DNA of 46,424 nt from Bacteroidota bacterium (GCA_017882185.1 JADGQA010000003.1:1-46424); one strand, 5' to 3'. Shown: positions 1 through 46,424, counted from the stretch's first letter. Numbers and translations are program-made. The notes: generated by a model not told the origin, from the letters alone.

Positions 1-980
1 GCCGTCGCCTGGTGCTGGATGAATTCAGGAACAATACGTTTCTCTGCGACGATATTGACGAGGCCGATATTCTTTACCCGGATCATTGCACGTCCGACGA
101 GATACGTGAGCCATGATGTCCGGTAAACGACGAACATCGGTGTCGCAAAGCAAGCAGTCTCAAGCGTTGCAGTTCCCGACGTCACAAACGCAAAATGCGC
201 GTTTTGCATGAGTTCGTATATCGAGCCTTTGATCAGATGAACGTCATCGACTTTGAAAAACGTCTTGAAATACTTCTCCTCAAGGGTTGGAGCGACTCCC
301 ACGGCGATTTCCATGTCCAACTCTGCGGCAATACCTTTCGCGGCCTGCAGCATCGAGGGAAAAATGTTTTCAATTTCCTGGAGTCTGCTTCCCGGGAACA
401 GTGCGATGATATCCTTCCCGCTATCAATTCCATATCGCTTGCAGAAACTCGATTTGTCCAATTGTGTTTCCAACACTTCCATCAACGGATGGCCAACAAA
501 CTCTGCATCAATTCCTTCGTTTCTGTAAAATTCCACTTCAAACGGAAAAATGACAAGCATTTTGTCCACCAGTCCTCGCATTTTTTTTACGCGTCCCTTA
601 TTCCATGCCCACACTTGCGGACTGATATAATAGACGATCTTGACACCGTATCGTTTCGCGATGGCCGCAAATCTAAGGTTGAAACCCGGATAATCAATGA
701 GAAGGAGCACGTCCGGTTTTTTGAATTTGACAATCTGCTCCAGCGTGCGTTCCATGGTTTTGACAAACGGGAGATGTTTGAGCACTTCAAAAAACCCCAT
801 AAAACCCAGTTCACGAATGTGGTAGACCAGACTCATCCCTTCCCTTTTCATCTTGTCACCACCTACCCCATAAATGTCAATGTTCGCATCAATCCGTTTG
901 AGCTCCCGCACAACCCCTGAGCCGTGCAAATCTCCCGATGCCTCTCCGGCGATGATCATTACGCGCTTTACCATAGTCAT
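1..980 (-). CDS. lpxB: Lipid-A-disaccharide synthase (3' end runs off the window)
   Basis: Not in the ORF track because there is no stop in the window. Manual reverse translation gives (MT)MVKRVMIIAGEASGDLHG...DYPGFN...YISPQVWAW...FPGSR..E...TSGTATLE, all LpxB motifs. Start is ATG 980 (ATGA overlap with the upstream stop) or ATG 974. Confidence 0.93.
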   Translation of the reverse strand, partial: MTMVKRVMIIAGEASGDLHGSGVVRELKRIDANIDIYGVGGDKMKREGMSLVYHIRELGFMGFFEVLKHLPFVKTMERTLEQIVKFKKPDVLLLIDYPGFNLRFAAIAKRYGVKIVYYISPQVWAWNKGRVKKMRGLVDKMLVIFPFEVEFYRNEGIDAEFVGHPLMEVLETQLDKSSFCKRYGIDSGKDIIALFPGSRLQEIENIFPSMLQAAKGIAAELDMEIAVGVAPTLEEKYFKTFFKVDDVHLIKGSIYELMQNAHFAFVTSGTATLETACFATPMFVVYRTSWLTYLVGRAMIRVKNIGLVNIVAEKRIVPEFIQHQAT

Positions 981-1588
981 CGCCTCAACCATAAAACCAG
1001 CAGGAGAACTAGAACCATGCTGAATGCCTGGAGCGTCCTCTTTTCAGATCGAAGTGCACCAACCCAATACGGTCGCTGGTGGGTCTGCGATTCGTGGTGA
1101 AAAGGTCTCATCCGTGGCAAGAACCTCGGAACGTTTTTGGCATACTCTTCATAGGCGACGCCAAACGATATCCGAAGAAATCCTTCTTCGAGAATCACGA
1201 TCTGATAGTACTGGAAGACAAAGTAAACCGCGGCAACAACGAGAAACCACGGATAGAGCGCATTGGACATTACCCCAATGCCGACGTACAGAAAGATGTT
1301 ACCCAGGTAGAGCGGATTTCGAACAAAGGCAAATGGTCCTGCCATGATGACCTCAGGAGCCCCCACACCGCCTGTAACGCGCGTCAGGCTTCCGGCATAT
1401 GCCACACCCCAATACCGGAGGAACTCGCCCGTGAATGCCAATGCGCCACCAATGATCATCGTGCTGGAAACCGGCTTCGCAAACACAACCATGATAATCA
1501 GAAATGGAATTGGCGTGTAGCTTCTGTATTGAAATAGGTTCTGGCGAAATGATTGCAGTGTCAATTGTTCTTTGCCCAGTTCTTTCAA
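977..1588 (-). CDS. ICMT/PEMT-family membrane methyltransferase, LmtA-like (putative lipid A phosphate methyltransferase)
   Basis: Hydrophobic protein with GPFAFVRNPLYLG, EE and FG.AY.EY...VPRF motifs of the ICMT family. N-terminal LFQYRSY. Coupled to lpxB. Confidence 0.75.
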   Translation of the reverse strand: MKELGKEQLTLQSFRQNLFQYRSYTPIPFLIIMVVFAKPVSSTMIIGGALAFTGEFLRYWGVAYAGSLTRVTGGVGAPEVIMAGPFAFVRNPLYLGNIFLYVGIGVMSNALYPWFLVVAAVYFVFQYYQIVILEEGFLRISFGVAYEEYAKNVPRFLPRMRPFHHESQTHQRPYWVGALRSEKRTLQAFSMVLVLLLVLWLRR

Positions 1589-2307
1589 CCTTGCATAAAT
1601 ACGTCATGCCGGGCCATCTCCGCCTCTCGACGTTTTCTTAATCTTTTCTTGGTAAGCAGAATTTCCAGTCGTTGTTGAACGTCAAGAAACGTTGTGTACT
1701 CGAAATAGGATATATTCTCCTGCTGGCAATACTTAATCAGGTCCTTCTTTGCGAAGACAATGTCGGCATAGTGAATGGGACACCGGTCCGATATCCCATC
1801 ACCCACGTACACAATGATGTCGTCATCCCCGGAAAGCGTAAGCATATGATTTCGTTTACAGTTGCCACAAAAGAGGCATTCCGAATCCGTATAGGGGAAT
1901 GTAACCTCAAGCCCGGCCACGCCGCCGTTATTCACAAACTCCAGATGGTTGGCAAAGAAGGGACAATCCGCAAGGTGGTTGCGATTCAAAATTCTCTGAA
2001 CATAGAAATCCAATCCGTCACTCAGGATGACAAGTGGTATATCGCGCAGGAGGCAGAAATCTCTGAATTGAGAAAAATGCACATCGATGGTAAATTGATC
2101 GACAAATGCCCCGAGCTGAGCAGGCGAAACTCCGGAGACCAGTCTCGCTTCGGCAAGAAGACATTCACGCGCAGTGATTGTGTCATTGAGATACTGACGA
2201 GCTATCTCGTCCGCACCTGTGCCGGCAAATTCTGTGAATAATTCTCTTCCGATATCTTTCTGAGCGACCGTTCCATCAAAATCACAGAATACTCTCAGCA
2301 TGCTCAA
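1585..2307 (-). CDS. HAD-IB phosphatase, MtnX-like
   Basis: DFDGT motif I, LSDG motif II, C..CGNCK, GDGISD motif IV. Start is TTG 2307 or ATG 2301. Confidence 0.8.
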   Translation of the reverse strand: MSMLRVFCDFDGTVAQKDIGRELFTEFAGTGADEIARQYLNDTITARECLLAEARLVSGVSPAQLGAFVDQFTIDVHFSQFRDFCLLRDIPLVILSDGLDFYVQRILNRNHLADCPFFANHLEFVNNGGVAGLEVTFPYTDSECLFCGNCKRNHMLTLSGDDDIIVYVGDGISDRCPIHYADIVFAKKDLIKYCQQENISYFEYTTFLDVQQRLEILLTKKRLRKRREAEMARHDVFMQG

Positions 2308-5300
2308 GACTTCTCCACCTTCTCTCCAAACCGGACTGAGACCAATTTGGAGACCCCCTCTTCTTCCATCGTAACACCATAGAGCGCGTTTGCAGCCTCC
2401 ATCGTTCTCTTGTTATGAGTGACCACGATGAACTGGGTATTATCGGAAAATGCAGCGAGGATTCTGGTGAAACGATCGATGTTGGTATCGTCGAGCGGCG
2501 CATCGACCTCGTCGAGAATGCAGAACGGACTCGGTTTCACGAGATAGATGGCGAACAGCAACGCGATCGCGGTGAGAGTCTTTTCGCCACCTGACAACAG
2601 ATCGATCGAGGTAGGCCTCTTCCCCCGGGGCTTGGCAACAATCTCGATCCGGGCTTCCAGAGGATCGACACCTTCTTCGAGGCGAAGATCGCACTCGTCC
2701 CCTTCATCGAAGAGACGTTTAAACGTAGTAATAAAGTTCTCCCGGATCAGCTCAAATGTCTCCGTGAATTTCCGTTGGGCCGTGGTGTTGATTTCTTCGA
2801 TTGTCTCAAGGATCGTGCGTTCCGACTCAACAAGATCATCCCGTTGGGCAATCACAAAATCAAGACGTTCCTTTTCGCTCTTGTATTCATCAAAGGCGGC
2901 AAAATTGACCGGACCCAGTCCCTTGATCTTCTCTTTCAGCGTTCGGACCGATTCCATCGCTGTGCCAAAATCAAACTGCTCATTGGGAACAATCGCATGA
3001 AATTTCAGTTCGAGATTGAATTCTTCCTGCGCACGAAGAATCAGATTCTCTGATTTCATCGTCAGTTCTTGTATCTTCATCTCGAGGTCGTACGTCGCCT
3101 GCAATGACCCTTCGTGCTTCGCCCGTTCCTGTTTCAACTTCGATTCGATGTCCTGAATCCTGTCACGCTTCGACGTGAATTCCAGATCGATGGCGTGTTT
3201 TCGATCCTTGAGACCTGCCAAATCTGTATGCGCTTCCTTGAGCTTCTGATCAGTTTCGCGAATTTCTGCAACGAGGGTCTCCATTTCTTCTTTGGAGGCC
3301 TGGATATCCCTTAACCGTTGGTCGATGGACCCTGTCATCGATTGGAGCGTCGAATCAGCGTGCTCGATTGACTGCTGCACGCTCCTTTCCTCAGATTTCA
3401 GAGAAAGCACTGCGACATTCGCTTCATTCGCCGCACGCGTAAATTCCGATGCGAGCGCATCCATCGTTTCAAGCTCGGAAGACATGGCGCCGATGGACCG
3501 CTCCGCTTCATTTTTTTCTCGTTCCTTGTTATCGATCGCTGGCAGCAGTTTATTCAGTTCGGTCCTCAACGAAGTGATCTCTCCACTCATTCTCTCCGAC
3601 TCGGCCCTGTTTCGCTCAATGGCGTCCTCTGCGGATTTCTTTTCGAATTCAAGCTGGGCGATACGCACTTCGACTGTCGTCATGTGCTGTTCGATCGAGC
3701 GTGCCTCCTCCGACAGTTCCTTGAGGTTCGTTTTCTCGATGGTCTTTCTCTTCTCGTCTACTTCGCTGGCAAGCGTTGCAGCCTGTTCGTGAAGTTTCGC
3801 AATCTCTTCCGTGAGCTCCTCCAGCTGTGACTTCTTTCCAATATGTCCCCCTTCATCCTGACGAAGGCTTCCACCGCGGACAACGCCTCTGCCCGTGATA
3901 ACTTCTCCCTCCAACGTTATGCAACGCAGACTCGGTTCCCGGCCAATGATCCTGTTCGCCGTCGGCACATCCTCCACGACCAATGTGCCGTCAAAGAGAA
4001 AATCGAATAGCGACCGGTGGTGCTCGCTGCATCGAATGATCGTGCCCGCCCAACCGTGCACACCAGACTCGTCAAATCCTCCCAATGGAATTGAAACAGA
4101 AGGGACTCTGTCGAGACAAATAAATGTTGCCTTTCCCTTCCTGTTCTTCTTCAGGAATTCCATTGCCGAGTAAGCCTGGCCAACGTTCGGGACGATGACG
4201 TACCCGACCGCCTCACCGAGTGCAGTCTCGACAGCCACGCGATATTTCGGGTCAGTGGTGACGGCATCACCGACCGTTGTCTGAATCCGTGTGTTCCATT
4301 CGTCGCTGGAAATGAGATACCGAGCTCCTTCTGAATAGCCATCGTATGTTTCGACCAATCCTTTGAGAAAATCGACGCGTGCCTGTTTTCGCTCGATTTC
4401 GCCACGAAGCGGCAGATCCTTGCCGCGCAACTGTTCGAGCTCGGATTGAAGTCGCACGATGTGCTCTTCCATCTGTTGCGTCCGCACTTCCGCCTGCGCA
4501 AACAATTTTCTCAGTTCCCGGTCTTCACCTGTTAGCGAGAGAATTTCACCCGACGTGCGATCGATTTGTCCCGTGTAGTTGTGACTTTCTTCTGCGATAT
4601 GCTCGATACGGCCGCGAATATTCTCGATTCGCGCTTTGGATTGGTTTTCACGATTGCGCAACTCAGAAACCTCGTGAAGGAATCCGATCATCCTGTCTTG
4701 AACCGCCTTGAGCTCTGTTTTCTTTGCGTTAAGTTGCACTTCAAATTTGTCGAGATCCGCTTTCTTTCGACGATAGATTCCTTCGGACTCGAGTATCTCG
4801 ATTTTGCTCGTCTCGAGAGATCCGAACAGCTCCAATTGTTTGTGTTTCAGTTCCTCGCGTTGCTTCTGCAGATCGATTTGCTCCTGCTCAAACCGTCGCA
4901 CATTGGAGTTGAGAGACTTTTGCCGCTCGTGAGCCGCGGCTTGCTTCTGTTCATGCTGATGGATCGCTTCCTGTTGTGCTGTGAGGTCCGATTGGGCGTT
5001 CGACAATTTTGCCTCAAGTTCCCGTGATTCCTGCCGCAAGACTTCGAGCAGCGTTTCTTCCTGTGCAAGCTCCAGGTCGATCTTGTCCTTTTCATCAACC
5101 GTCTTTGACAACTGATCTTTTAACGGAACGATTTTTTCGATAACGCTATGATACTCTCGCGCCAATAAATCGATTTCGAATTGCCTCAGTTGCTGGTTGA
5201 GCTCGTTATATCTTTGGGCTTTGTGGGCCTGGCGCTCGAGTGAATTGACCGCTTTCTGGACCGTGCTGACGCTGTCATTCAGGCGCGTAAGATCCATCCG

Positions 5301-5852
5301 CACACTTTCGAGTCGTCGAACAGCTTCTTTACGTCTATGCTTGTACTTTGTCACTCCTGCAGATTCTTCAAACAATCGGCGCCGCTCATCGGAATTGTCG
5401 CTCAAGATACTCTCCACCATTTTGAGCTCGATCACTGAATAGGCGTCGGAGCCCATCCCGGTGTCCATGAAGAGATCACGGATATCTTTGAGGCGGCAGA
5501 GAGCCCTATTGATGTAGTACTCGCTTTCACCGGACCGGTACACTCTCCGAGTCAACGTCACTTCAGTGTATTCGGAGGGAAGAATCCCTTTTGAATTCTC
5601 GATCGTCACAGACACTTCGGCGAGATTCAACGGCTTCCGCGATTTTGTACCGTTGAAGATTACGTCTTCCATCTTGTCGCTGCGAAGAGTCGTAGGCCGC
5701 TGCTCCCCCAGTACCCAGCGCAAGGCGTCGACGACATTCGTTTTGCCGCAGCCGTTTGGTCCAACGATCCCTGTGATACCCGAGTCGAAGGCCATGTTGA
5801 TCTTCTGCGCAAATGACTTGAAGCCAAATATTTCCAGCCTGGAAAGATACAT
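2304..5852 (-). CDS. smc: Chromosome segregation protein SMC
   Basis: GFKSF, Walker A GPNGCGKTN, long coiled coils, hinge GKATF, LSGGEK signature, LDEVDAPLD, VVTH. Confidence 0.98.
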   Translation of the reverse strand: MYLSRLEIFGFKSFAQKINMAFDSGITGIVGPNGCGKTNVVDALRWVLGEQRPTTLRSDKMEDVIFNGTKSRKPLNLAEVSVTIENSKGILPSEYTEVTLTRRVYRSGESEYYINRALCRLKDIRDLFMDTGMGSDAYSVIELKMVESILSDNSDERRRLFEESAGVTKYKHRRKEAVRRLESVRMDLTRLNDSVSTVQKAVNSLERQAHKAQRYNELNQQLRQFEIDLLAREYHSVIEKIVPLKDQLSKTVDEKDKIDLELAQEETLLEVLRQESRELEAKLSNAQSDLTAQQEAIHQHEQKQAAAHERQKSLNSNVRRFEQEQIDLQKQREELKHKQLELFGSLETSKIEILESEGIYRRKKADLDKFEVQLNAKKTELKAVQDRMIGFLHEVSELRNRENQSKARIENIRGRIEHIAEESHNYTGQIDRTSGEILSLTGEDRELRKLFAQAEVRTQQMEEHIVRLQSELEQLRGKDLPLRGEIERKQARVDFLKGLVETYDGYSEGARYLISSDEWNTRIQTTVGDAVTTDPKYRVAVETALGEAVGYVIVPNVGQAYSAMEFLKKNRKGKATFICLDRVPSVSIPLGGFDESGVHGWAGTIIRCSEHHRSLFDFLFDGTLVVEDVPTANRIIGREPSLRCITLEGEVITGRGVVRGGSLRQDEGGHIGKKSQLEELTEEIAKLHEQAATLASEVDEKRKTIEKTNLKELSEEARSIEQHMTTVEVRIAQLEFEKKSAEDAIERNRAESERMSGEITSLRTELNKLLPAIDNKEREKNEAERSIGAMSSELETMDALASEFTRAANEANVAVLSLKSEERSVQQSIEHADSTLQSMTGSIDQRLRDIQASKEEMETLVAEIRETDQKLKEAHTDLAGLKDRKHAIDLEFTSKRDRIQDIESKLKQERAKHEGSLQATYDLEMKIQELTMKSENLILRAQEEFNLELKFHAIVPNEQFDFGTAMESVRTLKEKIKGLGPVNFAAFDEYKSEKERLDFVIAQRDDLVESERTILETIEEINTTAQRKFTETFELIRENFITTFKRLFDEGDECDLRLEEGVDPLEARIEIVAKPRGKRPTSIDLLSGGEKTLTAIALLFAIYLVKPSPFCILDEVDAPLDDTNIDRFTRILAAFSDNTQFIVVTHNKRTMEAANALYGVTMEEEGVSKLVSVRFGEKVEKS

Positions 5853-8503
5853 TACCCAAGGCTCCGAGAAATGTCGTATGCGTACTTCAGTGATGAGCTG
5901 ATCGCGTACACCGATTCATAATACAAGGAAATGCCGCCGACCAGTATCCCCAGCACGAAGATGCTGCCGATAAATGCATTTACGGGACGGATGTCGTATA
6001 CGATTGCAATTCCGCTGATCATTCTCGCAAGCGTCCACAGGAATACTACAAGGATGACGGCCATGGAGGGAATGATGTAAAGTGGGTTTTCCATGATCTT
6101 GAAGAGACTCATTGCAAGGGGACTGAGAAAAACGAGGGGCATTGCACTCCACACTGAGACGCCATATGCATGGTACCAACGCACCTTGGTGCGAACCACA
6201 AATGAACAGACTTTGATAATCAGCGAAACAACAAGGGATAGCAGAAAAAAACCGAAAGAAAAGAACAGGATCCCTTCCATGGGATTCCACGTTGCACGGA
6301 TGGCGATTTCTTTGAGCGAGTCGGAAACAACAAAGTAGGTTAGAAGAAAATCGAACAGCCTGTCCGTGCGATAATGATAGAGGATGCTGGAAAAAATGAC
6401 CGCTAGGGTCACAGAGACCAGGACAGAGAGCATTACGGTCTGCAGCAACGAGATCGCCCTGAAATCCCGCAAGTCAGAATAGAAATTGTATGAGCGCATG
6501 AGCGCCCGTTTGATTGCCTCCGCAAATCGACGATTGTAGGCGTATTCGTATCCCAGGACGAGAATCACGAATAGCCCCGAAACAACAGGGGCAACGGGGA
6601 ACGCTGTTTTTTGCGAACCGGGCGGAAGTGCGGCGGTTTTCTCATCCTCATATTGGGCCCTTACCATATCGAAGGCGAGACGTTTTTCTCTGCGTTCACT
6701 CACCAATCCAACCGGATAGAGGTACGGATCCTGCACGTTTACGGACAAAATCGGACGATCGCCTCTCCAATCTGCAAAGGATGAGATGAAGCTTCCTGCG
6801 ATCCCTACATCGCGAATCGCTGCATAGTATTGAAGGAAAAAACGGGCCTGTGCCTGCTGAGAAAGTGGATCATACCAACCTTGCATGTCATTGTGATCCA
6901 CCTCCTTGCTGTAACTCAACAGAAATATGGGTTGGTCGGTGTGTGTCATCTTCCAGGAAGTAAGATGACTCTTGAATGATTTCAGGTCCAGGGCAGTAAG
7001 GTCAAGCGCCGCAATATCGACGTGGCTCGCACACTTGTCATTCGCGAGCATTTGCGTCCCACAATACACTGGCCTGTCGTCCAACGATCGGAACTGCCGC
7101 GCGGCGCGATCAACAAAATGAACGGCATCATCGGTTGCTGAATCGAATTCACTTCCCAATCCCCACGCTAGGATGGAGGGGTTTGGTTGATCCCGCAGAA
7201 CCATTTCGCGAATCATCCCTTCGACAACGACCCGATACGAATCGGTACCCAGAATATCTCCCGGGACATTCCACACAGGAAGCTCCTCAAGACAGAATAG
7301 TCCATACCGGTTACAAAGGTTAATCATGTAAGGGTGCGGAGGATGGAACGCGAATCGAATGGCATTGACACCCAATGATTTCATCATCGCCACATCCCGC
7401 TCCATTTCTTCATAGGTGAGCGATGCGCCTTTCCCCGGATATTCCTCGTGCCAGGAAATCCCTTTCAAAGGGATGTTCACGCCATTGATCAGGATTGCAT
7501 TCCCAACGATCTGTTCTGAGCGGAATCCAAAATTCGTTCTGACCTCATCAACTACTTTGCTTTGTTTTCCTCCGGTTGCAATAATCGCACGGAGAATATA
7601 GAGCGCGGGGTTCTCCGGACTCCACAACTGCAAATGGTTCACGGCAAACGATGTAGCAATCTCCTGATCGTGATTGGCCTCGACAGAAATAGTTTGTGGT
7701 CCGGACTGCGCAATCACGGTGTTCAAAATCCGATCAACAACGTCCAAGGTAAGCGTGTATGTTGCTGGAAAAGCGTTCGCTTGTGTTGTATCGGGATGTC
7801 CAAGGGTGTTGATGTTGTTGCTGATCGTGGTCGCCGCGGTGATGTACCCGTGCTGGAGTGTGCTGTCAACACTTGTACGAAACTGCACGGAGGCTACCCT
7901 GAGCTGTGGTGTCGCAAGCAGATAAATGTCTCTGAGTATTCCGCCGTAGTTGCGCCATCCCCAGACTTGTTTCCTCAACGGCACGCTTGTCCGAGAATTG
8001 AGTCTATTGTTCACAACAACTCTGATGGTGTTTTCCGGACCGCGTTGGAGTGCGTTGTCAGGTATATCAAACGAGAAAGAACTGTAGCCTCCAACATGTC
8101 TTCCCACAAAGACATCATTGACAAATACTTCAGCTTCGTAGTTGATACCGAATGCGACAAACTTGAACGATGAATTGTTAACGAGATCTTCTCTGAGCGA
8201 GAACTTGCGCTGAAACACCATGGTACCGACGTAGTCGAATGAACTGGGGACTTTGACCTGACGCCAATTCTCATTGTCGGTGGAGTATTGCCAGGTGCCA
8301 GCCAAGTCGATCTTACTTCTTGTCGGGGTGTCAGGATCCAATCCTGCGTCTTGACCGAGAAGAGTCCTTTGACCGTTCTCAAAAATGCGTGGCTGAGCTT
8401 GGACCGGGAGAACCAAAACCAGACAAAAGAGACTGAAGATGAACGTGGGGGAAGGAGAGAGAAATGCTGGGATTCTGTTCAATTTTTTGACAGAAATATG
8501 CAA
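5852..8503 (-). CDS. Glycoside hydrolase family 2-like protein with C-terminal multi-pass membrane domain (catalytic residues altered)
   Basis: Signal peptide; GH2 motifs HVGGYSSF, NYGGILRDIYL, LWSPENPALY, FGFR, LKGISWHE, NPSILAWGLGSE; about 6 hydrophobic segments at the C-terminus. TAATG overlap with smc. Confidence 0.8.
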   Translation of the reverse strand: MHISVKKLNRIPAFLSPSPTFIFSLFCLVLVLPVQAQPRIFENGQRTLLGQDAGLDPDTPTRSKIDLAGTWQYSTDNENWRQVKVPSSFDYVGTMVFQRKFSLREDLVNNSSFKFVAFGINYEAEVFVNDVFVGRHVGGYSSFSFDIPDNALQRGPENTIRVVVNNRLNSRTSVPLRKQVWGWRNYGGILRDIYLLATPQLRVASVQFRTSVDSTLQHGYITAATTISNNINTLGHPDTTQANAFPATYTLTLDVVDRILNTVIAQSGPQTISVEANHDQEIATSFAVNHLQLWSPENPALYILRAIIATGGKQSKVVDEVRTNFGFRSEQIVGNAILINGVNIPLKGISWHEEYPGKGASLTYEEMERDVAMMKSLGVNAIRFAFHPPHPYMINLCNRYGLFCLEELPVWNVPGDILGTDSYRVVVEGMIREMVLRDQPNPSILAWGLGSEFDSATDDAVHFVDRAARQFRSLDDRPVYCGTQMLANDKCASHVDIAALDLTALDLKSFKSHLTSWKMTHTDQPIFLLSYSKEVDHNDMQGWYDPLSQQAQARFFLQYYAAIRDVGIAGSFISSFADWRGDRPILSVNVQDPYLYPVGLVSERREKRLAFDMVRAQYEDEKTAALPPGSQKTAFPVAPVVSGLFVILVLGYEYAYNRRFAEAIKRALMRSYNFYSDLRDFRAISLLQTVMLSVLVSVTLAVIFSSILYHYRTDRLFDFLLTYFVVSDSLKEIAIRATWNPMEGILFFSFGFFLLSLVVSLIIKVCSFVVRTKVRWYHAYGVSVWSAMPLVFLSPLAMSLFKIMENPLYIIPSMAVILVVFLWTLARMISGIAIVYDIRPVNAFIGSIFVLGILVGGISLYYESVYAISSSLKYAYDISRSLG

Positions 8504-8524
8504 GAAATGAAGATATTTTCCTTA

Positions 8525-8553
8525 AATATAATACAAAAGGGGGGGGAAAGCAA
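8525..8553 (-). promoter_or_regulatory. Putative sigma70-type promoter of the GH2-smc-lpxB operon, with a C8 tract in the spacer
   Basis: Minus strand reads TTGCTT-17 nt-TATATT; the spacer contains 8 consecutive C (G8 at 8539-8546 on +). Confidence 0.5.
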
Positions 8554-8595
8554 TGAAGAACGTTAAATGAACTACGATTTTCGCTTGAAAATCAG

Positions 8596-9369
8596 CTACT
8601 TCTTGCTTGTCAGGATTGCATTCTCAACAATGGTAACGAATGACTCTGCTTTCAAACATGCCCCCCCCACCAAGGCACCGTCAATGTCGGATTGGGTTAA
8701 AAGTTCTCGTGAGTTCTCGGGCTTTACGCTTCCACCGTATTGAATTACCACCTTTTCAGCCGTCGCCCACGAATACGTTTGTCCAATGATTTTACGGATG
8801 AGCAAATGAACCTCTTGTGCCTGCGCTGGCGTGGCAGTTTTCCCGGTTCCAATCGCCCAGATGGGTTCATACGCAATAATGAGGTTCTCAACTTCTGACG
8901 AGCTTATCTCCCTCAGCACTCCTTTGACCTGGGTCGTGACAATTTGGTCGGTGATGTTTTTTTCGCGTTGTTCCAACGTCTCACCGACGCATATTATCGG
9001 AGTCAAGCCCGAAGACAATGCCTTGCGGGCTTTCCTGTTGATGAACTCATTGGTCTCGTTGAAGTATTGCCTGCGCTCCGAGTGTCCAAGGATGACGTAC
9101 GTGCATCCAACCGATCGGAGCATTTTTGGGGAGATCTCGCCGGTGAACGCCCCCTCGTCTTCAAGATACATATTCTGAGCTCCCAGAGCGATGGAGCTTC
9201 CGGTCAGCAAAGCCTGTACGAGAGACAACGATGTGAAGGGAGGACATACAATGACTTTCGTGTTACCCAGAGGAACCGTAAGCTTGATTTTGATTCCATT
9301 GATCAGGTCTTTTGACTCCTCGGGAGTCTTGAACATTTTCCAGTTTCCGGCTATGATTTTCGGACGCAT
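8596..9369 (-). CDS. tpiA: Triosephosphate isomerase
   Basis: AGNWKM, GHSERR, AYEPIWAIGTG, YGGSV, LVGGA motifs. Confidence 0.98.
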   Translation of the reverse strand: MRPKIIAGNWKMFKTPEESKDLINGIKIKLTVPLGNTKVIVCPPFTSLSLVQALLTGSSIALGAQNMYLEDEGAFTGEISPKMLRSVGCTYVILGHSERRQYFNETNEFINRKARKALSSGLTPIICVGETLEQREKNITDQIVTTQVKGVLREISSSEVENLIIAYEPIWAIGTGKTATPAQAQEVHLLIRKIIGQTYSWATAEKVVIQYGGSVKPENSRELLTQSDIDGALVGGACLKAESFVTIVENAILTSKK

Positions 9370-9456
9370 AGGAGCACATCATCATTAAGAGTGAAATTAC
9401 GAATTGAGTCTGGACTATAGAAACTCACGTATTGCCAAACAAGGCCAGCGGTCCGC

Positions 9457-10620
9457 TCAGGCAGCGATGGCACTCGTTACTTTCTCCGCCGCCTCTTTGA
9501 GAGTCCCTGCGACAAGGAATTTCAATCCGGAATTATTCAGAATGTCGGCTGCCAGGTCGGCATTAGTGCCGGCGAGGCGAATGACGATCGGGATCTGAAC
9601 ATCCACATTCTTGGCGGCCTCGACGACCCCGGTGGCAACGCGATCACAACGGACGATGCCGCCAAAAATATTGATGAGCACCGCTTTGACACTTGGATCT
9701 TTGAGGATTATTCTGAATCCCGCTTCGACGGTGGTCGCATTTGCACCTCCTCCGACATCAAGGAAATTGGCCGGCATCCCACCCGCCAGCTTGATGATAT
9801 CCATGGTTGCCATGGCAAGCCCGGCACCGTTGACCATACAGCCTACGTTTCCGTCCAGCTTGATATAGTTCAAATTCGAGGCCGACGCCTCAACTTCGAG
9901 TGGATCTTCTTCCTCGAGATCCCGCATTTCTGCATAATCGGGATGGCGCTCCAAAGCATTGTCATCAAAGTTGATCTTCGCGTCGAGCGCCAGAACATGC
10001 CCTTCCTGGGTAATGACGAGAGGATTAATCTCTGCAAGCGATGCGTCAGTCGCCTCGTACGCCTTGTAGAGGGCAAGAAAGAATTTGACCGCGTTCTTGA
10101 ACGCGTCACCCGTCAATCCCAATCCAAAACAGAGTTTGCGAGCTTGAAATTGAGTGAGGCCGACAATCGGATCAACCGCCTCCTTGAGAATCTTTTCTGG
10201 AGTCTCTGCAGCCACTTTCTCGATTTCAACTCCGCCCTCTGTGGACGCCATCACCACATTCTGCGAATTCGTTCGATCAAGCGTAATGCCGACATACATT
10301 TCCCGTGCGATGTTCATTCCTTGTTCAATGAGCAGACGGCGGACGATGCGTCCCTCGGGACCGGTCTGATGCGTTATCAACCTCATGCCGAGGATTTCTG
10401 CCGCTCGTTCACGAACCTCTTCCAGGCTTTGCGCCAATTTCACACCGCCTCCTTTTCCTCGTCCACCAGCATGAATCTGGGCTTTGACCACCCAAACGCT
10501 GCCACCGATTTTCTCGGCCGCCTTCACCGCTTCGTCAACGGTAAACGCAACTTGACCTCTCGGAACAGGTACATTGTACTTTTTGAGGATTTCCTTACCC
10601 TGGTACTCGTGTATTTTCAT
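9457..10620 (-). CDS. sucC: Succinyl-CoA synthetase beta subunit
   Basis: [58 protein letters not shown] 10620 has a GGAG RBS. Confidence 0.97.
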
Positions 10621-10664
10621 CACTTACTCCGCAATTGTGTTGTTCCCCAAGAACCATCGTTTTC

Positions 10665-11159
10665 TCATTGCCCCTCGTTCGACGCTGATGACTGCCACTC
10701 TTCTACGGTTTTTGATGCTTCAAGGTATTCAGGGATCGGCACGAATACTTTTGCCGGTCTGCTAAGATTGCTCCGCGATTGAGAGGAATCTCCGCCTCCA
10801 TCCCACGCATATCCGATCGAACCAAAGTTTTGTACAAGCACGCGGTATTGTGCCTTCTCCAAGACTGATTTGATCAGTTCAGCATCATTGATCTCTGTCG
10901 ATTCAAATACTGTGGCCCAATCTTGCTGCACCTCCACGTCTTTGTGGTCAAGGCAGAACGTTCGTCCATGCACAATCTTGGAGCACTGCGGACACACCAG
11001 CTTCCTGCAGATAATACACACGCCGGTGGCGTTGATGGTTCGGTGGATTTCGCAAAGCTCGCGTTCTGCTGCTGCAAAAAGAACTCCGCAATGAGGACAG
11101 AAATCGCTGTCTTCGGTTACTTCTTCACTGCACTGTGAGCAGTTATCATACTGTGTCAT
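10665..11159 (-). CDS. Hypothetical protein: zinc ribbon + B-box-like Cys/His cluster + DUF2007-like C-terminal domain
   Basis: CSQC..CPHC; CEIH..CIIC..CPQC..CLDH; C-terminal W.TVF...AELIKSVLE...VFVP..EY.EA. Start could be GTG 11171. Confidence 0.65.
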   Translation of the reverse strand: MTQYDNCSQCSEEVTEDSDFCPHCGVLFAAAERELCEIHRTINATGVCIICRKLVCPQCSKIVHGRTFCLDHKDVEVQQDWATVFESTEINDAELIKSVLEKAQYRVLVQNFGSIGYAWDGGGDSSQSRSNLSRPAKVFVPIPEYLEASKTVEEWQSSASNEGQ

Positions 11160-11302
11160 TGTTCCATCCACTCAGGCACTCAGAGGGATCGAGTGCACAT
11201 TCCGTTCGCAGCATCACACAGTCGAAATTAGGAATGATTTTTCAATAAAACAATTTGATTGCGCGGGCGTTCATGGGGCGCTGAGGTCGAAAGGCTCAGT
11301 AA

Positions 11303-11512
11303 TCATCCACCACTGATCAGATGGATTACCTCAACTTGATCACCCTCTCTGAAAGAAGCCGTCTCTCTTTTCTCCCTCTTGATCAAATCACCATTGATCT
11401 TGATAACGAGGCTCTTGAATGAATAGTTCTTGAGAACGAGCAATTCAGAAATCGTCAACGACTGCTTGGTCGTCTCCAGAAATTCTTCCCTATTGTTAAG
11501 AACAATCTTCAT
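11303..11512 (-). CDS. thiS: ThiS/MoaD-family sulfur carrier protein
   Basis: 69 aa from ATG 11512, MKIVLNN...ING...GDQVEVIHLISGG, with C-terminal GG. Confidence 0.88.
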   Translation of the reverse strand: MKIVLNNREEFLETTKQSLTISELLVLKNYSFKSLVIKINGDLIKREKRETASFREGDQVEVIHLISGG

Positions 11513-11516
11513 TGGT

Positions 11517-12101
11517 CTAGTCACTCCCAAGCATGAGTTCAAGAGCCAGGTTCGCCATCATGTTCGCGACAATCCCTACGCGCGGAGCAAGCGGTGGGTT
11601 ATCATCGCTGGCTTCCGACTGCTGATCTCCCACGATGTACAAATTACCAGATCGCATCGATCCGATAAGATCGTTTTTTCCCCAGCCTGCCATTCCCACG
11701 CCTGATATCAGCGGCATCGACGGAAATGCAGTCTGAACACATTCTATGAGCATTTCTTTCATTTCCGCCCGGTCAAATGCTTCCAGGACTATATCGCAAC
11801 CGGAAAAAAGATCAGCGATGAGCGATGGCGTCAACTCCGCGAGATGTGCAAGCACGGCGATTGATGGATTGACCCTTCTCACATTCTCTTTTAACGCAAT
11901 GGCTTTATAGGATCCCACCTGGTCAGAGAAGTAATACTGACGGTTGAGGTTGCCCTCTTCGACTTTGTCAAAATCAACAAGAACGAGCGATCCAAGACCA
12001 ACCCTCGCAAGCGATATTGCCGCGTTTGAACCTAGTCCGCCACAGCCTGCAATCCCAACTGTCTTTCTCTTCAAAATTCTTTTGATATCGTCAACACGCA
12101 T
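11517..12101 (-). CDS. thiF: ThiF/MoeB-family sulfur carrier adenylyltransferase
   Basis: GIAGCGGLGS, VDFD.VE.GNLNRQ, EAFD, APRV. Likely start is ATG 12101 (ORF extends to 12182). Confidence 0.88.
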   Translation of the reverse strand: MRVDDIKRILKRKTVGIAGCGGLGSNAAISLARVGLGSLVLVDFDKVEEGNLNRQYYFSDQVGSYKAIALKENVRRVNPSIAVLAHLAELTPSLIADLFSGCDIVLEAFDRAEMKEMLIECVQTAFPSMPLISGVGMAGWGKNDLIGSMRSGNLYIVGDQQSEASDDNPPLAPRVGIVANMMANLALELMLGSD

Positions 12102-12182
12102 CGTCGCAGAACCGAGGTTAATTCTAGAAAGAATACCCCCGAAGGACGGATCAAGGAATGTAATCAAGAATAGCCGCGACAT

Positions 12183-14363
12183 CTATCTGAGATTGAGCTC
12201 ACCTCGATCGTACTTCCCGTGCAGCTCAACGAGTTCAGGCAAATCCATTCCCAGCTTCTTCAGCCGTTCCATCGTCGGCACACCATTCGCATCCCAACCA
12301 CGGCGTATGTACACTGCATCGAGGAGCTGTTCATAACGTCCTTCACGATATTTCCTCGTAGCCATCATTTTCTCTTCAAGGGTTCTGTCTGCAGGATCGA
12401 ACCCCACCGTCTCTTTCAGCTGTTTGTCGTAACGATCCTGGCGTGATAGGTACTCCTCCTTTGTGACCGGGCCGGCAGCGCGATACGGTTGCGCATCCCA
12501 TTTTCTGGTCCCATATCCCATCCGTAGATTGAACATTCTCTGATACTGATAGACTCGTTCAGAGTCTTCGATCAATCGCTCTTTGTCAAATGGACGTCCT
12601 GTCACGGCTTTATATATCGTGATATAATTGTCGACGTGTTCAGGTACCTTGGCGGGTTCACTCGTTTCCGCATTATCTGACGGTTCCACATCATTCCAGG
12701 GCAGTTTGCAGAACCCGCACAATCCAAACCAGGTTCTGAACATCGGGAAATAATAGAGGGCTTCGGCTTTGTTCTCAAATGTCGGGATCTGGTTGTTCAC
12801 CATATCCATAAAGATGAGCCAGGCCTCATCGTGCTGCGGTCCCTTATTGGTCATTGCGTATCCACCCTGTTGCGCAAGAGATTCCTTGGACATGTATTGT
12901 GAGTACTCGAGGCCTTTGTTCTCCATCCCAATGTCCTGGAGGAACTGCGCGTCGCCCCATCCTTTTTCAACGAACAGTCGCTTCAGCTTGCGGACACCGA
13001 TTCCAGCCGTCTTCCCGAATCCTTCGCCGCGAGCGAGCTGATGCAATAACTCCATTGCCGAGTCCGCGTTACCGAAATTGAGCTTCAGTCCGCCTGTCCT
13101 GGCCTGATTGAGTATCCCTTTTTCGTAGCATTCCATCAGGAAGGCAATCGTCGTTCCCCACGTGATTGTGCAAATCCCGTACGTATCACAATAAAAATTC
13201 ACTTCGATGACGTAGTCCGGATTAAAAATACCTGCGTTGGAGGCAATACCTGCGGCCGTTTCATATTCAGGCCCATCGACGATGACACATTGGCCCTTGT
13301 ACGGTCCTGAGCGAAGAACGTAATTGTTGACCCCCTTGGCGCAGCTCATATGACAACCCAGCCAGCATCCGTCGAACGATCCTTGTTCGAACCGAGACTT
13401 CCACGTTTCCGAATCAATATACCCCATCACATTCTTATTGCTGCCAAATTGGAAGTTGTTGATCGGCAGTAAATCATAATCGTTCATGATTTCCACGAGG
13501 TGCGCCGTCCCTTTTGCCCTCATCTGGTTTTGCTGATCGTCGAGCTCCTTGATCTCCTTGTTAAACCGTTGACCCCGCTCAATGATTGACTTCAAATCGA
13601 CAACATTGTTCACGTCCGCATCAACTCTCGCCACGAGTGCGACAATAGCTTTGATTTTCTTGTCCCGGAACACCGTACCTATGCCACCCCGACCTGCCTG
13701 TTTTAGCCGCACGCGCTTCTTTTTCTTGTCGTAGAAGCTGAAATTCAACATGCCAATCAAGGAATGTTCCGCGGCAACGCCGGTGGACACAACCGCGATC
13801 TTCATTTTGTCCTGTTCGGTCTTGCTATACATCTCGGTCAAGGCTTCAGCAAGCTCATGGCTGTTCACGGGATCCGAAGGTGCTTCTTCAATCCTGATGT
13901 GTCCTCCCTTTCGAACGTCAAGAATAATGATGACATCACGATCCGCTTTCCCCTGAAGCTCAAGGGCGTCGAATCCGCAGATTTTCAGGAATGGCCCAAA
14001 CCATCCGCCAACGTTGCTATCCATGGCAGACTCGGTTTGCGGCGAAATCGTCACGACGAGAGATTTGCCGGTACCGGAGTATTGCGTAACACCGCACACT
14101 GGTCCACCCGAGATTACAATTTCATTCTCCGGGTCATTCCACTTCGTGGTCGGGGTCGTAGCGTCCCAAAGATACTTCAGACCATACCCTTTCCCGCCTA
14201 TGAATTTCTCCTTCATTGACAGAGGAACATCCTTGATTTTGATCGTACTGTCGGACAGATTGACGTACAGCGTCTTGTCCGAATAGCCTTTCTCCATCGG
14301 CGTAATTTCGTATCTCAGCTCTTGTACCAACTTTCGCGTTTCGACGTCATCCATAATTTCCAC
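12183..14363 (-). CDS. Tungsten-dependent aldehyde:ferredoxin oxidoreductase (AOR/WOR family)
   Basis: FIGGKG, DSNVGG.FG, AGRGGIG.V...KKIKAI, CWLGCHMSC, GPEYET, CDTYGIC, KGLE, RGWD..GVPT. GTG 14363 lies 7 nt from AGGAG. Confidence 0.9.
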   Translation of the reverse strand: MEIMDDVETRKLVQELRYEITPMEKGYSDKTLYVNLSDSTIKIKDVPLSMKEKFIGGKGYGLKYLWDATTPTTKWNDPENEIVISGGPVCGVTQYSGTGKSLVVTISPQTESAMDSNVGGWFGPFLKICGFDALELQGKADRDVIIILDVRKGGHIRIEEAPSDPVNSHELAEALTEMYSKTEQDKMKIAVVSTGVAAEHSLIGMLNFSFYDKKKKRVRLKQAGRGGIGTVFRDKKIKAIVALVARVDADVNNVVDLKSIIERGQRFNKEIKELDDQQNQMRAKGTAHLVEIMNDYDLLPINNFQFGSNKNVMGYIDSETWKSRFEQGSFDGCWLGCHMSCAKGVNNYVLRSGPYKGQCVIVDGPEYETAAGIASNAGIFNPDYVIEVNFYCDTYGICTITWGTTIAFLMECYEKGILNQARTGGLKLNFGNADSAMELLHQLARGEGFGKTAGIGVRKLKRLFVEKGWGDAQFLQDIGMENKGLEYSQYMSKESLAQQGGYAMTNKGPQHDEAWLIFMDMVNNQIPTFENKAEALYYFPMFRTWFGLCGFCKLPWNDVEPSDNAETSEPAKVPEHVDNYITIYKAVTGRPFDKERLIEDSERVYQYQRMFNLRMGYGTRKWDAQPYRAAGPVTKEEYLSRQDRYDKQLKETVGFDPADRTLEEKMMATRKYREGRYEQLLDAVYIRRGWDANGVPTMERLKKLGMDLPELVELHGKYDRGELNLR

Positions 14364-14566
14364 TCTCACTCTCCTGATCCATAACCTATTGCGGCAAAAA
14401 ACTCCTCAAGACACTCTTTGAAATATAGCAAGGATTCGATCGAAACCCAATGTCACCATTCTCAACTTTGGGAAGCTTTTCGTCGATTTGCTGTAAAAGA
14501 AAATGATTCTTACACTGTGCGAGGATAGTTCTTCGATTGATTGCCCGATTATGGAGAAGGAGATCG

Positions 14567-15547
14567 ATGGGACGAATATGGATACCGGTTCTTGCGATTG
14601 CGGTGCTGATTGTCTTCAGCACTGCGGGATGTCAGAACAGTATGAGCGCAAATCAGCAACTCACGATCTTTCACGCCGGCAGCCTGACGGTTCCCTTTGA
14701 TCGAATCATTGATGGATTCAAAAAGGAACACCCGGGTGTAGAAGTGTTGAGAGAAATTGCAGGAAGCAGAGAATGCGCAAGAAAAATCTCCGAACTTCAT
14801 CAATCGTGCGATGTGTTTGCCTCGGCAGACTATGCTGTCATCGACAATCTTCTCATCCCCGATTACGCAGATTGGGATTTGAAATTCGCGACCAACGAAA
14901 TGAGCATCGTTTTCACCGACAAATCAAGACGCGCGGCCGACATCAATCCACAGAATTGGTTTGACATCCTCCAGGACAAGAATGTATCATTTGGGAGATC
15001 TGATCCCAACGCTGACCCTTGCGGTTACCGCACCATCATCACGATGAAACTTGCCGAACGATACTACGGCAAGAGCGGTTTGGCTGATCAGTTGTTGGCC
15101 AAGAACATTGAATACATCCGACCCAAGGAAGTTGATTTGCTCGCCTTGCTCGAGGTCGGAGAGCTCGACTATATTTTTATCTATCGTTCCGTTGCTGAAC
15201 AGCACGGCTTACGATACCTGAATCTGCCGGATGAGATCAATCTCAAAAGCCCGGAATTTGAGGATTATTACAAACAGGCATCGGTTGAGTTGGACGGCAA
15301 GAAACCGGACGAAAAAATCACTCAAGTTGGAGCTTCCATGGTCTACGGGGTGACAATTCCGAAAAATGCATCGAATCCTTCTCTGGCCAAAACATTTATC
15401 CACTACTTGATGGACAAGAATAAAGGGTTGAAGGTCCTGGCAGACCTGGGACAGCCGACGGTTGTTCCAACTTTCTGCTCAACGTACGACAAATTGCCGG
15501 ACGAGTTGAGACCGTATGCAAACAAACCGGAGCAACGAATCCCTTGA
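14567..15547 (+). CDS. wtpA: Tungstate ABC transporter substrate-binding lipoprotein
   Basis: Lipobox STAG-C; IFHAGSL, AGS, ASAD, DPNADPCGYR, RPKE, YRSVA motifs typical of WtpA. ATG 14567 follows GGAGAAGGAG. Confidence 0.9.
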   Translation: MGRIWIPVLAIAVLIVFSTAGCQNSMSANQQLTIFHAGSLTVPFDRIIDGFKKEHPGVEVLREIAGSRECARKISELHQSCDVFASADYAVIDNLLIPDYADWDLKFATNEMSIVFTDKSRRAADINPQNWFDILQDKNVSFGRSDPNADPCGYRTIITMKLAERYYGKSGLADQLLAKNIEYIRPKEVDLLALLEVGELDYIFIYRSVAEQHGLRYLNLPDEINLKSPEFEDYYKQASVELDGKKPDEKITQVGASMVYGVTIPKNASNPSLAKTFIHYLMDKNKGLKVLADLGQPTVVPTFCSTYDKLPDELRPYANKPEQRIP

Positions 15548-16347
15548 ATACGCTCCTGAGGAATAGCCGCACGCTGCAGCTTGCCTTCACATTTCTCGGG
15601 GGCCTCCTGCTTCTGTTCATCGTTGCGCCAATTGCAGGAATGTACTTCGGAACATCCCTGCACGCGCTCACTGATTCGGCAAACAACAAAGAAGTGCAGG
15701 ACAGCATTTGGCTGAGTCTTTGGACCTCAATGGCCGGGACGGTGCTATTTTCCTTCCTTGCGATACCATTCGCATACGTGTTGGCAAGGAAGGATTTTCC
15801 CTTCAAGAACCTGGTTCATGCCATCATTGATATTCCAATCATCATCCCACACTCTGCAGCCGGTATCGCGGTGTTGGGGATCGTGAGCAGAGATAGTGTT
15901 CTCGGAAAAATGGCGGATACTTTTGGGCTGAGATTTGTTGGTCACCCGGCCGGAATCATTGTAGCAATGGCCTTCGTGAGTATACCATTCCTCGTCAACG
16001 CAGCGCGCGACGGTTTTTCGGCGGTCCCGGAAAGGCTTGAAAAGATTGCCCTGACCCTCGGCGCATCGCCTGTCAGGGTGTTTTTCACGGTTTCATTGCC
16101 GCTCGCTTGGCGTTCGATCCTCTCCGGTTTCATCCTGATGTGGGGCCGGGGCATGAGCGAATTTGGCGCCGTCATCATTGTCGCCTACAACCCGCAAACA
16201 GCACCGGTGATGATTTACGAACGATTTACATCGTACGGACTTCAGTATTCGCTTCCAGTCGCGGCCTTGTTTGTTACAGTCTGTCTTGCACTCTTCCTCA
16301 TTCTTCGCCTGATCAAGAAACAGGTTCGTCATGTTGAAGCTCGATAA
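15544..16347 (+). CDS. wtpB: Tungstate/molybdate ABC transporter permease
   Basis: DIPIIIPHSAAGIA, EAA-like LEKIALTLGAS, RGMSEFGA. Overlaps the wtpA stop. Confidence 0.88.
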   Translation: MNTLLRNSRTLQLAFTFLGGLLLLFIVAPIAGMYFGTSLHALTDSANNKEVQDSIWLSLWTSMAGTVLFSFLAIPFAYVLARKDFPFKNLVHAIIDIPIIIPHSAAGIAVLGIVSRDSVLGKMADTFGLRFVGHPAGIIVAMAFVSIPFLVNAARDGFSAVPERLEKIALTLGASPVRVFFTVSLPLAWRSILSGFILMWGRGMSEFGAVIIVAYNPQTAPVMIYERFTSYGLQYSLPVAALFVTVCLALFLILRLIKKQVRHVEAR

Positions 16348-17389
16348 CATTTCCGTCACCGCCGGAAGTTTTCAACTGAAGAATGTCAGCTTCAACGTTG
16401 AACGGGGAGACTATTTTGTCATTCTCGGTCCATCGGGAGCGGGCAAGAGTGTTCTGCTCGAAGCGATTGCCGGTCTGCGCAAACCTGATTCTGGCACTAT
16501 TCATCTTCGCGGTGTCGATATCACTGGAGAGAGAATTCAGAAGAGAAACATTAGCATCGTATATCAGGACGCTGATTTGTTTCCCCATCTCTCTGTCTAT
16601 GAGAACATCGCTTATCCTTTGAAAAGCAGAAAAGAAGAGGGCGTCAAGGATAAGGTATTGGTAGCCGCGGAGCTGGTTGGTATACAAGACAAGCTTCATC
16701 GGAAACCGGATACTCTTTCCGGTGGCGAATACCAGCGTGTCTCGCTGGCGCGGAGCATTGCAGCCGATTCCGACATCATCCTGCTTGATGAACCCCTCTC
16801 ATCGATTGATTCGAAGGCGCGCGGAGACTTGAGAGCTCTCTTGAGGAGAATCAACCGCAAGGGAATTACCGTGATCCACGTGACGCACGACTACGAAGAG
16901 GCTATTTCCGTGGCGAACAAAATCGCGATCATGGAGCACGGCGAAGTCGTGCACGTTGATTCGCCTGAGGAAATTTTTAAACATCCTAAATCAGAATTTG
17001 TTGCTCATTTTATCGGTGTCAAGAATTTTCTCGGGGGTTCGCTGCGGAGCATTTCCAAAAGTGATCTGAAGACATTCACGACCAAGGGGCTCTCGATTTT
17101 CTGTCTTACTGATGCACCGGATGGCGAGGCATTCCTGATGATCGGTCCGGATGAGATCAGCATCGCGAATTCTCGACAGGCGACAAGCAACCGGAATCAA
17201 TTCATTGGAACAATCAAGGACATTGCGCAAGCGCGACTTGGCTGTGAGGTGACCGTGGACATCGGGTGTGACCTAGTCGTTACCATTTCTTCCGAAGCAA
17301 GGAAATCATTGAACCTCGAAATAGGGGGAGAAACGTGGGTGAGCTTCAAAGCATCCTCGTGCAAAATCTATAGGTCGGGAGACCTGTGA
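16331..17389 (+). CDS. wtpC: Tungstate/molybdate ABC transporter ATP-binding protein with C-terminal TOBE domain
   Basis: GPSGAGKS, LSGGE, LLDEP, HVTHD; C-terminal S.RNQ..G.I and FKAS TOBE pattern. Confidence 0.88.
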   Translation: MLKLDNISVTAGSFQLKNVSFNVERGDYFVILGPSGAGKSVLLEAIAGLRKPDSGTIHLRGVDITGERIQKRNISIVYQDADLFPHLSVYENIAYPLKSRKEEGVKDKVLVAAELVGIQDKLHRKPDTLSGGEYQRVSLARSIAADSDIILLDEPLSSIDSKARGDLRALLRRINRKGITVIHVTHDYEEAISVANKIAIMEHGEVVHVDSPEEIFKHPKSEFVAHFIGVKNFLGGSLRSISKSDLKTFTTKGLSIFCLTDAPDGEAFLMIGPDEISIANSRQATSNRNQFIGTIKDIAQARLGCEVTVDIGCDLVVTISSEARKSLNLEIGGETWVSFKASSCKIYRSGDL

Positions 17390-18573
17390 TCATGACCTCA
17401 CTGGAATCTGCGTTCGACATCATTCGACACGACTGCGAGGTTCTCGACACCGAACGAATCGAATTGACAGAAAGTCTCAATCGAGTACTTCGGGAGGACG
17501 TCATTTCCGATATCGACATGCCTCCCTTCGACAAGTCTGCTGTGGATGGCTATGCTTGCAGGAAAGAGGATATCAGGAGTTTGCTTACCGTCGTCGAAAC
17601 GATCCCGGCCGGCGTTCAGCCACAACGGACAATCGGGAACAATCAGTGTTCAAAAATCATGACGGGAGCAGTCATGCCCGAGGGTGCTGATTGCGTGCTG
17701 CTGCGCGAAGAAGTTGAAGTTGAAGTAGATGGCCACGGGAAAATCCGATTTAAGCGTGAAACAACCGCGGTGAACATTTGCTTTAAGGGAGAAGATGTCG
17801 TTGTTGGACAGAAACTGCTCTCAACAGGCGCGAGAATCACTTCGAGCCAAGTCGCAGCAATGGCTCTTGCCGGATATGCGAGTCCTCTCGTGAGCCGAAA
17901 ACCCAATGTTGGCATCATCGCAACCGGCGATGAAATCGTTGAACCTTCCATTCGTCCCGGACAATCACAAATCCGCAACAGCAATTCGTATCAGCTGTTC
18001 GCACATTGCCAGCAGTTCGGCTGCAATCCGAAATACTATGGGATCGTCAAAGATGTCAACGAATCCATCGAGGCGATGATTCAGAAAGCAAGAGATGAGA
18101 ACGACGTGTTACTCCTGACGGGCGGCGTATCGGCCGGCGAACTCGACCTCGTTCCCGCCCTGCTGGGAAAAATTGGATTTCAGATTCTGTTCCAGGGGGT
18201 CGGAATTCAGCCCGGCAGGCCAGCGATTTTCGGTAGAGCCGGGCGCAAGTATGTCTTTGGGATCCCCGGCAGTCCGGTTGCGTCATTCATCGTCTTCGAA
18301 GTGCTCATCAAAGAATTGCTCGCCGCAATGATGGGATTGACAAGGTTTGTCAGCATTGCCCGGTGTGCGTTGGCCTGCGACGTGAAGAGACAGAAAACTA
18401 ATCGGATCGGATGGCGACCTGTTTCCATCACTCCTGACGGAAACGCGCATCCTGTCGAATATCACGGTACGGCACACATAAGCTCATACGCCCTTGCCGA
18501 TGGCGTAATCTCCATTCCTGTCGGCGTCACAGAAATGAAAGAGGGATCGATGGTAGATGTAAGACTCTTCTAA
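17386..18573 (+). CDS. moeA: Molybdopterin molybdo/tungstotransferase
   Basis: PPFDKSAVDGYA, IMTGA.MP.GAD, TGDE, RNSN, TGGVSAG, QPGRP, GIPGSP. Confidence 0.93.
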   Translation: MIMTSLESAFDIIRHDCEVLDTERIELTESLNRVLREDVISDIDMPPFDKSAVDGYACRKEDIRSLLTVVETIPAGVQPQRTIGNNQCSKIMTGAVMPEGADCVLLREEVEVEVDGHGKIRFKRETTAVNICFKGEDVVVGQKLLSTGARITSSQVAAMALAGYASPLVSRKPNVGIIATGDEIVEPSIRPGQSQIRNSNSYQLFAHCQQFGCNPKYYGIVKDVNESIEAMIQKARDENDVLLLTGGVSAGELDLVPALLGKIGFQILFQGVGIQPGRPAIFGRAGRKYVFGIPGSPVASFIVFEVLIKELLAAMMGLTRFVSIARCALACDVKRQKTNRIGWRPVSITPDGNAHPVEYHGTAHISSYALADGVISIPVGVTEMKEGSMVDVRLF

Positions 18574-18607
18574 TTCTCTCAGAATCATTCCAACTCAAAG
18601 TCACCTC

Positions 18608-19621
18608 ATGAACCACACGTTACTAACCTGCATTTTACTCTTCACAATTTCGACTAAGGTCATCGCTCAATCGACGGACCAAGACAGCCTCTCCGCCGGA
18701 TCAGGGACCCTTGATTTCAAGATTACATCGATCCGGATTGATGGTGAAGTGGAAAATCCTGGCTTCGTGGACCTAAGCCAGCTGCCGCTGCGAACTGTTC
18801 GTATCAAGGAACTTGCCGTCGACGATACAGGACGGCAGCAGTTCAAAGGCGCTTTTCTTTACACAGGATATTCGCTCTTTGATGTCCTGAATACCATCAA
18901 AGTGAAGAAAGCGAATGAGAAAGAGTTTAGTCCTTCTACAGATCTTTACGTGATCATCGAGAACGAAAAGCGACAGAGAGCGGTCTTCAGTTGGGGAGAA
19001 ATCTTTTACGCAAGAAACGATTCCCGGATAATGCTTTCTAAGAGAGTCAAGGCGATCAATCCTTCGAAGCTAAAAGCGAAATGGCCTCTTCCGACGGGGC
19101 CGCGCCTCGTATGTGCAGACGATCTTAACAACGTTCGATCCGTCAACGATCCAAGTAAACTCATTGTGAAATCATTTGCTGGTTCATTCCCAGCAGAACA
19201 GCCTCAGGACATGTATTCAGCGGAGATCAAGATCGTGAATCGATCTCAAAGCTTCAGTGTCGGAAAAATTGGACCATCTGTCGAATTCCGAACATACGTC
19301 TCTGTCGGCTATGGACATGGCATGGGATACAAAGGCGTGCAAACGGTGGTTGGATATCTACTGAAAGATGTGTTGGACAGTGTAAAACTTGATCTGAATG
19401 ATTCCAGAGAGTCCATTGCTGTCGTGTCAGCAAAAGACGGCTATCGCGCGGTTTTTAGCATCAGCGAGATTTTCAATCGGGACGATAACCAGGACTTTCT
19501 CTTGGTGGACCAAAGAGAATCAAAAAAGGATGGGCGTTATTCCCTCTTCGCTTCACCAGACTTCTTTGTGGACAGAAATGTAAAAGCGATTGAGAAGATT
19601 GAGATTGTACGGATTGAATAG
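18608..19621 (+). CDS. Secreted hypothetical protein with two molybdopterin-oxidoreductase-like repeats
   Basis: Signal peptide; internal repeats GYSLFDVLN..RAVFSWGEIF and GYLLKDVLD..DGYRAVFSISEIF. Confidence 0.65.
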   Translation: MNHTLLTCILLFTISTKVIAQSTDQDSLSAGSGTLDFKITSIRIDGEVENPGFVDLSQLPLRTVRIKELAVDDTGRQQFKGAFLYTGYSLFDVLNTIKVKKANEKEFSPSTDLYVIIENEKRQRAVFSWGEIFYARNDSRIMLSKRVKAINPSKLKAKWPLPTGPRLVCADDLNNVRSVNDPSKLIVKSFAGSFPAEQPQDMYSAEIKIVNRSQSFSVGKIGPSVEFRTYVSVGYGHGMGYKGVQTVVGYLLKDVLDSVKLDLNDSRESIAVVSAKDGYRAVFSISEIFNRDDNQDFLLVDQRESKKDGRYSLFASPDFFVDRNVKAIEKIEIVRIE

Positions 19622-19684
19622 TCCTCTTTAACTCCGACTCACTTCCCGCAGGTAGACCTCATGCAAAGTGAGCCGGAAGTTTCT

Positions 19685-21322
19685 TCAATCCTCTTTCATG
19701 AATGGATAGCGGTAGTCTCTTCGTGGAATGAAGTTTTCTTTGATCGTCCTTGGCGATACCCAGCGTCCCAAGTTCAAATAACTTCCCGCCTTATCGTTCG
19801 TCCCACTTGCTCGAGCACCTCCAAACGGCTGCTGAGCAACCACTGCACCCGTAGGTTTGTCGTTGATGTAGAAGTTGCCCGCCGAGTTCACCAAAATTCT
19901 GCTGGCCAAAATGATGGCGCGCCTGTCTTGCGCAAAGATCGCTCCTGTCAGACCATATATCGACGTCTCATCGCACACGTGAAGCGTTTCCTCATACTTG
20001 TTGTCGTCATAAACATAGACGCTCAGCACTGGCCCGAATATTTCCTCCTCCATCGTCTTGAATTTCGGGTTTGTCGTCTCAATGATTGTCGGATTGATGA
20101 AGTATCCTTTTGAATCGTTCGAATCACCACCCGCAATGATCTTCGCCTCGTTCGACGCCTTCGCGTACTTGATATATCCTGTTATCGATTCGAACGCATT
20201 CTTATCGATGACGGCATTGTTGTAATTGCTGAAATCCGTTACGTCTCCCGTCTTGAGTGTTTTCAATTCTCCAACCAGGTATTCCTTGAGAGCGGGCCAG
20301 AGCGATTTGGGAATGTATGCGCGTGAAGCAGCCGAACACTTCTGTCCCTGATACTCGAACGCGCCCTGGATCAATGCGATGGCAAGCGCGTGCGCGTCAG
20401 CGCTCGGATGGGCGAAAACGAACCCCTTCCCGCCGGTCTCTCCCACGATCTTCGGATACGATTTGTACTTCGGAAGGTTTTCAGCAATTGTCCTCCAGAT
20501 CTGACGGAATACTGCCGTACTGCCGGTGAAATGAAGCCCGGCAAAGTGTGCAGAGTCGAGGACTGGGTTTCCAATCTTCGAACCTGATCCCGGAATGAAA
20601 TTGATGACGCCCGGAGGCATGCCCGCAGCCTCAAGGAGCTTCACAACATAGTACGCCGAATAGACCGCCGTCGATGCGGGTTTGAAGAGTGTCACATTCC
20701 CCATCATCGCAGGCGCACCGGGCAGATTCGCACTGAACGACGTAAAGTTGAATGGTGTCACCGCAAAGACGAATCCTTCCAGTGGACGGTACTCCATCGT
20801 GTTCCACATTCCCGCAGGTGAATGGAGCGGCTGCTCGTGATAAATCTTCGTCGCATAGTATGCATTGAAGCGGAGGAAATCCGCAGTCTCACACGCCGCA
20901 TCGATTTCAGCCTGATGCACATTTTTGCTCTGGCCCAGCATGGTAGCCGCATTAATAATATCCCGCCATTCGGTCAGAGTCATCATGTCGGCCGCTTTAA
21001 GAAAAATAGCAGCCCTCGACTCCCAATCCATTTGCGACCACATCCTATACGCTTCGAGCGCCGCAACGATCGCCATCCCGACTTCCTTTTGCGATGCCCT
21101 GTGAAATTTGCCGACAACGTGTTTGTGGTTGTGGGGCAGCACAATATTCTCAGTATCGCCGGTTCTGACTTCTTTTCCCCCAATGATCAAGGGAATATCA
21201 ACCTGTTGATTCTGCATTTCCTTGAGTTTTGTCTTGAGGGCTAACCTCTCCGGTGAACCAGGTGCGTAGGTTTTCACCGGTTCGTTCTGAGGGACGGGCA
21301 AATGGACAGCAGCATTAACCAT
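19685..21322 (-). CDS. pruA: L-glutamate gamma-semialdehyde (P5C) dehydrogenase
   Basis: NEPV..YAPGS, AEIDAACE, PFNFT, FTGS, GETGGK, FEYQGQKCSA, EEIFGP, QQPFGGARASGTNDKAG. Confidence 0.96.
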   Translation of the reverse strand: MVNAAVHLPVPQNEPVKTYAPGSPERLALKTKLKEMQNQQVDIPLIIGGKEVRTGDTENIVLPHNHKHVVGKFHRASQKEVGMAIVAALEAYRMWSQMDWESRAAIFLKAADMMTLTEWRDIINAATMLGQSKNVHQAEIDAACETADFLRFNAYYATKIYHEQPLHSPAGMWNTMEYRPLEGFVFAVTPFNFTSFSANLPGAPAMMGNVTLFKPASTAVYSAYYVVKLLEAAGMPPGVINFIPGSGSKIGNPVLDSAHFAGLHFTGSTAVFRQIWRTIAENLPKYKSYPKIVGETGGKGFVFAHPSADAHALAIALIQGAFEYQGQKCSAASRAYIPKSLWPALKEYLVGELKTLKTGDVTDFSNYNNAVIDKNAFESITGYIKYAKASNEAKIIAGGDSNDSKGYFINPTIIETTNPKFKTMEEEIFGPVLSVYVYDDNKYEETLHVCDETSIYGLTGAIFAQDRRAIILASRILVNSAGNFYINDKPTGAVVAQQPFGGARASGTNDKAGSYLNLGRWVSPRTIKENFIPRRDYRYPFMKED

Positions 21323-21529
21323 GATTTCCTTTCAATTCAATTTGGATCGATATGGATTGGAAAACAGCGGATCTACTCCTGCAAATCACGTTCAAGAACA
21401 AGATAAACCCGCCAAAAGTTCAAATTATTGATTCGATGTTTGAGTCCCTGAAATTACCTGTTCGAATTGCGCACGGAATGATTTCTCCACAAGAGCCTTC
21501 TTTCGTGTACGGAATCAGCCGGCTATCAT

Positions 21530-22201
21530 TCAGCGTTGCGATTTTTTGTAGTATGCACAGACAGGATTGACGAGACATTCATTGCATCGCGGATCTGTCG
21601 GTCGACAGATCTCCCGTCCAAGGAAAGAAAAACACATTCCCGCATCATTCCAATATCCTTGCGGAATAACTTTCATGAGTTTCTGTTCAATTTTTTCCGG
21701 CTTCACTTCGTTGGTGATGCCAAGGCGCGGCACCACACGCAACACATGAAGGTCGACAATGATGCCTTCCGCCTTGTCACCCGATTCCCGGATTATGACG
21801 TTGGCAGATTTTCGACCGATCCCCGGAAGGCTTGTCAGCCCTTCTATCGTTCTTGGAATTCGCTCGTCCTCGCCGACTTCCGAAGCGATATCGACGAGCC
21901 ATTTTGCCTTTTTCTTGCTGCTTCGTACGGATCTGATCGTCTCATACAAATCCTCCGGTTTCGCGGTCGCCAGTCGTTTCAATGTCGGATATTTCTTAAA
22001 GAACGCAGGGGCGAGGGCATTGATCCGATCGTCCGTCATCTGGGAAGACAGAATGACAAGCACGATGAGTTCATAACGGTTGTGATAGTCGAGAGGGTGT
22101 TTTTTCCCCCGGTATTTTTTGAAGAGTGGAAGCAGTGCGGAAATCCAATCGGTTTTTGTCCGCTGTTCTCTGCCGGCATTCGATCCATTCTTCCTTTTCA
22201 T
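21530..22201 (-). CDS. nth: Endonuclease III
   Basis: HhH motif LPGIGRKSA, VDLHV, Fe-S motif C-x6-C-x2-C-x5-C. Confidence 0.93.
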   Translation of the reverse strand: MKRKNGSNAGREQRTKTDWISALLPLFKKYRGKKHPLDYHNRYELIVLVILSSQMTDDRINALAPAFFKKYPTLKRLATAKPEDLYETIRSVRSSKKKAKWLVDIASEVGEDERIPRTIEGLTSLPGIGRKSANVIIRESGDKAEGIIVDLHVLRVVPRLGITNEVKPEKIEQKLMKVIPQGYWNDAGMCFSFLGREICRPTDPRCNECLVNPVCAYYKKSQR

Positions 22202-22237
22202 GGTTTCGGTCCAAATTGTGGGAGATGGAAGGAAAAT

Positions 22238-23164
22238 CTATGCGATGGTGTCGTTCTCAGTGATCGATAGGAAGTAGTCCTCCAGCGACCGACGGGGTAT
22301 GATCGCGTGGATTCTGACGCCACCGTTCACAAGTGCCTTCGTCAGGAGGGGAATCATTTCAAAATCCGTCGTCACCTCAAACGCACCACCTTTTTCCTTG
22401 AATTTTCCGACCAGTTGTTTCTGGCCCCGAAGAACAGCAGTCACTTTGGCTTTTGGTTCTGCTCTAAGAAGGACATACTTTTCGCCTTGATCCAAGAGTT
22501 GCTGGACGTTGCCCTGAACAACCATTTCACCTTTGTTGATAACGGCCATGCGCGTCGCCACCAGCTCGATTTCGTTCAGCAAATGGGACGACAGGAAAAT
22601 CGTTTTCTTCTGATCGCGCGCCAGGTGTAACACCAAATCGCGGACTTCCTTCATGCCTTGGGGATCAAGGCCATTCGTGGGTTCGTCAAGTATTACCAAC
22701 TCGGGATCCGATAGCAGCGATTGTGCGATTCCGAGCCGCTGCTTCATCCCGTGTGAGTACGTCTTCACTTTGTCGCGGGCTCGAGGGAGAAGTCCAACGA
22801 GATCCAGCACCTCTTCAATTCGTTTTCGAGAAACTCCATCATTGAGTGCTCCCACGATTTCAAGATTCTTGAATGCAGAGAGATAAAGGTAGAAATCTGC
22901 TTTTTCGACGATTCCGCCCACAGAGTTCAATGCGCGTTCACGTTCTCTCTTCAAAGACTTTCCGAAGATTACTACCTCCCCTTCCGTTGGAGTGATCAGT
23001 GAAAGCATCATGCGCATGGTCGTGCTCTTGCCCGCGCCATTGGGACCCAGGAACCCGAATACGTCGCCCCGGCGTACTTCGATATTGATGTCGCGGGCAG
23101 CCCATCGATTCTTGAAGCGTTTGCCGAGATTCTTTGTTTGAAGTATCGTTTCCAGATTCTGCAT
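22238..23164 (-). CDS. ABC-2-type (BcrA-like) transporter ATP-binding protein
   Basis: GPNGAGKST, YSHGMKQRLG, LDEPTNGLDP, SSH, SLEDYF. No permease nearby. Confidence 0.9.
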   Translation of the reverse strand: MQNLETILQTKNLGKRFKNRWAARDINIEVRRGDVFGFLGPNGAGKSTTMRMMLSLITPTEGEVVIFGKSLKRERERALNSVGGIVEKADFYLYLSAFKNLEIVGALNDGVSRKRIEEVLDLVGLLPRARDKVKTYSHGMKQRLGIAQSLLSDPELVILDEPTNGLDPQGMKEVRDLVLHLARDQKKTIFLSSHLLNEIELVATRMAVINKGEMVVQGNVQQLLDQGEKYVLLRAEPKAKVTAVLRGQKQLVGKFKEKGGAFEVTTDFEMIPLLTKALVNGGVRIHAIIPRRSLEDYFLSITENDTIA

Positions 23165-23185
23165 TGGATAGACAATTCGGAGGAA

Positions 23186-23274
23186 ATGACGCCAAGAAAG
23201 TAATGAATCGCGTCACTCAAGTCAAGCCAACAGAAGGCGGGAATGACCGGATGAGGAATTGACGAGAAGGCTTG
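23186..23274. repeat. 89-bp imperfect direct repeat, copy A
   Basis: Ungapped manual alignment to 25733-25821 gives 76/89 identical. Confidence 0.9.
23197..23225 (-). promoter_or_regulatory. Putative sigma70 promoter of the ABC ATPase-nth genes, inside repeat copy A
   Basis: Minus strand reads TTGACT-17 nt-TACTTT, about 30 nt upstream of ATG 23164. Confidence 0.55.
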
Positions 23275-23318
23275 AAGCAGTCGAACGAACATGTCTCGAT
23301 GATAAATCTGAGTGGTCC

Positions 23319-23354
23319 TAGCCCCGGGTTTCCGATGCAGTTCGAAGAATAGAG
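23319..23354. repeat. Highly degenerate copy of the tRNA-3'-end/palindrome unit
   Basis: 25/36 ungapped matches to 25971-26006. Confidence 0.5.
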
Positions 23355-23365
23355 TACCCGATTGA

Positions 23366-23403
23366 GTCATTGCGATCCCGACGAGGTCGGAAGAAGCAAT
23401 CTC
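23366..23403. repeat. GTCATTGCGA...GAAGCAATCTC REP-like element with an internal TCCCGAC-gag-GTCGGAA hairpin
   Basis: Sequence gtcattgcga-tcccgacgaggtcggaa-gaagcaatctc; the flanks match a widespread short palindromic repeat type. Confidence 0.6.
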
Positions 23404-23440
23404 ATTCGTACGTTCTGACGTAAATGGCAACTCACCAGAA

Positions 23441-23895
23441 GTGGAATTGAATCAGGAAGCAAGCCTGAAAATCCTCAAGTGTGTGTATCAAGGCCAGAAT
23501 AACTACGGAAAATTATTATTGTGTTCAGTGGCGGATCTTGATACCGATGAAACAAAAGTTTCTTTGCTCCCGACGAAATTCATTCGATTATCCAGGACCA
23601 GAAGCTCGGAGTCGGCAGTGGGTTCTTGCTGAAGCGTGTTCAGAATGGCAAGAAGGGCAACTCGAAGTTCAAATCGTCTATTCTGGAAAAAGCTGCGGAA
23701 CCTGTGCAGCCGAATGGAGACAATGACAAAGAGTTGCTTCTGTGTTGTGTTCGTGATGCCGCTGATATCGTGAAAGAGACACGTATTCAGTTTTCGAATG
23801 ATGAGCTGCAGAAACTGGCAACGACGCGGTTCATCCCTGGAACAACGCTAGTTGGTTCAAACCACGTCTATCCATCACTATCGGGGATAAAATAG
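23441..23895 (+). pseudogene. Frameshifted hypothetical gene remnant (~150 codons)
   Basis: Frame 1 (23441-23632) overlaps a second frame open 23551-23895. A shift at the A-run 23554-23557 joins ...DETK to SFFAPDEIH...; a terminator follows. Confidence 0.4.
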
Positions 23896-23910
23896 AAACA
23901 TCTTGAAGTG

Positions 23911-23937
23911 AGAGCGCGAAGTTTGCGCTCTTTTTTT
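23911..23937 (+). terminator. Intrinsic terminator
   Basis: agagcgcga-agt-ttgcgctct hairpin followed by a T run. Confidence 0.75.
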
Positions 23938-24009
23938 AGTTGTTCTCAAATATGGGAATGTTACTGGCAATCACATTGACATTCATCGACTTTTTGTATT
24001 TTATTGTGT

Positions 24010-24103
24010 TTACGTAATCGGGTCCAGCGGGATTAGGACTATTGAACAAGGACATCAGGATGAAAGCCTCCTGAATCGCGAATGCGATGAAGGAGGCTTT
24101 TTT
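24010..24103 (+). ncRNA. Candidate ~95-nt GGA-rich small RNA
   Basis: TTGACA at 23976-23981, AT-rich -10 region, four GGA motifs at 24030-24060, strong terminator, no ORF. 5' end is approximate. Confidence 0.3.
24063..24103 (+). terminator. Intrinsic terminator
   Basis: aaagcctcct...aggaggcttt stem with inner atcgc/gcgat pairing, then ttttt. Confidence 0.75.
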
Positions 24104-24384
24104 GTTTCTCTCGGCGCCAGAGGCATACTTCCCACGACAGGTAGCCAATGCTTGAACGGGGGAAATCTAACTTCACATTGGCACCGCTACAGGGGGCTGG
24201 TCACAAATCCAAGGTAGCATAGAAACCTGTCGAACCGGACCCGAACGACACGATAGAGAATCACATTGTAGGTCTGGTTCATAGAAATTTTGACCAGCGT
24301 GAACACTCTTGTTGGCTCTATCCTAGAATTAGATGTCCGAAGCGTGAGTTGCACGATCGAGGAACACTTAAAAGAGGTATACTA

Positions 24385-25038
24385 GTGAGAAAAACCAGAA
24401 TACTCATCATTGAAGATAATCGCGTCTTGCTCGATGGTATCTCAGCAATGGTCAATGGACAAACGGATATGCATGTCGTGGCCACCATCGGAAGCGGCAA
24501 TAATATTCTGCTGAAAGCGAGCCAGAGAAAACCTGATGTGATTCTTATGGACGCTGGACTGAAGAATCTCAAAGAGTCGTCGGTTGTAGAATCGATAAAG
24601 AAACAAATGCCGGATGTGAAAGTGATAGGAATGGGATTTGTCCCGACACAACTGGACATCGTTGAGTTTGTAGAGGCCGGGGCATCGGGTTTTATTCTGA
24701 AAGATGCCACGGTAAAAGAATTTCTCGGTACTATTCGATCTGTGGCACACGGAGCAAAAATTCTTCCTCCTTCACTGGCCGGGTCGCTTTTTTCTTTTGT
24801 TGCCGAACTCGCTATCAAGGAGAGGAAGGGGAAAATAGCCGATGCCGTGCGAATGACAAAACGAGAGCGTGAAATTATCGTTCTGATAGCCGACGCTCTG
24901 AGCAACAAGGAAATTGCCGAACAACTCAATATCGCCACCCACACTGTGAAAAGTCATGTGCACAATATCATGGAAAAATTGGCATTACACAGCCGTCTTC
25001 AGATTGCACAGCACGCCAGCGACGAAAAGACATTCTAA
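24385..25038 (+). CDS. NarL/LuxR-family response regulator (orphan)
   Basis: IIED, DVILMD, GASGFILKD receiver; MTKRERE..NKEIA..L.IATHTVKSHVHNIMEKL HTH. GTG 24385 follows AGAGG. Confidence 0.92.
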   Translation: MRKTRILIIEDNRVLLDGISAMVNGQTDMHVVATIGSGNNILLKASQRKPDVILMDAGLKNLKESSVVESIKKQMPDVKVIGMGFVPTQLDIVEFVEAGASGFILKDATVKEFLGTIRSVAHGAKILPPSLAGSLFSFVAELAIKERKGKIADAVRMTKREREIIVLIADALSNKEIAEQLNIATHTVKSHVHNIMEKLALHSRLQIAQHASDEKTF

Positions 25039-25418
25039 CCCCATTCCGACCATCCCTCTCACGAGCAACACGGCCGATTCCTAAGCGAGAAATGCAGTCG
25101 AACAGTCTGAGCGCTCTTTGTGGTTATTGTGTTTGAGGCCAGGTTCCCAACCGAGCATCCAACATCACCTCTTACCGTCGCGGAACGATTCGCAAGCCCG
25201 CAGGACGACCTTCGGCAAATCTCAGCCAGTCTGGCACTCATCGCTACGAAGCGCACTTCATCATTGAAAATGGATTAGGTCCTTTTTCATCCGTTCGGCC
25301 TATTATTTGTCAATCCGGCATCGATATACTTGTTCACGTTGCGTTGGGGTTTTTCGTCCCTTCATCGACCGAAGGGAACCTTTACTTATGAACACTTGAA
25401 AGAAAAGAAGCTTGCACA

Positions 25419-25736
25419 ATGAACTGGGATTGAGTTGAAGGACAATGGAAGCAACGAAGAGGAAAAGCGATGTACCATTGGGGCAAAGTAATGAACGACG
25501 AGCTCGCCGCCATCTCAGGGAAGTTTGAGAAACTTGTTGGAAGGCTTCAAGAGAAATTCGGCATTGCTAAAGAAGAGGCCAGGGAACAGATTGAGGAATA
25601 AAAAAAGAGCATCGAGAACCTAAAGAAGTCCAATGTCAACCTCGTGAGATTGCAGGAATCATTGAGCAAGAAAGAAAAGAAGTCGGACAGGAAACCGGCG
25701 AAATCAAAAACGAGTATGTCGAAGGTCCGGATATGA
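25419..25736 (+). pseudogene. csbD: CsbD-family stress protein pseudogene
   Basis: Manual translation MNWD*VEGQWKQRRGKAMYHWGKVMNDELAAISGKFEKLVGRLQEKFGIAKEEAREQIEE*KKSIE...; in-frame TGA 25431-25433 and TAA 25599-25601. Confidence 0.8.
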
Positions 25737-25821
25737 CACCAAGAAAGCAATGAATCGCATCACCCAAGTCAAGCAAACAGAAGACGGGAATGGCCGCATG
25801 AAAAACTTACGAGAGGGCTTG
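25733..25821. repeat. 89-bp imperfect direct repeat, copy B
   Basis: 76/89 identical to 23186-23274; the putative -10 box is changed to TGCTTT. Confidence 0.9.
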
Positions 25822-25837
25822 TTCTAACCGGAGAGGT

Positions 25838-25889
25838 AGTGACCTTGGCGTCCCGATGCAACTCGATACATTGGGAAACGCGCAACCTA
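25838..25889 (-). repeat. Degenerate tRNA-Arg 3'-end copy with a palindromic replacement in the T arm
   Basis: agtgaccttggcg-[tcccgatgcaactcgatacattggga]-aacgcgcaaccta versus tRNA agtgaccccggcg-cgaatcg-aacgcgcaaccta. Confidence 0.85.
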
Positions 25890-25968
25890 TGGCATATCCC
25901 GCCCAAGAGCACCTGGATTCTGAAAACTTCAAAGTCGCTCGCACAAAACACTCGCGGGAAGTTTTCGA

Positions 25969-26093
25969 AGTGACCCCGGCGTCCCGATGCAACTCGACGC
26001 ATCGGGAAACGCGCAACCTACAGTTCCGTGACACCTTCGGTGTCACGAGAATCCTCGTCCCGACTTTCGTCGGGACGGGCCTTAGAAGGCTGT
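25969..26093 (-). repeat. tRNA-Arg 3'-half copy interrupted by palindromic inserts
   Basis: Exact tRNA blocks at 25969-25981, 26008-26023 and 26081-26093, separated by a 26-nt hairpin and a 57-nt double hairpin. Confidence 0.92.
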
Positions 26094-26101
26094 CTGCACA
26101 G

Positions 26102-26175
26102 TGACCCCGGCGCGAATCGAACGCGCAACCTACAGCTTAGAAGGCTGTTGCTCTATCCAATTGAGCTACGGGGTC
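26102..26175 (-). tRNA. tRNA-Arg (anticodon TCT), CCA not encoded
   Basis: GACCCCG/CGGGGTC acceptor stem, D arm GCTCAATTGGATAGAGC, anticodon arm ACAGC-CTTCTAA-GCTGT, T arm GCGCG-TTCGATT-CGCGC. Confidence 0.97.
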
Positions 26176-26483
26176 AAAGAAAATTGCGGATTTTCAATTG
26201 TCGATCTACGATTGCAGAACAGCTGTCACTCTTTCCATCGTGTACGTTGCCATTTTGGATATTCGTCGGGATACTCCCCAAAGGGGTCCTCCGGACAAAA
26301 TCACAGCCACTCACAAGAATCGTTCGTGGGTGATTTTGGTAAATATACGAAAGGAATGGTTCGGAGGCAAAGATGGAGCATTTCTTTGACGCAACTCCAG
26401 GAAAATTGCGTAAGATCTGTTGGCGGTTGTCGCGATAATCGAGGAAGAGATACAAGGATGACGACGGAGGTAACGATTGTCCC

Positions 26484-26870
26484 CTACTCGAAATCCCCTG
26501 TGAAAGTCCAGTTGGATGCCTTTCCATTCATATCGATATCGGCGACCATCGTGTCTGTGGAATCCAACGAGGAGACGCCGGTGACCTGCAGTGTTTGGGG
26601 ATTCAGGACAGATGCGGCGTATCGACCGTTCAGGTTCGAACGGTATCCTTTGGGGAGGGCGTATCCGTCAAATTTGTAGCCGCCTCCTCCTAATGCCGGA
26701 ATTCTTCTGTGGTATCGCACAGCATTGATGGCAATGTGATGGAGGTCGTCAATCATTGCTTTCTTGTTGGCGTCGATATCATCCGCCCGAAAGAATCCCG
26801 TCCCTGTGAGAATCGCAATACCGACGATGAGCACGCTAATTGCAATGATGAGCAGCTGGCTTTGTCCCAT
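26484..26870 (-). CDS. Major pilin-like protein, copy 2 (MGQxQ type, no leader)
   Basis: N-terminal hydrophobic helix then amphipathic helix, R.PALGGGG motif; 85/128 aa identical to 33367-33753. Confidence 0.75.
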   Translation of the reverse strand: MGQSQLLIIAISVLIVGIAILTGTGFFRADDIDANKKAMIDDLHHIAINAVRYHRRIPALGGGGYKFDGYALPKGYRSNLNGRYAASVLNPQTLQVTGVSSLDSTDTMVADIDMNGKASNWTFTGDFE

Positions 26871-27313
26871 ACCCGGATTCTATTGTTATTGACCCTGCGT
26901 GTCCGTACCTCTGCGGTATGATACCCTTCAATGTATATGCCACAGAACCATGTTTGATCACTGTCTGAAATCATGCGAGAACAGAGGCGCTCCCTTACTT
27001 CATCAGATGGTCGAATCCCATTTATACTTCAACGTGTGCATCAAATTACCTTATTACCTCTTCCGAGGACATTAGAATTTCTCACGCGTTTTTCAAAAAC
27101 CCGCACGGGTATGTAGGGTTCGAATCTTACGATGTCGTCGACAACGGACCATTGGATTGTCGCCTACGGGAGACAAGTTGTTAGTGCTGGGCGATTTGCG
27201 CCTTGGGTGATCCTTGCTTAGGATTACAAACGCGGCAGAAAGAATTAATGGAGGCGAAATACGAAATGCACGATCCTGGGGGAAGTTGATGCCTGTTCAA
27301 AGACTCTGTCGCG

Positions 27314-27354
27314 AAAAAGAAAACCCCCACCGACTGGCGTCGACGAGGGTTCTC
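27314..27354 (-). terminator. Intrinsic terminator closing the pilus/cargo transcript
   Basis: Minus strand gagaaccctcgtcgac-gcca-gtcggtgggggttttc (16 bp including G-U pairs) followed by T5. Confidence 0.7.
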
Positions 27355-27392
27355 CTCTAGAATATTTTGCTTAACCGACTATTCCGAGTTAA

Positions 27393-27803
27393 TCAACCCG
27401 GCCCAAAGAAAAACACGTCAATGATAACCGGGCTGGTCACATCCATGAGTGTCAGAGTATATGGTTCACTAGTAAATGTTTCGAAGTTGCCGTCGACAGT
27501 AAGCAAAAAAGAAACACCCACATTGGGTATAATAAGCCACGATGCACTTTCTCCGCTTGGAACGGAAGTTGGACCATCAACTGACCCAAGACTTGGGTCA
27601 TAATTAATCGTGATCGGTATGTCATTGGTCACGAGGACATCACCGTGCGCGAGATGCGCGGGGACTGCCTCAGGTGCCACGACGATAATATGTCCGTTGT
27701 GCACTAGTGCAACTTTGTCCTTCTTATCCCCCGCGTTCGAAGAAACATATCCGAAGATGCAAAGAACAAGAAGTAGAGAAAGCAACTTAATGAAGTGTTT
27801 CAT
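27393..27803 (-). CDS. Secreted protein with AHLAHGD His motif and a divergent InlB B-repeat-like domain
   Basis: ATG 27803 follows GAAGGAG; signal peptide MKHFIKLLSLLLVLCIFGYVSSNA; HNGH..V.PEAVPAHLAHGD; GSV....VPSG.SASW.I.PN.G....VDG.....YT...VT. Confidence 0.65.
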   Translation of the reverse strand: MKHFIKLLSLLLVLCIFGYVSSNAGDKKDKVALVHNGHIIVVAPEAVPAHLAHGDVLVTNDIPITINYDPSLGSVDGPTSVPSGESASWLIIPNVGVSFLLTVDGNFETFTSEPYTLTLMDVTSPVIIDVFFFGPG

Positions 27804-27870
27804 CGAAGTACTCCTTCTGTTAATGAGGCATTCCTTCTCACTCCGGGTGCGATGAGAGGGGCTTGATATA

Positions 27871-27899
27871 AAGATACAAAGACACTCGAACAGGAGCAA
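27871..27899 (-). promoter_or_regulatory. Putative promoter for the 27803 gene
   Basis: Minus strand reads TTGCTC-17 nt-TATCTT. Confidence 0.45.
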
Positions 27900-27925
27900 G
27901 AGAATTTGATTAGTAACCCACTAAG

Positions 27926-28081
27926 TTGAACGCCGGTCTTCGCATTGTCATTCGCCTTGCTGATGTACAATCTATCTTCCGCGGTGCTGCCCACATATGA
28001 CTCCACCCTCGTAAGCGACAATGTATAAAGGCCGAAAACGATAGAAATGACCCCGATCAGAATTACTTTTGAACTGCTCAT
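27926..28081 (-). pseudogene. Truncated paralogue of the PilX-like minor pilin
   Basis: The first 52 codons (MSSSKVILIG...NAKTGVQ) align with 28283-28864 (MGSSKVILVG...NAKAGVQ); the frame then runs into unrelated promoter-like sequence to the stop at 27800. Confidence 0.75.
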
Positions 28082-28282
28082 CGAAGACCGCTCACGTTAT
28101 TCATCTCTTCAAAACAAATGAAATTCCCCTTGTAATGCAACCACACAAATGTGTAGGCGAACGATATACCCAGTACCAATTCAAAAAAGTAATATTGCAC
28201 TTTCCAAAAACGAATTAGCCGCAAACTTCGCTGATGGCAACGCCATGCCTTTGGCACAATGCATAGAGGGTCTAATGCTCAT

Positions 28283-28864
28283 TTAATAACCAATCAGGTT
28301 TGACTCGTATCCCTGCAAACTTTCAAGCTGCTTCTCAGCCGCGTAGTTGATCGTCGAGTACACGGAAGTGACTGTCAGACGATACCATGGGTAGCTGATG
28401 CCGCCATAAGGGGTGTTATAAAACAGTACGTTTGCAGTCATGATAACTTCGTGCCCTTGAAAGGCTGCAGGTTCACTTGGAGCTCTGTAATACCCGTGTG
28501 AAACTATCTTCAGAGTATAGGTCTTACCGTCCCAATACGTCCACGGTAGTATCGGGCTTAGAGGATAAGGCAATACGTACACTGTATCGATGAACATGTC
28601 TACTGCAGGTGCGGGATCAATAAGATTAAAGGTCCCTGTTTTTGGAAGATTAGTCACATTCGTGTAGGCGCCCAGGTCATTGCCGCGCGACCAAATATTC
28701 AAAATCCACTGAACGCCAGCTTTTGCATTATCGGATGCCCTGGTTATGTAAGACGCAACCTCGGCGGTATTTCCAACGTATCCGTTCACCCTATAGAGCG
28801 AAAGTGAGTACAGACCAAATACTACAGAAATGGCTCCGACAAGAATGACTTTAGAGCTACCCAT
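28283..28864 (-). CDS. Minor pilin-like protein (PilX/GspK-like position and pattern)
   Basis: N-terminal hydrophobic helix, A...A.AGV helix motif, I.SHG strand. Start 28864 is supported by the paralogue. Confidence 0.6.
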   Translation of the reverse strand: MGSSKVILVGAISVVFGLYSLSLYRVNGYVGNTAEVASYITRASDNAKAGVQWILNIWSRGNDLGAYTNVTNLPKTGTFNLIDPAPAVDMFIDTVYVLPYPLSPILPWTYWDGKTYTLKIVSHGYYRAPSEPAAFQGHEVIMTANVLFYNTPYGGISYPWYRLTVTSVYSTINYAAEKQLESLQGYESNLIGY

Positions 28865-28955
28865 CAAACACATCCCTTGGAAGATTTGTAAACAAAGAAA
28901 ACCAATTTCTCTTCATAATGCAACTGCACAAGTATGTCGTGATTGCTGGGCAGGA

Positions 28956-29525
28956 TCAATTGATGTTGGGCGGGAAAAATCGATATGTCCATTGCGCAGA
29001 GGGATACAGGCCGTTCACTTTGTCACCCGTTGCCATCACCAGGTAAACAGAGAATGACTTGATGTTGGCATTGATCAACGTCGAGGCGCCGGTCGAGTCG
29101 TAGTAGGTGAATTTCAGTGAATCAACACCATTTGCAAACGATTTGGGGGGCGCGAGTCCAGCACCAACTATTCCTGCTGCTCTATACAACTTTCGATCAC
29201 GAGGATTTGGCGTGGCGGAAAGATCGGAAGTGCTACCTGCGAAATACTTGACCCAGGTTTTACTCCCACTCGATGGATCCACATAGCTCACTTCAATTAT
29301 ATCCTGGGATGCAGACGTAAAGTAAGGCTTACTTGCCACCTGGTATCCGACCAAATTAAAGTCATTGCTGATGACCCGGGCAACTGTGGTGATCAAACTG
29401 AACATATTTGCCTGCGCTGTTTTCTCGCCGAGCTTGCCTTGAAGAGCGATGGTCATGTTAAGAATCGCTATGACGATTGCAGCGCGAAGCGTCAGAGATG
29501 CTACAATATCAATAATAGAACTCAC
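28956..29525 (-). CDS. Minor pilin-like protein (PilW/GspJ-like)
   Basis: GTG start; SSIID then hydrophobic helix; I..DF..VGY and L.R...GV..LKFTYYD.TG patterns typical of PilW-like proteins. Confidence 0.65.
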   Translation of the reverse strand: MSSIIDIVASLTLRAAIVIAILNMTIALQGKLGEKTAQANMFSLITTVARVISNDFNLVGYQVASKPYFTSASQDIIEVSYVDPSSGSKTWVKYFAGSTSDLSATPNPRDRKLYRAAGIVGAGLAPPKSFANGVDSLKFTYYDSTGASTLINANIKSFSVYLVMATGDKVNGLYPSAQWTYRFFPPNIN

Positions 29526-29574
29526 AGGTTACACATGCTGATTCATGAATGCTGATTGCCAAAAACAACCTTGC

Positions 29575-30129
29575 TTACCTTGTCGAGCAACAAACAATTG
29601 AATAAAGTTTCAACCACTTGTTGGTTAGCCACTTGTCGTTCGTTACCCAGACCTCAATCCTTTTTGTCCACGACCTATCGGCGGTAATGGTAACGCTAAG
29701 AGGATTAGGAGGAATCGTCATCAGGACATAGTATACTACAACCGAGTCTCGAAATCGGCCAAGTCCATTCGTTGAATCAGTGAGCCGAGTGTAGTGATTG
29801 TAGTCATCAACATCATTGTATTTTAAAATCGAATTAAAAGGGGATTGGTCTGGTAAAGTAATCGTTTCTTCTGGTCCGAGTGATCCCGGAGCCGTAAACG
29901 AATTCACGAGGTTCTGGCTTGAACTTGACCAGGGGGGATTGTAGAGCTGATCGTATTTCTTCGTCACTATCTCAGCCATCAGCGACTGGCCAAGATCGTT
30001 GGCAGTCTTGTATGCCGTGGCTGTAAGCACTTGTTCGTCCGCATTGATCATGACACGATAGGCATTCATGAACATGACGACAAGCAACACGAAAAACGCC
30101 ATCGTCAGCATCGTTTGTCCGAGACCCAT
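29575..30129 (-). CDS. Minor pilin-like protein (PilV/GspI-like)
   Basis: MGLGQTML then hydrophobic helix; A..LGQS.MAEI..K.YD, LGPE, NDVDDYN, KRIEVWV. Confidence 0.65.
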   Translation of the reverse strand: MGLGQTMLTMAFFVLLVVMFMNAYRVMINADEQVLTATAYKTANDLGQSLMAEIVTKKYDQLYNPPWSSSSQNLVNSFTAPGSLGPEETITLPDQSPFNSILKYNDVDDYNHYTRLTDSTNGLGRFRDSVVVYYVLMTIPPNPLSVTITADRSWTKRIEVWVTNDKWLTNKWLKLYSIVCCSTR

Positions 30130-30173
30130 CTCAATACTTATCTCTTGTGCAGAAATGTGACGCGCTCAATCGC

Positions 30174-31976
30174 TCAATCATCCTCGACCGTTGCGCTTGC
30201 CACTTCTTCAAGGCTGGTAATGCCCTTCATCATGAGCTCCAACGCCGTCTGACGGAGTGTCCTCATCCCGTGCTTCATCGCTGCTTCGCGGATTGCATCT
30301 TCGTCGATCGAAGTCTCGGACTCGAGAATAATCTTCCGAATGTCCTTGGTAAACGACAATGCTTCGTGTATCGCCGTTCGACCTTTGTAGCCTTTAATGC
30401 AGTTGGGACAACCGACCGCCCGGTAGATCTTCGTCGTTTCTATTTCAATCGGCGTCATCCCAAGGCGAGCGAGCGCCTCACGGTCAGGGTCGATGACCGG
30501 CGCTTTGCAGCGTGGGCAGAGTTTTCTCATGAGACGCTGGGCAATCACCACGTGAACGGTATACGCCAGGAGAAACGGCTCGACACCCATCTTGAATAGT
30601 CGCGATACAGCACTCGGCGCATCGTTCGTGTGGAGTGTGGACAGCGTCATATGGCCTGTATTTGCAAGCTTCACGGCAATATCGGCAGTGATCTTGTCGC
30701 GTATTTCTCCCACCATGATGATGTCGGGGTCGTGGCGCAGGATCGCCCTCAATGCCCCTTCAAAATCCAATTTCGGACTCAACTTTACCTGGCGCGCTCC
30801 TTCGATAAAATACTCAACGGGATCCTCCACCGTCAGCACGTTCAAGGCAGGATCCATGATCGTCTTCAGAGCCGCTACGAGCGTCGTACTTTTGCCGCTT
30901 CCTGTCGGCCCCGTAACAATGACGATGCCGTACGGTTTCTTGATCGCGCGCAGGAATGCCTTTTCTGCAAACGGTTCAAACCCCAGCTCGCTGAGTTGCA
31001 TCCCGACCGTCGTTTCCTTCAGGATTCGAATTACGATCGATTCGAATTTGCTTTTCATTTCCTTTCCGACAACCGGAATGACGGAAACTCTGAACCGAAC
31101 GGTCTTGCGGTCGATCAGAAGCTGCGCGTAGCCGTCCTGTGCTCGCGTTCGCTCAAATCGATCGACGCCCAGCGCACGATCCTTCACCACCGCCGCAACA
31201 GCTTCCGCTCGAACGTCGCTGTGGGTATACCAGAGCGTCAGCTTGCCGTCGATGCGGAAATGGAATTGCGTCACCCTTTCCGCAACAGGAATGACGTGTA
31301 TATCGCTTGCACCGATGCGGACGGCATCCGCAAGAATATTGTTCGCGAGCTCCACCAGCCCGCTCTTGTTGATTTCTTCTTCGATCGCCTGCTCGAAGAG
31401 CTCGTCGTCCTGTTGCTGTTGTTCCTCGACTCCTTCGGCATGCAGATGCTGTTCGTGGGATTTGTACGTCGACCGCGAAATGTTGACACGCTTCCAAAGC
31501 TCATCCCAGTCGGATAATGGAACATAATAAAGCTCGAACTTGGGGTACAGGAACCCCCTTGCAATATAGAAGACTTCGGGGTTGGTCGGATCGGGCGTTA
31601 CGACGAGCAAGCGATTGGGCTTTTCGGGATCGACAGAGTATGGCAGCACCTGATTTTCGATGGCCATTTCACGGATCGCCTCGGGAAGCGCAGCGAGCTC
31701 CTTGCGCATGAATGCAAGTTGTGTTTCCTCGATCTGCCCGGGGTTGACATCAAGCGTCTTGAAAGCATAGTAGTCCACCACTTCCTTGTAGACTCGATCC
31801 CGGTTGGCACGAAAATCATTGACAAGCACCTGGGCCAGCTTCCGGCGGTTCTTCCGGTCCTCTTTGCTCATCACATCGAGCGCTGAGAGAAGCGTCTCGG
31901 GCGAAACAATCCCCTTCTCGACAAGGATGTCGCCGAGTTCGCGTTTGGCGGGTCGTATTTGCTTGGCTTCTGGCAT
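30174..31976 (-). CDS. pilB: Type IV pilus / T2SS assembly ATPase (PilB/GspE family)
   Basis: GASDIH, Walker A GPTGSGKSTT, TVEDPVE, LRHDPDIIMVGEIRD, GH..LSTLHTND, CPRC/CPNC, GYKGR. N-terminal MshEN-like segment. Confidence 0.93.
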   Translation of the reverse strand: MPEAKQIRPAKRELGDILVEKGIVSPETLLSALDVMSKEDRKNRRKLAQVLVNDFRANRDRVYKEVVDYYAFKTLDVNPGQIEETQLAFMRKELAALPEAIREMAIENQVLPYSVDPEKPNRLLVVTPDPTNPEVFYIARGFLYPKFELYYVPLSDWDELWKRVNISRSTYKSHEQHLHAEGVEEQQQQDDELFEQAIEEEINKSGLVELANNILADAVRIGASDIHVIPVAERVTQFHFRIDGKLTLWYTHSDVRAEAVAAVVKDRALGVDRFERTRAQDGYAQLLIDRKTVRFRVSVIPVVGKEMKSKFESIVIRILKETTVGMQLSELGFEPFAEKAFLRAIKKPYGIVIVTGPTGSGKSTTLVAALKTIMDPALNVLTVEDPVEYFIEGARQVKLSPKLDFEGALRAILRHDPDIIMVGEIRDKITADIAVKLANTGHMTLSTLHTNDAPSAVSRLFKMGVEPFLLAYTVHVVIAQRLMRKLCPRCKAPVIDPDREALARLGMTPIEIETTKIYRAVGCPNCIKGYKGRTAIHEALSFTKDIRKIILESETSIDEDAIREAAMKHGMRTLRQTALELMMKGITSLEEVASATVEDD

Positions 31977-32007
31977 TGTTAGTTCGTGGAATCCTACTGC
32001 TGACGCT

Positions 32008-33360
32008 TTACTGGCCCATGGTGTCCATACGTACCGAGGACATCTCCGTCGACAAGTAGGTGAGGAACACCATAGCGATCATGATAAGAATCGAAATACT
32101 GACCTCGATGACGCTCGTGAGGTTCTTCAATGCGTAGTGATTTTCCGTTTGATAGAATTCAGCGAGCTGATTTGCCGTCGCTTTGACGTCTCCTGTTTCG
32201 GCAGCCGTCCTAAACCGTGATACGATCATTTCCGGGAAGAAATCCGTCGCTTCCAGGGCGCGCGGAAGTTCTGTTCCGAATTTCAGCATCATCGGGATCG
32301 TCACCGTGCGTATCTGCCTCGCGAGATAAATGTTGCCGCTCGAGTCTCCGGCTATTTGAATCGCATCGATGTTCTCACCCGACGTCGTGTACATGATCCC
32401 AAGGACATTGCAGAATATCTCGATGCTGGTATTCCTCAAGATGTTCCCGACGTACGGGACTTTGATGAGGTAGCGATGAAGGTTGTACTTTCCTTCCGCG
32501 CTGAGAATATAAGCGTAGAACCCGCCCGTGAGTCCGGCAATTGTCAGGAGAAGAATGATATAATTGTCCTTAACAAACTGGCTCACTTCCATGGTCAATG
32601 CCGTGAGCGGCGGTATTTCCGTGAGAAGCGGACCCATAGTCTGAACCATCTTTGGCAGCAAGAACAGCGCATAAAAACCAATAGCCCCGATGAGCGTCAG
32701 CGACGTCACGGCAGGGAGCAGAAGTGAACTCGTCAGCCCTTTCTTGAATTCAGCCTGACGTTCGACGAGCGACGAGACACTCTTGAAAATTGAGACCATG
32801 TCTCCGCTCTTCGAAGCGATGCCGAGCATGAGAGCATTGTGTTCTCCAAAGACTCTCCCCTGCCGGATGAACGCCTCCCGAGAATCGACGCCATTTCTGA
32901 GGTCATTCAGAATGTCCTTGATCGCTCCCCGAAGATACCGATTCTTGACATTGGTCGACATGATCTGGAGCACTTCCGCGTAAGCAATTTTTTGCTCAAG
33001 GAGCCGGGCACTTGTTCCCACGAAGCTGACAATTTCATTGATGGGGGCGCGTCCCTTGAAGTCAAATACCCTCCGAACAGACTGCACATCGAACCGGAGG
33101 CTCTCCAGCGCCCTGACAACCTCATCGCGAGAATAGGCGTTTTGGAAGCCATCGACATATCTCGTCCCGCGCTTAACCCTGTACACGTAAGTCTTCTTCT
33201 TGTGCACGCCGAGAAGACTGCCCCCACGCGACTTCGTTTGTTGCTTTGCTCTTTTTCTCGCTTCCCCGCGCGTGGAAGCCATCAGAAAGTACTGGATCGC
33301 CTTTCCGGTTTTGTCACGCGCATCAATTCTAAATTCTGATTGCTTGGTTCCTGCGGCCAT
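32008..33360 (-). CDS. pilC: Type IV pilus / T2SS platform protein (PilC/GspF family)
   Basis: Two GspF-type domains, three TM segments, K.PY.G, FP......AETG patterns. Adjacent to pilB. Confidence 0.88.
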   Translation of the reverse strand: MAAGTKQSEFRIDARDKTGKAIQYFLMASTRGEARKRAKQQTKSRGGSLLGVHKKKTYVYRVKRGTRYVDGFQNAYSRDEVVRALESLRFDVQSVRRVFDFKGRAPINEIVSFVGTSARLLEQKIAYAEVLQIMSTNVKNRYLRGAIKDILNDLRNGVDSREAFIRQGRVFGEHNALMLGIASKSGDMVSIFKSVSSLVERQAEFKKGLTSSLLLPAVTSLTLIGAIGFYALFLLPKMVQTMGPLLTEIPPLTALTMEVSQFVKDNYIILLLTIAGLTGGFYAYILSAEGKYNLHRYLIKVPYVGNILRNTSIEIFCNVLGIMYTTSGENIDAIQIAGDSSGNIYLARQIRTVTIPMMLKFGTELPRALEATDFFPEMIVSRFRTAAETGDVKATANQLAEFYQTENHYALKNLTSVIEVSISILIMIAMVFLTYLSTEMSSVRMDTMGQ

Positions 33361-33366
33361 AGGTTC

Positions 33367-33753
33367 CTACTTAAAATCTCCGGTAAAAGTCCAATTGGAT
33401 GCCTTTCCGTACGTGTCAATTTGTGCGACCACCGTGTTGTTCGTATCCCTTGCAGAGACTCCTGCAATTTGCAGCACGGCCTTGCTTACTGGATTGACAG
33501 AATATTTTCCGTTCAAATTCGACCGAAAGCCGCTCGGGAGCGCATATCCCAGGTAGCTGTATCCTCCTCCACCGAGCGCTCCGATTCTCCGATAGTATCG
33601 TGTCGCATTCATAGCAATATGATTGACGTCATTGATCATCGCCTTCTTGTTTGCCTCAATCTCGTCATCCGAGAAAAACCCCGTTCCCGCCAGGATCGAA
33701 ATGCCGATGATGAGGATACTGATTGCAATGATAAGAATCTGACTTTGTCCCAT
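33367..33753 (-). CDS. Major pilin-like protein, copy 1 (MGQxQ type, no leader)
   Basis: First gene of the pilC-pilB operon, strong RBS GAGGAGAGG, 128 aa, N-terminal hydrophobic helix. Confidence 0.78.
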   Translation of the reverse strand: MGQSQILIIAISILIIGISILAGTGFFSDDEIEANKKAMINDVNHIAMNATRYYRRIGALGGGGYSYLGYALPSGFRSNLNGKYSVNPVSKAVLQIAGVSARDTNNTVVAQIDTYGKASNWTFTGDFK

Positions 33754-34158
33754 ACTTAGAGCCTCTCCTCAACGATCAGAAAAGAGCATAGACAGTTGCG
33801 CTTCCAGTATCCCCGGATTCGCGCAGCCACAGCAATGCACCATAATTCCCCAATTTGATCGTATAATAATCGAATCGAGTGTAAAATGCAAGGTAACCTC
33901 TGTTCTTTGAACTCTCGAAAAGAGCGCAGCCAAATGAACTACTTGAGCCTGCTGCAATCAATTCATCCTTCAACTCAGCCTCGGTAAGATAGGTTGAGAC
34001 AAGATACGAAGCTGGCCCCTGAGATCAGCTTTAAGGGGGCATGCTCAACATCATTAGAAATTGTAATCAATACAACTGCATAAGGATGTGCAAGCCTCAG
34101 TCGGCATGCGGGAAGAATGTGAGAGGGACAAGAGGCGTGGGTTGCCCGAACTGCGGTC

Positions 34159-34806
34159 TTAGATTTCTCCGCGGACGGACTTGCCAATTACTTCTGCCTT
34201 TGAGTTTACGTGGAGCTTTCTGTAGACATGCTTGATGTGGAATCGGACAGTGTCGATGGAAATGCCAAGCTTGCCGGCAATCATTTTATAGCTGAGACCC
34301 TCGACAAGACCGTCAACAACCTGGCGCTCTTTGATGGTAAGGGCCTGTCCGACCTTCGTTACCTTCTCCGAGCTGAAATACTTGATGACTTTCTTTGCAA
34401 TCTCGGGCGACATCGGGGCTCCACCGGAGTACAGCAACATGACGGCATCTTTGATCTCCGACAAATTGGAACCCTTGAGAAGATAGCCGGCAGCTCCGGC
34501 TCGCAAGGAATCAAACACCAATTCCCAGTCCGCATACGAGGTGAAGACGATGAATTCCATCGTCGGGAATTTTTCTTTAAGATAACTAATGCCGCTAATA
34601 CCGGAAAGGCCGGGAAGCTTTATGTCGACTATGACGACGTCGGGCGTTGCCTCATCCCTCAGTTGCTCAAGGAACGATTCCACGGAGTCCGCAACGATTC
34701 CGCATTCGAACTCTGGCTGCTTTTTCAGGAATGATTTGACGGATGATCGAACCGAATTTTCATCCTCGATAACTCCGATATTGATTTTTTTGCTGGAGGC
34801 CTTCAT
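34159..34806 (-). CDS. NarL/LuxR-family response regulator (orphan)
   Basis: VIED, VVIVDIKLPG, GAAGYLLK; LT.KE..V...GLSYK.IA..L.ISIDTVRFHIK HTH. Confidence 0.93.
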   Translation of the reverse strand: MKASSKKINIGVIEDENSVRSSVKSFLKKQPEFECGIVADSVESFLEQLRDEATPDVVIVDIKLPGLSGISGISYLKEKFPTMEFIVFTSYADWELVFDSLRAGAAGYLLKGSNLSEIKDAVMLLYSGGAPMSPEIAKKVIKYFSSEKVTKVGQALTIKERQVVDGLVEGLSYKMIAGKLGISIDTVRFHIKHVYRKLHVNSKAEVIGKSVRGEI

Positions 34807-35005
34807 CTCTGTAAGATTGCTCCGATCCGGGAGCGACTAGTATTCTTGGAACAGCGTGGTCGAAAAACTTGCCTGTTAATTTCGTAATTATTGGGAACAA
34901 ATGCCAATCAAGATTCATCAATCTTGCCGGAAAACAGGGAAAATATGCCAAAATGGGGATGCAAGGCGATGTAATTCAGTCTTGGGTCAAAAATCGAAGG
35001 GAAGC

Positions 35006-35986
35006 TCAATGTTTGAGGTATTTTGACGAGATTGTTTGCATTGCGCGCTGCGAAGCATTGAACGCCCAAATGATGGATCCTCCCTTCGGCCCGGCGCTGA
35101 GATCGCCAAGGAGGAACATACCGGGCACACTTGTTTCGACTGTGTTTTTCAGGACAGGTGCGTCACCGTCAAACCCGATACCAATCGTCTTCAGAAAGTT
35201 TGAGGGTGTTGTTCCACCCAATGCATACACGATGTAGTCAAATTCTCGTGTCCCCATTTTGGCCTGCCGATATGTCACTTTCGGTCTGCCGTCCGAGTCG
35301 ATTATACCCGCAATGTCGGACTCGAGCTGCAAATCCACTTGCTTCCGTTCCGCCAGTGCAAGAAGACTTTTTCGATTGATATCATTCATTCTCGAAAATT
35401 CTTTTTTCCGGTAACTGAGAACAACGTTATTGCCTTCCTGCACGAGATACTGACAGTACTCCGATGCCGAATCGCCCCCTCCCACCACAAGAACATTCGA
35501 ATTCGCTACCGGTATGGATGTGAGATCGAAAAGAATCCGGGATTTCAAGGAAGTAGGAAGTTTGTACTCGGGCTTGTTCGGCTTTCCCAGGATCCCGATC
35601 GCGACGGTAATGACTTTTGCTTTGAACATCCCTTTGTCTGTGTAGACATCGAAGCGTTGTTCGTCAGGATACTTGTGGATCTTATGGACCGTCTCACTGT
35701 AACGGACATCGATGTCGTACGTTTTTATGGCATCATCAATGTACGAGAGCATTCCTTGTTTCGACGAATCGGTGATGCACATGACGCCCGTGCATTCTGC
35801 GACGAACCCTTTGTAGTTCGCCGTCACGAGTTTGTTGTCGGGATAATACTTCTTAATTGAGAACGAATGCTCGTGGGCACGTTCAATGATGGTAATCTTG
35901 TCAGCAGGGATTCCGGCAACGCGCGCTTCCACCGCCATGCTGATGCCAGCCGGACCCGCCCCGATAACTAAGATATCGTAGCTCAT
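35006..35986 (-). CDS. TrxB-like FAD/NAD(P)H oxidoreductase without CxxC (FqrB-like)
   Basis: IGAGPAG, AIGILGKPNKP, VGGGDSA, SYRKKEFSR, ALGGTTP, GD motifs. Confidence 0.8.
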   Translation of the reverse strand: MSYDILVIGAGPAGISMAVEARVAGIPADKITIIERAHEHSFSIKKYYPDNKLVTANYKGFVAECTGVMCITDSSKQGMLSYIDDAIKTYDIDVRYSETVHKIHKYPDEQRFDVYTDKGMFKAKVITVAIGILGKPNKPEYKLPTSLKSRILFDLTSIPVANSNVLVVGGGDSASEYCQYLVQEGNNVVLSYRKKEFSRMNDINRKSLLALAERKQVDLQLESDIAGIIDSDGRPKVTYRQAKMGTREFDYIVYALGGTTPSNFLKTIGIGFDGDAPVLKNTVETSVPGMFLLGDLSAGPKGGSIIWAFNASQRAMQTISSKYLKH

Positions 35987-36076
35987 TTCATTCGATGAGT
36001 GATTTATGTAGCACGATCAGATTTCCGCAAAACGATTGTGCTTCGGACAAGATTGTTGGCGCAATAACATATTTCT

Positions 36077-37132
36077 TCAGGACTTGATATTCAACATGCG
36101 GTCTGTTTGCTCGAACACTTCGTCGACACTAATATCATTCATGCATCGGAAGTGCTTTTCAGGACAAGACGAACGACCAATATGGGAACAAGGTCTGCAG
36201 TAAAGTCCATCGCGTTCGATGACCACGCTATTTTTGTTCTGAGGAAAGAATCCAAACTGACGAACCGTCGACCCGAACACGGCCACGAGGTTCCGTTGCC
36301 GGGCCTCTGCAATGTGCATAAGTCCGGAATCATTCGTGACTACCACGTCGCAGAAGTCCATCGCAGCGGCGGTTTCGAGCAAGGATAATTGCCCGCAGAA
36401 ATTGCTCGTACGTCCATTGCCGGCGTTTCCATCGATGGCCATGGCTATGCTGTCGCAGTAGCCTGCGTCGGCGCTCCCTCCAAACAGCAGTACTTTTGCG
36501 TCCCGATCACGTGCGCATCGAATGCCCAGCTCAATGAATCGGTTTTTTGGCCAGCATTTTGTCGCGTGCCTGGCTGTCGGACAAAGTCCCACTACTTTCT
36601 CATAATGATTCAGCTTCAGACCCGCCATTCTGCCTGAAACGGCGAAAAGAACCTCGTCCGGAATGTGCAGTTCCAGACCTTTGCCGTCATCCTTGACGCC
36701 GAGAGGTTCGACAGCTTCGATGTATCGTTGCGAGACAGGTACATCGTTCTTGTACAAGTTATTCTTAGACTTCACCAAAGCGGCCCGTTCTTTTTCTCGC
36801 TTGTCCACCGTCACCACGCGGGCCGGCCCCAGAAAGGCACGCACATAGCGACTTCTAAGACTGCCATGAATATCGACCAGGAGATCGTATCCCTCAGCCT
36901 CTATCCTCTTCTTAAGTGCCCGCAGACCATTGAATCCATCCAAGGCGTCAAACTCGTATGTATAATTGATGTTCTGGTTCGAACGGACTAGCTCGGCGTA
37001 CTCCTTTCGTGTGACGTAGTCAATTTGGCTTTGGGGAAACTTTGCCCTCAGCGCTCGCAAGAGCGGAGAGGATAGGACAATATCTCCAATGGAGCTAAAA
37101 CGAAGAACTAAAATCTTCTGTGGTGTGTTCAT
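36077..37132 (-). CDS. waaF: Glycosyltransferase family 9 (LPS heptosyltransferase II-like)
   Basis: RFSSIGD, K.WP, NDSGLMHIA, FGST, C.PC. True start is ATG 37132; the upstream part of the ORF is antisense to the next gene. Confidence 0.82.
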   Translation of the reverse strand: MNTPQKILVLRFSSIGDIVLSSPLLRALRAKFPQSQIDYVTRKEYAELVRSNQNINYTYEFDALDGFNGLRALKKRIEAEGYDLLVDIHGSLRSRYVRAFLGPARVVTVDKREKERAALVKSKNNLYKNDVPVSQRYIEAVEPLGVKDDGKGLELHIPDEVLFAVSGRMAGLKLNHYEKVVGLCPTARHATKCWPKNRFIELGIRCARDRDAKVLLFGGSADAGYCDSIAMAIDGNAGNGRTSNFCGQLSLLETAAAMDFCDVVVTNDSGLMHIAEARQRNLVAVFGSTVRQFGFFPQNKNSVVIERDGLYCRPCSHIGRSSCPEKHFRCMNDISVDEVFEQTDRMLNIKS

Positions 37133-37246
37133 AACTATTGTAAGATATGGGGAATTTTCAGGAGGCGCAATTTCTCGTTGCCGAGAACGACGGGAATTGC
37201 GGGAAAACGAACCCTTCATTTTCTTAATAGGAGGATAAATCCAACG

Positions 37247-38755
37247 ATGAATCGACCGAAAACAATCGCTGAGCTCAGACAGAGCGGATACAAGGTACTT
37301 ACCGTCAAGGATGAAATAAGGAAGAACCTTGTCGAGAAGCTCCGGAGAAAGGACCATCTCTTTCCCGGTATCATTGGGTATGACAAGACTGTAATCCCGG
37401 CAATTGTGAATTCGCTCCTCGCGAAACACGATATTCTCCTCCTCGGACTCAGGGGTCAGGCAAAATCCCGCCTGGTCAGAATGCTTCCTTCCCTTCTGGA
37501 CGAATACGTGCCAATCATTAAAGGAAGCGAGCTGAATGAAAATCCATTCAAACCGGTCACCAAGCGCAGTATCGAAGTGATTCAGGAACACGGAGACGCC
37601 GTTGAAATTGAATGGCTACACCGCGACCAACGCTTTTCAGAGAAACTGGCAACTCCTGACGTCACCATCGCGGACCTGATTGGCGACATCGACCCGATCA
37701 AGGCGGCAACGCAGAGACTCCATTACGCACACGAAGGTGCCATTCATTTCGGAATCATTCCACGGACCAATCGCGGCATTTTCGCCATTAACGAATTGCC
37801 CGATCTTCAGCCACGCATCCAGGTGGGGTTGTTCAATATCATGGAAGAGAAAGACATCCAGATTCGTGGATTCAACATTCGCATTCCACTTGACCTCCTC
37901 ATCGTGTTCACAGCGAATCCCGAGGACTACACGAACCGCGGCAATCTCATCACGCCGTTGAAGGATCGAATTGACTCTCAGATCCACACGCACTACCCGA
38001 GAACGCTCGAGGAAGCGGTGTCGATCACGGAACAAGAAGCGTGGATCAATCGTGAGGAACGCAAGGTTGTCATTCCACAATATTTCAAGGAAATAGTCGA
38101 ACAGATTGCGTTCGAAGCGAGAAAAAGCGAGTACGTAGATCAGAAATCCGGCGTAAGCGCACGGTTGACGATTTCCGCCATGGAGAATCTTGTCAGCAAT
38201 GCTGAACGCCGGGCAATCATGCTGAACGATCCGTGCGTGGTTCCCCGAATCTGCGACCTTCAGTACACGCTTCCCTCCATGACCGGTAAAGTGGAACTTG
38301 TCTTCGAAGGCGAACAGGAAGGGGCACTCAAAGTCGGAAAGGCTCTTCTGGGAAAGGCTGTGCGGTCAGTGTTCCAGCATTACTTCCCCGATCCTCTGCA
38401 GCGCCGGCCTAAGCATCAGGGAGAGGGGAAACAGAAGGACGACTCGGAGTATGGGAAGATCGTGAACTGGTTTGAAGCCGGAAACAAAGTGGAAATTTCA
38501 GACGATGTGCCCTTCGAAGCCTACCGCCGGGAACTGGAACGTGTGCCAAGCCTCATGGAGATCACCAAGAAACATCTGAAGATTGCTACGGACAACGTGC
38601 GCGAGCTTGCATCAGCAATGGAGTTCGTGCTCGATGCGCTCCACCAGTGCTCGAAGATCGCAAAGGACGAGGTCGATCACATCACCGCTTATAAAGACAT
38701 GGTGGGAAGTATTTTCACAGGCAAAGGTATCAATATCGAGGAAGAGGAAATCTGA
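37247..38755 (+). CDS. Mg-chelatase-like AAA+ ATPase
   Basis: GLRGQAKS, EKLATPD, RGIFAINELPDL, FTANPEDYTNRG, THYP, SGVSAR. ATG 37247 follows AGGAGG. Confidence 0.85.
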   Translation: MNRPKTIAELRQSGYKVLTVKDEIRKNLVEKLRRKDHLFPGIIGYDKTVIPAIVNSLLAKHDILLLGLRGQAKSRLVRMLPSLLDEYVPIIKGSELNENPFKPVTKRSIEVIQEHGDAVEIEWLHRDQRFSEKLATPDVTIADLIGDIDPIKAATQRLHYAHEGAIHFGIIPRTNRGIFAINELPDLQPRIQVGLFNIMEEKDIQIRGFNIRIPLDLLIVFTANPEDYTNRGNLITPLKDRIDSQIHTHYPRTLEEAVSITEQEAWINREERKVVIPQYFKEIVEQIAFEARKSEYVDQKSGVSARLTISAMENLVSNAERRAIMLNDPCVVPRICDLQYTLPSMTGKVELVFEGEQEGALKVGKALLGKAVRSVFQHYFPDPLQRRPKHQGEGKQKDDSEYGKIVNWFEAGNKVEISDDVPFEAYRRELERVPSLMEITKKHLKIATDNVRELASAMEFVLDALHQCSKIAKDEVDHITAYKDMVGSIFTGKGINIEEEEI

Positions 38756-39858
38756 TGCGCGTTCGATATACCAAATGGACACCCGAGTCGCAGACGGACG
38801 AGCAACGAATGCAATCGTTGATGTCCCTGTTCAGCTACCTCATGGTAAAGACAAGCGGGGATGTCGAAGAAGCACTGGAGTGGCTCAGACAACTCGCCCA
38901 ACAGCACGGCATTTTCGATGAAGATCTCACCATGGAAGAATTGATCGGGAAACTGAAAGAGATGGGCATCATCGAAGAAGTGGAAGGTGTCAATACCCTG
39001 ACGACGAGAGGTGTTCAGAAAATCAGGCAGGATGCCCTGAGACACGTTTTTTCATCGCTGAAGAAGGCTCCGGGGGGAAGTCACGAAATACCGGACAGCG
39101 GAACGGGAGTCGACAGATTGAGCGAGACCAAGAAATTTTCTTTTGGCGATATGCCCACCAATATCGACCTCACGGCGACGCTGACTAACGCATTCATCCG
39201 TGATGGTCTCGACAATTTTACGCTGAAGGAAGAAGATCTCGAAGTCTATGAGACCGAGCACCTGACGAGCTGTGCAACAGTTCTCTTGCTCGATATCAGC
39301 CACAGCATGATTCTGTATGGTGAAGATCGGATCACACCCGCAAAACAAGTCGCACTTGCTCTCGCGGAGATGATTCGAATCAAATTCCCTAAAGACTATA
39401 TGGCTCTTGTGGTGTTTGGGGATGAGGCCAAGATCCTCAGCATCAACGAGATTCCTTTCCTCCAGGTCGGACCCTTTCATACCAACACGAGAGCGGGACT
39501 TCAGCTCGGGAGAAGTTTGCTGCGAAGGTGCGGCAATGTCAACAAGCAGATTTTCATGGTGACGGACGGGAAACCTTCTGCAATTTTCGACGATGCCGGG
39601 CGCTTGTACAAGAATTCCTTTGGCCTCGATCCCCGTATCGTGAACAAGACGCTCGATGAAGCTGTACAGTGCAGACGCGAGAAGATAACGGTTTCAACAT
39701 TCATGGTCGCGCAAGACCCCTACCTTGTGAATTTTGTGGAGGAGTTCACAAAGGCAAATCAAGGACGGGCATATTTTTCCGATCTCAACAATTTGGGGGA
39801 ATACATTTTCGTGGACTACCTTCGGAATCGTCGAAAAAGGATTAACGCGGGACGATAG
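38755..39858 (+). CDS. von Willebrand factor A domain protein
   Basis: MIDAS DISHS, TN, VTDGKP. TGATG coupling to the ATPase. Confidence 0.87.
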
Positions 39859-40249
39859 TGGATCCGGACCTCATACCAAGTACAAGCCTCCACCGGAATT
39901 CTCATTTGATTCAATAAGTACCTACTTCCTCTACAAGAAACCGTTGCCCCCTCTTGCCTTGCCTACTCCGCTCTCCGGTGCCAGCCAACTGAGTTTCCCA
40001 CGGATAGGAAACTCGAATGGAACTATGTAGAATTTGCGAACCACAACAGCGCGTTGGCTGATTTAGCACTCTAAGTGATTGCAGAATAACCAAAACCCGT
40101 ACACTGGCTTGGTTTTGAATGGTATGAAATGTGATGGGCTGAAAGTCGGGGCAATCACAATAGATGGTGAAACAACGGAGCACGCCAAGTCGGAGGCAGT
40201 TCCTATTGAATCATCAATTCCAGAACCGGGGGTAGAAGAGGAGGCTTAT

Positions 40250-40495
40250 ATGATTTGGGTAGTAGGAATCCTTGGGTATGTGGTCGCAGTCGTTTCGATT
40301 GTGCGGTTCTTTCAATTCGTTACGGATACAGATCGTTCAATCATGAAATTCACGGTTGCCGTGGATGGGATGAGCGAATTGCGAGCCGGAGTTCGGGAAA
40401 TTGTGTCTTCTTCAACGAAAGTGGCAAAACGACAAGGAACATTGAAGACGAAAAAGCCCACAAAGGATTTCTCGAGGCGAGTGTTGCGTGCGTGA
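40250..40495 (+). CDS. Small membrane-anchored hypothetical protein (81 aa)
   Basis: GAGGAGG RBS before ATG 40250; single N-terminal TM helix; basic tail; terminator downstream. Confidence 0.6.
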   Translation: MIWVVGILGYVVAVVSIVRFFQFVTDTDRSIMKFTVAVDGMSELRAGVREIVSSSTKVAKRQGTLKTKKPTKDFSRRVLRA

Positions 40496-40550
40496 AGAAT
40501 TACTGATCTGCCGTGATGAGGGAACGATGTTGGGATTGGCCTGAGTTGCC

Positions 40551-40588
40551 GAGAGCTGTCGGGAAGTCTGGGCAGCTCTCTTAATTTC
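40551..40588 (+). terminator. Intrinsic terminator
   Basis: gagagctgtc...ggcagctctc stem followed by ttaatttc. Confidence 0.55.
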
Positions 40589-40792
40589 TGGCGCCTATTG
40601 CCGAACGACCAACTGAAAAGATACTATTCTCTTCACCCCTGCTACGTCCGGTCAGTCTTCAGATTTCACCTTCTTTGTATAAGCTCGACCCAATTCAGTT
40701 ATCCTGATATCATACCGGCCACTCGATTTGAGCGCTTCCTTCTACCGCTTATTCTGACACGATAACAGCGATCAATGGAACTGCTCGTCAAT

Positions 40793-41047
40793 TCACAAGG
40801 GAATGTCCGTCCGCTTCGTGTTGCACGAATAGCAGAAGAACGCCATCTCCTGATTCATAGCACCACAAATTGGACATCGCCACGTGAGATCCGGTCGACT
40901 GCGAACAAGAATCACAGCAACGAGTGCGAAGATTCCAAAGAAGAGTCCCAAGAAGAACCATGTCTCGACTCTGCGCTTTTTTCGGTAGGCAATGAACGCC
41001 GACAACACAGCGCAGACCAACCAGAAGATGATTACAAAAGTTTCCAT
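40793..41047 (-). CDS. Small two-TM protein with a zinc ribbon
   Basis: IA..K.R...WF.LG..FG.FAL pattern plus WRCPIC...N....CYSC. Confidence 0.7.
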   Translation of the reverse strand: METFVIIFWLVCAVLSAFIAYRKKRRVETWFFLGLFFGIFALVAVILVRSRPDLTWRCPICGAMNQEMAFFCYSCNTKRTDIPL

Positions 41048-41603
41048 TATGGTTTTATTGGCTATCGGACGAGGTTCAGTTCAAAATACACTATACCTGA
41101 CTGGAATGCGACTCTGCAATACAATCAAGGCTTGCACACTTCGTTTTGAATGAACTGTTCACTGCAATGTGACTTCTGGATCTGCGTCAGTGGAAGCTCG
41201 ATGATCCTGCAAGTGGGGAACCATACCTTAGATCATAAAACATTTCCTGGATTCTTACCAGGCGCGGTCACAAAGATCCAGAAAAGTACACACTCAAAAT
41301 AACAAACAAAGCTCCAAGAATCCACCTTCGACGACTACCGATGCATCACAACCGACGATCTGTGCTCGTCTCCAATCTGCTGGATTTCAATACGTATCAC
41401 CCATCTTACCAGACCATTCATTGCGTACAACCGCAATCAGATTGAATTGCTGAACACTGAGACTTTGATAGCGATCGCTCCGGATTCACGAAAGGAGTTC
41501 TCTTCAACTCATTCCCCATCAATTTGAATTTCTCCGCAAAAATGCTCATTTTGTTGACAGAATTGGGCTGCGAATACAATATTTTTCCTAATTGTGGCAT
41601 TTT

Positions 41604-42368
41604 GTGTTACTGATCTTCCCATCCATAGAAATTAGTCACGAGTGCTGCGTCCAGGTGGTTCATGGACCCAAGGGAAGCGAGCAATCCTATTCCATCGATC
41701 CTGTTCAGATGGCAATTCTCTGGCGAGGCGAAAATGCGAAGACGCTCCATATTGTCGACTTGGATGGAGTCGCAGAAGGCAAGGTCAAGCACAAGGATCT
41801 GATTCGCCGAATGGTGCAGGCTGTGGATATTCCTATTCAAGTCGGAGGTGGATTGCGGTCCTATGAAGAAGTCGAACAGATCTTTGAGCTGGGGGTTTAT
41901 CGAGTCATCATTGGAACAGCATCCGTTGAACAACCTGAGCTGGTCGAACGGCTTGTCAAACAGTTTGGTTCTCGCAAGATTGCGATCGGCATCGATTGTC
42001 GCAATGACAAATTGCTTATTTCGGACCACAAGACAGTAGCTCCGATTACGCCACTGCAGCACGCGCTCCAAATGCAGAAACTCGGCGTAAGCAGGATTCT
42101 TCTTTCCGTGCGCGAAGAGGATAGCAACGAGCACAAGCTGGCATTTGATAGCTTGAAGGAGCTGGCCCAAAAAACGGACATCAGGATCACAGCGTGGGGA
42201 GGCGTCAAAGACTATCAAGATCTTATTAAACTTCAGGAACTCGAAAAATACGGCGTCGATTCCGTCATCATTGCCAAGCCACTCTATCAAAACACGTTCC
42301 CCTGCCAGGGGCTCTGGCGAATCAATGAACAACAGTTGGTGGATCTTGGACCCACGCGAAGAGCATAA
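41604..42368 (+). CDS. HisA/HisF-family TIM-barrel protein (divergent HisA-like)
   Basis: HIVDLDG, QVGGGLR, RVIIGT, GID conserved, but PAID is PSIE. Likely GTG start at 41604. Confidence 0.8.
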   Translation: MLLIFPSIEISHECCVQVVHGPKGSEQSYSIDPVQMAILWRGENAKTLHIVDLDGVAEGKVKHKDLIRRMVQAVDIPIQVGGGLRSYEEVEQIFELGVYRVIIGTASVEQPELVERLVKQFGSRKIAIGIDCRNDKLLISDHKTVAPITPLQHALQMQKLGVSRILLSVREEDSNEHKLAFDSLKELAQKTDIRITAWGGVKDYQDLIKLQELEKYGVDSVIIAKPLYQNTFPCQGLWRINEQQLVDLGPTRRA

Positions 42369-42371
42369 GTC

Positions 42372-43316
42372 ATGACCATTACTGTCATAGGACATCTTTG
42401 CGTGGACGAAATCCATTTCCCCCCGAATGCGGGACACGAACATGCCGTGCAGGAGGGGTTTGGCGGTATCTTGTTCTCCGTTGCGACCCTTGCCAGCCTC
42501 GCGGGACCGAACGATGTCATTCATCCTGTTTTTGGCGTGGGAGAAAAGGAATATGATGGCTTCAAGAAGATGCTTGAAGCGTTCCCCAATATCGATACTA
42601 CAGGAATTTTTAGGTCCAAGGGGAAGACCAATCGCGTGCTCTTTTTCTACGGAGAGGAAAAAGGCATACGAACAGAATGCACAAACCATATCTCAGAGCC
42701 TATCCCATTTGGCAAAATCAAACCATATCTCGATGCAGATGGAATCCTCATCAACATGATTTCCGGTTTTGATATCACGCTCGAGACCTTGGATGCAATT
42801 CGGATGGCCATTCGGGATGCGCGAACACCAATCCATTTCGATTTCCATTCTCTGACGCTCGGCATCGATCAGGATTCCAAGCGATTCCGACGCCCGCTGA
42901 CAGAATGGAGACGATGGTGTTTTATGCTGAATTCCATCCAGATGAGTCAGGAAGAGTCGTTAGGACTTACTGCGGAACACTATGATGAGCCAACCCTTGT
43001 CAATCAATTGATGCCGCTCATGGTCAATGCCCTTGTAATCACGAGGGGCGAAAAGGGAACGACGGCGATTCTGCAGGAGAACAAGAAACTCACCCGCTAC
43101 GACATAGCCGGGACCTCATTCGGCCCCACCATTGACACGATCGGTTGTGGCGATGTCTTCGGGGCTGCGTTTCTTTATCACTCGCTCATCAACAAAGGCT
43201 ACGTTGGGGCCGGCGAATTCGCAAACCAAGCGGCTGGAATAAAGTCCACGTTCACCGGCACAGACGGCTTACGCGGACTTGCAGAGAAACTGAAATCGGT
43301 TTCGGTCACAGGTTAA
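42372..43316 (+). CDS. PfkB/ribokinase-family kinase
   Basis: IG...D, GG, ITRGEKG, DTIGCGDVFGAAF, FAN.AAG. Confidence 0.85.
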   Translation: MTITVIGHLCVDEIHFPPNAGHEHAVQEGFGGILFSVATLASLAGPNDVIHPVFGVGEKEYDGFKKMLEAFPNIDTTGIFRSKGKTNRVLFFYGEEKGIRTECTNHISEPIPFGKIKPYLDADGILINMISGFDITLETLDAIRMAIRDARTPIHFDFHSLTLGIDQDSKRFRRPLTEWRRWCFMLNSIQMSQEESLGLTAEHYDEPTLVNQLMPLMVNALVITRGEKGTTAILQENKKLTRYDIAGTSFGPTIDTIGCGDVFGAAFLYHSLINKGYVGAGEFANQAAGIKSTFTGTDGLRGLAEKLKSVSVTG

Positions 43317-43347
43317 TCCTCCACACAGTTGAATCGAACTAAAAGAT

Positions 43348-44742
43348 ATGATTATCATGAAATTCGGCGGGACTTCGGTCGAAAATGCCCGCTCCATGGA
43401 AAGCGTCATCCAAATTGTTGCCCGTGAGCGGGAGCGCCAGCCTCTCGTGGTCCTCTCCGCAATCGCCGGGGCCACGAACGATCTGCTCACATGCGCGCAG
43501 AACGCGTTGGAGGGAAAGTTGGACGACTCGGTTTCCGTTCTCAACAACCTCCTCGAGCGGCACGTAACAATTGCCGAGAACATCATCGACAACAGGCCAT
43601 CGTATCAACAAGTGATCCAGTTCTGCCGGCGCCGCATCGAAGAGCTGAGAAACCTCTGCCAGGGCATTGCGATTCTTGGCGAGCTCACGAACCGGTCCCT
43701 GGACGCAATTTCCTCCGTTGGAGAGCGAATGTCATCCATGATCCTTTGCGAAGGGATGAAACAACGGGGATTCTCCGTCGAGCTCGTCGACGCGCGCACA
43801 TTCATGTTCACGGACGAACATTATGCATCCGCCGTCCCGCTCTTCGACCGAATTGACTCGAAGGCAAGAGAAGTGTTTTCCCCTTTGCTTAAATCCGGCA
43901 AGATTCCGATTACTCAAGGTTTCATCGGCTGTACAATCAAGGGAATCACGACGACGCTCGGCCGGGGGGGGGCAGACTATTCGGCCGCCATTCTTGGTGC
44001 TGCACTCGACGCCGAAGAGATCCAAATCTGGACCGATGTTGACGGTGTTCTGACCGCTGATCCCCGGATCGCACCAAAGGCCCAAAAGCTAAAAATCATT
44101 TCGTTCCGTGAAGCTTCCGAGCTTGCGTATTTTGGAGCGAAGGTGCTGCACCCGAGCACGATTCTGCCGGCAATCAAAAAGAACATCCCGGTCGTCGTCC
44201 TGAATTCAAAGAGACCGGAATCCACCGGGACGAGGATTGTCGCAAATCCGCCGAAAACAAATGTTCCCGTGAAATCAATCGCATCAAAAAAGGGAATTAC
44301 GGTCATCAATATCCAATCGACGCGGATGTTGATGGCGCACGGTTTTCTCGAATCAATTTTTGCCGTGTTTAACCGTCATAAAACGTCGGTCGACCTTGTA
44401 AGCACCTCCGAAGTAGCCGTCTCCCTCACGATTGACAATTCCGAGCAGCTCGAGAATATCGTTACGGAGCTAAAGAATTTTTCCGATGTGGCCATCTACG
44501 ATCAGAAGGCGATCGTTTGTATTGTCGGAGACCAGATGAATTCCACGGCAGGAATTGCAGACAAAATTTTCAGCGCACTTGGTGATATCAATGTGATGAT
44601 GATCTCGATGGGTGCATCGGAAATCAATATGAGCCTCGTGATCGAAGAGAACAGAGTGGACGACGCCGTCCGGCAATTGCACAAAGAGTTCTTCGAACCG
44701 GTCCCGGAAGTTGAATTGTTCGACGCCGTAGGAGTGAATTGA
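43348..44742 (+). CDS. lysC: Aspartate kinase (lysine-sensitive type)
   Basis: KFGGTSV, GE..S, TTLGRGGADYSA, WTDVDG, ELAYFGAKVLHP, two ACT domains. Confidence 0.96.
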   Translation: MIIMKFGGTSVENARSMESVIQIVARERERQPLVVLSAIAGATNDLLTCAQNALEGKLDDSVSVLNNLLERHVTIAENIIDNRPSYQQVIQFCRRRIEELRNLCQGIAILGELTNRSLDAISSVGERMSSMILCEGMKQRGFSVELVDARTFMFTDEHYASAVPLFDRIDSKAREVFSPLLKSGKIPITQGFIGCTIKGITTTLGRGGADYSAAILGAALDAEEIQIWTDVDGVLTADPRIAPKAQKLKIISFREASELAYFGAKVLHPSTILPAIKKNIPVVVLNSKRPESTGTRIVANPPKTNVPVKSIASKKGITVINIQSTRMLMAHGFLESIFAVFNRHKTSVDLVSTSEVAVSLTIDNSEQLENIVTELKNFSDVAIYDQKAIVCIVGDQMNSTAGIADKIFSALGDINVMMISMGASEINMSLVIEENRVDDAVRQLHKEFFEPVPEVELFDAVGVN

Positions 44743-44746
44743 ACCC

Positions 44747-45475
44747 ATGAATATCACGCTGATCGGTTACGGGAAAATGGGAAAGGAAATCGACCGACTC
44801 GCATCGGAGCGGGGTATTACCATTATTGAACGATTGGATCTCGGCTCGCCGATCAAGGACAGCGAGATTCAACGCACGGATGTCGCGATTCAATTTGCGA
44901 GTCCCGAATCCGTGTTGCCACACGTCCAGCGTTGGGCGGCCGCCGGAAAAAATATCGTTGTGGGAACGACCGGCTGGCAGAACGACCTCGACAAAGTAAA
45001 AGCAATTGTCGCCGAAACGAAGATCGGGCTCGTATACGCATCGAATTTTTCCATTGGCGTTCACATTTTCTTTCGTCTCATCAAGGAAGCGGCAACGTTG
45101 ATCAACAAGTTTGCCGAATATGATGTGTCCATTCACGAGGCGCATCACAAGGACAAGCTTGACAGTCCAAGCGGGACAGCACTGACGGCGGCAAAGATAC
45201 TGCTCGGACATATTGAGAGAAAAAAGACTGTCCTGTCTGGTCCCCCACAGGGCAAAATCAAACTGGATCAACTCCAGATCACATCGACCAGGGCCGGCGC
45301 GATCGTCGGTACGCACACCATAACCTTCGACTCTTTGGCAGATAGCATCGAGCTCAAGCACTCTGCAAAAAATAGGGCAGGGTTTGCCCTCGGGGCCCTT
45401 CTTGCCGCGGAGTGGGTTAAAAACAAACACGGATTGTTTACATTCGAAGACGTTTTGGCTGATACTATTCAATGA
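44747..45475 (+). CDS. dapB: 4-hydroxy-tetrahydrodipicolinate reductase
   Basis: GYGKMG, GTTG, SNFSIG, EAHH..KLDSPSGTA, FALGA. Confidence 0.95.
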   Translation: MNITLIGYGKMGKEIDRLASERGITIIERLDLGSPIKDSEIQRTDVAIQFASPESVLPHVQRWAAAGKNIVVGTTGWQNDLDKVKAIVAETKIGLVYASNFSIGVHIFFRLIKEAATLINKFAEYDVSIHEAHHKDKLDSPSGTALTAAKILLGHIERKKTVLSGPPQGKIKLDQLQITSTRAGAIVGTHTITFDSLADSIELKHSAKNRAGFALGALLAAEWVKNKHGLFTFEDVLADTIQ

Positions 45476-45490
45476 AAGGAATCTAATCGT

Positions 45491-46387
45491 ATGGCAGGTC
45501 GAACAAAATTCCAAGGTACGGGAACTGCTCTTGTAACTCCCTTCAAAAAGGATGGCTCACTTGACGAGGCTGCTCTCCGCCGACTGGTGGACTATGAAGT
45601 AAAAGGTGGTGTTGAGGCTCTCATCCCACTTGGTACGACCGGTGAGAGTCCTTCATTGACCCACGCGGAATTCGGGCGTGTGTTCGAAATTGTGAGGGAC
45701 CAAGCCAAGGGGAAAGTGAAAATATTCGGAGGTGCGGGCAGCAATAATACTCAAACCGCGATCGAACACACAACGTTGGTAAAGAAGATGGGTCTGGATG
45801 CGGCACTCATTGTTGGTCCTTACTACAACAAGCCGACTCAGGAAGGCTACTTCCAGCACTACCGCGCGATTGCCGACGCAGTCGACATACCAATCATCGT
45901 TTACAATGTCCCGGGAAGAACCGGCGGCAACATTGAAGCAGCGACCACCCTCAGGATGGCGGAAGAAATTCCAAACATCATGGCGGTGAAAGAAGCATCG
46001 GGAAATTTTGCACAAATCATGGAAATTGCACGAAACAAACCAAAGAATTTTTCACTCCTTTCGGGTGACGATGCTGTTACGCTCCCGGTTATGTCTGTCG
46101 GAGGCGACGGCTGCATATCTGTCGTCGCGAATGAAACGCCGCGCGAATTCTCGGACATGGTCCGGGCTTGCTTAAAAGGCAATTGGAAGAAGGCACTCGA
46201 GCTGCACAATAAGTTGCTTCCGCTGATGAATGTAAACTTCATTGAATCAAATCCGATCCCGGTCAAAGCTGCACTCGCAATGATGGGAATGATCGAAGAA
46301 GTATATCGACTTCCACTTGTCCACATTGGCGAGAAGAATCGCGAAAAGTTGAGGGCTGTTCTTGCCGGACTCAAATTGGTGAAATGA
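45491..46387 (+). CDS. dapA: 4-hydroxy-tetrahydrodipicolinate synthase
   Basis: ALVTPF, GTTGE, PYYNKP, YNVPGRT, KEASG, SGDD, ESNPIPVK. Confidence 0.97.
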   Translation: MAGRTKFQGTGTALVTPFKKDGSLDEAALRRLVDYEVKGGVEALIPLGTTGESPSLTHAEFGRVFEIVRDQAKGKVKIFGGAGSNNTQTAIEHTTLVKKMGLDAALIVGPYYNKPTQEGYFQHYRAIADAVDIPIIVYNVPGRTGGNIEAATTLRMAEEIPNIMAVKEASGNFAQIMEIARNKPKNFSLLSGDDAVTLPVMSVGGDGCISVVANETPREFSDMVRACLKGNWKKALELHNKLLPLMNVNFIESNPIPVKAALAMMGMIEEVYRLPLVHIGEKNREKLRAVLAGLKLVK

Positions 46388-46424
46388 CGCTTCGAGAACA
46401 AATAGAACACTGGTTTTCGCAACC
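46384..46424 (+). CDS. 5' fragment of the next gene, possibly dapD
   Basis: ATGA overlap with the dapA stop; reads MTLREQIEHWFSQ. Identity is inferred only from pathway order. Confidence 0.4.
   Translation, partial: MTLREQIEHWFSQ

Follow-up and report, generated by a model that had tools for sequence, protein, structure and literature searches.

tRNA genes are classic landing sites of mobile DNA, and the agents known to act on them are integrases and phage nucleases of the SegB type. The stretch of DNA analysed here (the window; 46,424 nucleotides, contig C302 of the source genome G000) raises the question of what else may happen at such genes. Its sole tRNA gene, a tRNA-Arg(TCT) recognised by ARAGORN, is followed by two tandem partial copies of its own 3' part, and these copies are interrupted by palindromic hairpins. 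How did the copies arise, and how did the hairpins get into them? The source genome comprises 3.64 Mb in 352 contigs with 49.8% G+C and has a tmRNA; relatives are numbered in the same manner (G), as are contigs (C).

The anatomy of the locus is given in Table 1, together with neighbouring features of the window, and is as the preliminary description had it: a tRNA gene, exact tRNA-derived blocks, a double hairpin, a T-loop hairpin and a decayed second copy. In copy 2 the tRNA-derived bases are identical to the gene at 41 of 41 positions, and both the 5' strand of the acceptor stem and the D-arm are missing; the junction that precedes its first block is possibly a remnant of the 3' strand of the D-stem. 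Module A, which interrupts this copy, consists of two different hairpins joined by GAGGATTCTC. Copy 3 displays 90% identity with copy 2 over 52 nt, and its 5' 80 nt match module B, a second composite hairpin that interrupts tRNA-Arg(TCT) copies in other genera. The 3' ends of the gene, copy 2 and copy 3 are spaced by 131 and 131 nt, both units having the same length despite their unrelated 5' 80 nt. Folded as DNA and compared with shuffled sequences, copy 2 reaches z = -5.7, module A z = -6.6 and copy 3 z = 0.08, while the T-loop hairpin by itself yields -10.1 kcal/mol (z = -4.1) in copy 2 and -2.4 kcal/mol (z = 0.22) in copy 3. This hairpin is common to both copies, with two stem mismatches in copy 3, which is consistent with the earlier proposal that the unit was duplicated after its modification.

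Table 1. Features of the tRNA-Arg(TCT) locus, of its surroundings, and of the contigs that cover it (positions of the window).
Feature	Position	Strand	Remarks
Intact tRNA-Arg(TCT) gene	26101..26175	-	ARAGORN; Rfam RF00005, 72.9 bits; 93-100% identity in many relatives
Copy 2, entire	26100-25969	-	tandem partial 3' copy
Copy 2, junction of 7 nt (tgtgcag)	26100-26094	-	sequence
Copy 2, block acagccttctaag (anticodon stem 5' strand, loop, G)	26093-26081	-	identical to the tRNA; direct repeat 13/13
Module A, 57-nt double hairpin	26024..26080	-	clean insertion at the 3' edge of the anticodon loop, G before it and C after it
Copy 2, block ctgtaggttgcgcgtt (anticodon stem 3' strand, variable loop, T-stem 5' strand)	26008..26023	-	blastn 16/16
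T-loop hairpin TCCCGATGCAACTCGACGCATCGGGA, 26 nt, arms TCCCGATGC..GCATCGGGA	25982..26007	.	replaces 7 nt, CGAATCG (+ strand)
Copy 2, 3' block cgccggggtcac (12 nt, 25981-25970) plus t	25969..25981	-	tRNA 3' end; repeat 13/13
Copy 3, entire	25968-25838	-	tandem partial 3' copy
Copy 3, 5' part: decayed composite hairpin resembling module B	25889..25968	-	aligns with module B of G015, G017 and G000:C76
Copy 3, variable-loop/T-stem block, decayed T-loop hairpin (25851-25876) and 3' block	25838..25888	-	2 substitutions in the 3' block
Low-complexity heptamer repeats	26176-26230		GCAGAAT, GCGGAAT, TTGCAG-like
69-nt direct repeat	25733-25801 and 23186-23254		88% identity
LuxR-type response regulator	24349-25038		within the repeat-bracketed stretch
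GTCATTGCGA-TCCCGAC-gag-GTCGGA-AGAAGCAATC	23366-23405		dispersed GTCATTGCGA..TCGCAATGAC family
ABC ATPase gene	22238-23164	-
128-residue ORFs with pilin-like N-terminus	26484-26870 and 33367-33753	-	paralogous; MGQSQ.LIIAIS..
Leader-like matches	27312-27439	-	rnk_leader, 29 bits; His_leader, 27 bits
Logan contig X1			tiles the stretch
Logan contig X2	25868-26175
Logan contig X3	25872-26117
Logan contig X4	25592-25992

The fragmentation of the source assembly into its many contigs (352) would be the reason to suspect an assembly artefact behind the tandem structure. Logan contigs from four runs of four studies (permafrost, soil and peat metagenomes) tile all junctions with zero differences, and an artefact is thus scarcely credible; the structure described earlier is confirmed by these independent metagenome studies, among whose runs the source sample itself may be. 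The contigs of the four metagenomes display no alternative joints or alleles, bearing in mind that rare variants would not show in contigs.

Searched at a relaxed E-value, Rfam returns three kinds of match in the window and nothing else, namely the tRNA itself, a plastid-ycf2 artefact antisense to it, and weak leader-like matches; a terminator scan lists no terminator-like sites. The leader-like matches (rnk_leader and His_leader) both stay below the gathering score and probably reflect merely a terminator-like hairpin. A tRNA intron of the bulge-helix-bulge or group I type was considered for copy 2 and rejected, as this copy has neither the 5' strand of the acceptor stem nor a D-arm, and Rfam finds no intron family. 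Elsewhere in the window, two paralogous ORFs of 128 residues with a pilin-like hydrophobic N-terminus adjoin T2SSE and T2SSF genes; neither of these ORFs has a Pfam match.

The palindrome in the T-loop is not confined to this locus. The motif TCCCGA-N4-20-TCGGGA occurs in 43 copies in the source genome and ranks first among all 4096 hexamer hairpins (mean 4.9). Enrichment near tRNA genes, which the preliminary description had suggested to look for, is clear: eight of the 43 copies have one of the 35 tRNA genes within 300 nt, compared with 0.24 expected, one of these eight (on C94) being the terminator of a tRNA-Ser. Many other copies belong to dispersed composite repeats, e.g. GTCATTGCGA-TCCCGAC..GTCGGGA-TCGCAATGAC. 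A member of this family is also present in the window (Table 1); the family is found on many contigs, often before T-runs.

Partial copies are likewise a general property of the tRNA genes of this genome. Defining a self-copy as an exact match of at least 11 nt on the same strand within about 350 nt, neighbouring intact tRNAs excluded, 12 of the 35 tRNA genes are flanked by one, compared with 0.42 expected (control: 42 of 3500 random windows). The copies of Asn, Val(tac), His, Arg(tcg), Leu(tag), Ser(tga), Gly(gcc) and Met are 5' copies located upstream, and those of Arg(tct), Pro, Met on C49 and Ser(gga) are 3' copies located downstream. By eye, hairpins are inserted into, or replace parts of, 11 of the 12. 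Such plugged copies break assemblies and yield false tRNA annotations; the plugged tRNA-Ala copies of G015 (locus L037), for example, are called tRNA-Pro(agg) by ARAGORN. Low-complexity repeats of heptamers (Table 1) precede or follow tRNA genes; they are found directly upstream of the tRNA-Arg gene, upstream of tRNAs on C340, C232 and other contigs, and likewise in relatives.

The two types of hairpin enter the copies in different ways: simple TCCCG hairpins replace segments of the tRNA, and module A inserts instead. Iterative nhmmer finds four copies of module A in the source genome, each inside a partial tRNA copy that adjoins an intact tRNA; they are located at the edge of the anticodon loop of Arg(TCT), in the D-loops of Met(CAT) and Ser(TGA) and, as a variant, in that of Gly(GCC). 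Identity between these four tRNA contexts and across genomes amounts to 80-90%. The double hairpin noted earlier at the Arg locus is thereby a discrete, repeated module, which resides in loops of partial copies at other tRNAs and in other genomes as well. A covariance model of module A matches 22 of 41 relatives of the order (E <= 0.001); at E <= 1e-6 it matches 8 of 151 genomes across the phylum, all eight of them in the order, and 0 of 133 genomes sampled outside it. An exact scan of genome contigs for the module linker gave 10 matches in unrelated phyla, which is about chance level. Copy number reaches up to about 10 per genome.

At 14 of 24 module A loci in relatives an intact tRNA lies within 300 nt. 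Examination of 14 cases with an intact tRNA nearby displays a G immediately before the module in 12 of the 12 that have an alignable left flank; where both flanks could be aligned (10 cases), the next base is C or T, the contexts being CAG^C, AAG^C, CGG^C, CAG^T and GCG^T. Insertions are clean, have no target duplication, occur in both orientations relative to the tRNA, and use three kinds of site: the D-loop, the 3' edge of the anticodon loop, and the junction of T-stem with T-loop. Both helices of the module are kept, with 97% of cells paired and 6 pairs changed on both sides (6 copies from 3 genomes). This pairing implies no RNA function, since a DNA palindrome keeps its pairing on both strands.

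The loci of tRNA-Arg(TCT) in relatives carry plugged copies in five of 11 genomes (G015, G017, G014, G010, G039) and no copies in the other six (G011, G009, G022, G007, G032, G004). In G015 the T-loop is occupied, at the position known from the window, by TCCCGAC-aaaa-GTCGGGA, and the corresponding G^C site carries module B in both G015 and G017. The assemblies of G001 and G002 do not contain the locus. In G039 (C14, about 50700-51000; L011, L068), the layout is nested: a module A splits an outer, dead tRNA-Arg at its G^C site, and the loop of this module's second hairpin contains the intact tRNA-Arg(TCT). A similar arrangement is found at tRNA-Gly(CCC): in G005 the gene is followed by three tandem units of 139 nt, each consisting of a 3' half with the module at G^C, and G035 and G013 each have one such 3'-half copy adjoining the intact gene.

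The preliminary description had further suggested looking for GIY-YIG genes flanked by the hairpin. There are three small GIY-YIG ORFs in the source genome, on C106, C115 and C254 only (genome-wide tblastn; Pfam PF01541, E = 1.8e-18), and the search was positive at two of them. On C106 the ORF lies between an intact tRNA-Val and a plugged 5' copy of it, in which the anticodon loop is swapped for TCCCGAC-tcc-GTCGGGA; on C254 an ORF with an in-frame stop lies between tRNA-Ser(gga) and a 3' copy bearing T-loop hairpins. The ORF on C115 is away from tRNAs. This last ORF is placed between inverted TTCACCCYGTGAGATAG repeats (G000:C115:1400-2350), and beside it a reading frame interrupted by stops contains the Y1/HUH-like motif ..MPNHVHGIV...

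GIY-YIG matches are found in 33 of the 41 genomes of the order. At 23 of the 30 GIY-YIG loci returned from relatives, an intact tRNA is present on the same strand within about 260 nt, and 15 of the 30 have, no more than 200 nt from the ORF, a TCCCG..CGGGA hairpin that is perfect and at least 7 bp long. Hairpin density is 1.69 per kb within 200 nt of GIY-YIG ORFs, 0.087 per kb elsewhere in these loci and 0.025 per kb throughout G000. Some loci are amplified: G006:C9:1492193-1494256 (L024) holds seven tandem units with a period of 305 nt, each made up of the 5' part of tRNA-Val, a TCCCGA hairpin in place of the anticodon loop, and a GIY-YIG ORF, the array ending in an intact tRNA; G018:C2:365021-369130 (L030) is a tandem array of about 14 GIY-YIG genes with a period of 299 nt; and G015 repeats an intact tRNA-Ala, a GIY-YIG ORF and a 3' copy with a TCCCG hairpin as its anticodon arm. 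An ORF bracketed by one intact and one disrupted copy of the presumed target gene is found at C106 and C254 and in G006 and G015. The Arg locus has the intact and the disrupted copies with no ORF between them.

Based on this dataset, we lean on balance towards the hypothesis that the Arg locus is an ORF-less relic of the activity of a tRNA-targeted GIY-YIG cassette, the spare copies of which were plugged by small mobile palindromic modules. The tRNA genes of this order are hot spots for small selfish cassettes, each consisting of a GIY-YIG gene of roughly 80-90 codons between an intact tRNA and a partial copy in which a TCCCG..CGGGA hairpin has taken the place of the T-loop, of the anticodon loop or of the whole anticodon arm. 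The anatomy of the locus, its recurrence, the enrichment near tRNA genes and the association with GIY-YIG genes are observed, whereas the past action of a cassette at the Arg locus, the manner in which the modules move and a protective effect of the plugs are inferred. Part of the tRNA-Arg gene may have been duplicated through break repair or unequal recombination. The spare copies would have been free to change, since purifying selection acts on the intact gene only, and they may then have been plugged by the order-specific family of small GC-rich palindromic modules. What is left would be a working tRNA-Arg(UCU) gene and, behind it, two dead 3' copies existing at the DNA level only. Neither the anticodon arm nor the conserved T-loop motif survives the plugs, so that the copies cannot become tRNAs, and they may no longer be substrates for nucleases or recombinases that recognise tRNA genes. 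However, such protection cannot apply to the whole locus, because the intact tRNA keeps its T-loop; the gene retains its loops, the feature that a loop-recognising nuclease would read.

Some findings count against the relic hypothesis. Pfam detects no GIY-YIG ORF or remnant of one among the 37 ORFs of the window, and the spacers at the locus are too short to hold one. Among the matches listed, none of the relatives' tRNA-Arg(TCT) matches lies beside a GIY-YIG match. A GIY-YIG match is present in 19 of 22 genomes that are positive for module A and in 14 of 19 that are negative, i.e. the two do not track each other. In G057 there are 12 module copies, 0 of them with a tRNA within 300 nt, and the module is nested inside another dispersed composite hairpin repeat; given this layout, the modules are a general repeat family and not part of the cassette.

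The DNA next to the copies deserves a separate description. A direct repeat of 69 nt brackets about 2.5 kb, which contain the LuxR-type response regulator and small ORFs (Table 1). The stretch looks like an insertion or a local duplication, because in G014, G010 and G007 the tRNA-Arg gene directly adjoins the ABC ATPase gene that lies beyond it in the window.

Integrase sites within tRNA genes usually start at the anticodon arm or the T-arm and run to the tRNA's 3' end. The preliminary description had taken the 3'-half copies as such att sites, and in this form the copies would be displaced att fragments of tyrosine-integrase islands in the 3' part of tRNA-Arg, with dispersed hairpins colonising them later. 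Copy 2 (anticodon stem to 3' end) and copy 3 (variable loop and T-arm to 3' end) do have the usual extents of integrase sites, about 2.9 kb separates the tRNA from the ABC ATPase gene that is its neighbour in the three relatives just named, and on C76 an integrase-like ORF was noticed by eye after tRNA-Arg(tcg). Displaced tRNA fragments mark the ends of islands, as stated in the accessible part of the Islander account (PMC4383910). However, Pfam recognises no integrase among the 37 ORFs of the window, the copies are located at the tRNA-near end of the extra DNA and not at its far end, and there is no tRNA fragment near 23165-23300, the ABC-gene end of the extra 2.9 kb. Moreover, the TCCCG hairpins track GIY-YIG genes, and at Met, Ser, Gly, Val, Asn and His the partial copies include 5' ones, which integrases cannot have made. 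A link to att sites is not supported by these data, and we regard an integrase origin as unlikely. The same 37 ORFs comprise no transposase or nuclease gene either, in keeping with the earlier statement that the window holds no mobilising enzyme. A different source of the hairpins would be trans-mobilised DNA of the REP/BIME or MITE kind, moved into hairpin loops by a single-strand transposase (e.g. a RAYT-like Y1 enzyme), with the tRNA copies as neutral landing pads of unrelated origin and GIY-YIG genes uninvolved. The restriction of the module family to the order, its copy number, its two orientations and its clean insertion after G would fit such a mechanism, as would the dispersed and nested modules of G057 and the modules in genomes that gave no GIY-YIG match with the query used (G039, G031). 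The source genome also has six Y1_Tnp matches. Yet neither TCCCGAC-type hairpins nor module A flank any of these six genes, so that the earlier suggestion to look for RAYT genes bordered by the palindrome had a negative outcome. Each has palindromes of its own, and only C60 has TTCCCGAAAT..ATTTCGGGAA, with a loop of 30 nt. Module A consists of two different hairpins and not of an inverted REP doublet, and the simple TCCCG hairpins replace tRNA segments and cluster at GIY-YIG ORFs, all of which makes this origin improbable too. As to a MITE in the strict sense, the module A ends GTYCCGT and ACGGAAC match at 6 of 7 positions only, and there is no target-site duplication; this candidate was rejected.

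A function of the copies would be a further explanation, either as a structured RNA derived from the tRNA transcript (processing signal, decoy or small RNA) or as a regulatory DNA structure. The strong structure of copy 2, the compensatory changes in both helices of module A, and the recurrence of a 3' half with a module at G^C at Arg(TCT) and Gly(CCC) in several genera point in this direction. Against it stand the palindromes' ability to stay paired on both strands in the absence of any RNA function, the module's occurrence in both orientations relative to the tRNA, and the six of 11 relatives without copies at Arg(TCT). Copy 3 has decayed to the level of shuffled sequence, which argues against a maintained RNA. 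The Rfam match of the locus is the tRNA alone, a terminator-like site is absent, and RNA runs account for 0.06-0.07 of the sampled words of the stretch, probably the tRNA itself. A functional role thus seems quite unlikely. Still less probable, in our view, is that the hairpins originated where they now stand, when breaks in tRNA loops were mended by templated or fold-back synthesis starting from CGA-N-TCG, and were not copied from elsewhere. The T-loop hairpin does retain the CGA..TCG of the original loop, extended outward by TCC and GGA, and at the corresponding site of G015 an identical outer stem encloses a different inner sequence. The degree of identity of module A in four tRNA contexts and across genomes, however, indicates copying, and TCCCG..CGGGA stems also occur at loops that had no original CGA..TCG, such as the anticodon loop of Val and the anticodon arm of Ala. 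The growth from CGA-N-TCG proposed earlier hence appears unlikely for the double hairpin, a copied module, and possible for the T-loop hairpin.

Returning to the relic of a GIY-YIG cassette, a bolder extension may be put forward tentatively, as a minor possibility: the double-hairpin and TCCCG..CGGGA modules might represent a new class of loop-targeting mobile DNA that enters single-stranded loops of tRNA-gene DNA on the 3' side of a G and leaves no duplication, and the plugs might render the spare copies immune to GIY-YIG nucleases or recombinases. If so, the tRNA loci of this order would record an arms race between nuclease cassette, target and plug element. If the modules are mobile and loop-specific, they would offer a simple natural system for structure-directed DNA insertion as well as markers of past nuclease activity at tRNA genes. 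In either case, the tRNA genes of these uncultured soil, peat and permafrost bacteria carry a third layer besides the known agents, namely dead copies with every loop filled by a palindrome and tied to tiny GIY-YIG genes. The literature searched, with most subscription journals outside its coverage, contains no account of hairpin-plugged partial tRNA copies or of GIY-YIG cassettes in bacterial chromosomes.

Among known systems, small mobile two-hairpin elements, termed double-hairpin elements or GC clusters, occur in non-essential structured DNA and in RNA genes of fungal and algal mitochondria, and their host genomes also hold mobile endonuclease ORFs that carry duplicated gene ends. These elements are organellar and unrelated in sequence to the modules described here, and the comparison may be taken as an analogy. 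The REP, REPIN-RAYT and BIME elements, as far as covered by the accessible part of their description (PMC3116915), resemble the modules in being short, GC-rich, extragenic palindromes that are the most over-represented short sequences of their genome, lineage-specific, and arranged in mosaics with conserved linkers. In comparison with that text, module A differs by its two unlike hairpins, by the lack of a flanked RAYT-like gene, and by a strong bias to the loops of dead tRNA copies. The displaced tRNA fragments of integrase-borne islands are similar as partial 3' tRNA copies beside an intact gene, reaching from the anticodon arm or T-arm to the 3' end; the copies described here are unlike them in that they are interrupted by hairpins, have no integrase and no island between gene and copies, and are accompanied by 5' copies at other tRNAs.

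The closest comparison is with the phage GIY-YIG enzyme SegB, which, according to the accessible parts of two reports, recognises the T-psi-C motif of tRNA genes (PMC2330249) and, as a nuclease with the cleavage motif RAWTSGAAC, causes segments to be amplified in tandem by recombination (PMC13096335). The T-loop of the Arg gene, GAATCGAAC on the + strand, fits this generic motif, and it is precisely this segment that gives way to the hairpin. SegB serves here as an analogy only, since the small GIY-YIG proteins of this order have no counterpart of its DNA-binding part: SegB is a phage protein with such a part, and the genes found here are chromosomal and encode little beyond the catalytic domain. 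Hairpin-plugged partial tRNA copies are not described for SegB in the available portions of either report (PMC2330249, PMC13096335). The likeness lies in the arrangement and its consequences. In phages T4 and T6, as far as these texts go, a GIY-YIG gene is located within a tRNA gene cluster, and breaks repaired by recombination lead to tandem amplification; relatives of the source genome likewise have GIY-YIG genes beside tRNAs (23 of 30 loci) and tandem arrays (G006, G018).
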